The translations under genes were made by a program, and so were the position numbers. DNA of 63,970 nt, filler included, from Craspedostauros australis (taxonomy: Eukaryota): NCBI GenBank assembly GCA_030167865.1. It is 14 parts of 14 records of this genome, joined end to end, with 100 filler letters (N's around TTAATTAATTAA, not from the genome) between each part and the next. Parts side by side here need not be neighbours in the genome. Positions count along the whole stretch, not along the records: positions 47,249 to 53,147 come from JALAGF010000863.1; 13 more parts are not named here. One strand, 5' to 3'. The notes beneath the pieces are model-generated. The model ran no database searches. It was not told where the DNA came from and was given only the letters and a program-made list of their open reading frames with translations. Of this stretch, positions 1 to 63,970 are shown in pieces. Every line of letters begins with the position of its first letter. Position 1 is the first letter of the stretch.

Positions 1-113
1 GACATCTTCCATGCAGGATGTGCCGGTCTTGGATCAAAAGCAAGACTATCCTGCAAAATTGGAACAAGACTAAGACATGGAACAGTCGCACCTTCACTCC
101 AACAATTGGAGAA

Positions 114-1070
114 TCAGCTCTCAAACCTGCCAAGAGCGATGAAACATCGTGGTTTCATCGCCTGGGGATTGTGGAGCAATTTTTCAAATGTACAAGACCA
201 TGAACAGCGACAACCAACAGCAGAGCAGTGTGATGACCAGCCCATCTCGTTTTCCTCTCCAACCTTCAANNNNNNNNNNNNNNNNNNNNNNNNNNNNNNN
301 NNNNNNNNNNNNNNNNNNNNNNNNNNNNNNNNNNNNNNNNNNNNNNNNNNNNNNNNNNNNNNNNNNNNNNNNNNNNNNNNNNNNNNNNNNGCTGACGTTG
401 GCAGTTTCACTTCCCCTTTTGACCTGCCAAAGTCCGACACTGGAAGGCAAAGCCGGACACAACCGGACTTCATTTGCCCTCTATTCTCGCTAGGATGGTC
501 GCTCGTGGGCATGCTCGTGTTCATCACCACTTGCAGTACCCCCGTTGCTGCAGACTTTGCCCTTACAAATGGCATGCTGGAATCGCTATCAATGATCTCC
601 TCGTCATGCATCATGTTGCGATCACTGGGGTTGAAGCCGTCTTGGGAGGAATCGTCACGTGCGATGGTGGTATTGATGAGATCCTTCGTCTCTCGTGGCG
701 TATTCGCACCTTCCTCGGAGTCCTCAGGTTGGTGCGGATTCTCGAGGTCGTTCGGCTCCTCGGATTGATGCGTTTCTTTTCCATCTTCAGGTTGCAGACG
801 ATCTTCAACCCCTTGCATCGATCCTTGCATCGATCCTTGGGTAGCGGGCTGGATCCCTGACAAGGCTGCCTTGGCACGAGATGTCGACGACAATACGGAC
901 GCCGTGGACGCGATCGATCGTTGCGATGATGCTGCAACATCTGTGGCAGGAGCCCGATCCGCAGGCGCATGTGCGGAACTGCCAGGCTTGTTGGCAACGG
1001 CATCGGAGGCAATGTCGCCGCTGCAATCAGCGGGTGCCTGAATGTGCTCTCCGCCTTCAGAAGTTGTCAT
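114..1070 (-). CDS. Hypothetical low-complexity protein (spans an N gap; 3' end uncertain)
   Basis: Long ORF with a plausible ATG at 1070 (MTTSEGG...); Ser/Ala/acidic-rich; no recognisable domain. Confidence 0.3.
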   Translation of the reverse strand: MTTSEGGEHIQAPADCSGDIASDAVANKPGSSAHAPADRAPATDVAASSQRSIASTASVLSSTSRAKAALSGIQPATQGSMQGSMQGVEDRLQPEDGKETHQSEEPNDLENPHQPEDSEEGANTPRETKDLINTTIARDDSSQDGFNPSDRNMMHDEEIIDSDSSMPFVRAKSAATGVLQVVMNTSMPTSDHPSENRGQMKSGCVRLCLPVSDFGRSKGEVKLPTSXXXXXXXXXXXXXXXXXXXXXXXXXXXXXXXXXXXXXXXXXLKVGEENEMGWSSHCSAVGCRCSWSCTFEKLLHNPQAMKPRCFIALGRFES

Positions 1071-1817
1071 CTTGCAATTGTGGCAGGCATCCAAGGAGCA
1101 ATCAGGGAGAAGGTACTGTTGAGAGCAGTGCGGAGAGTCGGACGAGCGTGTGCGCGGACAGTTCCTGGAACCGTTGTTGTGGTGGGCCAATACCAGAATG
1201 ATGAGGAGGGAGGTGCGAGAGGAGGTGGTCCCAACTTTGTGGGAACGGGGAGGTTCATGCACCTCTGCCGACCGGCACGGTTGCGATGGCTCATCGAGGT
1301 CTTCATCTCTTGTCCTGCCCTGTACTGGCATGACAACTAGCGCGACCTATGCATGCAGTTCGCACCAACAGAGCCGATGCATGCCAGCGCATTGTCCATC
1401 TCTTCGTCGCTTGCACGTGCATGCACAATGATTGTTGATGGATGGATGGGTTCGGTGGCTCCTCGTGCGACTGTTCGCAGAAGGATTTTCCGGCCTGAAC
1501 AGAGAAGAATGGAACAATCACACCCATCATGGATGTGCCAATAAATCCCAACGTTGAGAGGCAGACGAAAAGAAATTGCTTCATTTATTGGGAAGGTGAT
1601 TGGACGTCACCCATGCGTCTCTGTAGCAGTGCAGTCTTTCACTTCGATGACCGCTTTGGGGCAACGTGGAGTGGAAGAGCCATTGAACACGATTCGTATC
1701 TGCGGAGACGCTGAGGGGACCACATTGGATGTTGCTCCGTTACCATTCTCTTAGAGTAGATGCTTCATTCCGCCACAATAGCATGACAACCTCCACCCGT
1801 ACCTACGTACGCCTGGT

Positions 1818-3203
1818 CTATTTTCTTTGCTTGGCGGCAGAGGCATCCGCTGGATTCTCTGTCAGGCTCAGTGCCTCCTCATCCTTCTGCGCATCGGACT
1901 GCGTCGCCTCGACCGACTTGTTCGTCTTTCGCATGGGAGGCTGCTGGTAGATGACGCCGCCGGCCAGACAGAGCATGAGGCACATGATTCCGCTGTTGCC
2001 CGCGTGCTGATCCCAAACGACGAGGTTGAGGAGGATGGTGAGGCACTTGTTGAGCACCCCGATCAAGGTGAAGGAGGTGGCGGAGACGAGAGAACGGCAC
2101 CACCAGGCCGAGTAGCCGATGCCCGTCCCGATGAAGGATCCGAGGATGAGGAGGAAGATCGCGATTGGAGGGAGGTGTGCCTCATCCGACGGCTTGGACC
2201 ACCAGAAGTCCCAGAGGCCCGCGTACTCTCCCTTCACGTTCGCGAGGAGCATCATGGGGATGATGCCGAGGATGTTGGTGTAGATGACGGGCCCGCTCAA
2301 CGTTTCCAGCGGAACCGATTTGACGATCTTCTTTCCGTATGCCTGTCGAGGTGCGATGGGTTGGTAGCAGGTGGCGCATCATGTGGAAGAAGAATACATT
2401 GGAGAAGATATGGAGAATGGTGGGAGTCCAAGAGCTGTGTGAGAGTATGCAGCGGTGCGGACGCTGGCAATCCTGTGCGTTTCGGCACATTCCGAGGTCA
2501 TCCGAAGGTATAACATGTATAACACGCATAATATTGTGCAGTCTGCATCCTGAAATCATCTTCAAGAGAGAGAGAGAGAGAGAGACAGAGCACCTCGGAT
2601 ACATCACAAGCACCACTGGAACACCACAGAAAACATCCAAAAAAGCTCACGAGTCCCCCTGCTGTTAGTGCTGCTGCTGAAACGCACCATTTCCAAAGCG
2701 ATGATGATGAGGTAGATGATGGGCCAACCGTAGGCCGACCATCCTTGCATCTGGAACTTCTCATCGAAGCTGGCGTAACCGTAGGCACCGATGACCAAGG
2801 TGATCAGGCCCGCCCATCCCCTTGTGGAGGGCCACTCGCGACCCAGGAACATGACGTCCAGGATGACGACGGCGCATGGCGTGAGCGCGCGGAAGACGAT
2901 GATGGTCTCCACGTTGGACGTGGCCAGCGACCTCATGTTGCTGTAGACCCCGGTGGAGAAGAAGAAGATGTAGAGGAGGTATGGCTTGACGTACTCCCAC
3001 TTGAGCGGGTCCACCTTGACGACCTTCATGAATTCGGCTGTCTTGACCATGACCACGCAGGCGGCCAGCTGAATGACGACCACCAGCGATGGGAACGGGA
3101 GATGGTGCAGCGTCATCTTGTTCACCAGCACCAGCGTTCCGGAGCAGAAGGAGTACGCCAGGATCGACACGATCACCTGCTGCTCTTTGCTTAGACCCAT
3201 CAT
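1818..3203 (-). CDS. GDP-sugar (GDP-mannose/GDP-fucose) nucleotide-sugar transporter, GONST-like; exons 3203-2688 and 2342-1818
   Basis: Multi-TM protein with LVNK, NVETIIVFRA and SATSFTLIGVLNK motifs. A GT..AG intron (2687-2343) joins ...IALEM to AYGKKIV... in frame; ~346 aa. Confidence 0.85.
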
Positions 3204-3996
3204 CTTGGTTGTGTTTGTTTGTGCAGACTTTGTGCAGAACTTATGAAGAACTTGTGCTGTATCTACTGCTGAGACACGTCAACTCGATGTTTCTCTCTCT
3301 CTCTCTCTCTTCGACCTATTTTATTATACGAGGACGAGTAATCTTTCAATGGCTGTTGAATGTGATCGTTGCGCTCAGGAGACTTGCGTGCGAGTGCGAG
3401 CGCGAGTGCGAGAGAATGGGCCTGTTGTGAACGTGGAGAGTGGATGGGTCTTTGTTGTTGAGGATTTTGTTGTCTTTCACCTCCGACATGACCGGTGATG
3501 TCTTTTGCGTCATTGCCTGTTCCATCACAAAAATGTGGCTGCCGACCGTTGAAAATGACCACTTTGTGGACTCTCTGAATCGGCACCAATAATGGTACCC
3601 AGTTGTTGTATGTGATACCTTTGATACCATGTCGACGCAACCATCTGATCGTGGTTGCAATAGATGACTCGTCAGACTGAATCCTTCAAAGTTATCACAG
3701 TATGGCTTTCGTGCTTCAGAATGGGTCATTCTGAAACAAGGAGAACGAGTTGGCACAACAGAACGCAACACAGCACTGTTCGCGAGGTTGACCATGGCGC
3801 GATGATGCCGATCCAGCACAACCACGGCGCCACAACCACGGTGCCACAACCACGGTGGCACGGCAGCACAAGCAAGAGACACCCACCAACCGCCAACTGA
3901 CGGAAAGCAATCAAAACTCCAGCAAGCCACAAGGATCACCGTGCACACAGATCGTACAAGAACGCCGCGCTGGATCGCATTGAACACAAGCAAACC

Positions 3997-6900
3997 ATGG
4001 CGCCAACCAACTCAAATGAATCGTACTGCACATTCACGCTGCCGGCGGATGTCACAGCGGGAGGCCTCCCATCGGAGGAGGAGATCGCCAAGGATCTCGA
4101 ATCCACAGACAATGAGGTGAGTGCAGCGGCTTGGGCGTCTGCGTCTGCGTCTGCGTCTGCGTTTGAGCTTGCGCTTGCATGTGTGGACTCTTGGACTTTC
4201 TTGTCATCGCTCCGAAGCTCCACGAGAAATGTCCATGTTCGTGTCCGTGTCTGTACTCGAATGTGTTTGTGGATGTGTTCGTGGACGTGTATCTGCTGTA
4301 CTGCAGTGCTGTGCTATGCTCTGCTATACCCACGCTTTACCCATGCCATACCACTCGAGCATATGCAATTAGAACACATCGTAGCATGCCCCACACTCAC
4401 AAGTCTAGCCGTTCCCTAACAACATCCAACATTACATCCAACATTACAAACAACATTACAAACAACACTATGTATTATACAACATTAAACACAACAATAT
4501 ATACAACAGGTCAAGAAGCACGCCTTGAAGGCAGCCATCATGGCCATGCTGGGAGGCGAAGCCATGCCACGCATCCTGATGCAAGTCATCCGCTTCTGCA
4601 TCAACTCGGACGACAAGCAGCTCAAGAAGCTCTGCATGCTGTACTGGGAGGTCGTGCCCAAGTACCAGGAGTTCACCTCCGAGGAGATTGCCGCAAGGGC
4701 CTCCGGTCAGTTCGTCCCGCGCAAGCTCCTTCAGGAGATGATCCTGGTCTGCAACGCCCTCATGAACGACCTAAACCACGCCAACGAGTACGTGCGGGGA
4801 TCCATGCTGCGGTTCATCTGCAAGGTCAAGGACGAGGAGATCCTGGGGCCGCTCGTCCCCTCCATCAAGAACTGCCTCTCGCACAGACACTCCTACGTGC
4901 GCAAGAACGCGGCGCTTGCGGTCTTCCACGTCCACAAGATGCACGGCGACTCGCTCATGCCGGACGCGCCGGAGCTCATCGCAGAGTTCATCGCCACTGA
5001 AACCGACGTCTCCGCCCGCCGCAACGCCTTCCTCATGCTCTTCAACCAGCAGGAGGACCTAGCCTTCGACTTTCTCGCCAAGAACATGGACGACGTCAAC
5101 AAGTTCGGAGACGGATTCGCCCTCCTCGTCCTCGAGCTCACGCGCAAGGTCTGCAGACAGGAGCCCACCCAGAAGTCGCGCTTCGTCCGGGTCCTATTCC
5201 AGATGCTCTCCAGCCCATCGGCCGCCGTCAGCTACGAGGCCGCGTGGACCCTGGTCTCCCTCTCCAACGCCCCCACTGCCGTGCGAGCCGCCGCCGTCAC
5301 CTACACCAACCTCCTCAACGGCCAGAATGACAACAACGTCCAGCTCATCGTCCTTGAGAAGCTCGAATCCCTCAAGACGAGGCACGGAAAGATCCTGCAG
5401 GAGCTCCTCATGGACATCCTCCGGGCGCTCAGCAGTCCCAACCCGGACATCTGTCAGAAGGTTCTCCACATCGCCATGGAAGTCGTCACGCAGCGCAACG
5501 TGCAGGACGTCGTCTCCACCCTCAAGCGCGAGCTGCAGAAGGCGATGGACGACGATGACGCCTCCAACACCAACGACGCCAAGAAGATCGTGTACCGCAA
5601 CATGCTCGTGCAAGCCATCCACGAGTGCGCGACGCGTTTCCCAGTGGTTGCCGAGTCTGTCGTTCACACCCTCCTTGATCTGCTCAGCAACTCCTCCTCC
5701 ACAGCCGCCGAGGGCACCACCTCTCTGCAGGTCGCCATCTTCGTGCGTGCCATCATGGAGCATTATCCAGATCTGCGCAGCAGCCTGCTGCCCAAGCTGC
5801 TTTCCAGCATCTCCGACATCACATCAAACCCCGTCATGTGTATCTGCCTCTGGATCGTGGGAGAGTACTCCGAGGCCGCAGAGAGCATCTCGGAAGGCTT
5901 CGACACGCTTCTGGAGGAGGTCGGCAATCCGCCCTTCGTCATTCTCAAGAATGATCCAACGAAGGAGGACGGCGCCGATGCCTCCGGTGACGGCGAACCG
6001 CGAATGATCACCAAGAACGTCGTGCTCTCCGACGGCACCTACGCCACGCAGACGATCTACAACACGCAGAGCAAGCCCAGCAAGGGACAGCTGGACTCCA
6101 CGCCGTCGCTGCGAAAGATGATTATCGGCGGTGACGTCTTCCTGGGCGAAACGTTGGCCAGCTCCCTCACCAAGCTCTGTCTCAAGGCCAAGAAGGATCC
6201 CTCCTCCGATGCGGTCGAATGGAAGTCCCGCACTGCCAAGGCCCTTCTCGTTATGTGCGGCATCGTCAAGATGGCCGAGGTCACCATCCAGGCACAGCGG
6301 TCGGCCACGACGGATTGCGTCGACCGCCTCACCTTGTGCTGCCGCGCCCTCCTCGATCCAAAGCAGCAGGCCCTCATGGAGCCCATCCTCCTGGAACAGG
6401 GTAAGATACAGTTCGCAAAGTACCTCTCCAACCTCAAGGCCAAGCAGCAGGCGCAACAGGAGTCGAAGCAAAATCAATCGCACCAGCAACAGCTGCAGCA
6501 GAAGGAGCAAGACCAGCCATCCACGCAGGCGGACGATCTCATCCACTTCCGACACCTGCGCGCCTTCGCCGTGGAGGGCGGCGACGTCGATCTCGATGAT
6601 GGTGCCGATCTCGCCCGCGCCACGGGCTACAACGCCGGATCTCTGCTTTCCAACGAACTCTCCCACATCTACCCCCTCTCCGGCTTCGCCGATCCTGTCT
6701 ACGCAGAAGCCCTGGTGACCGTGCACGACTACGATATCGTTCTTGAGATCCTGGTCATGAACCGCACACCAAATACGCTTGCCAACCTCACAGTCGAGCT
6801 CTCGACAATGGGTGACATGAAGATCGTCGAACGTCCGCAGTCGCACACCATCGGGCCGATGGATCAAATGAACATCCGCGCCAGCATCAAGGTCAGCAGC

Positions 6901-8623
6901 ACAGAGACGGGCCACATCTTCGGCACCATCGTCTACACCGACATGGCCACCAACGAAAAACATTACATCAACCTCAACGACATCCACATGGACATCATGG
7001 ACTATATCCGACCTGCAACTTGCACGGATGAACTCTTCCGAAGCATGTGGGCCGAATTCGAATGGGAGAACAAGGTCGCCATCTCGACGTCCATCACAAA
7101 CCTTGTTGATTTCCTCAATCACATCGTGGAGTCCACAAACATGAGATGCCTCACACCGCACGATGACAAGACCGACAGGGGTTCCTTTTTGGCTGCCAAT
7201 CTCTACGCAAGAAGGTACGCGAAGGCGTGCAGCGAGTCCGTGACAGGCCATGCCTGGCTCTGCTTTCTACCTGTGTGCAATCCATCTTTGCTTCATCTGT
7301 TTGCCGCTCCATCATTGGCTGTTTCGTGTTTCCTGTTCGTGCAAGGTAGCCACTCTCGCAAACGCAGCAACACAACACAATCCCAGGATATTTAACTCTG
7401 GATATCGGTTCATTTCGACATACCGTTTCATCAGACAGATCCTGGGAGAAACGAAAGGAGAAGACACCGACAAGGCGTCTTTTGCGGCTGCCTATTGCAA
7501 GCAATGGTTTTCATTTCCGCTCGTGCTCTCGCAGCATCGGCGGACCACGAAATCAGGGCATCATGCAGTCGATACAAGCACGAAAATTCAGCGAATGGAA
7601 CTCGTCATTGGACTGGCGCTGGCACTGATAGTTGCGTGCATGATTACGAGTATGCTTCAGCTTGACATGTCTTATCGCTCCTGCCTCTTTCTTACCTTTG
7701 TATTGCATTTCGTTGCACTCTTGGCCGGACGACGACGCACGACACAACACGACAACCCGATCCGAACACAAATCGCATGTCTTCGTCAACCACTGCCAAC
7801 TCGAAATCGTTCACAGGTACGTTCACCAACAACCAACGAATGCCGCTGTCACCATCAGCGTTCCATCAAACAAACACGTGCGCGGAAATGCATCGTGTCG
7901 TTCACTGCGTTTGTGTGCACGCGATTCTCGTCTACCTGTTGCCCGATTATCAGATTGTCAAGCCGGTCCTTCCATCCCTGGCCTCCCAGTTTTCGTGTTG
8001 GATGCCGATGCCACAATCAAACGGTCTCGATTTGCCTACACTTGTCAAGTCGATGTGCCATGTGACGAATCGGTGTCTGTTAAAACTGGGACAGATGAAA
8101 CTGGACGACGCCGACAAGGCGCTGTCTGCCCGACTGCTTAAGACGGCCGTGGATTCCGAACCATTGCAACGAATTCACGGCATCGAGCAGGCGATACATC
8201 CATTCCTATACTTGGTCGAGCCATTGCTGCATTGCATCACTCTATCAACTATCGAAACGCCTCTTGTTGGACTGGATCCGAAGTTGCTTCGTTGTCAGAC
8301 CAACTCGTTTTTTGCACTCAGCCACAACTCACGTTGTTTACTTGTTTTTACGCTCTCACTTTCGCTTCCCATACATCTACGACTCCCACCCTCCTCGCGC
8401 CGAACACTATCCGCACCCTAAACATCAACGTCAACATCAACTCGAACGATTCCAAAGTGTGTTTGGAGAAGATGCTTTGGTCAACGTTTCCGTGGAAAAG
8501 AAGGACGACAACGACGGGAAGCTGGCGGGTTATATCCGCATCCGCTCAAAGACGCAGGGTATCGCTCTGTCGCTGGGAGACCGAATCACCGCCGTCCAAC
8601 GGGGCATCATGACAGCGAAATAA
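3997..8623 (+). CDS. COPB1: Coatomer subunit beta; exons 3997-4116, 4510-7214, 8458-8623
   Basis: Motifs [45 protein letters not shown] and [14 protein letters not shown]. Splicing restores [22 protein letters not shown] and the [20 protein letters not shown]-terminus. Confidence 0.96.
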
Positions 8624-9210
8624 GCCATCGACACGCCAGCAAGTAGAGCATGCACCAAGCCCTTTACTCTGGCACCCTTGATTTCCAAAGCAAGGTGCAT
8701 TCAGGTGCTCGCCTGAGAGGAATAGGTTCATGAAGTCTCCTATATGATTTTTCGACATTTGTATGGTGATATGCGTGGTTTGGGATGTTCCTACGTCCCA
8801 TTCTCTTCCTGATACGTTTCGCCCATCCGCGCCGATGTGGGATCAATGTCTAGATTACATGCTCTAGCTGTGTCGACACAAACTGCATCACAAATGAAAT
8901 ATATATATCGTATCACCGCAGACCCCGTGATTAATCGTCACAGGTATGTACTGGCGTGAATCCGTGTTGACACTATCGAAGATGAAGATGGTGGAGGAGT
9001 AGAGTAGAGTAGGCAGCGTATTGTGTGTTGCACCAACAAGACCAACAGGTGCGCGCTATAACTCCTTCACGGCGGCATGGAACCGATGCCGTGTTGGAGG
9101 GCGGAGAGAAGGAGATTGTGCCATCTATTGATCTATTGATGGAAAAGAAGCATAACATTTTTTTGGTATGAATAGAGTAGTAGCTTTCATTGCAATGGCA
9201 GCGAAGCCGT

Positions 9211-10887
9211 TTACGTGATGGGGCTGAGAGCTTCCGCATCGTCCGGATCCGACATTCGCAGCTCGGACATTTGGTAGACCAGTTCTGCGCGATTCCGTCT
9301 CTGGCGCCTGCGCACGGAGATGCAGGACAGTCCGATGACGAGGAATGCTGCCCCAACGATGATGGCGATTGCGTGTGGTGGGAAAATGTCCGTGTCAAAG
9401 AATCCGCCGCTGGACGAGGATTGATTCTGGTCATTGCTACCACCGGTATTCCCATTGTGTTGGGTCTCCGGTTGGCTGACGACCGTCGGGTCATCATTCC
9501 CTGAACCGCCTTCCATTGGTGAAGGTGTTGGCTTTGGTGAGAGGGTATGTGGAGCTGTGGTTGGCTGCGATGTGGGAGTCTCCGTTTCTGGGTCAGTTGG
9601 TGCTGTGGTTGGTGGATCCGTTGATGTACCGATCGCAACAGCCGTTGGTCCTTCTGATGCCTGACCATCACTGCTACTGTTGTTGCCAGCATGAGCAACA
9701 TCCGAAGGCGCCGGTGTTGGCGCTAGTTCCATCGGTGTTGGCCCCGACGAATTCTCCATTCCATCTTGGTCTGCCGAGGTGGGCATCTCCGACGGTGCCG
9801 ACCCGCTATCACTCGGGGCGGGAGAATCGGCGGCACCGCCAATGGATGCGGATGGCATCGATGATGGCACCAAAGTGGCAGCATCCCCGCTACCACTATC
9901 GCCCGCGTTGTCACTGGACCTCTCAAAGACGCAGTCCAAGTCCATGGCGTCGGTGGCCTTGAGAAGCTGCTGCTCGAGAGGATAACCATCGCAGCCCGAT
10001 GGGAAGCACTCGTAAAAGTTGTCCATGGTAAGCTCCACTTCCGCGCCCTGCGACTTGCAATCGAATACCTCCTCCTGCACGCCGACAATGGCCCCGCCCG
10101 CAGCCTCGCACAGCGTCCGCAGCTGATCCGTGTCGTCCTTGGCAAATCCCAACCGGAATCCGCCGCTATCCATTCCCTCGGTCATGTCCTGCTCCATCTT
10201 CTGCAGCAGGGCCTCGATCTCGGGGTGCTTGCCGATGAACTGCTCTGAATCATCCTCGCAGGCCTCCCACTTGGGAAGGAGGGTGGGTGTCGGCGAGGGC
10301 GTGGCGTTGGGGTCCTTGATGGTGCAGGTCAAGCGGTAAGCGCCGGCCAGATCCACGAGCAACTCATCGGTGGGGTAATCGTTCTCGCCCGTACATACCG
10401 CGGATGCGCAGACGAAGGTGTTGCGGAACGTGAGCTCGATGGGGTTTCCCTCCACGGACAGACAGTCCAGATCCTGATCGTCCGTTCCGATCATCCTGCC
10501 CCCAGCATCGTCGCACGCGTCCGTGAGGGCCTGGACCTCGCCCTGCGGATAGGAGACGGTGATGCGCTCCCCTTGCTGCGTGATGTCCATGTCCTCGGCT
10601 TTCTCCATGGCCATGTTTGCTGCTTGCAGATCTGGGTTGTTGTTGTACATCTCATCCGTCGCATCATCGCACGGATCACCGTCCAGCTGCCTCGTCATGC
10701 TCATCATGCTCATCGGTGCAAGCTCAAGCGCTGAGCACGCAGACAGCCGCATCAGCATGACCATCAGCATTGTGGCCGTCATCATGGTGGCTTTCACTGC
10801 GGTTGTCTTCGTCTTCGTCATCGCCAACTTCATCCTCATCATTGTCTTTATCATATGCAGTTCTCCTTGAGGCCGATAGCGCTGCAC
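9211..10887 (-). CDS. Putative type I membrane protein: signal-like region, two Cys-rich repeats, Pro/Thr/Ser stalk, C-terminal TM helix
   Basis: Two similar domains (C-D..P..; L..C..AGG..IG..DC..G..ELT..N..C...C). TM AIAIIVGAAFLVIGLSCISV is followed by RRRQRR. The true start is probably a downstream Met. Confidence 0.75.
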   Translation of the reverse strand: MQRYRPQGELHMIKTMMRMKLAMTKTKTTAVKATMMTATMLMVMLMRLSACSALELAPMSMMSMTRQLDGDPCDDATDEMYNNNPDLQAANMAMEKAEDMDITQQGERITVSYPQGEVQALTDACDDAGGRMIGTDDQDLDCLSVEGNPIELTFRNTFVCASAVCTGENDYPTDELLVDLAGAYRLTCTIKDPNATPSPTPTLLPKWEACEDDSEQFIGKHPEIEALLQKMEQDMTEGMDSGGFRLGFAKDDTDQLRTLCEAAGGAIVGVQEEVFDCKSQGAEVELTMDNFYECFPSGCDGYPLEQQLLKATDAMDLDCVFERSSDNAGDSGSGDAATLVPSSMPSASIGGAADSPAPSDSGSAPSEMPTSADQDGMENSSGPTPMELAPTPAPSDVAHAGNNSSSDGQASEGPTAVAIGTSTDPPTTAPTDPETETPTSQPTTAPHTLSPKPTPSPMEGGSGNDDPTVVSQPETQHNGNTGGSNDQNQSSSSGGFFDTDIFPPHAIAIIVGAAFLVIGLSCISVRRRQRRNRAELVYQMSELRMSDPDDAEALSPIT

Positions 10888-11598
10888 TCTCCTTCATACC
10901 CTCGCACAACCTGTTCTCCTCGTACTACTATTGTGGCTGTCCCTCATTCCGTCCAATCTTTGCGCAACATTCTTCCTTTCCTCTTTTCTCGCGTGAACAG
11001 GAGAAGCGTTCCGTTGGATGCAAACATGACCAACAATGCGTTCTTTTTTGTCAACTGGGTCGATGGTCATTCCGACCGATTCGACCACTTGTCGATCGGC
11101 AGAAAGGAAAACAAGCTAGTGCCTCAAAGAGCCGGCTGTAGCCAAACAAATTGGCGATGTTTGGCGATGTTTGGATCACAGAAACTGCTCTGTAGAATGT
11201 AGTACATTTTCTACTTAAGTCCCGAACAAAAAAGGCCAAAAACAGCATCAACCAAAGTTAAACTCTCCGGACTTAGCTCGTATGGGCCATCCTGTACTCG
11301 TATTTATATTGTAGCATAGTATATAGTTTATATATACAATCCTAAAGTTTGGTGGCCGTTGCTCTCTTGCTCGGTGAGCACTGATGTGATCTGTCAAGCA
11401 CCCTTTTCATTCACGAATGCTTTCAGGCATTCGAGACGTGTTTGGGCACCACAGACACGTTTGGACTCGTCACACACATCATCTTCGCTTCCCCTCCTNN
11501 NNNNNNNNNNNNNNNNNNNNNNNNNNNNNNNNNNNNNNNNNNTTAATTAATTAANNNNNNNNNNNNNNNNNNNNNNNNNNNNNNNNNNNNNNNNNNNN

Positions 11599-11860
11599 CT
11601 TTTTGAGGGGCTCTTGTCACGACACGTGGAACCCATTTCTGTCTGGTTTTCGATTTCTTTGTGTTTTGCTTGGTGGGACCCTTGATTTGGAACAAAATCA
11701 CGTGCTGATTTGGACGTTACGGACGTTAATTTCAGTCGAAGCTGTGATGACTTGTTTCTTCTTGTCGTTAAGTGCGATGTGATGTCGCATGTTCCATGTT
11801 GAGTGACGTCGTCAAGCCCACGAGTGGTTGGACAGACGTTTTATTGGATGTTTTCATCCC
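11599..11860. repeat. Repeat/duplicated segment; reverse complement of ~13047-13309
   Basis: Near-exact reverse-complement match between the starts of two neighbouring contigs. Confidence 0.8.
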
Positions 11861-12014
11861 AACTGGTCCAGATCGATACTGATTCTCATGTTTGTTTTGG
11901 GTCGCAGAAGCAGGTTTGCCAATCCGTTTCGAATGTGCATTTGGGACGCTCGTCGTGCGATGGAAATGAAATCAACTGCATTTGCGTTTTGCATCGCGTG
12001 ACGCCACACAACAT

Positions 12015-12770
12015 TGTCGAGATGTACATGTGAGTATACGTCAAGATGTACGTGTATATGTGCATCGTTCACCCGTTATTCTCTCATACACACTTGGACG
12101 GTATAACTATACTCGTGTCAATAGTATACTGTGATTCGTCAGAATGACAGGGGAAACGGAACACACGAAAAGGGGCAAGATTTCTGGAGGAAATTTGCAA
12201 ATAACGATTTCTGAGAAAATCAGAAGACCGTCCGTCCATCCATCAATAGTACCAAGAGAATCTCAAGGTACTTCCCAACTAAACCTCAGATGACGATATC
12301 ATCTGACAGACTACTGCATCATCAATGGAACATGACATCTGGAGAGCAGAAGGACGCCCACTGACGTCGACAGGATGTCATCATGTCACCATGTCGACAG
12401 CTGTCTCCAAGTCAGAGCAGGAGACAAAGATCCAATGACCAAAGGGCATCAGCATCATGGATACTGAAGGTGAACTTCAAATGGTAAGTACTCATGGAGT
12501 AGAAACCAGTACTGAATGAACAGAGTGTCGAATGCGGAGCACGCATTGAACACTGAATATCGTGTAGCATGAGTACACGATGTTGAGAGAGAGAGAGAGA
12601 GAGAATACAGAGAGGAGCGAGAGAGGATCTCGCGTACCGACTCATAGTCAGAGACCGAATCTACGAAACAGATTGAAGCGCCCAGAGCATCGGGCAAGAG
12701 AACAAACGGACACCAAGAGTATCAGAGTGCCAACGTAATGAAATAGCAAACAGACGACTATCAACCAACA
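12015..12770 (-). mobile_element. LTR (~756 bp) of an LTR retrotransposon, probably a 3' LTR on the minus strand
   Basis: Minus strand reads TGTTGG...TCGACA, preceded by purine-rich GTGGAAGATGG (PPT-like). Homologous to 46319-47079 and 45485-45565, with homology ending at the same terminus. Confidence 0.65.
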
Positions 12771-13423
12771 CCATCTTCCACGTTTGTAGGTTACCATGAG
12801 CGGAACTTGCCAACACGTTTATAAACGATAGATCAGGGCGAGCCCGCTAATCGTATCGTGCAAGGAAGATCAACATCATTCAAGAGCAGCAGGCTGAATG
12901 AGCGAGGAAGAGGAATTGAAAGACATCCCTCTGTCCAATCCGACTANNNNNNNNNNNNNNNNNNNNNNNNNNNNNNNNNNNNNNNNNNNNTTAATTAATT
13001 AANNNNNNNNNNNNNNNNNNNNNNNNNNNNNNNNNNNNNNNNNNNNTGGGATGAAAACATCCAATAAAACGTCTGTCCAACCACTCGTGGGCTTGACGAC
13101 GTCACTCAACATGGAACATGCGACATCACATCGCACTTAACGACAAGAAGAAACAAGTCATCACAGCTTCGACTGAAATTAACGTCCGTAACGTCCAAAT
13201 CAGCACGTGATTTTGTTCCAAATCAAGGGTCCCACCAAGCAAAACACAAAGAAATCGAAAACCAGACAGAAATGGGTTCCACGTGTCGTGACAAGAGCCC
13301 CTCAAAAAGAGAATTCTGGCCGCTTGCATCACGTTTTGCCTCGAAAACGCTAGGCTGACGCCATCATAAGTTTATAACCAAGGCCTGGATTCACTTTCTA
13401 ACACTCCAACCTTATTACCAATG

Positions 13424-13900
13424 TGTTGAAGTATATATGATTAAATTATAGTCTCTATAGGAGCCCATTTTTTCAGGATCCTGTAGCGACCGTACGGTCA
13501 TTGGCTGACGTGGGTCATATAAAATTGTAATAGTATTATACGAACGACTCCACCTCCAACTTCTAACGTATCGCATATTTGTATCGTAACATAGAAATCG
13601 ATGATACTTCGCTCGGCTTCCACTTGAGTCATAAATCGAACACGCTGAGCATCAGACAACCATGACTTGGTCCATCGTACTTCTCACGCGGGCTAGATCA
13701 CGAAAGACGCTACGGCAGCGCGGCTCTTCAGAATCGATGACCTCAGTGCCGCCGATGCCTCGCGTCTCGTAGCGCCTTTCTCGTTCGCCTTCCGTAGGAC
13801 CAGAGACCAATGTGTCATCCATCGTCTTGACGACGCTAAGGCAGGAGGTCCAGAAAAAGGATTCGTACATCCAGCATCTGCAAACCAAACTCCATTGTTG
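13424..13900 (+). mobile_element. Possible short LTR (13424-13591, TGTT...AACA) followed by degenerate gag-like sequence
   Basis: 4-bp inverted termini and a TATA-like CATATAAAA, then a broken coiled-coil-like frame (LRQEVQKKDSYIQHLQTKL). No second copy seen. Confidence 0.3.
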
Positions 13901-14779
13901 GAAATCCGGGGTTTTAGTTAGTACTGTAATGTAATCCGCTGTGAGAAACTGTACCGTTTTAGAACTGTGAGCACAATCTCACTTTCTCTTCCGATTTCAA
14001 TTTTCATGGTAGGCATCTGTCGCGGTGGTGACACGGGGCGTCCTGTTGTCTCTTAGGTGCTTCCCTCTTCATTCATCATGCTCTGTTCTTGCTTCCTTGT
14101 CTTGGCATTGTTGTTTCTTGCCTCTGTATTGTTGTAGCTGCCTATGCTGGCACAGTAGCAATCTGCAGTCTTGAGCACTTGCCTATCATCTGCTTTCGCT
14201 TGTTGATTTCATGACGCCATTGTCCCACGATCGATGTCAACCTTTGTGATGTTCCAAACCTGTGGCTGTTCTGATCCTTTCTGATATTCCAAACCTGCAG
14301 ATGTTCTTGTCCACAGGAGGGGTGCGTGCTGTCCTCTGAAGGGGTGCGTCACTTGCCCTTCGGCCTGCTGTTCTGATCGACGTCGTCATCTGCTTGGTTG
14401 CCGTGGTTGGTTTGGTATTGGGACCTCCTGATCCACCATAGGTGTTATCCTTATGTTATCAGAAGACAGGCTATCTTCCTCGCGGTTATACAGGTATCAA
14501 TCGCGTCCTTATGCTTAGTCATCGTCATGATGACATGGTATACAAAGGTGTGACAAATAGTCTCCGAACATGTGACGAATAATATTCAAAGCTGTGACGA
14601 ACAATGTTGGGAGGTGCGGCAATCACGGGTATTCCGACAAAGTCGTACCCTCGATTCCTAACACACAAGGACTCACTTGCTTGGACTCACAGCTCTACCG
14701 CGGTTGTGGGGCTAGTGTGTCCCAACTCTTTGTGACCTTTTTGGCAGGTTGCTTGCGATCCATGGCTGCGTACAAACTT

Positions 14780-14872
14780 CTGTAGACTTTGTACCATGAA
14801 ATTGTTGATGTGTTCTGATTTGGATTTTATTGTTGTTACTGTGTGTTTTGGATTTTCGGGTTCTGGTATTAT
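14780..14872 (-). mobile_element. Diverged 5' end related to the LINE-like elements at 53-57 kb
   Basis: Shares TGTAGA..TTGTTGATGTGT..TTTTCGGGTTCTGGTATTAT with 54592-54683 and 57521-57611. Confidence 0.55.
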
Positions 14873-14934
14873 GTACATAAGCTTGGCCAGTTGTGTTGTG
14901 AAAACTGGAGTGAATTAGATTCCAAGAATCCTGG

Positions 14935-15078
14935 TTATTTCAATGATGTGAGGAGACCAATCTGAGTTGGAAGCGGTCTGGTGAATTTGGTCAATACTAG
15001 ATCAAGATAGGTGAGCGCTGTCAGTTGACCAATCTCGGATGGAAGCTTCCCAGTCAAGCCAGTAGATGAAAGATCAAG
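14935..15078 (-). pseudogene. Leucine-rich-repeat gene fragment (24-aa plant-type LRR)
   Basis: Translates LDLSSTGLTGKLPSEIGQLTALTYLDLVLTKFTRPLPTQIGLLTSLK*; stops mid-repeat; cut by a gap at the other end. Confidence 0.7.
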
Positions 15079-15721
15079 GNNNNNNNNNNNNNNNNNNNNN
15101 NNNNNNNNNNNNNNNNNNNNNNNTTAATTAATTAANNNNNNNNNNNNNNNNNNNNNNNNNNNNNNNNNNNNNNNNNNNNTGGCTGTGAATTCCTTCGGTT
15201 CGCACAATCACTGGCGCGTCACATCGGTTCACAACTCCTTCGCTATCCCAGTCATTCATCCGAGTTCGGGTCGCGCGCCAACACATCGCCCAAACGGGAA
15301 ATTCACACGGTCCTGACTGACATTTTTCCATCGGTCATACTTCGCCTCGGATTAAGCACGGTCATCTTCGCATTCATCAATCGGGAAATTCACACGGTCC
15401 CGTCTGGCCTTCCATCCGTCAGTCAGTCACAATTCGAGACANNNNNNNNNNNNNNNNNNNNNNNNNNNNNNNNNNNNNNNNNNNNNNNNACGCCTTCGCC
15501 ATCACTGGCGCTTTGCATCCGGCACCACTTCCATTCCCGACGAATTCCGACAAGCGCAGAAATCCACCGTCACATCCCAGCGAACGCTTCGACATCACAG
15601 CGGACGGCGCAGTCATTTCCAAGTGTGACCACTTTCCTGGGAGCTGCGGGAATTTACTCGTCCGATAAAATAGCAACAAATCCGGACCAACAACCGCCTC
15701 CTCGCAACACTCAACAACACG

Positions 15722-17145
15722 ATGCCCGATCCACTCCCAATCAACGACACCATCCTCAAGCACGTCCTCGGCGTTCTCGGATATGACGACTCGTCTACTG
15801 AATGGCTTATCTTGCACACCGAAGAGATCCGAACCATCATGGATTTCGCTTCGCTCCATCGCGAAGACATGCTCGATATGAACGCCACCATCCAGGTGCC
15901 TGATCCAGAACCCGACTACGTAGCCCAACTGTCTAAGGTAGCAATCCGGAAATTCACCAATGCCATTGGCTGGTTCAGCGTTCAACCTAATCCCACTGCA
16001 GAGACATGGCGGGAACTCAAGCAAGCTTCATACATGGAGTATGTCGCCCGGACGTTCACACCCTCGCCCGCATCCTCAGCCGCCATGCCTGACGGAACCA
16101 CCAGCGCATTCCCCTTCGAACCAACGAAAACCGAACCGACGGAGAAGACCGGGCGCGACCTTGCCGCAGATTTCAACCGCAGCATTAAGCGTAACAATAG
16201 TGACTATCCCAAGTTGTCTGATGACAAGTACTTCGCTACATTCCATCGTCGTCTGCGTGCCACTGCTGCTGCTCATGGCATCTCCAAAGTTATCGATGTT
16301 GACTACACCCCGCCCGATGAACAAGCCGAGCTCTTCAAAGTGCAGTCCACCTTCCTGTTCAACGTGTTTGTATCCAACCTGCAGACCACGAAGAGTAGGA
16401 AGTGTGTCACGCCGTACGAGTCGATCTGTGATGGGCAAGCCGTCTACTGCATGCTGGTTCGCGAGTACACCACCGGTGCTACTGCCGTCAACACCATCCG
16501 ACGAATCCGCGACGACATCATCAAGTTCAAGCTGGACAAGCAGTGGCGCAAGACTCGTGAGCAGTTCCTGGACCTGTGGCAACACAAGGTGCACGAGCTT
16601 GAGGCATTGCGTGATGACCCGATCGACGACGCAACGAAGAAGGAGTGGTTGACCAACGCCATCGAGGCCGACAAGGCTCTGTACCAGTCTATCTTCCAGA
16701 CTGACTACCTGCAGACCGCGATCCTGGCCTACACACCCGGCACGTCGGCGACCACCATGGAATTCGACACCCTCGTGGAGCTCGTTCGATCCTACGCTGT
16801 GCAACTCGACGGCTATGACGCCAGCAAACCGAAGCCACAACGCCAGGCCAACAACTCCAAACAGCAGAAGCAGAGAGAGAAAGGCAAGGACGAAGGACCC
16901 AACCTCTGGAAGCCCAACAAGGACTACAGCAAGGAGACGCGAGAGCGGCTGCCGCGTGAGGAGTTCAAGAAGCTGACAGACAAGCAGCGCAAAGACTTCC
17001 TCAAAGCTCGACGTGCCAACTCAGGCCGCGGCAAGAGTGACAACTCACAGCGTTCCGCCAACAACACCAACCGCAATGGCTCCACATCCAACCAGAACGA
17101 CCAACAGGACACCCAGACCAACGACAATGGTAGTAACAATAACGA
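15722..17145 (+). mobile_element. Ty1/copia (CoDi-like) retrotransposon gag ORF, 3'-truncated by gap
   Basis: IKRNNSDYPKLSDDKYF, ATAAAHGISKVIDVDYTP, DGQAVYCML and LDKQWRKTREQFL resemble diatom copia Gag; ends in a basic/Asn-rich tail. Recognised from memory of the family. Confidence 0.8.
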
Positions 17146-18619
17146 ANNNNNNNNNNNNNNNNNNNNNNNNNNNNNNNNNNNNNNNNNNNNTTAATTAATT
17201 AANNNNNNNNNNNNNNNNNNNNNNNNNNNNNNNNNNNNNNNNNNNNACTGGATGAGGGTGCTTGGATGTCGCATAAGACAGGTAAGGCCATTGGGCTGTC
17301 CGAGTGCAACTGGTCGATTGCTAGGTTGCGTTTTGTCTGGGAGGTGCTATTGGGGGTTGCGGCAATCATGGGTATCTTTGCACTTAATACCATTCCGGTT
17401 CCGGTCAGTCCTCATGGGAGCTGCGGTAGAACACGGTATCTTTGCAAAGTCGTACCCCCGATTCCTGACAAACATCGCAGAAGAGTTGGTCCGTAATCGA
17501 AGAGGGAAGAGACATCGCTGTGCGGTATTGTTGATGGGGATACGAATTGGGAGAACAAAGAAGACTCAATTAGAATGCAATCAACACAGGTGCCTGTCGC
17601 AAATACAACGACATCAGAGACGTGACAAGAACAGGAGAGTAGAAGCAAAACACAAGGGATCAATCAGTGCGAACAGAACAGTGATCGAGAGATGGCGAGT
17701 AATCGATGGCCACATGCAGTATAGTAGGTACTACAATCGCAGCACACAAGGACGAAGATGATTGCATCGAATTCCATGAGTGGCATGCAGGACCATGATA
17801 GGTACAGTAGACAGCAGCATAACGAGGTCAGTGGAACAGTCACTTTGCACGTGGCTTACTGATGAATTGGATGGAGAAAATGAAGTAGGATGAATTGCAA
17901 GAGTATGCAGACAACTATTGGACCACAGGCAAGGGCNNNNNNNNNNNNNNNNNNNCGAATGTGAGTAGGAGCAGAGGGGAGAGCAAGGGAGCAGCAACTA
18001 GCAGGATCTGCATGATGAAGCATGAGGAGACGACAAGGATGACACGAGCAGGAAGCAGGCACCAACATGGATACCATGGACGATAATAGTATGGTGCAAA
18101 GTGACGCATTGCCTTTCAGTTGAGTCTGACGAAGGTAGGAGTGCGCGATGAACAGCACGCTGTGTGTATGGATGTGCCCATGTATTTTAGTCTACTTCGT
18201 CACAGTGGGCACGCACGGGAGAATAGCGGAGAACCCGATTCACTGCCGAAGATAAACCGAGTGCGCCGGATGAGGCGCATGCTCTATACGAATGGTATCA
18301 CATCGAATTTGTAGTACCACACCAAGGTACTCATCATATGGTATACGCAAAGGAGCTCGAAGAGAGTTCAGAGGTCGCAGACATTTCAACCCACGTCATC
18401 ATGTCCAGTAACGTGACAACCTGTCAGGCTTGCCGGGAACGTCATTGCGAAGGGCTCTCTCCAAAATTGCCGCGGCTCCCAAAACACTGAACGGCAACCA
18501 ACCGAACTGCGAGCCGGCAAGGGGCTGCAAACTCGTCCAAGCGGAGTAGTACACCTCAATTTGGGTTTCACGCGTGTAATAACTTGCCGTGACTGGGTAT
18601 CTCAGGACAGATTCCCAAG

Positions 18620-18850
18620 AACATTGAACCTTCGGCAAAAAACAACGAATTTTGTGCTGTTGGACCACCTGTCTGATATGTTTGCATAGATAGATCCATA
18701 AAACTTCAACTAGGACATAACTAAAATTCTGTTGGTTGATTCTTTACGAGGAGATTACAAGTATTACGAATATGTGCTTGGTTTGGATATCGCAGACCAA
18801 GAATTAGAATGTCCATTTCTAAGTGCAGGTCGACCCGCTCGAGGGGCTCG
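18620..18850 (-). mobile_element. End of TA-flanked DNA transposon/MITE family (Tc1/mariner-like)
   Basis: Minus strand TA|CGAGCCCCTCGAGCGGGTCGACC...CCAAACCAAGCACATATTCGTAAT, shared with other copies. Inner boundary approximate. Confidence 0.6.
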
Positions 18851-18913
18851 TAACGAAAATGCCGTCTTGTTTTTACGCAGTGCATGTCAGGAATAGCATG
18901 TAATACTCTGAAA

Positions 18914-19015
18914 CCGCATGAAGATCAGCAGCATGTCAGTGGCACACCACATGCAGATCAGCATCATGTCAGTAACACACCGCATGAAGATCAGCAACAT
19001 GTCAGTGGCGCACCA
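18914..19015. repeat. 33-bp tandem repeat, ~3 copies
   Basis: Unit CCRCATGMAGATCAGCANCATGTCAGTRRCRCA. Confidence 0.8.
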
Positions 19016-19590
19016 GGCGAAGAGAATTGTGCGAGTGAGACAATGAATGCAAAGTGTGAATACAAAAATGAAGAAAGGAAATTGTGTGACAAGATGGAAA
19101 TCTTGGTCTCGTGATTCGCCACCAAGAACAAGAAAACGATGACGACAACAAAGCAAAATGAGAAACAAAGCACAATTTGTGTGAAGCAAGGACTCTGAAT
19201 TCACGGTCAGTGGATTTCTCAACAAGTGTGGTCTCCAGTTTGTGTTAGGAGGTGGTTCCGGTTGGCTGTCTCCTGAGAGGGCGGAAACCTTCCTTTGGAG
19301 GGCGGTTTTCCTTCGGAGGAAGAATTGGCCCTCGCTGAACCCCCAATCTTCCTCCAGAGGAAGGGTGTACTAAGAACACCGCGAAACAAACTCACAGGAA
19401 TCACCTCGTTGCCTCCGAAATCGACACAAAGTCTCATAAAACAGATCAATCATCAGATTGGAAACGCCAGCAACCAGCAATCAACTAACANNNNNNNNNN
19501 NNNNNNNNNNNNNNNNNNNNNNNNNNNNNNNNNNTTAATTAATTAANNNNNNNNNNNNNNNNNNNNNNNNNNNNNNNNNNNNNNNNNNNN

Positions 19591-19889
19591 TACCAAACGA
19601 ACGACAATCCCGGCGTCTATTCCGTGATTGGATACCATACGATAAATGCATGAGAACATGATCGAACTTTCTGCAAAACAACTAGGAATTTCACAGGGAT
19701 CGACCCATACGACTTCAGAAAGCCTTTGAATATGCATAAAACTTAAAATAGGATCTATCTCAAAAATGTAATGGTTAATTATTTATAAGAAGAGGTGGGA
19801 GAATACGATTATATGCTTGGTTTGGATCTACTGAATAAATGTTCTTGAGTCCCGTAACAAAGTGCAGGTCGACTCACTAAGTTGGCTCA
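19591..19889 (-). mobile_element. End of the same TA-flanked transposon family
   Basis: Minus strand TA|TGAGCCAACTTAGTGAGTCGACC...CCAAACCAAGCATATAATCGTA. Confidence 0.55.
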
Positions 19890-20258
19890 TATGTACTGAT
19901 CTCTGGAGGGAGACAAACTTCGAGTAGCAACATACTAATGCATACAAATGTTGTCCACATCGACAAGACTACTCGCACTCTTGCTGTATTGCAAGCTCGA
20001 TCTTTTGGTTTCGGTCGAGGTGCGTTGTTCGAACTAGGGCTGAAACTCAATTACGAGGAAAAGGACCGTACTTACAACAAAGTATGGTACTATGCGAGCC
20101 GGAGTGCTCGTATCTCTTTTAACTGCGGCGTCATTACGAGTGCGTGGCAAAGCCTTCGACCAAATTGCGCATGGCATACCCGTTGTCCCATCTATGGGTA
20201 TGGCACGATGTACATGCTCAACTCAATTGGACGCGACGTCGCACTTGTGCTGTTGAAG

Positions 20259-21797
20259 TCACGCCATTGCAACGATCTCGATCATTGGATCCGGACAATC
20301 CTTGAGCAAGCGAAAGCACATGTCGAGCACATTATGACGATCGTCTTTGGTTTCTTGCGGATTGGCTTGCGCCACCGCGACATACGTTGTCGCAGAAGAA
20401 GGCACAGCGATGGTAGTTGCACTTGTCGTAGATTCCGCGTGCAGCGCATGAGCAGAATCCTCCAAATCAATCGAGCGCATGCCGCATTCGATGCAGCCGC
20501 CGTCGCCATTCGCATCTGACGATTTGGATGCCACCAGCATGAAGGGATACAGGCCGGTCACAGGGTCTGGCATGCGTAAGGACTCCGGATACGACTTCAC
20601 CAGCGCTTCGATCGTGCGTTGGCCGATAGTGTCATTCACCATGGCGTAATGCAGCGGCAGTCGCCCAGAAGCATCGCAAATGTGGGAACCATGCGGGTAG
20701 GCCTCCAGCAATAATTCGACGATCGGAACGATGTCAGAATGGGCGACTGCGGGACTTTGGGCAGCATGGTGCAGCGGCAGCCTGTCGTGGGCATCGTCTA
20801 CCTCGTACACATCTCCCTCGATGTGCATTGCGTCGCCGCATTCGTGCAGATGCAACAGCAGGAGTCGCACCAACAACGGCGGACATCGCGGAGTGCCGCA
20901 GATGTCGTGGAAGGTCACGTTCTGTGGGTGCTTCTGTCGGCTTGACGCGATGAGCTGCACGGCGTACTGCAAGAATTGATTCGGCGTGATGACGTTCATC
21001 CAGGACGACGTACCCCGCGCCATGGAAAAGACATGATGGAACGTCTGCGAGCCCTGCTCGGCAGTGATGGCCCAGCCGAACCTCATCACGTTCTTCCACA
21101 GCAAGGACAACGCGTTGTCACCGTGAACGTCTTCGTGCAGGATCGCGTGGGGCGCAGCATCGAGGATGGTTTGGAAGACTCTGTCATTGAGGGTGCGATT
21201 GTAGGCGCACATGACGTGAATGGGGTAGAATCCGGTCGTCATTGGAACCGCGCATTGGGAAGGGTCAAATTCCAGCAATGCCGCGACGATCGATTCCAGG
21301 TCGTACGCGTTCCGATGTAGTGCGACGTGCAGCGGTGAGACGCCGTGGACGTTCGTCGTGAAGGAACGCGTCTGTATTGCATCCGGGGTGTCATCTTGTG
21401 GACACGCCGCTGCCTGTGCCTGTGCCTGTGCCTGCGCCAATGCCTTGCTTTGGGTGGATTGGCGGCAAAGGTCCATGCACTCCTTGAGCTGCTGCAACTG
21501 AGATCGAATGACGTCAACAGGAGCGTTGGTCATCAAGAGCCTGTGCAATTCGGTGTCTCCGTGGATATTGCGTTGCATCGGGCTGGGGCATGTGCTGCAC
21601 ACCATCCAGTCGTTGGTTTGTGGCATTGCGGCTTCAGAATTCATTGTTGGCAGAGTGGCGGTGGATTTCTTCCTCTGTCTCTGACGTTGCAACCAGCAGG
21701 ACAATGCGAAGTGATGCTTCTCCCAGGATGTGGTGTTGTAGAATTTCCTGAGGGATGCTTGTGAGAGTCGCTCGAGTTCCTTCAGCGATGCATCCAT
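20259..21797 (-). CDS. Ankyrin-like repeat protein
   Basis: Repeated GDTELH, GVSPLHVA, GFYPIH, RLPLHHA and GRLPLHYA motifs, plus a DPVTGLYPFMLVA C-terminal motif. Confidence 0.85.
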   Translation of the reverse strand: MDASLKELERLSQASLRKFYNTTSWEKHHFALSCWLQRQRQRKKSTATLPTMNSEAAMPQTNDWMVCSTCPSPMQRNIHGDTELHRLLMTNAPVDVIRSQLQQLKECMDLCRQSTQSKALAQAQAQAQAAACPQDDTPDAIQTRSFTTNVHGVSPLHVALHRNAYDLESIVAALLEFDPSQCAVPMTTGFYPIHVMCAYNRTLNDRVFQTILDAAPHAILHEDVHGDNALSLLWKNVMRFGWAITAEQGSQTFHHVFSMARGTSSWMNVITPNQFLQYAVQLIASSRQKHPQNVTFHDICGTPRCPPLLVRLLLLHLHECGDAMHIEGDVYEVDDAHDRLPLHHAAQSPAVAHSDIVPIVELLLEAYPHGSHICDASGRLPLHYAMVNDTIGQRTIEALVKSYPESLRMPDPVTGLYPFMLVASKSSDANGDGGCIECGMRSIDLEDSAHALHAESTTSATTIAVPSSATTYVAVAQANPQETKDDRHNVLDMCFRLLKDCPDPMIEIVAMA

Positions 21798-23468
21798 GTT
21801 GTGTGTGTGAGACGTACGCTTGCTCCTGAGATATGGAGAATGGAACAGAGTTCTGTATAGTATAGGAACGTGTGTGGTATTGCGTTGTGTGTATTGCAAT
21901 TACTCGACTCGAATCAATTCGATATTGATATTGGTGCTCCTGTCGTACAACAGGATGAGGTTGTGTCGTCTTTTGTTGTGAAATGTGGTCAGAGTCTGGA
22001 ACGTGCTGATGTCTGGTTCCGTCCTGCTGTTCTTGTGATGGGTTGGGCCGGGCTTCACTTTATGCGATGTGATGCGATGCGATGCGATCCGGTTTGCTTG
22101 GATGGGATTGAAGCGACGGCTTCCGATGTTGTGTTCTCACTTGATCGATGGCAATAGCAGCGAAGCGGAACCAATCGAGAGGCAAGTGCACGAGATGGTG
22201 CTGTGTTGATTTTGTGAGAACCGCAGGAAGTTCAGAGTCACTGAATGATTGAACAAATGCATCAATGAATCAATGAATGAACGAATGGTTGGTGGTGGGC
22301 TCGTTGCTTGATTGGCCTCGCGTTTGGCCGCAATGCGCAATGAACTCCAATGCGATGCATGAATTGGGGTGAGACGGAGGATCGGAAGATGGAATACATT
22401 CGCAGAACAATTCCGAAATGAAAATGGCAGGGCGACAGAAGGAAGATGGTGGCAGAGGTTCGGCTCCCGTTTGGTGTGGTCGTGGTCATGTGTTTGTTTG
22501 TTTGTGTTCTGTGAGGTGATGTGGCGTGACGTTGGGTGAGATGTCGTGCGTCGCCTCCAGTGTCGATAAGTGGAATGCCTGACAGCGTTGACGTCACTTA
22601 ACCACGAAAGAGATTTCCGTTGTCAACGTCACTGCCGTGTCGGAGACAAACTACTGCATCATGACTCGCTATTGGTATGTGCGAAGAGCAAAGCGCAAAA
22701 GATGCGCTGACCCATCATTGCTGGAACGGAATGCAATGGGCCAGACAGAGTACGGAGCACAGAACAGAACAAAGTGGGAAGCTTGCCAAATTCGGAATTG
22801 AGATTCATGTGGACTGGCTGGGCGGAGATGCATGATCGCCTCATGGAGTAATACGGCACTCTGTTCGTGAAGTATCCGTATCCGTAGGCTATTTGTACGG
22901 CACGACCTATGTAAGAAATCTGCAACTCGACCGATAGAGCACGATAGTCTGCAGAAGAGGACTGGTGTGATCCCAAGGAATCAGAGGCGCTGTAGAGTAG
23001 TCGTACAAAATGCCATTGATGACGCCAATCCCTCGAATGCTATCCATGGTAAAGTACTGTATGCTAGATTGGTGTTTCGTCGTATCTTGTTTGTACGAGT
23101 AGACCGGTGATAAACTTGGAGATGTAGCCTGGAGAGTCAGTTTGGTGCACTCCGCGATGCTCTATCCCAGTATGGTACAAGGTGGATCCATACCTGATCA
23201 ACTGATCATCAACCATTACAATGCTGTGGTCGGCATGTTGCCTGTCGCAGCTGCTTCCGAAATGACAATCTGATGTATAATACCATACTCTGCGAGTAGA
23301 GCGGGCATTGACTCCCGCGATAACGTAGCAATCCCGGTGATAGTCCTCATCGGAGGATATTATTCAATTGTAGCGTCTTGGTATGCACGCATGTGCTTTC
23401 CCTGTGCAGGTATCGTTCCGGCAATCTTCTCTCATACTCGTACTCGTAGTGCATATGACATGCATCTT

Positions 23469-24239
23469 CTAAAACGCCCCTTCGATCGGTGGTGTTGGCG
23501 GTTGCGATGGAGGTGTTGTCCCGCCTGGCCTCGCATCCTCCGTTTCTTGCAGCACCTGCAAGGTGAGCTTGGCCGTTCGGATGGTTTGCAGTCGCACCGC
23601 CTGATCCAACGGTGAAAGATCGGACGGACCATCTGCTGCCAACGATTCCACCGTGACTCCGTCACCACCATGCCCCGCCGCATAACTCTTGACGAGGCGC
23701 TCAACGACAGTGCCGTACACCTTTGGAATGGAGTCTGGCACGATGTCGACGTCGCCTCCGAACTTCGTGGGATGGTTCATCTGTGAGAGCAGGTAGTAGA
23801 CGACGCACAACCAATCCTGGCGCAAGGTAATTTCCTCAGCCATCAATGGGCGGCCTGCCGTCTGCTTGGGGCACGCCTCCAAGGCTTCTTCGATTGTGGC
23901 AATGGAAAATCCAAATTCGTATCCGCTGATGGCGGCCACGATGAAGAGCTTGAGGACGTCGACGTACCCCGTGCGCAGCTGCATGCAGGCGTTGACGAAG
24001 GAGACTTCGAGGAGCTCGGCGATGCCAGCTGGATCGGTGGTGTCGGGGAAGGTGTAGTTGGTGCCATCGTACAGCGGTTTCATGTCGGTCGAAGCGCCCG
24101 GCATCGCTGGACCTTGGTTGCCATTCTCGGTCACGAAGATGGATGTCGGAGACGCTCTCTGCGCTGGACGATTCCATGGGAAGGATGGCTGAAAGCAAGC
24201 GCAGGCTGAGGCTAACAGCGCTGCGATAGTGATCCGCAT
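23469..24239 (-). CDS. Uncharacterised protein with probable bipartite plastid pre-sequence
   Basis: MRITIAALLASACAC-FQP (signal peptide with Phe at +1); globular core (LRTGYVDVLKLFI, AGRPLMAEE); coding-like codon use. Confidence 0.8.
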   Translation of the reverse strand: MRITIAALLASACACFQPSFPWNRPAQRASPTSIFVTENGNQGPAMPGASTDMKPLYDGTNYTFPDTTDPAGIAELLEVSFVNACMQLRTGYVDVLKLFIVAAISGYEFGFSIATIEEALEACPKQTAGRPLMAEEITLRQDWLCVVYYLLSQMNHPTKFGGDVDIVPDSIPKVYGTVVERLVKSYAAGHGGDGVTVESLAADGPSDLSPLDQAVRLQTIRTAKLTLQVLQETEDARPGGTTPPSQPPTPPIEGAF

Positions 24240-24951
24240 CGCGGTTTGCCTGCGTGATGATATCGTCATTCTGTCCTAACAAGGCGTTGGATTGATCAGA
24301 AGTCGTACTCACTCTTCTGTGGAGAGTTCAGCTTGGAGGATGTCCGTGTGGATGGGGTTGAGTGATGTGGAATTGTGAGTATGGCAAGGTGCAGATGGGA
24401 ACAGAATTCTATTAGTACTCTGCTCGGGCCAATAGAGTGCAGCAAATCTGGAGATGTGGTGACCGTCAGTGATGTGTTCAGCAGAGATTGGATCTTCTTT
24501 TGTGGGTGGTGCCTGTTGGTGATGGCGGTGGTGTTGACGCAGCCTGATGTCTGTGCGTAACCAGAGAGAGAGATGCCAACACGACAGAAGAGAACACAGA
24601 AAAAGTGAGAATCTACGACCCATCCGACTCGTCGCTTCTCCCTCCGGCGAATGGACGAAATCGAGATCTCTCTGCATCTCCAACACGACCAACCACCACC
24701 ATTTGTTGGAGCATGGAATAGCGTGACCTATTGCATGGCACATGGCTCGCACTTGTGTGGCCGGGATGCCAATACGGGCACCATACGACCTACCACACAC
24801 ACTCATGCATCACTGCCATAGGTCGTAGTCGTACAATTCAACTCACAACTCGGCCATCATTCACTCAATCGATTCTGCTCGACCCAACTCAACTCAACTC
24901 ATCTCGACGCAACCGCATTACTTGGTGCTATTGTCGAACAGCCATGCCACG

Positions 24952-26710
24952 ATGAAAGAAGGCGACAACGACAAGATGAATGACGCCGTGCGTCGTCTGC
25001 CCAAGATCGAGCTGCACGCACATCTGAATGGATGCATCCGAGAATCCACCTTGTTCGAGTTGGCCAAAGAACGCAACGTCGAGATGAATGAGGCCTACTT
25101 TGCGAAACAGACAAAGGCAACGACGGATCATGGCATGTACAACGTCCAACCACGTTCCTTGCAGGATTGCTTCGCCATGTTTGGCGAGATTCCCAAGTGT
25201 GTCAATGACATCGCCTCGCTGCAGCGCATCACGCGAGAAGCGTTGCATGACTTTGCCCAGCACGGCGTGGCGTACTTGGAGTTGCGGTCGACGCCGAAGC
25301 AATTTGGGAGTGCGGATGCGATTATCTGTGATAAACGGGGGTACTGTCAAACGATATTGGATGTATTGGAGGAATTCGAGCGGGAGGAGATGGAGCGATA
25401 TGAAGCGCAGCAGACGGCATCGGTTGACGACAACGGCAATAACATTGGCAACGCAGTGCGACTTCCAATGAGGTGCAATTTCATCGTCTCCATTGACCGA
25501 TCCAAATCTGTGGAAGCAGGCATGGAGAATGTCAACGTTGCGTTGCAGCTCAAGGAATCCAATCCTCACGTTGTTGGGGTGGACCTTGGTGGGAATCCAA
25601 CCAAGGTGGGTTCTTTATGCAGTGTGTGAAACAGATGACTATGATGCAGAGATTGACACGAGCCTGGGCGTCACGAAGTACCTGGATTGATTGATGGCTT
25701 CGCACGCGTGCGAGTACACGGAGCTCACCTTTGATCGCTCAACGACCTACGCTGTTTCCCAAAACATCATTTTTCAGAATGACTTCGCGGATTTCAGGGA
25801 GTGCTTTCAGAGGGCGCGTGATGGTGGTTTGAAGGTGTCCATTCATTGCGGTGAGTACGGGTACAGCCTGTGGCACTACTTGTGAAGCGGAGCGTGCGCA
25901 ACAGTGGACGGAGATTATCCATGATTTCTGTGAGTGCACCGATGTCACTGTTGTTTGTTTCTCCGCGCCTTCATCCACCCATTCACTGACTCAGCCATTC
26001 ATCGTGTTCCAACCAAATCGACCACTCAACTGCGTCCGAATCTTCACTCTATTCTCTGCTCTCTGGTATTGGAAGCTGAAATCGCCTGTGACACTCCCGA
26101 GACCATCGACGAGCTCGGCAACATCCTGGAATTCAGGCCCGATCGGCTAGGTCACGCGATGTTGCTACCAAAGGCGTTCCAGGACGTCTTGCTGCGTTCT
26201 GCCATTCCTGTTGAATGCTGTCCCACAAGCAACGTGATGACGTTGGAACTCGCCAAGCACAAGTCTGGAAGTTTGCTGGAAGGCATTCGACAGCATCCGC
26301 AGCTGCGATGTTGGTTGAACGTGGGGCATCCCATCTGCATCGGTACGGACGACCCAGGTACGACAATAGCGATAGGGTGCATATCGTGTGGGCATCACCT
26401 TCTCTGCGATGCTCAAAGATGTGATTGTTCTGCCATGTTTCTGATACCCAACACATGTGCACATTTTCGCTTCTTCATCGTCGATCACTACCCGCACTGC
26501 GAACACGCTCCTTCTGGATCGCCTGAAGGCATCTTTGAGACTAACGCAACGAAGGAACGGCTGCTCTTATCCAAGGGTTGGGATCTGTCACTCAATGATC
26601 TGGCGAATCTGGAGCTGTCGGCAGTTGACTATGTGTTCGGCGACAGGAAATTGAAGGTATCATTGAAAGCAATGATACAGCGAAGGATGGCTGCGACCGA
26701 TTCGATTTGA
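24952..26710 (+). CDS. ADAL: Adenosine deaminase-like protein (N6-methyl-AMP deaminase/MAPDA family); exons 24952-25605, 25778-25850, 26076-26357, 26529-26710
   Basis: PKIELHAHLNG, YLELRSTPK, GVDLGGNP, HCAE (restored by splicing), RPDRLGHA, ECCPTSN and TDDPGIF (restored by splicing). Confidence 0.9.
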
Positions 26711-26972
26711 TTTATCTTCACATTACGGCTACTCTCTGGTACGTAGGGAGAACTGTCCTCTATCGCGGAATGCTCCATATTAAAATGAGATCATGGGCAA
26801 ACCGCAAACAGTGAGTCGAAAGGCACAGCATGTAAACCAATACTACTTTTGTATCATTGGATACCAGTGCCAGTGCCAGCGCGGATGCTACGCGACGTTT
26901 GTTGGCTCTGTGAATTGATTTATTGTGGAATCAAAAGCGGTGCTCTGGTCGCACCAGTGTGCATTGTCTATC

Positions 26973-27416
26973 CTACAAGGAATCAAGGTAGGACCTGGCA
27001 GGTTGATTGCCTCTGTTTGGATCCTGCCGGCGTCTGCGCTCCAAGTCAGCCTTCATGTTCTCCTTGAGTTGCTTGCGAAAGTCGTCTGCTCCGAGGTTGG
27101 TGCTGGGAGCGAACTTGCTGAATCGGTTTGCCTTGGCTTTGGATTCGTCGGTGCCGTCGTCCATGTCATCCGATGGCCGTGCTTGCCAAGGGTTGGATGC
27201 GCCACCGCCGTTGAATGGTCCATTCTGGTCGTTGCCGAAGTTGGCATCGTGGAATACTCCGGCACCCACAAATAGTCCTTGCTTGTGTGGATGGATCTGC
27301 CCATCACGGAGCCCGGCGCTGGTGGGAGTGATAGGGGTTGGGCGAGGTTGGAAGGCTCCGACCAGTCCCGAGCCCCATGCCAGTGCAACAAATGCGTAGA
27401 TCACTCTCATCATCAT
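26973..27416 (-). CDS. Small uncharacterised protein with probable plastid pre-sequence
   Basis: MMMRVIYAFVALAWGSGLVGA-FQP; conserved-looking C-terminus (FRKQLKENMKADLERRR...GNQPARSYLDSL). Confidence 0.75.
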   Translation of the reverse strand: MMMRVIYAFVALAWGSGLVGAFQPRPTPITPTSAGLRDGQIHPHKQGLFVGAGVFHDANFGNDQNGPFNGGGASNPWQARPSDDMDDGTDESKAKANRFSKFAPSTNLGADDFRKQLKENMKADLERRRRQDPNRGNQPARSYLDSL

Positions 27417-28093
27417 GTTCGTCGTGTTGGTGGGTTGGTGCGTCGGATGTATCGATGGATGTATCGATGGATGGATGGATGGTTTACTTGAGTTGCTTAC
27501 TCGTATTGTGCGCAAGAATGTTGTTGGTCGTCCTCCATCCGTTTCTGTGCCGTCCTGCTGTGCTGATCTGCTGCGCTGATCTGCTGCTTGTGCTTCTTCT
27601 CTGTTGCGTGCTGTGCATCGTTGTGGTTGGTTTGGCCTGACACCACCAACATCATCCGTCGATGGATCTGAAGGAACACAAAGATACTGGATTCTGGAGT
27701 TCCGAACAGTTGATGGGTCCGCTGAGTCGACCCGCTTCCAACGACTGACGCACTTCGTAGTCGTGTGGCTCGAACCGTGGAGAATGGTCACCGCACTGCA
27801 TCGTGGAACAAATTCACGGTTTGAATCTGTGCGGTTTTGCAACGAATCCTTTCCGCAACCACCCAAACCGCCCAACACCCACGAAAAGTGAAAGGTGTTG
27901 CGCCTGGATTTGGTGTCAACGTTGCTGATGTTGCTGTTGTTGTGGTTGTGGTCGATGATGATGCTGTCGTTGAGACCTCCTTCTGCGTCGCATCTGCATC
28001 ACCTCAGCCCAACTACGAAGGGATCGTAACTTGCCTTCACATCACAACACACATCCAGCTAATCCATTCCAACAAAGTCCTTCAACTTTCACC

Positions 28094-29092
28094 ATGAAGC
28101 TCTCCATCGCCACCGCCCTCATCTGCGCCACCTCGGTCGCCGCCTTCGTCCAGCAGCAGCCATCGTCGGCCTTCGTCGCCCGCTCGTCCAGCGTTTCCGT
28201 GTCCAACACGCAGCTCTTCGGCGCCGTGACACCCGCCACCATCAAGCAGCTCCGCGATGCCACCGGCGCAGGCATGATGGACTGCAAGAAGGCTCTTCAG
28301 GAGAACGACGGTGACCAGGACGCTGCCGCCGAATTCCTTCGAAAGAAGGGACTCGCCAAAGCCGACAAGAAGGCGAGCCGTGTTGCCGCTGAGGGCCGCA
28401 TTGCTGTCGCCGACAAGGACGGCAAGGCCGTCATGGTCGAGGTCAACTGCGAGACCGACTTCGTCGGCAAAGACAGCAGCTTCCTCGGCTTCTGCGACGC
28501 CGTTGCCGGTGCCGCACTAGCCGCCGAGGACGACAGCCTCGAGAGTCTCCTGGAACAGAGCGTCGAAGGTGGATCCGTGGAGGAGAGCCGACAGGCCCTC
28601 GTGGCCAAGATCGGCGAGAACATCCAGGTCCGTCGCATGGCGTCTCGCGGTGGAACCGACACTACCGTCGGCACCTACGTGCACATGAATCGCATCGGCG
28701 TTCTGGTCGAGACCGAGGGCGGCAACTCGCAGCTGTGCACGGACATCGCCATGCACGTCGCCGCCATGAACCCACCATTCGCCGTGCCAGAAGATGTCCC
28801 GCAGGACGTGCTTGAGAACGAGAAGCGCATCCTCAGCGAGCAGGCCCTGGAGTCCGGCAAGCCAGCAACCATCGTGGAGAAGATGGTCGAGGGCCGCATC
28901 CGCAAGTACCTCGAGGAGATTTGCCTCGTGAGCCAGACGTACGTGAAGGATGGTGACAAGACCGTGGGTGATCTGCTGAAGCAGAACGATGCCAAGATGA
29001 TCGGCTTCACGCGCATCGCCGTCGGCGAGGGTATCGAGAAGAAGGAGGATGACTTTGCTGCCGAGGTCGCCAAGATGGCTGGAGGCGAGTAA
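28094..29092 (+). CDS. tsf: Elongation factor Ts, plastid-targeted
   Basis: IKQLRDATGAGMMDCKKAL, EVNCETDFV, KIGENIQVRR and GEGIEKKEDDFAAEV; N-terminal signal ...SVAA-FVQ. Confidence 0.96.
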   Translation: MKLSIATALICATSVAAFVQQQPSSAFVARSSSVSVSNTQLFGAVTPATIKQLRDATGAGMMDCKKALQENDGDQDAAAEFLRKKGLAKADKKASRVAAEGRIAVADKDGKAVMVEVNCETDFVGKDSSFLGFCDAVAGAALAAEDDSLESLLEQSVEGGSVEESRQALVAKIGENIQVRRMASRGGTDTTVGTYVHMNRIGVLVETEGGNSQLCTDIAMHVAAMNPPFAVPEDVPQDVLENEKRILSEQALESGKPATIVEKMVEGRIRKYLEEICLVSQTYVKDGDKTVGDLLKQNDAKMIGFTRIAVGEGIEKKEDDFAAEVAKMAGGE

Positions 29093-30002
29093 GCGTTTCA
29101 ATGACGTAGAGTATGGTACAGGACGAGTACTCAAGAGAGCAGTGCACTTGTCTCAGTATCCGCACCACAATAATAATTACAATTCCATAAGAGTACATTG
29201 CGATGTATTCTATAATACAATTTCATTCTGACTGCTCTTAGAACATACGTATTCGTTCTGTGTTGAGGAATCTCGTTGTGCTCTTGTTGCGACTGGAGAT
29301 GGGTGTCTGGAAGACCGAATAGAGTACTCTGTCTGTCTCTCTCTCCACAGAACGGAGTGTTGCAAGTAGAGATACGAGGACATCTGGTCGAGTGCATTGC
29401 ACTGTAAAGTATTATATTATATAATATTCTATTATATATTCTATTCTATAATAATATAATATGATATGCGGTCGACTATACATTTTGGTGAAACTAGGAG
29501 TAATCTCGGAGGTCCATGTCGTCACTCTTCTTGTGATCTCTGTGTTGCGCTTGTGCCATGCGTACCAATACTCGGACGAGTGCGTTGGTTGCCTTTCGTT
29601 CTTGTTTTGTGGATGTGGAGAAAACATGACGAACAAAGATACCACTTCGTGTCCAATGATTTGGTTTCGTCACAGGCGACTCACTGGAATGGAACGTTCC
29701 GATGGGTTCGGTGCATAAAATATATTCAGATATGATTAAATCAAATGAATGCGTGTGTTCTCCTTCCACATTTTGTTTCTCGTGACCACGAAGCAAAATA
29801 ACACGACACGACACAACGCAACGCACCACCACACCACCACACCCCAACCCACGCTGCCGCCAGTGATACTCGCACCCGCATCGACAAAGAGACTCAGTGG
29901 ATCCCCTTTCCTCCGCGAACAACTATCACAATTTCAGCAACCGCAGCAAAAGCAACGATCCAAGCAACGTTCCAACGCAAAATAACACAACGCATCAACA
30001 TC

Positions 30003-32181
<2,179 letters not shown>

Positions 32182-34369
32182 AACGGATATCAGTATCAGT
32201 AATGCTCGTATTATGTAATATGATATAATATCCCTTCATGACCCAGGGCCTATAGTGAATCCAAATAGCAAAAAAATTTCACGGATTCTCCATTTTGACG
32301 TCGACGTTTACGTGTAACATATCATTTTCTTCATACCTGAAGAAAGCTTGAGAGATGGGCGATCCAGCCATGTGTCGCTTTCGATNNNNNNNNNNNNNNN
32401 NNTGTGTCGCAATCAGAGCCTGAACTACTCGTGAATCGTTTTTTGGCCAGCGGGACTGTCGCAAAAATTGATTCGGCGAGCCCGTCCCTCCCAATTTTGG
32501 TCTCTCCATCCCATTTTTGTCGTCACATCTCCCCTTCCCATCACATCATAAAATCAAAAGATCACAACATCACAACATCACANNNNNNNNNNNNNNNNNN
32601 NNNNNNNNNNNNNNNNNNNNNNNNNNTTAATTAATTAANNNNNNNNNNNNNNNNNNNNNNNNNNNNNNNNNNNNNNNNNNNNGGTGGTGTGATAGTAGAG
32701 AACTAATCGTTTGTTAGAATCTACTTCTCTGAACTGTGAGCTCTTCATTGCTCTCAATTGCAAAGTTCGATCTCCTCCTGAGATCACCATGGGTCCCTCT
32801 GTTGGTCTAGCAGGCATTCATCTTGCATTCATTGCAAGTTCATCATGAACATGCATGCACCACCGAGTACCCCATGTTCGTGCACAAAAGCACGTTGTCC
32901 TCCACTGATAGTTTCGATGCTTTAGACATCGCCGAGTCGTAGGCATCACACAGGTCGGTCCATTCAACCAGATCACGGTCTCCCATTCGTCACGGGAACA
33001 CCTCGGTTGGGAGCTCATTCAGCTCCTCGACCATCACACATCTCCGATCATCTCCGATCATCTCCGATGTTTCGCCTGTCGTTTCTCCGCTTACTTTGCC
33101 GATCACTTCACCGGCTTCCTGGAGGTTCCTCATACCAGGTTCGTTCACAGGCCATCTCACACTTCGTGACATCGGCCTTCCTCTAGTACTCTTTTCTCAT
33201 TGGTTGCGACATGGGGGCCGTAGTCGCTCGTATCGTGATGTTGGTCACGATTCCAACATCCCTGCCCCCTGCGACATTCACGTGTGATTGGCATTCCTGN
33301 ATTGAGGTCACGAACGCCAAGGTACGGTTCGCATTCGGCACGTGTCGTTCTCCATCATCAGAACACGTGCAGCTCACATTTTTCTGTCACAAAGATCCAA
33401 AGGTGGGAGTTGCGTTAATGTAGCATATCATGACATTCGGCTCCTTACTCCTGGGAGGTGCGGCAATTCGGTGTTTCAGAACACCCGATTCCTGACACAA
33501 GCACGGCACTACTCTGCGGATGAATCTGCCCTTGCCTGATCATCTTCATCTGTCCAATGTGCACTGCTTCTCTTTTGGTGGACCGCCGGTGTATTACGTG
33601 TATACCTTGCATTCTGACAACAGCAACAAAAGAGAGAGGGAGACAGAGTCCAGCGTCGATGCCAATGCTGATGTCGACGTCCACACTGGCAAGCAACAGG
33701 ATGCGAAACAACAGGACCCTGCAGTTTCACCTCAATTGATACGGACCAAGCAGGAATCGTCTTCAGGCAGGGATCGTCATCAGGCAGCATCAGCTACCCA
33801 TTGCCCAGCCATGCTTTGGAGACATCCACACACGTGATCCACGCCAACGACTGCGCTCCGTTCCTTTCGGTGAATGCAGTGCGACGGATGCTGTCGCAGG
33901 CACACGCCGTGGATTCGTACTGGGAGGCAAATATCGCAGCGGCCAGCTGCTTTCACCATCTGCTTTCACTGTCCCAAATAGTGGTACGCCCGTCAGCAGA
34001 TCAATCATGATGGGGTGGATCTTGCATGTTCGTCTTTCTTTGAGATCATGGACGTGCCNNNNNNNNNNNNNNNNNNNNNNNNNNNNNNNNNNNNNNNNNN
34101 NNTTAATTAATTAANNNNNNNNNNNNNNNNNNNNNNNNNNNNNNNNNNNNNNNNNNNNAAAAGGATGATTCTACTCAATTTAATCGCTATCAAATGGCCA
34201 AGAACACTAGTAATTTATTTGATCCTCTGTTGTTTGTTGCTTTTGAGAACTAAAAGTTAAAGTGGAAGTGACACCGTGATGGCAAGAGTTGGGATCGGAT
34301 TCATGTCGTATCGGACATATACAAGACATGAAAAGGACATATTTTTGCATCAAAACGCGAGACGACACG

Positions 34370-34560
34370 AATGTGCAGATCATCGGGAAGATGTTGACAA
34401 ATGTGCGGATGCGGGGAAAATGTGCAGATCGTTGGGAAGATGCTGACAGATGTCCGGATGAGCAGCACGAATGTTGACGAATGCGACGTTATGCACGAAA
34501 TGTGCAGATCGCAGGGAAGATGTCGACACATGCGCGGATGCGTGGAAAATGTGCATGATG
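34370..34560. repeat. Degenerate ~50-bp repeat
   Basis: AATGTGCAGATC...GGGAAGATG.TGACA.ATG..CGGATG recurs three times, plus a partial copy. Confidence 0.6.
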
Positions 34561-37500
34561 TGCAGTGCATGCGCAAGGAATGATGTGTGGAGGATGTTGT
34601 TGTAACGAACGTGCACTGGCACCATCCGCATGCAAATAGCCTGCACTGCGCAGCGCGTTCGATGACAACCACACATGCGGAGAGGCGCATGACGTCGAAC
34701 ACGTGCATGCGAATGTGTGAAGTGTTGGTGACAACTGATTTGTGCAGAGCAAGAGTCGATTCACGACGTGCAGAGACGCACCACTCTTTTCGCAGGACGC
34801 GTCGACATCTTCGTCGAATGTGCACATCCTGCGCCTGTTCTGCAAAAAGGTCATGAAGTGCCGGTTCGCATCTCTTTTTGCTCCCCCATGACACCATCAC
34901 TGATTGGTAATTGTGCAACGGCGTTCCGACGGAATTTCTTTTCTCCACCGAAACAGAGAATACGATCAACTCAATCGCGCACCATTGACACATCCACGCC
35001 TTGACGAAGGAGGATCCGCCCCCGGCGCACATGCCCGCGCTCCCCATGCAGTCATCGCAGACACAGTGGCAACAATACAGAAGTGCAACACCCTCTTGTG
35101 CTGTGGTGACGTGTTGATGGCGATTTGACTTCCGACAATGCTGCATGTAGTGGCTCCTCGTTGTTCTCCCTGACGTCGCTGTGTTGCTCACGAAAAGAGG
35201 GAGAATTGTTCAGGTTTCTGCAGTGTGCATGGAGATCGCGACATCATTGTGAGATTATTGGATGGATGCCTTGTTCTTCCCCAACTCTTCGGGTGTGAGC
35301 GTCAACTCCAATCCAGCCGTTGCCACCACCCACGTCATACCATCCGAATGCATTGAAGTACGACTAGCGCAGAACCTCCTCGTGTCTGGCCATCGGCATC
35401 GTCATCACTGATCGCAGGTATCGCACGCGTATGAGCACCGCAGCAGCACACACTGTCACACAGAGCAAACCAGAGGAGAGCCAACGCCCGCGGTGACACC
35501 AGCCAGTTGCGTGCGGGCTTGCGCACAAGTCGCGTCATCACGTTGTGTACTGTAGTGATACGTGAACAATCATGTCATCGCAACCATACCAGTACAATAC
35601 AAGCCAAGACGAGCAGTACTATTCGAATGACAATCATCTTGCTATTGCAACACACAAGTGCAGAAGTGTCTGTACAATACACCACATCAATGACAACTGG
35701 TTTGTAACCTGAATAGAGTGTGAGCAGAGCAGGGTGGAGTAGAGTATTGGAGGAGGAGAGGAGTAGCTATCAGTGCGACAATGCACAGATGCACCTCTCC
35801 TGGATTGTGGCTCTGTCATGGTTGGTTTGTTGACGATGCGGCAGTGGCCAACAACAACGATTCACGTCCACTTTGTGACGACAGTCCGAACATGCATAGT
35901 GTGTGAAAGAAGGTCGGCGTACAATTCGAGAAATGCGGGTTTGTGTGGTTCTGCTCCTCGTGGGGCGTTGTGTGGTGTGTTGTTTGGGGCACACAGAGAT
36001 GGACAAACTCGTATCACGGAGAACACATGCTTTGTCGCCTCTCCGAAATCGAAGAACACTGCCCGCGACCAATGAGCTTGTATCAGAGGAGGCACAGTTG
36101 AAGTTCGCCAAACACTGTCGTCGCCGCAAAATGTACCGCAACCGGACGCGGCGAGTGGCACAGAAACGAGACAACAAGCGCGTGTTTTTGGGTCCGCGCC
36201 AGAATGCCGCGCGAGACCAACGCACAACAGAAATGGCTCAAAACCACCACCAAACCATGCACGACGCAAGCCATGGCAACGCAGTGGGGTCGGCATCGGT
36301 GGTGTATTGCTTCAAAACATGCATCACAATGCATTCGTTGACAGGAGGATGATCAGCAACCACGAGCAGTTGATTCCTCTATTTGTGTTTGCGATTTGCG
36401 CTCGATCGAACAGAGACACCGAATGCATGAGTGTGTGTTTCGTTCCCGTCGGATGACAGTGCAAGCGAGTCCAACGCCGAGAAATGCTCGGTGCTGTGTG
36501 CAGGGCACGAACGACGCAGAAACCAGCAAAGAACCAAATCACCACAACAGGTGCCACCAAAACCAAGGAGCAGAAACGCCGACAGGACGACAAACACGAG
36601 CTCTGCTTGTTCGAAATCAGCTGTGTGGAACTCGCACAGAAGTACTATCGATACTACTTGCGTTGAACTGCATTGTCGCAATAGTGTCGGTCATATCAGT
36701 CCATAGTTGGGGAAGCAATCCGTGAAGAAATGCAGAAAATCCGCTCTTTTTTGTGAAGTCCGCCAATTTCCCCTGCTCCCAGCAAATTCGAGTTGAATGT
36801 TGAGATTTATCGGAACGATCAAGTGCTGAACAAAAGATTCTGACAATGCGAGACTCGCAAGCGACAAGGCGATGAACGGTACCAGCGTAGAAAGCAATTC
36901 GCAAATATGCTCGCAATCAGTTCGGTGACAATGGCAGAGAACTTACTCTGCTCTACGCTATTCCACCGTGCCGGGAGCTACCTGCCTGTGTATCATGTCA
37001 TTCGAGGAGGATCGATCCGTGAAGGAAGCTCGTGACATCTAGAGAGTTGGCATCGACACGAAGAACAAAGAGCTGATTCGATCCCCTTGGCGAGTTGTCG
37101 AAGCCAAGAGTGGGCACTGTTGTCGATTGTTGCACGAGGCAGACCCATACTCCGCGAAGAGGAAACTGACACTACTCGTCGTCGCCAGTTCTTCTTCACA
37201 CAATCGCGCGACCCCACATCCGATCCGAACTTTCCACAGAGAAAAGAAACACTTCTTTGGATGCACCACCATGAAAAGAATGAGAGATGTTCAAACGAGC
37301 GTGTCCCGGTGTATATATTTGTGAAACGAGTGTGTCCGATCCTATCATCATCAATGCCAATGAAACAAACACGATTATTTGTCACAGATATGTCTAGAGA
37401 GAGAGCCCGGCAGACCACGATGTTGCATTGCATAGCACACAGAGCATCTTCAACCACAAGCCAGATTCCGCAGCATAACTGTGGAACGACGGTGCAATCA

Positions 37501-37633
37501 AGTGTGATGGATTTATTCTGTACCATTCTTCCACGCGGTTGGTTGTGTCAGGTTGGCTCGCGAGTCCACTTACGGCCAAGTGGATTCACCAGTCCCGACA
37601 AATTCCTTACAGATTTTATAGTTGTGGCTATGG

Positions 37634-38314
37634 TTATGGTTGTAGCTGCGATTGCGGCTGTGCAATGGGCACAGGAGGATCAGCTGCTACTGGCACAGGG
37701 ATAGCAGGCACAGTCAAAAGAGGCGCAGCAACTGCCGGAGCAGAAGCAGCAGCAGTAGGTGTGCTCGTCGTATCTGCCTGCTTTCGTTTCCGTTTCCCGA
37801 GTTTGGGCATCGTCTGCACGTAGTTGTCCAACGCCTCCAGCTCCTGCTCCTGCCCTTGAATCCTGGACTCCACCCTGGAGATGAGATGATGCCACTCCAT
37901 CCTGGAACGGATGAACATGAGCACGGCGTCATCCAGCTCCTTGGCCGATTCCTTCGTCATCTCCTTCGCCACCTTCTCTGCTTTGAGGAAGCATCCTTGG
38001 ATGATGCACGATACTAGATTCTTCCACGCCTTTGGCATGCGCTCTTCATGCGGCAGATGCTGGAGGCTGTGGTAGGAGCTGCTGATTCTGGGCTTGGAAC
38101 CGGACGAGCTGCGCGATGATGATGATGACGACAACGACGACGATGGTGCATGTGGAGCAGAAGATGTTGATGCTGCTGTCGCCGCTGAGCGTGGCTTCTT
38201 CACCGCGGCCCGTTGGGATACGGGAACAATCGTCGAAGATGAAGGTGCCACCGCTGGTGCTGATGTCGACGATGATCCCGGTGCACCACCCAGTGCTTGG
38301 TTCGTGGAACTCAT
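37634..38314 (-). CDS. Hypothetical protein
   Basis: ATG at 38314, Ser-rich N-terminus, helical core (PKAWKNLVSCIIQGCF...MEWHHLISRVE) and basic KRKRK. Confidence 0.6.
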   Translation of the reverse strand: MSSTNQALGGAPGSSSTSAPAVAPSSSTIVPVSQRAAVKKPRSAATAASTSSAPHAPSSSLSSSSSSRSSSGSKPRISSSYHSLQHLPHEERMPKAWKNLVSCIIQGCFLKAEKVAKEMTKESAKELDDAVLMFIRSRMEWHHLISRVESRIQGQEQELEALDNYVQTMPKLGKRKRKQADTTSTPTAAASAPAVAAPLLTVPAIPVPVAADPPVPIAQPQSQLQP

Positions 38315-38732
38315 GGTCGACCAAACTTGCACTTCGATGGTATGTTGGGAAGGGAGTTTGCAGTGATGTGCGGTGCAGTGCAACGCAATACTTCGATGGG
38401 GTGGTCTTGTTCCTGTCGCCCTACTGTATTGTTGTTGGTCACGCTGATCTGTGTGTTGGACGTTGGTGAAGGGCTGCATTTGTGACAAAGCACAACGAAC
38501 GGCAGATCCAAACGCGGACGCCATTGTCGCCTTTTCGGTTTCATTGTTGCTGTCAGTCACGAGTGTCGCCATCAACAAGACTCACTTGCCTCTCTCTTCG
38601 ATTCCAACTTTTGGCGCCACACACGCTGTGAGTAGTTCGTATTCCAATACGACAACCGTGTTCAATCCATTCCTTTCGCACAAACACAACCACGCTTATG
38701 ATCACATCCATCACACTTGCCACACTTACCAC

Positions 38733-39701
38733 ATGACCACCAGCATGTCATCAAGGAAAGGATCCCTCTCCCCAATCCCCGGCCATGCTTTGGGCGTCGG
38801 CGGCGGCAACAGCATCCGCAGCAACCGAGGCATCCTGCCACCCGGTGCGACGCGAAGCCGCATGTCCGCGGAATATGTCGAAGCCCTGCAGGTCATGAGC
38901 GGCGCCAACATGCGCAGAGCCTGCGAACTCTTGCTGTCCAACGACAGGCCACGCTCTGCGAATGCGGACGGCGATCCCAACCAAAGGGCGATGCTGCACT
39001 TGCTCGCAAAATGCCAAAAGGCGGCGAAGGTATTGCAGGAGCAGGAACCCAAGATGATGCCACCTCCCATCATGCCCTCGGCGCCGTCGTTGGGTGGTAG
39101 ATTCGGCAACCGAGGCGGCAGCGTCAGCAGCAGCCTGTCCAAGTTGAACAAGAAAGGGACGACCATCAAACAGGGCATGGTCCCGATGCGTCGCAGCAAC
39201 CCCAACGCCATGATGATGAAGAATCGATCCTCGTTGTCGGTCTCGGGCACGTCGAAAATGACCGCTGCGGGTTCCAAGCACAGCATGAAGCACCTCGCTG
39301 AGCATCGTGCCAAGCATGCACGCCATTTGGATGACGCCAGCTCCGTTTCGAGCACGAGCAGCAGCATCGCAGCGTCCAACAAGAAGGCACGCACGATGAA
39401 TGCTGTCGATACAGCAACAGCGGCAACTGCGTCTGTTAATCAAGATGGCACGGGAGACGGCACGGCGCCACCCCAAAATGCGCTCTCCTTCTTGGCCAAG
39501 CTCAACAAGGATCCGACCAAAAATGCCAAGGAACCGCAACAACAACAACAGCAGCAGCAGCAGCAGTTCATTCCGAACAGCCCGGAGGATCAACAATCGG
39601 TGGGACAGGATGATGCAGAAGCAAGCGAGTCTCCTCTAGACGCTCCTCCCACACCCAAACGCAGAAAGAATCCAAGCCGCACAGGAAGAAGGAACGCGTA
39701 G
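38733..39701 (+). CDS. Hypothetical low-complexity, probably nuclear protein; divergent from the previous gene
   Basis: 322-codon ORF with poly-Q and a C-terminal KRRKNPSR. Confidence 0.65.
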   Translation: MTTSMSSRKGSLSPIPGHALGVGGGNSIRSNRGILPPGATRSRMSAEYVEALQVMSGANMRRACELLLSNDRPRSANADGDPNQRAMLHLLAKCQKAAKVLQEQEPKMMPPPIMPSAPSLGGRFGNRGGSVSSSLSKLNKKGTTIKQGMVPMRRSNPNAMMMKNRSSLSVSGTSKMTAAGSKHSMKHLAEHRAKHARHLDDASSVSSTSSSIAASNKKARTMNAVDTATAATASVNQDGTGDGTAPPQNALSFLAKLNKDPTKNAKEPQQQQQQQQQQFIPNSPEDQQSVGQDDAEASESPLDAPPTPKRRKNPSRTGRRNA

Positions 39702-40302
39702 CACGAGAAGTCCACATTTTGTTAGTGGCTCGTTGCGCAAAGAACAGTTATGAGAATAGAGTAGAGCAAACACTCCTTGTGTACGTTTACAATCCCATTA
39801 AGGCGTAAATGAAAGGCGGAGCATCGCGGTCTTCATTTCCTTGCATGGCAGTACTATACATTCTGCAAGGAGTCAACTTCGGTACAGCGCGAGGTGCTCG
39901 TGCTCGTACGCTGCAGACTAATGAACCAGTGTAGAGTCGGCACCGCAACGCGCACCTGCGCGAAACACTGAGATTGACTGATTCGATTGCATGAGGTCTT
40001 TCCCGCCACACATCAAACCCACACCCACCAAAAGAACAAATCTCGCACAAGCTTCCCAACATCACGGCCGCGACCGCAATCGCAATCAAAGATCGGAGGC
40101 ATCAGTCGACATCTCCACCAAGCAAGGTATAATTCCAAGCAGGCTTCCATCAAGTTTGATCTTTTACGTACACTGCTCGGCACGCATTGGGCCATCCATC
40201 ACAGAGAGCAGGGCACTTTGAGCAAGAAGAGAAGGTTCCCCTCACGCAAAACCAGAACTGACGAGATACCGTACACACTCTCACTTTGCTCCCAAGCCGG
40301 AC

Positions 40303-42204
40303 ATGCTGCATCGAGGCAGTCGCACCGTTCGTGTCCTGCCCACACTCCTCAAGATGACGACGACGTTGAGCCTGTTGGTGGGAATGTCCCGATCGTTCTC
40401 CACGACGCGGACTTTGTATTCCTCCCGCGGTTTCGCAAGCAGACTGATCCAAAGGCACAGGACCATCTCCATGCGTGCGCTGTGTGGTCGATGCCCAGGC
40501 GATCATCCATATCCACGCTGTCTGCAACAATATCTGCAGCTGCAGAGCGCGCGGGATACGTCGGTCTGCCATCGATCCGCGCTGACCCGTCTCTTCTCGA
40601 CAAGCCAAGCATCGGACAGCGACATTGATAATTCCTTCTTTGCCACGCCCTCCTTCGAAGAATTGGGCATCCAATCTCCTGTGCTGCTGACCCGCTTGCA
40701 AAACATGGGATACGAGAAGCCAACGCAAGTTCAGGCATCCACGTTTGCCAAGATCCGTGCGACCACGGTCGCTTCTGATGACAACGACGATGGAAATCAC
40801 GACAACCAATCCACACGTGCTGCCGATGTCACGATCGGCGCCGAAACGGGGAGCGGGAAGACCTTGGCCTACCTCCTGCCACTCATTGACGACATTCTGC
40901 AAAGCAAACAACAGGGATCGCCATCGTACGACTATGCACGCGCCATCATCTTGGTGCCCAACAAGGAGCTCGTGCAGCAGGTGCTGCGCATGGCCGCGCC
41001 GTTGTGTGGTGGGACCAGCCGCAATCGCAACGACGTCGTCATTTGGGGTGGGGGTGATATGCCCATCGATGCTGGTGCGAAGGCAGCAGATGGCGGAGCC
41101 GAAGCAAACGATCTCGTGCGCATCGCCGTCATGCCGGGTGGATTGGCGGAGCCGTTGGATTTCAAGCCATTCCGAGACTCCATCCAGGGTGATGCCGCGC
41201 CCGCCGATCTCATCATCGCCACGCCTGCCGCGGTGGGTCCGTTCGCGCTGAAGCCGAAGAACATCGAGATGTTTGCGGACATCCAAACCTTGATCATCGA
41301 TGAAGCCGATATGCTGCTGGATGGTGGCTACATCCGGCAGCTGGAGAACGTGCTCATGGGATTCCGACGCGCGGATCGACTGAGCAATGCGGCGGACTTT
41401 GGAGGCACCGACGATGATGGATTCGCCCCGCCTCCCAAAACGCAGCACATCTTCTGCGCGGCCACCTTGCCCGACATGGGGCTGCGCAGCGTCGACGCGT
41501 ACTTGCAGAAGAAATTCCCCCGCGCGGAACGCATCCAGATGTCCTCCATGCACAATGCTCGGCATTACGGGCTGGTGCAACCGACCGTTTGGGTTCAAGA
41601 GGAGAGCAAGAAGGAACGCATGGAGAAGTTGGTCGAGCTCTTGGGCGACGATCCTGAGATGGGCGGCCTCAAAGGCGAGAAGGTCATGGTCTTCCTCAAC
41701 AGCGTCGATGACGTCGAGGGCGCCCATGGCGCTCTGGAACGGGCGGGCATACCCTCGGTGCGATACCACGCCAAGATCCCACTGGCCGAACGTAGCCAAT
41801 CGCTGGACCAATTCCGTCTGTATGATCCCGAGGCCGAAGACCATGGCAAGACCAAGCCTGTTCTGGTCTGCACGGATCTCGCAAGCCGCGGATTGGACGT
41901 CCCGGGTGTCAACGTCGTCGTTCAGCTCCAATTCGCAGGCAATGTCGTGGCGCATTTGCATCGCATGGGTCGCTGCGGCCGTGCTGGACAACGCACCGGT
42001 CGCGGTATCGTGTTTTACAACGAGCAAGAGAGCGAGCTGGTGGACGTCGTGCGGGAAGCCGAAACGCAACAGGAACGCATGGTACTGGAAGGCGACGTTC
42101 AAGAGATTGATGTCGAAGGCAAGGCCGGCACGGTGCAGAAGGCCTTCTCCCGTAAACGTGGCTTCACAAAGAAGCGCAAGAAGATCCGACGGGAAGCTGA
42201 ATAG
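40303..42204 (+). CDS. DEAD-box RNA helicase, probably organellar (RH22/DDX28-like)
   Basis: Q motif (FEELG...KPTQVQ), AETGSGKT, PNKEL, DEAD, AAT, TDLASRGLD and HRMGRCGR; Arg/Ser-rich N-terminal extension. Confidence 0.92.
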   Translation: MLHRGSRTVRVLPTLLKMTTTLSLLVGMSRSFSTTRTLYSSRGFASRLIQRHRTISMRALCGRCPGDHPYPRCLQQYLQLQSARDTSVCHRSALTRLFSTSQASDSDIDNSFFATPSFEELGIQSPVLLTRLQNMGYEKPTQVQASTFAKIRATTVASDDNDDGNHDNQSTRAADVTIGAETGSGKTLAYLLPLIDDILQSKQQGSPSYDYARAIILVPNKELVQQVLRMAAPLCGGTSRNRNDVVIWGGGDMPIDAGAKAADGGAEANDLVRIAVMPGGLAEPLDFKPFRDSIQGDAAPADLIIATPAAVGPFALKPKNIEMFADIQTLIIDEADMLLDGGYIRQLENVLMGFRRADRLSNAADFGGTDDDGFAPPPKTQHIFCAATLPDMGLRSVDAYLQKKFPRAERIQMSSMHNARHYGLVQPTVWVQEESKKERMEKLVELLGDDPEMGGLKGEKVMVFLNSVDDVEGAHGALERAGIPSVRYHAKIPLAERSQSLDQFRLYDPEAEDHGKTKPVLVCTDLASRGLDVPGVNVVVQLQFAGNVVAHLHRMGRCGRAGQRTGRGIVFYNEQESELVDVVREAETQQERMVLEGDVQEIDVEGKAGTVQKAFSRKRGFTKKRKKIRREAE

Positions 42205-42486
42205 GAGAATACTATTTCTGCTCTATTGGTAGTCCGCTCTATTTTCAACTGTCTTTTCTCTTCACGCGTCACAAATGGAGACAAGAGCTTTGGCGGCTCC
42301 TCGCAAACGAAGCATAGTTATTCGTGGGGTCCTTCTGCCTTGCTTGTGGCGTCGACGCGTCGACTTGCGAAGAGCAGATGTTCTTCAATGATGCCAATAC
42401 GCCATGAGATTGTTGCTTCAGCGTATTCCACGTTCGAGTACTACTGGTAATGTATAGTGTGTCCACCAATGAACTCAGAACACCGA

Positions 42487-43050
42487 ATGCCCATGAGTGA
42501 GTCGACCAATCGTTTGAAATGAACCTCCTCACTTTTTTCCTGGGATTTTCAAACTAAGCACATATTCGTAATCCTCATAGATCTAAAACAAATATCGATC
42601 CATTGCTGTTTTTAGGTTGGTCCTATTTAAGTTTTATGGACCGATGGATGTGCATATTTTCCGATCTCTTTCGGGTTTCAGCCTGTGATTATCGACTACT
42701 TCGATCCAACTTAACCCTTTGCTGTTCTTCGTTTCAGCGAGTTTGTTCCCATTTTGAATTGTTTAGTCTCTTATTGAGGCGTTCCGATGAGACGATCCAA
42801 CACCCCGTCCGCGATAACACTAGTTGTGTTTGGGGGGGGGGGGGGAGCCGTGAGTGCGCGTTTAAGTTCCTTCTACCCTCCGCTTGTCTGATCCGTCATC
42901 TAAGTCACCAAACTGGCTGCTGCATCATGAACCACCAATCACAGGACGACGTAAAACATCGTTCTGTGTGTTTCGTTGTGACGGAAGGGCTGAGTGGGGT
43001 TGCTACTCTCGAAGTGTTTTGTGTGATGCTTCTTTCGTACGTTTGGTAAA
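42487..43050 (+). mobile_element. Long arm of the TA-flanked transposon family (degenerate tip)
   Basis: GAGTGAGTCGACCAATCGTTTGAAATG...; homologous to the reverse complement of ~62660-63224. Confidence 0.7.
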
Positions 43051-45300
43051 ATAATCAATGGCTACCTCATCCCCCACAATGTCCGACTGGTTGAGAGTGC
43101 CAAACTTGACACAACACCATGACAATGGTGGAACACCAAAAACCCTCCACAATGGCCATCCAACAGCATCCCCCGCACCACACCAACCAGCAGTCCACTG
43201 ACAAATCCGATCACATCGTCGTCATCGCGATACAACGTTTGGTGGGTGGGCGAGAGGGGGCTGCAATAGCGGTTCATTTGGGGCCGCAGCAGGCGCCCAC
43301 GCAAATATCACAATTTGGAGGCAGATTGGCTCGTTGGATGGGGCCTGTGTACTCCATACACAGCCCACACCAATGCCAATGAAGGGTCAAGACGCATCCA
43401 AGAGCAAATTTCCTAAGTGCCCATGAAGTTTCAGGCTTGGGGAGGATCAGGAAGGTGTCCGCGCAGAGGAAAAGGTGGAGGGAAAGAGGCTTGTTGGGGG
43501 GGAGGGTTGTGGTGTACCTATCATGTGGCTTTGGCAGTGAGGGGGAAGCATCACCAAGCCACGTAATTGCCAAGTTGCCCATACAAGATGCGTGCGGCAT
43601 CAACTGAAAGATGGGCCTGTCAAAGTTTGCGTCGCAGATATTGTCTGGAAGAGGCTGCGGCCAAGAATATCTGACAAATGTTCGTTTTTGGTGTGACACC
43701 CAAAAAACACTGGCATCATCATAGGGAGGTATATCACTTGAGCCATGCACACCCAGCCCCCTCTGGATATGTCAGCGTGTTGCCAGGGAGTGTGGGTATG
43801 CACGAGGGGCATGTGGAGGGGCTGAAAGGGTTGTGTGGATGAGTTATCCATCCATATCTGCACCGCATCCTATTTGCAAATGGTTTTTCAAAATCGCTCT
43901 TTTTCAGTGTATGGACACTTTGGGGTATGCAATGTGGCAGAAACGTTCTGTCCTTCATGGAGTGGATTGATGGGGATCATACAGAGCCATTGTGGTGCAC
44001 ATTTTGCAGAAATACCAGGATGATGATGATCATGGGTACTGAGGGGAGGGCAACATTGCTTGATCGAATTTTTTAATCCACCACACAACTGTGTGGTGAA
44101 CCAACATGACAATAAAAATATTTTCTATGTCAATTTAAATTCGATATTCTGAATAACCAATAGTCAGGCGTATGAATGCACTGTTTAGATTGATTGCAAA
44201 TGATGTGTTGTTGAGATATAGCATGACAAGCAGATATTTGGATGTTTTTAGGTGGGTTCTAAATTAGTCGACGCATCACGACCCATCACCCACAAAACTC
44301 CACAACTCGTGTTATCGCGGCAAAGCACCCCCATCACAAAATATGTGTCCCATCATCATCCAACACAGCCTCACTTTCTGTATTGGCCTTCATTGTGTGA
44401 GTATTGTCCCATTATTGTACACAGCAAAATCGCACGAGTCCGTCAAGAGAGATCAAGTCTTTCAGGATGATGGCGATGAGCTGGTGTAGAAAAAACACTG
44501 ATTGGGTAGAGTGACTTCTGATTCTATGTTATCTTCATTGAGTTGTATCTCATGTTGCTGTGTTCAGGGACAGCTCTTGGTCATTGCATCTTTGCAATCT
44601 TGTTCTGATGTGGAGATGACCCATGATGTGGCGATGATGTCTTCTGTGTCGACGTCACTCATCACCATTCCATGGCTCTGTCGATTCCACATTCCATTGA
44701 TGATGCTTGAGGTCGTTGGAGGTGGTGTCACTTCAGGTTAAGTTGGAAAGTAGATCATTTAAATTTGGACGTCACATGTTGGCCAGGTGACAGCCAGACC
44801 GAATCTCTGATGTTCTCTAGTGTGTCCCTATGCCAATGATCATGTGCCTGGAGGATAGCATCGTTTCAGCACATACTGGGACGGACAAATCAGAAACGTG
44901 TCAGGTGAATAAAGCATTGTACTAATAGTGAGCATCACACCACATCTGATGGTCCAATTCCTCTTCCTCTCTCTGCTCCTCCTCTGTTCCAGATGGTGCA
45001 TTGTGGATGGCCACAATTGTAGATGCTGTTGATACAACAGTGCTATGCACGGTTGCTTACCCAGCTGTGAGCTGAAGGATGAAGCCAGAGCATGCGTCAT
45101 GTGAGTTCACTTGTGTTTTGTTTTGTCGGACACTGCTTGTTTGATTTTATGGGGTTGTTTTGTTGTTTGTTGTTGGCGCCGCTCTTCGTGCGTTGTCGTG
45201 GTGTGTTCCATGGGTGCGTTTCTTCGCCTCTGCCATGTCATTTCAGTCATTGTTTTGCTGCGTTGCTCCGCCATGTGAACCATGAGCGCCACGAACACCA

Positions 45301-45384
45301 ACAGGAGGTGCAGAGCACAGGAGGTGCAGAGCACAGGAGGTGCAGAGCACAGGAGGTGCAGAGCACAGGAGGTGCAGAGCACAG
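45301..45384. repeat. 16-bp perfect tandem repeat (ACAGGAGGTGCAGAGC)n running into a gap
   Basis: At least 5 exact copies. Confidence 0.9.
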
Positions 45385-45484
45385 NNNNNNNNNNNNNNNN
45401 NNNNNNNNNNNNNNNNNNNNNNNNNNNNTTAATTAATTAANNNNNNNNNNNNNNNNNNNNNNNNNNNNNNNNNNNNNNNNNNNN

Positions 45485-45565
45485 AAGTGCGTATGAGAGA
45501 ATAACGGGTGAACGATGCACATATACACGTACATCTTGACATATACTCACATGTACATCTCGACA
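45485..45565 (+). mobile_element. 3' tip of the LTR family seen at 12015-12770
   Basis: Reverse complement of 12015-12095, ending ...CATCTCGACA. Confidence 0.65.
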
Positions 45566-46318
45566 CTGCTGCACCAATAGATGCCAACCATACATACGAT
45601 ACCGCTCTTTGCATCCAAAGATCTTTTGCAGCAATGGTCAACTACTGTGCTCATCAGCCAGTTCCCCACAGCCGTCAATGCCGTCAATGCCATCAATGCC
45701 ATCAATGCCATCAACAACCAACCAAATCCTCCTGCATGTCCAGCGAGAAATGGTGGGATGCATGGTACCATCAATGCGCCGAAGCCATCATGTCATACCA
45801 AAGGATGCCCACCGTGGCTAAATCACAAAGATCATCTGTGCCTGCGTTGTCCTCGAGAGTCCGTACCATCCCTTTCACGCCACTGCCACTGTCGCACACA
45901 TGAAAGGAGTATCTGAGAAAATGATCGTGGGATGTGTGGAGTGCGCAGGGTACCTCCTCAAGGAGCTCTGCAATGGCCGTGCCGACAAGCAGTTCATGAA
46001 GAATGTCGCCAAGGATCCAGGCATCCTCGTCTGCGTCATAAGGTTGAATTGCGCCAACCTGGATGCAGTTCTTGTCTTCTCATCCATCCAATCGTGGAGG
46101 TCGTGCGCTTCCAGTACATGCGCTGGCTTGGAGGTACGTGTTGACGCACAACCGCAGTTGCAGCAACCCATCAACATCACTGTAGCAATTGCCCATCGTG
46201 CGTTTGTGTGCTGCACTTCAAACACTTGCACACCAACACAATCACACCCATTCTCTCCTTCTCCTTTTCTCTTCATCCATACTATTCATCGACTCCACAT
46301 CATCCTGATGGGATCAAA

Positions 46319-47079
46319 TGTATCGAGATGTACATGTGATTATATGTCGAAATGTACGTGTATATGTGCATCGTTCACCTGCTATTCTCTCATACGCACT
46401 TGGACGGTAAAACTACATTCGTGTCAATAGTATACTGTGATTCGTCAGAATTACAGTGGAAATGGAACACACGAAAATGAGCAGAATTTCTGGAGGAAAT
46501 TTGCAATCGACGATTTCTGAGAGAATNNNNNNNNNNNNNNNNNNNNNNNNNNNNNNNNNNNNNNNNNNNNNNNNNNNNNNNNNNNNNNNNNNNNNNNNNN
46601 NNNNNNNNNNNNATATCATCTGACAGACCACTGCATCACCAATGGAACGTGACATCTGGAGAGCAGAAGGACACCTACTGACGTCGACAGGATGTCAACA
46701 TGTCACCACGTTGACAGCTGTCTCCAAGTCAGAGCAGGAGGCGAAGATCTGATGACCGAAGGGCATCAGCATCATGGATACAGAAGGAGAAGTTCAAATG
46801 GCGAGTACTCATGGAGTAGGAGCCAGTACTGAATGAACGGAGTGTCGAATGCAGAGTATGCATTGAACACGGAGTATCGTGTAGCACGAGCTCACGATAT
46901 TGAGAGAGAGAGAATACGAAGAGTGGCGAGAGAGCATCTCGCGTACCGATTCATAGTCGGAGACTGAATCTACGAAACAGATTGAAGCGCCGAGAGCATC
47001 GGGCAAGAGAACGAACGGACACCGAGAGGATCGGAGTAGCCAAGTAATGAAATAGCAAACAACTGACTATCAACCAACA
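46319..47079 (-). mobile_element. Second copy of the ~760-bp LTR, with PPT-like tract
   Basis: Colinear with 12015-12770; homology continues through CCATCTTCCACG beyond the LTR edge. Confidence 0.65.
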
Positions 47080-47248
47080 CCATCTTCCACGATCGTAGGC
47101 TTCCAATCACGGAACTTGCCAACAGTCATTGGATTCCATGTTTTGGGTNNNNNNNNNNNNNNNNNNNNNNNNNNNNNNNNNNNNNNNNNNNNTTAATTAA
47201 TTAANNNNNNNNNNNNNNNNNNNNNNNNNNNNNNNNNNNNNNNNNNNN

Positions 47249-48122
47249 CAGGGGGGACACAGGGGGTACACAGGGGGGACACAGGGGGGACACAAGGGGT
47301 ACACAGGGGGGACACAGGGGGGACACTTTCGCGAAGATCCGTCAACAGCTTTTCGTCTTGGTGTGTTGCTTGATTTTTGCCAAAGCATCACATCGTGACA
47401 ATGTGTGCAGAATTGAACACACCAACAAACCACCTCCGCCACCTCCGCCACACACAACGCCAACAACAAGCGGACCCACATTCGCATCACCATCCATCGT
47501 CATCCATCATCATCATCACAACAACAGCAACAACAACAGCAACAACAACAGCAAGCAGATCCACATTCGCATCACCATCCATCGTTATCCATCATCATTG
47601 TCATCCATCATCATCGTCACCCATCATCATTGTCATCCATCATCATCGTCATCCATCACCATCCACCATCAGCATCATCACAACAACAGCAACACCGGCA
47701 AGCAGATCCGCATTCACATCACCGTCCATCGTCATCCATCATCATCGTCATCCATCGGCATCATCACAACAACAGCAACAACAACAGCAAGCAGATCCAC
47801 ATTCGCATCACCATCCATCGTCATCCATCATCATCATCATCATCATCATCACAACAACAGCAACAGCAGCAATGGCAAGCAGATCCACATTTGCATCACC
47901 ATCCATCGTCATCCATCATCATCGCCATCCATCATCATCGTCATCCATCACCATCGCCATCCATCATCATCGTCATCCATCACCATCGTCATCCATCACC
48001 ATCCACCGTCATCATCATCACACCAACAGCAAATAGATCCACATTCGCATCACCATCCATCATCATCATCTACCTCCGCCTCTACAGCCACTGCCAAGAC
48101 CACCATGGCACCCAACGAGCCA
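47249..48122 (+). repeat. Left inverted arm: G-run minisatellite, unique core, then modular repeat array
   Basis: Matches the reverse complement of 52170-53147; outer ~270 bp identical by eye. Confidence 0.9.
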
Positions 48123-48731
48123 TCTGTACCATGGCGAGACAGCAAGGCCAAAGACCTACTCAGGAAAGCACTGCTTGATGGAACCATCCCCCTCCAACCA
48201 ACCAAAGACTTATCAAACAGAGACATCTTCCTATCAATCCCAGAGCTCAGTGAATATAACTTCGATCACTTTCCTTCAAGGCTGAGTGGACTCCGCAAGC
48301 AAGTTGCAAAGTCCCTCAATCGCAAAGCTATTGATGAAGCAGCTTTTGCAAACTATACCTCCAGCCATCAACCATTGATTGTGAACCATCGAAGTGAACC
48401 ACAATGGTTCCGATCAGAAATGCAAAAAGATTTGAAAGAGGACATGGCTGCAAACAAGCATAAGACCATGCCCCTATCTGCATTGTTTGGCTCAAGACAA
48501 GCATATCAAACCATTCCATATCGAACATTCTACCTCCATGTCAAGCAGGAAGAGAGAAGAATAAAATTCAATCAATACCTTGTTGAAAAAGCCAAGCAAA
48601 GAGAGAGCAGAAGAACCAAGAGAAGCACAGGAACCACAAGAAACAATCAAACGGCCCAATCTGGAATTCAGCAAGCTGGCAACCAACCAGATGACAGACT
48701 CCTTGCGGAGTTTGATGCATTGCACATATAG
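48105..48731 (+). CDS. Element gene A, 208-aa basic protein with two W-x-x-S helical repeats (possible DNA-binding partner)
   Basis: CACCATGG start context; PWRDSKAKDLLRKALLDG and PQWFRSEMQKDLKEDM repeats; intact ORF. Confidence 0.7.
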   Translation: MAPNEPSVPWRDSKAKDLLRKALLDGTIPLQPTKDLSNRDIFLSIPELSEYNFDHFPSRLSGLRKQVAKSLNRKAIDEAAFANYTSSHQPLIVNHRSEPQWFRSEMQKDLKEDMAANKHKTMPLSALFGSRQAYQTIPYRTFYLHVKQEERRIKFNQYLVEKAKQRESRRTKRSTGTTRNNQTAQSGIQQAGNQPDDRLLAEFDALHI

Positions 48732-49215
48732 ACACCACGACGATCACACAAGTACACCCTAAGCAATAGTTCTTACTCTTATTTGAATCAATTCATACAT
48801 CTACTTCGATTAATATCTGTTTAATGTAGCAGTGACGGAGGGTTACCCTACCTTGCTATTCATCATACTGACCTTGTCAACTGGCTTCGAATGGGCAAGC
48901 TTTGAACTGTACACACATGCTCAAACCAATTTAAATGCTGGCAGCATTGGTTGCGAATGTTCACTATGGTGGGTTCTGTAGTTCTTCCTGTGGTTGGTGG
49001 GATCGCGAAACAGCTCGTGGACAAGAATTGATGCTCATTGCGGGTATGGTGATCTGTGCTCGCGAAATTGCGCTGTCTTTCTTGTGTGTGCAGCTGTGAT
49101 GAGCATAGTCTGTTGGTGATGTGTGTGATGGGAGAGTATCTGTGTGCACTGCTACAACCTTCCGGACATCTCTCATCATCATAAGGTGCACTCTCAGTTC
49201 ATAAATCAACCAAGC

Positions 49216-51116
49216 ATGAACACCAACAGGCTTCCACCACTGAGCCCACCACCAAAAACTCCACGAGGCATACGGTTCACTCCAACTCGATCGCTCACAC
49301 CGGCCTACACACCTCTCAGTGTTGGGTATCAATCAGATACAGTGAGCATCTCTGACAGTATTGGCTCCTCCGATCCACGGCGCGCAACATACAAGCAGCT
49401 TGCAGAAGACATCTTGCAGAACGGAGGCATCGCACGGTACAAGCAACGGCTGGGAATTACAGCTTTGAAGCAGATTTGTGACAGTCGTCCCGAGATCTAC
49501 GGAACGCCAGGCACCGACCTTCGCCGTGCAGTCCAGAAACGAGCAGCCAAGTGGGGCTCAGAATTCAGCAACGCGCAATTCCGATCATTTGCAGAAAGAG
49601 TCTATCAGGTTGATCTTGCTCAATTCCAAGAAGCTGAAGCCAAGCAACACGTCGCAACCAAGTTCAGCAACCGCACCGCAAACATCTCAGCACCAGCACA
49701 CACGACCTCTTTTGTTCCACCAGAGTTTGTTATCACCGAAACAGCACCAACACCAACACCAGCAAAGAAGTGCAAAGTCACTGCATCAACATCAACAATG
49801 GGGTACGAGAGAGCCAAGGCCATGGCCAAGAACACAGGCATTCCCACCAGTAAGTACCTTGATGGGCAAATTGCATGATTGTTTTGTTTGTGTGCTGATG
49901 TTGTTGGGCGCAGACAGTTCGATGTTGACTCACATCCACCTTTTTTGCGCATGTGCAGCTTTCATCGAAGTCGATACCAAAAACCCCACCAACAACGGGG
50001 AGCTCACCATCTGTCACATCCAGTCAGTCAAAGGAGTCGGAAAGAATGAGTACTGGCCTGCCTACAAGATTGTCCTGGCGGCGGACAGACGCTGGATCAA
50101 AATCCTGCCACACATCGACCACTACGAAGCACGAATCGTCTCAGCCAATGAGATTCTCCTCAAAGTGCCACGTTGGGATTTTGTCACGTTCAAACACCGT
50201 GACGAGCTCTTCCATGCTCTTGGCGACGACACGATGGTCGCCACAGACGAAATGCGCCTGGAGGTGCAAAACAAAATGAGCCGCGGGGACTCCATCACTG
50301 GCCTCTCTCGTCACATCCTCCTTTCTTTCCCTGAAGAACACAATCTGTCGATTGAAGCCATTCATGAGGACTTCGACCGGCAAGACGAGACGCTCGTCCC
50401 ACCCTTTCCGTTGGTTGTGAAGACTCGCCTGCAGGTGAAGCCGACCAGCAAGGGCAAGGATAGCGTTGACAGCTTTGTGTGCTGGGATGTAGCCAGAGTG
50501 GACAACGGATGCCACAAAATGGGAGCATTCCAACAGATGGAGAAGAAGAAGCTCTTGTTTGATGATTCTGACGATGAAGATGGTGGGTATTGATGAGTGA
50601 GTGTACTTGCAACATGCGACAGTACCACTTAATTCACTGCTCATGGAATGCATGCTGAACCAGCCTTGTACGAACAAGAGCCAATTGCTGAACTACTTCT
50701 CACACCGTCATGAATCCTTCTCAAATGCCGTTGCATTCTATCTTGTTTTTTCAGTTCATTCACCACATGCAGGTCGTGGCGGAGGCAGAGGTGGAGGCAT
50801 GCCAGACACTGTCAAGTCGTCTGCAGAAACCGCGCGCCGCATGGGCATGAGCATTCTCCAAAGAGCTGAGCATGCTGCCTACACGGCAAACCGAGCCTCC
50901 TCCAATAATGGCAATGCAGGCGATGCACTGAATTTCCCAGACCTGCCCACAGACCCTGTGCCATTCGTGGCTCCACTTGTACCAACACATGAACCAAGCG
51001 CCAACACTGCTGCAAGCAACCGCAAGGCTGTAGAAGATGCCATCATGGATGACCCAACAGGTCAATTTAAGCGACCCTTCGAAGGTGACAGCGATGACGA
51101 TCTGGACAGTCTCTGA
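49216..51116 (+). CDS. Element gene B, uncharacterised ~533 aa; exons 49216-49849, 49959-50582, 50773(or 50755)-51116
   Basis: GTAAGT..GCAG and GTGGGT..CAG introns join three ORFs in frame; no family recognised. Confidence 0.65.
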
Positions 51117-51218
51117 AAAACAGAAGAGACGAGCACACACAGACAAAAGAAATAAGGATACTGCCACAAATTAGTCACTCAGCCATGTTATTATTTAGTT
51201 ATCATCTTGTGCTTTGCG

Positions 51219-52187
51219 TTACACGTATACATCGAACAATGGTGCTTCAAGCTCAAGCTTGTATTGGCATATGACGCAAATTGATTCGAAGCAAATCTTG
51301 ATCTTTTTTTCGCCATGTCGAAACCGGCCGGACACTGCATCAAATGACTTTACCATTCGATTGAAAGCTTCCTGTCTCATTCTTGCTCTTGTTTTGAATA
51401 TTGCAATATTAAAAGAATCTAGAGCATTGGGAGTGCTTAGCAGCAGTGGGTAGCCAGTATAGCCATTGTCGGCAATTCCCATTTTGTTTGATTCCTCCAA
51501 TTTTGCTTTCAGTCCACATTCAACGAAAATTTTCCTGTCAGACATCCCAGCCTTGAATGGCCCATTCATCCAGATGAGCTTGGACTCGGATATGGCAAGG
51601 CCCAGTTCATAGTTGATGCCAGCCTTGTTGAACTTGTGCGAGTAGTAGGCCTTGTCTTGTGGGTATTGCTCATGTTGTGGCTCTTGAATCCAGCAGTGGG
51701 TTCCATCAACTGACACCACCCATGTGTCGTTTCCATAGTTGTGTTCTGGCCATCTGATCTTCATCCCTTTCAGGGCTTGGATGTGTTCCAGGTAGAACCA
51801 GATCTTCTGTCTTGCTGTCTTGTTTGAGAGGTTGAAGAGTGACTCTCGTTCCACCTCTGTCGGATAGCGTTTCAGAAAGTGGAATGCCATCAGCATGTGT
51901 TCCAATGAGAGCTTCTTGTTTGGTATCCGATGCCTTGCGTTGGGGAAGGACTGAAGATCTTCCCACACCTTGTTGCATACTTGCGGTGTGCATCCATATA
52001 TACCAACAAAGCGCAAACGGTTGGGCTCGTTGGTTCGCACTCTGCCAATTTGCTGCTCCGTGAACCCAATGAGGCGCAAGCCACGAAGCATGACCTCATC
52101 ATCGCAAAAGATGACTCCATCGAATGGAACCTCTGCATCTGCCTCATTTGCAACGGAGGTGGCATTGTCTGGCTCGTTGGATGCCAT
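51219..52187 (-). CDS. DDE transposase, PIF/Harbinger (DDE_Tnp_4-like), 322 aa
   Basis: VSVDGTHC, YYSHK, GPFKAGMSD, IADNGY, RMRQEAFN and RFRH motifs, preceded by an HTH-like FLKRYPTE region; catalytic D, D and E present. Confidence 0.88.
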   Translation of the reverse strand: MASNEPDNATSVANEADAEVPFDGVIFCDDEVMLRGLRLIGFTEQQIGRVRTNEPNRLRFVGIYGCTPQVCNKVWEDLQSFPNARHRIPNKKLSLEHMLMAFHFLKRYPTEVERESLFNLSNKTARQKIWFYLEHIQALKGMKIRWPEHNYGNDTWVVSVDGTHCWIQEPQHEQYPQDKAYYSHKFNKAGINYELGLAISESKLIWMNGPFKAGMSDRKIFVECGLKAKLEESNKMGIADNGYTGYPLLLSTPNALDSFNIAIFKTRARMRQEAFNRMVKSFDAVSGRFRHGEKKIKICFESICVICQYKLELEAPLFDVYV

Positions 52188-52862
52188 GGTGGTCTTGGCA
52201 GTGGCTGTAGAGGCAAAGGTAGATGCTGCTTGATGGATGGTGATGCGAATGCGGATCTGCTTGCCGGTGTTGCTGTTGTTGTGATGATGATGGATGGTGA
52301 TGATGGATGACGATGGATGGTGATGCGAATGTGGATATGCTTGCCGGTGTTGCTGTTGTTGTGATGCTGATGATGGTGATGGATGACGATGGTGATGGAT
52401 GACGATGGACAGTGATGCGAATGTGGATCTGCTTGCCGGTGTTGCTGTTGTTGTGATGATGATGATGGTGGATGGTGATGGTGGATGGTGATGGATGACG
52501 ATGGTGATGGATGGCGATGATGATGGATGACGATGGATGGTGATGCGAATGTGGATCTGCTTGCTGTTGTTGTTGCTGTTGTTGTTGCTGTTGTTGTGAT
52601 GATGATGATGGATGACGATGGACAGTGATGCGAATGTGGATCTGCTTGCCGGTGTTGCTGTTGTTGTGACGATGATGATGGTGGATGGTGATGGATGACG
52701 ATGATGATGGATGACGATGATGATGGATGACGATGATGATGGATGACAATGATGATGGATGACAATGATGATGGATGACAATGATGATGGATGACAATGA
52801 TGATGGATGACGATGGATGACAATGGACGGTGATGCGAATGTGGATCTGCTTGCCGTTGCCG

Positions 52863-52893
<31 letters not shown>

Positions 52894-53147
52894 TGACGAT
52901 GGATGGTGATGCGAATGTGGGTCCGCTTGTTGTTGGCGTTGTGTGTGGCGGAGGTGGCGGAGGTGGTTTGTTGGTGTGTTCAATTCTGCACACATTGTCA
53001 CGATGTGATGCTTTGGCAAAAATCAAGCAACACACCAAGACGAAAAGCTGTTGACGGATCTTCGCGAAAGTGTCCCCCCTGTGTCCCCCCTGTGTACCCC
53101 TTGTGTCCCCCCTGTGTCCCCCCTGTGTACCCCCTGTGTCCCCCCTG
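52170..53147 (-). repeat. Right inverted arm
   Basis: Reverse complement of 47249-48122 with a different number of internal modules. Confidence 0.9.
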
Positions 53148-53247
53148 NNNNNNNNNNNNNNNNNNNNNNNNNNNNNNNNNNNNNNNNNNNNTTAATTAAT
53201 TAANNNNNNNNNNNNNNNNNNNNNNNNNNNNNNNNNNNNNNNNNNNN

Positions 53248-54684
53248 TGCCATGAAGCCTATCTCTGTTGTGTGTTCGGCGTCCTTCAAATCCTGGATGT
53301 ACGCGTACTCTCCTTCATGGTATGCTCCTTCAAGCTCCGTGTTCCAGCTCGTGAACACCTGCATTTCGATGTTTGAGGACATCAGGATCTGTAGGTATAC
53401 GTCTTCGCTCTTCGATGTCGGGTTGGCCCTGCCAATGTAGTATCTGAGATCTTTCCACATGGCTGGTATGTCGGCCTCAGTGATGATGCATCCCTTTGCC
53501 TTGTTCTTCTTGTACCATGGGCTTATGACGAGACTTTGATCCATGCCTTTGGCTTCGTCGTACCACTGGCGAAAGCGCTCTTGGAAATCCCGAACTGGCG
53601 TTTTCGTGCCTTTGGGGATTTTGAGCCGCATTTCGAATCTTTCGTAGTATCGTCGTCTTGGGCTTGACATTTGGGGCTGCTTCTTCTGATGCTTGGTCCA
53701 TCCTTCACCGTCTGCTTCTGGGTTAGCGTTGCTCTCGTTTGCTGCCGGAGCTCGAGCTGTGCTGAGATTGCCATCTTTATCTCTCAGTGCTGGCGATGTG
53801 ATCTTGGTGTTCGTGGTGTAGGCTGTCAAGTTTGCCTGCTTCAGAGGCTTCTTTGTTACCAGCCCCACGAGGTCGTAGCTGTCGTCATCGCTGTCCATCT
53901 TCATTGCCTCGTCCGCTGAGTCCACTTCAGGAGGGGTTTTCTCTGCCATGTACTGGCAACCCATGTAGGCTGTTGCTGCCGCCCACAGAATCGTCATCTG
54001 GTTGGCTATCATCGATTTGCCTCCTGGCTTGGCTTCGTCTGAGAAGCATTTGGCCGGATCTGTTAGTGACAGGTCCGCTACCAGTTGCTTGATCGCCTTT
54101 CTGTCTGGATCGTCCGACGGGACTTTGGATTTCCCCAACTTCGTGGTTCGCCCGTCCATCACTGTTTGGAAGAATATGGTCATGTCTTTGATGCTGGGCA
54201 TGGTTGCTGACACCATGGAAGTATCTGCCTTCTCCCACATGGCTTTCTTGATGAGAGCTTTCTTCACTTGGTTGTGCATTGCGCGCTCGCCTTCACCGTA
54301 CTTCTCGCTGGACTCGAATCCCTTCGCTTGCTGTGCGATCACATCGTTGAGTTTTTTCCACCGCGCCGCGTTCGGATCCCTCCATGTCGTCGCTACTTCG
54401 CCTCGTTTCTCCATTAATTCGTCTTCGTTGCTGCTCGGATTTGGCTTGGGAGGAGGCTTGGGTGTTGCGGTTTGCACCGCTGGCCCATGCACCTCCGACA
54501 TCTCGACGTCGTCTGCTTTATCCTCCATGATTCTGACTTGCTTTGTCACCTTCATCGTCGTTTTGGATCTTTCGTGTTACGTAGAATTTGCTGTAGATTT
54601 CGTACTTGATTTTGTTGATGTGTGTCGTTTTTTGCTTTTACTAGTGTTATCGTTGTTTTTGTTTTTTCGGGTTCTGGTATTATA
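53248..54684 (-). mobile_element. 5' end and ORF1 (start 54555) of a probable non-LTR retrotransposon
   Basis: Near-identical second copy at 56177-57612 with different upstream flanks; short A-rich 5' UTR. The ORF core (DQSLVISPW...DLRYY) resembles diatom LINE ORF1 from memory; RT is not visible. Confidence 0.6.
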
Positions 54685-56176
54685 GCAGTGCCTTATGCCA
54701 GCAGATGATTGAGGGATAATTGTAGATTTTGGTTACCTTCCTTCCTTCCTTCTTGCCTCCACCTGCTCTACTTTGCGTTACTCCACAAGTAGCGCACTCT
54801 GCCATGCTGCCTCTGCTTACTCTGTGCCTGTTCCAAGAACCACACATGAATTCCAAACCTGCGCCACCTGGTCGCCCATTTACTTGCTTCCATGTTTGGC
54901 ATCAAGTTTTGGTGGTGGCATGTTTCCATATGTTGACACCGCAGTTACAACTGACTCGAGCCTTGCATGGTTGGACTTGACCAACTGATCTCAGTCACAG
55001 ACGTTAACGGTCTCGATACAGTACTGGCAACAGTAGATACATGACTGGACTCAATTGGGAGACTCGGATATTCTAGCTATCTATCAGTCTAGGCCAGATG
55101 GGCTGAATCAGAGCGCCAGGTGTCAACGCAGCCGCTGCTGGAGGGAGCGCCGCGTCAAGAACAGGAGCACTGTCGCGCACGCCGTCGATGGGAGGTGCAA
55201 CATTGGCAGGGTCGTCAGTGTTGAACCCACCGGTGCTGGGAAAGTTGTTGTTGCGCGTCATGGTGATGAGGGCGAAAACGATGGAAGTGTGTGTGTGCGA
55301 AATTCAGCCAGAACACCAACGATAAGACCAATGACGGCACCGGGTTGGGTGGAATGGCAGTGGAAACGCATGTGTAAGACCGTGAGGTCAGAAGAAGGTT
55401 CATAACCTGTGAGAGGAGACTGTGAATTGGGGAAACACAGAATTTATGAGATGTTCCTGTGGTGAGAGGAGGACGAGCACAGACTGATGCAGGCCAGACT
55501 GTGACACAATCCTGGTGTTGAATCAGCAACGGTTCGTGCATGAAAGAGGGGGAGGAGGAGAAGGAGGGTGTTGCGGTCGTCGGAGTCGGAGAGTGTCGCA
55601 CCAAAAGTGAATTTCATGTATCGGCGTGGGACACCATAAGTTCAAAGTAGTCTGTCCCTTGTTGGGATTCAATCGAGGTTTTTGTTCCGTTTTTGTTGTG
55701 CCTTTCGTCCCCACGAAGGACAGACTCCCACAAACAGAACACAACAAACTCGATAATTCGCAAAATCAACTTCGCAAAACGGAATGGTGTCTCCCATCCG
55801 TGGTACTTCCTCTTTTCGATCGCCGATTCGTAGTATCCCGTGGATCCGCCTTAGCTAGTCCCAAATTAGTGACGTGTCAGAGAGGGAAATTGTTTAATCA
55901 TGAGCACGTACTGTGAGAGCCTCTGGTTTTAGCAGTTTGGGCGGCATTGGGAAAGTCGACTGGCGTGACTTTCATATTAGCGAATTGAGAATTTTTTTTT
56001 TGCGAATCAGACTCATGACCAAACAAGGAACACAGTGCAAGTTACACGGTACGATCCAGTCCCACAAATAAACCTCNNNNNNNNNNNNNNNNNNNNNNNN
56101 NNNNNNNNNNNNNNNNNNNNTTAATTAATTAANNNNNNNNNNNNNNNNNNNNNNNNNNNNNNNNNNNNNNNNNNNN

Positions 56177-57612
56177 TGCCATGAAGCCTATCTCTGTTGT
56201 GTGTTCGGCGTCCTTCAAATCCTGGATGTACGCGTACTCTCCTTCATGGTATGCTCCTTCAAGCTCCGTGTTCCAGCTCGTGAACACCTGCATTTCGATG
56301 TTTGAGGACATCAGGATCTGTAGGTATACGTCTTCGCTCTTCGATGTCGGGTTGGCCCTGCCAATGTAGTATCTGAGATCTTTCCACATGGCTGGTATGT
56401 CGGCCTCAGTGATGATGCATCCCTTTGCCTTGTTCTTCTTGTACCATGGGCTTATGACGAGACTTTGATCCATGCCTTTGGCTTCGTCGTACCACTGGCG
56501 AAAGCGCTCTTGGAAATCCCGAACTGGCGTTTTCGTGCCTTTGGGGATTTTGAGCCGCATTTCGAATCTTTCGTAGTATCGTCGTCTTGGGCTTGACATT
56601 TGGGGCTGCTTCTTCTGATGCTTGGTCCATCCTTCACCGTCTGCTTCTGGGTTAGCGTTGCTCTCGTTTGCTGCCGGAGCTCGAGCTGTGCTGAGATTGC
56701 CATCTTTATCTCTCGGTGCTGGCGATGTGATCTTGGTGTTCGTTGTGTAGGCTGTCAAATTGGCCTGCTTCAGAGGCTTCTTTGTTACCAACCCCACGAG
56801 GTCGTAGCTGTCGTCGTCGCTGTCCATCTTCATTTCCTCGTCCGCTGAGTCCACTTCAGGAGGGGGTTTCTCCGCCATGTATTGGCAACCCATGTAGGCT
56901 GTTGCTGCCGCCCACAGAATCGTCATTTGGTTGGCTATCATCGATTTGCCTCCTGGCTTGGCTTCGTCCGAGAAGCATTTGGCCGGATCCGCAAGTGACA
57001 GGTCCACTACCAGTTGCTTGATCGCCTTTCTGTCTGGATCATCCGAGGGGACTTTGGACTTCCCCAACTTCGTGGTTCGCCCGTCCATCACTGTTTGGAA
57101 GAATACGGTCATGTTTTTGATGCTGGGCATGGTTGCTGACACCATGGAAGTATCTGCCTTCTCCCACATGGCTTTCTTGATGAGAGCTTTCTTCACTTGG
57201 TTGTGCATTGCGCGCCCGTCTTCGCCGTACTTCTCGCTGGACTCGAATCCCTTCGCTTGCTGTGCGATCTCGTCGTTGAGTTTTTTCCACCGCGCCGCGT
57301 TCGGATCCCTCCAAGTCGTCGCTACTTCGCCCCGTGTCTCCATCAATTCGTCTTCGTTGCTGCTCGGATTTGGCTTGGGAGGGGGCTTGGGTGTTGCGGT
57401 TTGCACCGCTGGCCCATGCACCTCCGACATCTCGACGTCGTCTGCTTTATCCTCCGTGATTCTGACTTGCTTTGTCACCTTCATCGTCGTTTTGGATCTT
57501 TCGTGTTACGTAGAATTTGCTGTAGATTTCGTACTTGATTTTGTTGATGTGTGTCGTTTTTGCTTTTACTAGTGTTATCGTTGTTTTTGTTTTTTCGGGT
57601 TCTGATATTATA
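56177..57612 (-). mobile_element. Second copy of the LINE-like 5' end and ORF1 (start 57484)
   Basis: Same ORF with ~10 amino-acid differences; cut by a gap at the same base. Confidence 0.6.
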
Positions 57613-57622
57613 TAGATGGGTG

Positions 57623-58039
57623 CTAGTTGGGAAATTGTGCACATGTTCCACATTTCCGATGCGACTCCCCTTTCAGTTTTGTGTTCTGAGTTGTTCTCGT
57701 CTTCATCTCTACAATGAATACCTCATTGTGTGCATCATTGGTTGGATCCCCCACAATGTTCAGGAAATCGATGGAGGCACGTACGTAGGTATTGCTCTGT
57801 TTCCGGACGAGGCCAGCATGAAATGCGGCCTTGATGGTCGTGTTGATTCCACCCACATGTTTGCAGTTCATGGCTGCTCTCATCAGTAGTTCCTCGTTTG
57901 CATGTCCCAGACGTGTGTAGGCATAGGATTTACCATGCCAGGCCTTCATGAACCATGCCTGCAAAGCNGTCTTTACAAGCTGTTGCTGCAGTTCCAGCAA
58001 CTGGGGTGATGCGGTACCATCACTTCCATTGCTGAGCAC
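57623..58039 (-). pseudogene. YqaJ/lambda-exonuclease-like PD-(D/E)XK nuclease fragment
   Basis: TRLGHANE...AGLVR...VRASIDF...VEMKTR follows the G-x-x-x-E, GL, ASxD, ExK order of YqaJ-like domains. Confidence 0.55.
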
Positions 58040-59393
58040 ATCATTTTNGTTGTGTTCTCCTTGTGTATCAGTCTGGAGACTGGAGTTACTGTTCCTTGTT
58101 GCTGCTGTGGCTTAGTCTGCATTATTGGATGGGAATGAAGGATTGCTGTGCTCTGAGCTACCTCTATTTTTGCGTGCAGCTGTGCTATCATCTGGTTGGC
58201 ATGCGTCAGTGAATGCTGATGTGTCTGCAGCCTCTGCTCTACTGGAAGCACCTGCATTCGACGCGGATGTGGCAGTAGTGGNTGGACCAGAGGCAGATGT
58301 GCTCGATGCTGCAGTGTNGGAAGCTGGCNTGCCTGATGTGCAAGGGNTNGGTGTGTTGAATGTGGACNATGTGGATTGTGAGGCAGGTGAGCCTGAAGTC
58401 TTGGGCACAGATGCTGCAGCTGTGGCTTCTTCAGTGGGGTGTGTGTTGCATGCCGAAGTTTGAGGATATGGAGGATTGAGCTGGAGATGAAGGGAGAGCG
58501 AAAGTGCTGACGACTGAGGTTGTAGATGTTCAAGTCTGCCGAGCAGACAAAGATTGTCCTTGATGGCAGTGGACAGACTTTGTGCGCCTTGATGCTGGTG
58601 TGAGTCGAGATGGCCTCGTCCATCTAGAAGCAGATGATCTCGTGCTGTGCGTTGTAGATNNNNNNNNNNNNNNNNNNNNNNNNNNNNNNNNNNNNNNNNN
58701 NNNTTAATTAATTAANNNNNNNNNNNNNNNNNNNNNNNNNNNNNNNNNNNNNNNNNNNNCTTTCCATTTTTTGGAGCGAAATCAATTAATTGAAAACGCG
58801 TTTCCATTATCCATTTTATTTTACATTATCGGGACTGGCTTTCAATTAATGGAAAAGCGAAATCCATTTTCCATTGTGCTTTCCATTTTTTGGTATGGAG
58901 AGGCGTTGCGCGGGACTCGATAGCTTGAACAACAAACATCAATATGTTATGAGTATGCCTGTGTACATGTCATTGACATTTAAATGAGATCAATTATTTA
59001 ACCTATCATTCCCAACGTACTTTTTACAATGATGGCCTTCGAAGAGGAGAACGAAGCGAAAAATTGAAGGAGAAGAGCGATGAGGTCGAATTAGTCGAAT
59101 GCCGTCGAGGTTGATGCATTTGCCGAGTGTCCCAGGAAAGTTGATCGATGTTTTGTTTTGTCTGACCGCCGCCCGTCTACAAGAGGAAAACGAAAAAGAG
59201 GCGTCAAGAAACATCAACTCGCTTTCTCTCCTTGCCTTTCCCACAATGGTGATGGCACGGAACGGCCTCTGGTGGACCGTTCAGTCCGTTCCATCCTCGC
59301 ACGCTCGCAAGCACACCCACTCATATAATAATAGCTTGTATCCACGCATCCCAGCATAATACAAGCGCCACTGGCAATTGATGCAGAGCAGCG

Positions 59394-60299
59394 ATGATGG
59401 ATTGGAGTGACAGTAGCATTACGACGGTGATTGCCGCCATCGTGGTCATCGCATCGTCCGTGTGGATGTGGCACAGATCGACAGCAACCGCGACGCAGGA
59501 CGATATCATCAAAAGCGCCGCGCCATCCAATGGCGCTGCACCATCCGGCAGTGCCACGCCAGGTTTGAAGAACGTATGGGACGCCGGAGCATCGTCCAAG
59601 TCGAAGGCATTGAAGAAGGGACACGATGGCAAGCCCTTCGGCTCCAAGTACTACTACGCGCACAACAATCCCAACACGACGGGCGGGTACAAGGATGGTC
59701 TGCGCATGGAGGATTACACCATGAACGGTCCGCGGTTGTTGAGCAAGGGTGGGGAGAAGCTGGATGATGATGTTGTGATTCAGCATTCCATTCATGATGG
59801 GCAGCAGCAGCAGGAGGAGAATGGGCCAGCACATATGAAGCCGTCCACCGACGCTGCTGTGGCATCCTCGCCTGCCGCAGACAGAAGGAAAAGCAGGAGC
59901 AGCAACGGCAGCAACGACGGTACCAGCGCTAAGAAGATCACGAAGTACCTTTGGGACGATCCCGGCGATTGGAAGAAAGCGGTCGGAACCATTCGGATCG
60001 ATACGCTGCCACCAGAGCTGGACTTTGCGGATGTCACTGTGGAAGACGTGAATGCGACCTTGATACCCACGACGAACGGCCTCGAAGTGCAACTGAGAAC
60101 CAAGTCACATGGTAACTACTACCTTCGCATCCAGGAACTGTACGGCAAGGTGGACAGCGTGACGACGGTAGTGAAATCGAAACGGCTGCTGATCAAGCTG
60201 AAGAAGAACAAGAAGGCGGTGCTGGCCTTGAAGAATCAATCAAATTTGGAAGCATGGCCGCATCCGCACAAGACGATCCTGAAAGCGGCTGTGTACTAG
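59394..60299 (+). CDS. N-terminally anchored protein with C-terminal CS/p23-like domain
   Basis: TM ITTVIAAIVVIASSVWMW, SKYYYAH motif, KKITKYLWDD and a beta-rich domain ending KRLLIKLKK...W. Confidence 0.7.
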   Translation: MMDWSDSSITTVIAAIVVIASSVWMWHRSTATATQDDIIKSAAPSNGAAPSGSATPGLKNVWDAGASSKSKALKKGHDGKPFGSKYYYAHNNPNTTGGYKDGLRMEDYTMNGPRLLSKGGEKLDDDVVIQHSIHDGQQQQEENGPAHMKPSTDAAVASSPAADRRKSRSSNGSNDGTSAKKITKYLWDDPGDWKKAVGTIRIDTLPPELDFADVTVEDVNATLIPTTNGLEVQLRTKSHGNYYLRIQELYGKVDSVTTVVKSKRLLIKLKKNKKAVLALKNQSNLEAWPHPHKTILKAAVY

Positions 60300-60428
60300 A
60301 GAGAGAGAGAGAGAGAGTATTGCAACACTTATGAGCACTACTCGTAGAATACATAGCATGCTTCCATTGGTTGACTAACGGCATGCGCGGCGGATGCTCT
60401 GTCATGCTCCTTAAGTGTGCAGAGCACG

Positions 60429-60569
60429 CTACTTACATTCTTCCTCCTCATTCTTGTCGTCGTCGTCATTATCGTCGTCGTCGAAAGTGCTCTCTGGGAC
60501 CTTGTACATGGTGAGGATGGCCTTGCTGGGCTGGCGCAGGAGGATGTACTTGCCCTGGTCCTTTTTCGA
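60429..60569 (-). pseudogene. EIF3D: Orphan C-terminal fragment of translation initiation factor eIF3d
   Basis: QGKYILLRQPSKAILTMYKVPESTFDDDDNDDDDKNEEEECK* resembles the eIF3d C-terminus (GKY..LKDPNK....Y..P..TF plus acidic tail); in-frame TAA just upstream. Confidence 0.65.
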
Positions 60570-60595
60570 TTAATACGATTCGTAAATGGCAATAG

Positions 60596-61534
60596 GAAGC
60601 ACAGCGAGAGCTGTCACAATCCACGTGCCGCGACCTTGCCGGCAAGGACCCCAACGCCGATGACAAGTGGGATGCCATCTTCGATCGATTGCGGCAGTTC
60701 CATGATGGCGAAGGACATTGCCTGGTGCCGCTGGATTACGATCTGGACCCCAGCCTGGGCATCTGGGTGTCGAATCAGCGCAAGCTGAACCGAAAGAACA
60801 AGCTCAGCGATCGGCGCAAGGCCAAGCTCAACAGCATCAACTTCGTTTGGGCGGCCAAGGTGAGCGCCATCCGCACGAAGGCGCCGGACATGAGCACGCA
60901 TGACAGGAAATGGCACAGGATGTACCAGCAACTGAAGGACTACAAGGCACAGCACTGTACATGCAACGTGCGCTTCAACGACAAGAATCACCAATCGTTG
61001 GCGCTGTGGGTCATGACGCAGCGACGCAAGAAGACTTGGTTTCACATGCAGCCGATCATTCGGGATGGTCGCAAGAAGCTTCTGAATGAGATTGGGTTCG
61101 ATTGGGGCAACGGCGTTCCAACATCATCTTCTCCTCGGCAGAGGAGGCTGCACGATGAAGGCGCTGGCGAGAACGTTGATGGTGGGAACAATAAATCGGT
61201 CGATGTCGTCGCTGGCGGTGCCAGCAGCATGAATACAAATGCCGCCGCAGCTGTGGATGCAGATGCTGCCGACGAAAGCGTGGAGGTTGGGGACCACCCG
61301 CGCAAACATCCTGCGCAGGATGATGGCGCGAACAGGCGGCCGAGCATGAAAAGGTCGAAACAGAAGAAGGAACGCAAGAGACCAGCAACGACGACAGCGA
61401 AGTCGACAGCCAAGGCAGCTTGTTCAGGCACGGTCACGCGCGCAAGCATTTATGTTGGGACTCCATTCGAACAAGGCATCGCAGTGGCCATCCCGACCGA
61501 GATGGAAACAAGCATCGAAGAGGGGGATATATGA
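60596..61534 (+). CDS. Helicase-associated (HA) domain protein with two HA repeats; 5' end missing
   Basis: DDKWDAIFDRLRQF...GHCLVP...LGIWVSNQR...LNSINFVW and DRKWHRMYQQLKDY...LALWVMTQR...LNEIGFDW; the frame opens after a TAG at 60593-60595 with no ATG before the first repeat. Confidence 0.8.
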   Translation, partial: EAQRELSQSTCRDLAGKDPNADDKWDAIFDRLRQFHDGEGHCLVPLDYDLDPSLGIWVSNQRKLNRKNKLSDRRKAKLNSINFVWAAKVSAIRTKAPDMSTHDRKWHRMYQQLKDYKAQHCTCNVRFNDKNHQSLALWVMTQRRKKTWFHMQPIIRDGRKKLLNEIGFDWGNGVPTSSSPRQRRLHDEGAGENVDGGNNKSVDVVAGGASSMNTNAAAAVDADAADESVEVGDHPRKHPAQDDGANRRPSMKRSKQKKERKRPATTTAKSTAKAACSGTVTRASIYVGTPFEQGIAVAIPTEMETSIEEGDI

Positions 61535-61760
61535 GACTGCAGCCTGCTGAGACGACACCTGAATGTCAGAGGAATATCATCAGGGAGAGCGCACGTGGCA
61601 GGGTTCGAGCATTCAATTTACAGCAGGTTGAGAATACTATTGAGCATACCACCGAGAGAGAGAGAGAGAGCAGTCCACAAGCGTGCTGGTACAATTATAC
61701 TTCCAATCACAATCGCAATTAGGTCTACAACAGGATAAAAACAACAACAGCAACACAGGC

Positions 61761-62384
61761 ATGTCGTTTGGAGACAACTTTTGCATGCTGCCTTCCACAA
61801 CCACCATGGTGAGGAACGAGGACGAGAATGCTGGGAGCATCGGCAACACCAATGGTAATGTCAACGCCAATGCCAACACCAACGCCAACAGCAGTGCCAG
61901 CAACGACCGCAGCATGCGAACAACCGCAGGTTTTGGAATCCTTCCCTCCTCTTTGCTGCCAAGTTCCGCCGCAACAGATCCCAGCACATCATCACAAAGG
62001 GCGTCGACCAGTCTAACCGCGAGCATCACAACTGGCCCAAGTGGCAGCATCGCAGATGAAGGCTATCTGGAGACCACCATCCTCTCCGTCTACGATCTTC
62101 CAACGAGTCGTCAGCCCATCGCGGTGATCATGAACATTGGCAACGTGACTGTTTCCACAGGGCCTCTGGTTTGCCAATCACATGGATCGCAACTCCTTTC
62201 GGTTCAGCACCGGCAGCCATATCGTCCAGCATGCGCACTTCATCAACAGAGAGTGAGAACAACGTCAATACGAAAAGCCCTTTTCGCAGCTGCGCAGATC
62301 GACCGCGACGATCTGCGTGATCTATGATGACCCAGATCTCAACCTGGAAACGAAGCTCTCGCTCAACGATTTGCGCATTCACTA
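61761..62384 (+). pseudogene. Disrupted gene with C2-like N-terminal domain, cut by a transposon end
   Basis: GYLETTILSVYDLP...TVSTGP, then a frameshift (MDRNSFRF) and an internal stop; ends at the TA of the transposon end. Confidence 0.45.
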
Positions 62385-62466
62385 AGAGCCCCCCGAGTGA
62401 GTCGACCACTCGTTTGAAACGGGCATTCTAACTTTTCATCTTCGATATCCAAACCAAGCACATATT
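62385..62466 (+). mobile_element. End of the TA-flanked transposon family
   Basis: TA|AGAGCCCCCCGAGTGAGTCGACC...CCAAACCAAGCACATATT. Confidence 0.65.
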
Positions 62467-62659
62467 NNNNNNNNNNNNNNNNNNNNNNNNNNNNNNNNNN
62501 NNNNNNNNNNTTAATTAATTAANNNNNNNNNNNNNNNNNNNNNNNNNNNNNNNNNNNNNNNNNNNNTTTTTTTTTGTTTTCCACCATTGTCATGTTGTTG
62601 TTTCGAGTTTGGCGCTCTCAACCAGTCGCACATCTTGGGGGACCCGGTAATTACGAATA

Positions 62660-63224
62660 ATATTAACAAATGTACGAAGGAAGCATCACACAAAACACTT
62701 CGAGAGTACCAATGTAACTCAACCATTCCGTTACGACGAAATGTAGCCAAGGATGATTCACATCGTGCTGTGATTGGTATTTCATGACGCAGTAACCAGG
62801 TTGGTGACGTAGATGACGGATCAGGCAAACATTGGGTAGAATGGATGTAAATGCGAAATCGCCGCTTCTCCCCAAACTCTACAACTAGCGCTATCGTGGA
62901 GGAGGGGTTGGATGGTCTCATCGGAACACCTCAAAAAGAGACTAAACAATTCAAAATCGGAACAAACTTGCTGAAACGAAGAACAGCAAAGGGTTAAGTT
63001 GGATCGATGTAGTCGTAGCCAAAGGGCTGAAACCCGAAAGAGATCGGAAAATATGNACATCCATCGGTCCATAAAACATAAAATAGGAGCAATAGCAGAA
63101 CCAAAATGGATCAGTATATGTTTTAGATCTATGAGGATTACGAATATATGCTTAGTTTTTAAATCGGAGGAAAAAAGTATGAAAGTTCATTTCAAACAGT
63201 TGGTCGACTCGCTCGAGGGGCTCA
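62660..63224 (-). mobile_element. Long arm of the TA-flanked transposon family
   Basis: Minus strand TA|TGAGCCCCTCGAGCGAGTCGACC; colinear with 42487-43050. Confidence 0.7.
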
Positions 63225-63970
63225 TAGGACGCCTTACACGAAATCTACTCCACTACTCTGATTGTATGCACATCGGGGCATAATTGCAGAGTACTGGTGC
63301 GAAGCCACAACGAAGTTATGCTTGTAATTGTGAACTTGATCCACGATGCTTATCGCTACCATGAACGAACCAGTGACAGATTCAATCCGCAAAAACCATG
63401 GGGATGCCCTTTGAGAAAATACGCGAGAAATATGGCTGCCATTTTCATTGTTTGCATTGTTCTCGCATTCGCAGAGGCCGCCAAATCGATTCCTCGCGAA
63501 GGGCACGAGATGGCGAGTGTACGAGCTATGGGATCATACGACGCTTGCCTCAGTTTGCTCTTGAGGCCGATGGTGAGTGCGCCTGGCACATGCATGTCGC
63601 CACCGTTTGCGTTCGTCAGGCTCGTAGTCGTATGATGCCCATGAGAGTACGAGTACTGCACGGTGGTTTTGGCACGTTGTCGTTAATTATACTTGAAGGT
63701 GCAGATGAGAATAGGCATCGATCGATCGATGGGCGGGCCGTCGTCTTTCCGCATCAGTCAGCGCGCCACAACAGACATGCACCATCGTGTCTTTTCTTGG
63801 AAGGCCCGAGCCTCGGAAGTGCTCGACAGACATCTACGAGAACGGAGACAAGGAAGAACGGAACGGGAAGCTACGAATGCCATCCATTCGTCATCATCAT
63901 CGCCATTGTTGTCGCAGTCGTCGCATTCACCTCCCACCCGATTCCATGTGCCGCTGCAGCTCTTGGCGGG

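Follow-up and report, generated by a model that had tools for sequence, protein, structure and literature searches.

We assign the contig at positions 47249 to 53147 a probability of roughly 0.6 of being a DNA transposon of the PIF/Harbinger (PHIS) type, seemingly intact and probably autonomous, predicted to move by cut and paste, diatom-type in its affinities and belonging to a clade that carries two accessory genes alongside the transposase. The element is an apparently new variant within PIF/Harbinger. The window from which it comes, the whole stretch of 63970 nt that was analyzed, is a series of small contigs chained via N44-TTAATTAATTAA-N44 spacers, and the element fills one complete contig of 5899 nt, both ends of which coincide with the tips of a pair of inverted arms (Table 1). 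With its three intact open reading frames and identical arm tips, the element is in keeping with the young copy suggested in the first-pass annotation; no second copy is present in the window, where the sole match is 45 nt of low-complexity sequence.

Diatom mobile elements are poorly catalogued, and the only mentions of Harbinger-like elements found in the diatom papers searched are statements of their existence in Thalassiosira. Searches of the literature, as distinct from the Repbase and Dfam collections, turned up no three-gene diatom Harbinger family; diatom families may be listed in the supplement to Han et al. 2015. An intact copy of this kind could seed a gene-transfer tool for diatoms.

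Table 1. Features of the element, with positions counted along the window.
Feature	Position	Strand	Remarks
Left inverted arm	47249..48122	+	874 nt; 11-nt array, unique stretch, satellite with 6 core motifs, gene A upstream region plus ATG and five codons
Terminal tandem array, left tip	47249..47326	+	7.1 copies of CAGGGGGGACA
Six 22-nt core motifs	47470..48054	+	spacing 85-154 nt, within CAT/CAC-rich satellite; candidate protein-binding array
Gene A	48105..48731	+	208 aa, intact; two three-helix modules, a long helix after each; no Pfam family
Gene B exon 1	49216..49849	+	disordered N terminus, then conserved small N-domain (LAEDI..GGI...YG motif region)
Gene B intron	49850..49958	+	109 nt, GT-AG (GTAAGT...CAG); frame restored, IPT/T/FIEVD junction as in homologs
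Gene B exon 2	49959..50593	+	C-domain beta-sandwich with helical insert, weak HSP20/CS likeness; ends DEDGGY, stop at 50591-50593
ORF formerly taken as gene B exon 3	50755..51116	+	donor 50583, acceptor 50754 or 50772, in-frame splice possible; probably 3' untranslated sequence
Transposase ORF, DDE_Tnp_4	51219..52187	-	322 aa, intact
Transposase catalytic D/D/E codons	51705-51707, 51468-51470, 51369-51371	-	calculated from 295-aa query residues 134, 213 and 246
Right inverted arm	52170..53147	-	978 nt; mirror of left arm, 7 core motifs, transposase upstream region plus ATG and five codons
Terminal tandem array, right tip	53070..53147	-	7.1 copies of the 11-nt unit; exactly mirrors 47249-47326

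The transposase and its linked genes

Both the intact minus-strand transposase and its PIF/Harbinger-type assignment, as proposed in the first-pass annotation, are borne out. The predicted protein matches the Pfam family DDE_Tnp_4 (PF13359) with an E value of 3.5e-11 and 43.4 bits (cut-off, 24.8) over profile positions 1 to 157 of 158, and the putative catalytic residues D134, D213, and E246 are invariant in all 27 aligned sequences. DDE_Tnp_4 is the only domain that Pfam recognizes in it, with no Mutator-related or P-type domain, and neither YqaJ nor THAP was detected by Pfam in the transposase or in the pieces of A and B. The search found 166 transposase homologs, with a top identity of 54%, and those from named eukaryotes belong to the diatoms Nitzschia inconspicua and Fragilaria crotonensis. 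Searches of PDB sequences with profiles of the transposase, A, and B returned nothing meaningful.

The co-occurrence of the three genes was assessed in 80 metagenome loci with a related transposase, collapsed to 62 nonredundant groups. Profile searches located A in 37 of the 80 loci and the B C-domain in 29. The two are present together in 21 of the 62 groups overall, a fraction that stands at 19 of 25 for those of at least 4.5 kb and at 15 of 17 for those of at least 6 kb, and it follows from the last figure that A and B are not chance neighbors of the transposase; identities of the related transposases in the long loci are 41 to 56%. Gene order varies among the related loci, so the linkage does not reflect a single inherited locus. 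Judged by these profiles, the transposase, A, and B make up a conserved three-gene clade, and the set first noted in this contig is one that recurs elsewhere. The arrangement T> <B <A is unique to positions 47249 to 53147 when compared with the 20 relatives that have all three genes, in which B and A are kept head to head.

Two accessory proteins

Gene A proved intact on the plus strand with the annotated length, and its product was modeled with a pLDDT of 87. A word search with the single sequence gave no match; a profile search gathered 17 unnamed proteins, and a Pfam scan of 17 A members detected no Myb, SANT, or MADF domain, nor any YqaJ or THAP domain. At the level of fold, the top matches of the second module are the Myb-like GARP and homeodomain DNA-binding domains, which are weak (Z of 5 to 6; for 5lxu_A, a Z of 6.0 and an rmsd of 2.3 over 56 aligned residues), and the first module is matched about equally well by FF domains (Z of 5.4). 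Every Z score reported here is at or below 6.3, where the line for caution lies at about 8, and Foldseek searches of the PDB with the models of A and of the B C-domain gave no match at an E value of 0.001 or less; the labels Myb-like for A and HSP20/CS-like for B are therefore tentative.

Structure prediction places A on the transposase. The modeled complex reaches 0.79, whereas the best of three controls reaches 0.01. The score is the model's own confidence; among solved complexes 51 of 78 attained this mark, and among mismatched pairs 2 of 108 did (in an older run of this test, blind-picked neighboring genes passed in 7 of 44 cases). Contact agreement across the runs is at least 56%, with a partner pLDDT of at least 68, and the predicted interface sits on near-invariant columns in both families. 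A may stand in for the usual Myb-like partner in function, in which case B would be the sole extra protein. Of the extra accessory proteins claimed in the first-pass annotation, A is placed in question by its weak fold match and its predicted binding to the transposase; at the level of sequence, neither A nor B is recognizable as a Myb/SANT or YqaJ protein.

Gene B had been annotated as three exons encoding about 533 aa. Its strand, first two exons, and intron were upheld, and the in-frame join of the two exons is backed by full-length homologs with both domains in one chain. For the third exon, in contrast, the 80 related loci contain no homolog, and B homologs stop soon after the C-domain, 9 of 98 ending in Y as does the unspliced reading that terminates at 50593. 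On these comparisons, two exons encoding 422 aa make the more likely model, and the three-exon model was set aside. The N-terminal domain is probably helical. For the C-domain, which has no sequence match in the PDB, the model reached a pLDDT of 85 and a pTM of 0.78, and its structural matches, among the 50 listed (VIA), are mostly sHSP or CS/p23-type domains, weak at Z scores of 4.2 to 6.3. A Pfam scan of 58 B members assigned no family and detected no YqaJ or THAP domain, Atlas look-ups with B exon 1 and the B C-domain gave no usable match, and Pfam found no TET/JBP domain in A or B.

With two conserved accessory proteins that have no known family, one of which has a confident predicted interface on the transposase, the clade offers a concrete system for the study of accessory function in transposition.

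Inverted arms and element termini

The coordinates given for the arms in the first-pass annotation were confirmed, as was their foldback-like, modular construction from tandem sub-repeats. When one arm is inverted, its outer 270 nt match those of the other at 100% identity. The middles are CAT/CAC-rich tandem arrays (satellite period, ~85 nt) with indels of ~40 to 58 nt between the arms, and the inner 600 to 700 nt have diverged by several indels and substitutions and are not exact mirrors. The innermost ~75 nt match again and take in an ATG with five further codons, so that 18 nt of coding sequence lie inside each arm, belonging to gene A (MAPNEP) on the left and to the transposase (MASNEP) on the right; the arms therefore provide the upstream region and the start codon of both genes. 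The two arms are genuine, if diverged, inverted repeats, and each stops within the coding part of a gene that faces inward.

Tandem repetition of the 11-nt unit at each contig tip is far above chance, and a probe of two such units yielded 12 matches, all at the tips (0 expected). The 22-nt core motif occurs six times in the left arm, seven times in the right, and nowhere else in the 63970 nt (0 expected, 100 shuffles). We also considered whether the arm repeats encode a His-rich protein and rejected this, since neither MAPNEP nor MASNEP has an in-frame ATG ahead of it; the frame through the repeats is open because the sequence is C/A-rich, and for no other reason.

The motifs of the arms are absent from all 80 related loci. 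Among the relatives, only L080 has a long inverted repeat (~320 nt, 76%), which flanks the transposase and A, and two others have short terminal inverted repeats (TIRs) of 33 nt (L079) and 42 nt (L019). Long arms are thus not a feature of the lineage as these loci show it; kilobase-long arms are specific to the copy at 47249 to 53147. PIF/Harbinger insertions produce a 3-bp TWA target-site duplication, and other PHIS groups differ or have none. No matching 3-bp flanks were present at the aligned boundaries of the 33-nt TIR in L079, and a comparison of a relative's independent insertions in L007, L009, and L011 revealed no clean terminus or duplication; similarity stops within an AGT/CTA microsatellite, which makes both unreadable there.

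The arms may be the termini of the element, for which they are candidates only. An unlikely but by no means negligible alternative is that the three-gene transposon is real and that its 0.9-kb arms were produced internally, when a promoter and 5' end were duplicated in inverted orientation. The actual TIRs, probably short, and the target-site duplication would then lie beyond the contig or have been lost. The short TIRs of L079 and L019, the relatives with recognizable ends, speak for this view, as do the break of the contig inside an 11-nt tandem array, a frequent type of assembly break, and the unique gene order among the 20 three-gene relatives, which points to local rearrangement. Published lengths bear on it from both sides: according to Han et al. 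2015 (PMC4482050), PIF/Harbinger TIRs measure 5 to 1042 bp, with ~93% of families below 60 bp, such that short ends are the rule and yet arm length alone is within the known range. An internal duplication is also at odds with the identical 270-nt tips, which with their terminal array and six or seven regular core motifs resemble a transposon end with binding sites, and with L080, whose inverted repeats enclose two of the genes.

That the arms, in whole or in their identical outer 270 nt, are an assembly artifact (from repeat collapse or from a chimera of two copies) is improbable. In its favor, the contig is short, the assembly is very fragmented, and the contig ends mirror each other down to the final base. 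A graph assembler yields such ends for any perfect inverted repeat, so this last observation is uninformative about the real ends. An artifact does not readily account for the divergence of the inner 600 to 700 nt, for arms that run in frame into two different intact genes and give the transposase, from its arm-supplied start, a length typical of its homologs, or for a 4-kb center that is not palindromic. More improbable still is that the contig represents a linear molecule existing free of the chromosome, either plasmid-like or excised, with its inverted tips as true molecular ends: the contig is complete and its tips are identical, inverted, and made of short tandem repeats, but among its genes are a DDE transposase of the cut-and-paste kind and none for a polymerase or other replication function, its relatives lie in contigs as long as 19 kb and are flanked there by other DNA on either side, and the transposase profile found no relative among viral contigs.

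A possible mechanism and comparison with known systems

We put forward, as possible but rather doubtful, a scheme in which the element represents a widespread, uncatalogued diatom branch of PIF/Harbinger in which an accessory pair replaces the Myb/SANT partner. A would be a new helical adaptor that clamps the transposase beside its active site, B, as an HSP20/CS-like protein, may link the complex to host chaperones, and the kilobase-long modular arms of this copy would act as binding-site arrays and as promoters with start codons. On the main reading of the element, which is the more probable one, A would bind DNA and recruit the transposase, as the counterpart of the canonical Harbinger Myb-like protein. 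Its conserved central helix (residues 69 to 91) would dock between the second D and the E of the transposase, on the conserved STPN..D...FK region, and its helix-turn-helix-like modules might read the arm repeats, for which the 22-nt core motif, the 11-nt terminal array, or both are candidate sites; since long arms occur in just one other relative and the motifs in none of the 80 loci, this site-recognition step is without support from conserved sites. The weakest step is the role of B: with its small N-domain and HSP20/CS-like beta-sandwich, it could be an adaptor or behave like a chaperone, for instance in complex assembly, stability, or nuclear delivery.

Each arm would supply the promoter, 5' leader, and start codon of its adjoining gene, as do the TIRs of maize MuDR, and would then exemplify terminal repeats taking over gene expression. 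The arms may have arisen through inverted duplication of the gene A end: A homologs have EPxIxW directly ahead of the first helix, and because the A family natively has EP-x-x-x-W just behind its start, it is the transposase that would have borrowed its first six codons. The T> <B <A order is likewise taken as derived because relatives hold B and A head to head.

In maize MuDR, two convergent outer genes are each driven by a long, promoter-bearing TIR, and the element described here similarly has convergent outer genes that each start from a long inverted repeat. It differs from MuDR, whose transposase is of the MULE superfamily and whose TIRs are ~0.2 kb and not built of satellite, in its DDE_Tnp_4 transposase, in its satellite arrays, and in a repeat that takes in the start codon and five more codons. 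Drosophila FB and Galileo have long inverted arms of tandem sub-repeats whose copy number is unequal between the arms, a likeness seen here in the 11-nt arrays, the ~85-nt satellite, and the 6 versus 7 core motifs. The transposases of FB and Galileo are Mutator-related or P-type, whereas the present arms frame a Harbinger-type enzyme and belong to the copy, not to the clade.

Within PIF/Harbinger, where two ORFs are required and the accessory protein is Myb/SANT-like according to Han et al. 2015 (PMC4482050), the element shares the DDE_Tnp_4-type transposase with its DDE triad, a separate accessory ORF, a length (5.9 kb) near the ~4.1-kb average given there for autonomous elements, and, if the arms are TIRs, repeat lengths of 874 and 978 nt that fit the published range. 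It departs from the superfamily, which has a single accessory gene, in having a conserved pair, neither of them recognizable as Myb/SANT/MADF by sequence, and from most of its families in having arms that are kilobase-long and modular. Other gene complements are on record: ISL2EU has an ORF for a YqaJ exonuclease and a transposase with a THAP domain (PMC4482050), and fungal Harbinger-like elements with a TET/JBP gene are reported in the abstract of PMC12730594. Unlike what these sources report, A and B carry neither YqaJ, THAP, or TET/JBP nor any Pfam family, but the element resembles ISL2EU and the TET/JBP-bearing elements in being PHIS-type with a second or extra gene that is non-Myb.

Structure and integrity of the inverted arms

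The window is built from small contigs with artificial N44-TTAATTAATTAA-N44 spacers between them, and the element is described from exactly one such contig (positions 47249 to 53147; 5,899 nt; 48.7% G+C). Both repeat finding and direct alignment of the two ends recover the inverted arms reported in the first-pass annotation, which had also described an intact PIF/Harbinger-type DDE transposase and an intact 208-amino-acid (aa) gene on opposite strands, both of which stand. Each arm consists of four modules: a terminal array, a unique stretch, a C/A-rich satellite, and a final segment of ~75 nt. At the arm tip, an 11-nt unit (CAGGGGGGACA and variants) is repeated in tandem 7.1 times, with the variants in the same order in the left and right arrays, and the end alignment shows no difference between the arms over their outermost 270 nt. 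The satellite contains a 22-nt core motif, present six times in the left arm and seven times in the right and absent from the rest of the 64-kb window (chance expectation, none). Several indels of about 40 to 58 nt, together with substitutions, separate the left and right satellites, such that the arms are diverged copies rather than exact mirror images.

Coordinates of the features of the element
Feature	Position	Strand	Description or evidence
Left inverted arm	47249–48122		874 nt; repeat finding and end alignment
Gene A	48105–48731	plus	Single ORF, 208 aa
Gene B, start	49216	plus	
Gene B, intron	49850–49958	plus	GTAAGT...CAG; frame restored by splicing
Transposase	51219–52187	minus	322-aa ORF; Pfam DDE_Tnp_4 match above curated cutoff
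Right inverted arm	52170–53147		978 nt; repeat finding and end alignment

The match between arms resumes in the final ~75 nt and spans an ATG and five more codons. Because the coding sequence of an outer gene begins 18 nt before the inner end of each arm, gene A and the transposase have their whole upstream region and start codon in common, and their products begin with MAPNEP and MASNEP, respectively. This layout, in which an arm is the upstream region of an outer gene, resembles that of maize MuDR, whose two convergent genes have their promoters within the terminal inverted repeats (TIRs). Ahead of both outer genes, the sense strand is rich in C and A, and strand asymmetry in the arms is extreme, with a GC skew of about −0.6 on the left (47250 to 48250) and +0.6 on the right (52000 to 53000). 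We rejected the arm repeats as coding sequence: their open frames are due to base composition alone, and neither MAPNEP nor MASNEP is preceded by an in-frame ATG.

Both contig ends stop at one and the same mirrored base, and no second copy of the element is present within the window. Since mirrored ends are what any assembler would yield on merging a perfect inverted repeat, these stops are no evidence for real termini; that assembly created the entire inverted-arm structure is nevertheless unlikely, in that the inner arms have diverged and each continues in frame into an intact gene of its own. On present evidence, the element is an intact copy of its clade whose modular, unusually long arms also provide gene starts.

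Proteins encoded by the element

Homologs of ~315 aa align with the transposase over its whole length, and its three catalytic residues fall in invariant columns. In all, 166 relatives were detected, the best with 54% identity; two diatoms, Nitzschia inconspicua and Fragilaria crotonensis, are the only eukaryotes named among them, and one of the 166, on an 839-nt contig, is labeled as a Bacteroidota MAG.

No Pfam family matches gene A, whether scanned alone or across 17 family members, and all proteins found by its profile are unnamed. The model built from the 17-sequence alignment (pLDDT 87) comprises two small modules of three helices, with a long helix after each, and Foldseek returned no significant match for it. 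With an exhaustive aligner, Myb-like GARP domains rank first for module 2 (5lxu_A; Z 6.0, RMSD 2.3, 56 residues), followed by another GARP domain (8xas_A; Z 5.8) and homeodomains (Z ~5.5), and module 1 matches tandem FF domains (3hfh_B; Z 5.4). These Z values are below the aligner's caution line and thus support nothing beyond a helix-turn-helix-like bundle of three helices. Module 1 (W..S.A+..L...G.IP...RL..LRK) is a repeatable unit that occurs two to three times in tandem in the A homologs of several related metagenome loci (L019, L035, L042, L047, L055, L059, L069, L078, and L080).

Complex prediction favors the binding of A to the transposase. Made without supplied family alignments, the prediction scored 0.79 (0.01 for the best of three controls), a mark attained by 51 of 78 solved complexes versus 2 of 108 mismatched pairs; contact agreement across runs was at least 56% and partner pLDDT at least 68. 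The predicted interface joins residues 69 to 91 of A, which form the conserved inter-module helix (RA..D..AF.NY), to transposase residues 126 to 129, 220 to 238, and 292 to 295 (numbering of the 295-aa query), and both surfaces include near-invariant columns.

Gene B had been described as three exons encoding ~533 aa. Its start and in-frame intron hold, the splice junction (IPT-T-FIEVD) being the start of the C-domain as in homologs, and an in-frame splice to a third exon is possible. That exon, however, has neither a homolog in related loci nor a Pfam match, and homologs, like the unspliced end of B (...DEDGGY*), stop soon after the C-domain (9 of 98 ending in Y), for which reasons we favor a putative gene with two exons, ending at 50593 and encoding 422 aa. 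Full-length homologs (470 to 575 aa) have the same N- and C-domains in one chain. No Pfam family was detected for B, scanned alone or across 58 family members. The C-domain model (58-sequence alignment; pLDDT 85, pTM 0.78) is a beta-sandwich with a helical insert; Foldseek found nothing, and small heat-shock (alpha-crystallin) or CS/p23-type domains make up most of the 50 matches listed by the exhaustive aligner (Z 4.2 to 6.3; e.g., 3eud_A, the Shq1p CS domain, with Z 6.3 and RMSD 2.8 over 82 residues). Although uniform, the list has modest scores, and the likeness to these domains is weak.

Linkage and order of the three genes in related loci

A total of 262 relatives were confirmed by scanning metagenome contigs with the transposase profile, and 80 of these loci were retained; a viral scan found no relatives. 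Among these 80 loci, many of which are too short to include neighbors and some of which are the same locus across samples, A occurs in 37 and the B C-domain in 29 (tblastn and profile searches), and the B N-domain in 30 (iterated search). After collapsing to 62 nonredundant groups, A and B are both present in 21 groups overall, in 19 of the 25 with at least 4.5 kb, and in 15 of the 17 that span 6 kb or more (the other two comprise one group with B alone and one lacking both). The co-occurrence of the three genes elsewhere, the key test proposed at first pass, is therefore positive.

Gene order was compared in 34 hand-listed groups with A or B, 20 of which show all three genes. With T denoting the transposase and arrowheads the gene direction, these 20 are arranged as T> <B A> (11 groups), <B A> T> (4), T> <A B> (3), T> B> <A (1), and <B T> <A (1), and B and A are head to head in 18. 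Given this variation and ~50% protein divergence, the linkage has outlasted rearrangement, as would be expected for parts of one mobile unit and not for chance neighbors. The order in the window, T> <B <A, occurs in none of the 20. Members of the A family have EP-x-I-x-W directly before the first helix, so the codons common to both genes seem to have originated in A and to have been copied on the transposase side; taken with the unique order of the genes, this points to an inverted duplication of the A end as the possible origin of the second arm.

Some related elements have an extra ORF of about 670 to 740 aa between the transposase and B (L007, 2856 to 5063, plus; L019, 1845 to 3848, minus). 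The two are similar to each other, lack a Pfam match, and may be cargo or a fourth gene in some members of the clade.

Arm length and novelty

Long arms are not a clade-wide trait. At the sensitivity used, most related loci lack an inverted repeat, and none of the 80 contains the arm motifs found in the window. The sole other long-armed member among them, L080, has an inverted repeat of ~320 nt (76% identity) on either side of the transposase and A, and TIRs are 42 nt in L019 and 33 nt in L079. L080 is a two-gene relative with convergent transposase and A; its repeats (953 to 1259 and 4173 to 4490) have TTAGGG-like repeats at their inner ends. In the survey by Han et al. (2015; PMC4482050), TIR lengths in PIF/Harbinger elements are 5 to 1,042 bp, and ~93% are under 60 bp, which makes the arm length in the window rare yet with precedent; the accessory ORF is reported there to code for a Myb/SANT protein or, in ISL2EU, for YqaJ. 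The main text of that survey does not mention diatoms, and the literature searched holds only brief mentions of diatom Harbinger-like elements, for Thalassiosira (PMC2806351). On present evidence, a diatom PIF/Harbinger clade with two conserved, uncharacterized accessory proteins may be new, as a variant within this known superfamily.

Elsewhere in the window, neighboring contigs 53248 to 56076 and 56177 to 58659 have their first ~1,437 nt in common (~97% identity) and then diverge. This stretch, which includes a 442-aa minus-strand ORF (53251 to 54576) with no Pfam match, is probably another repeat family of the genome.
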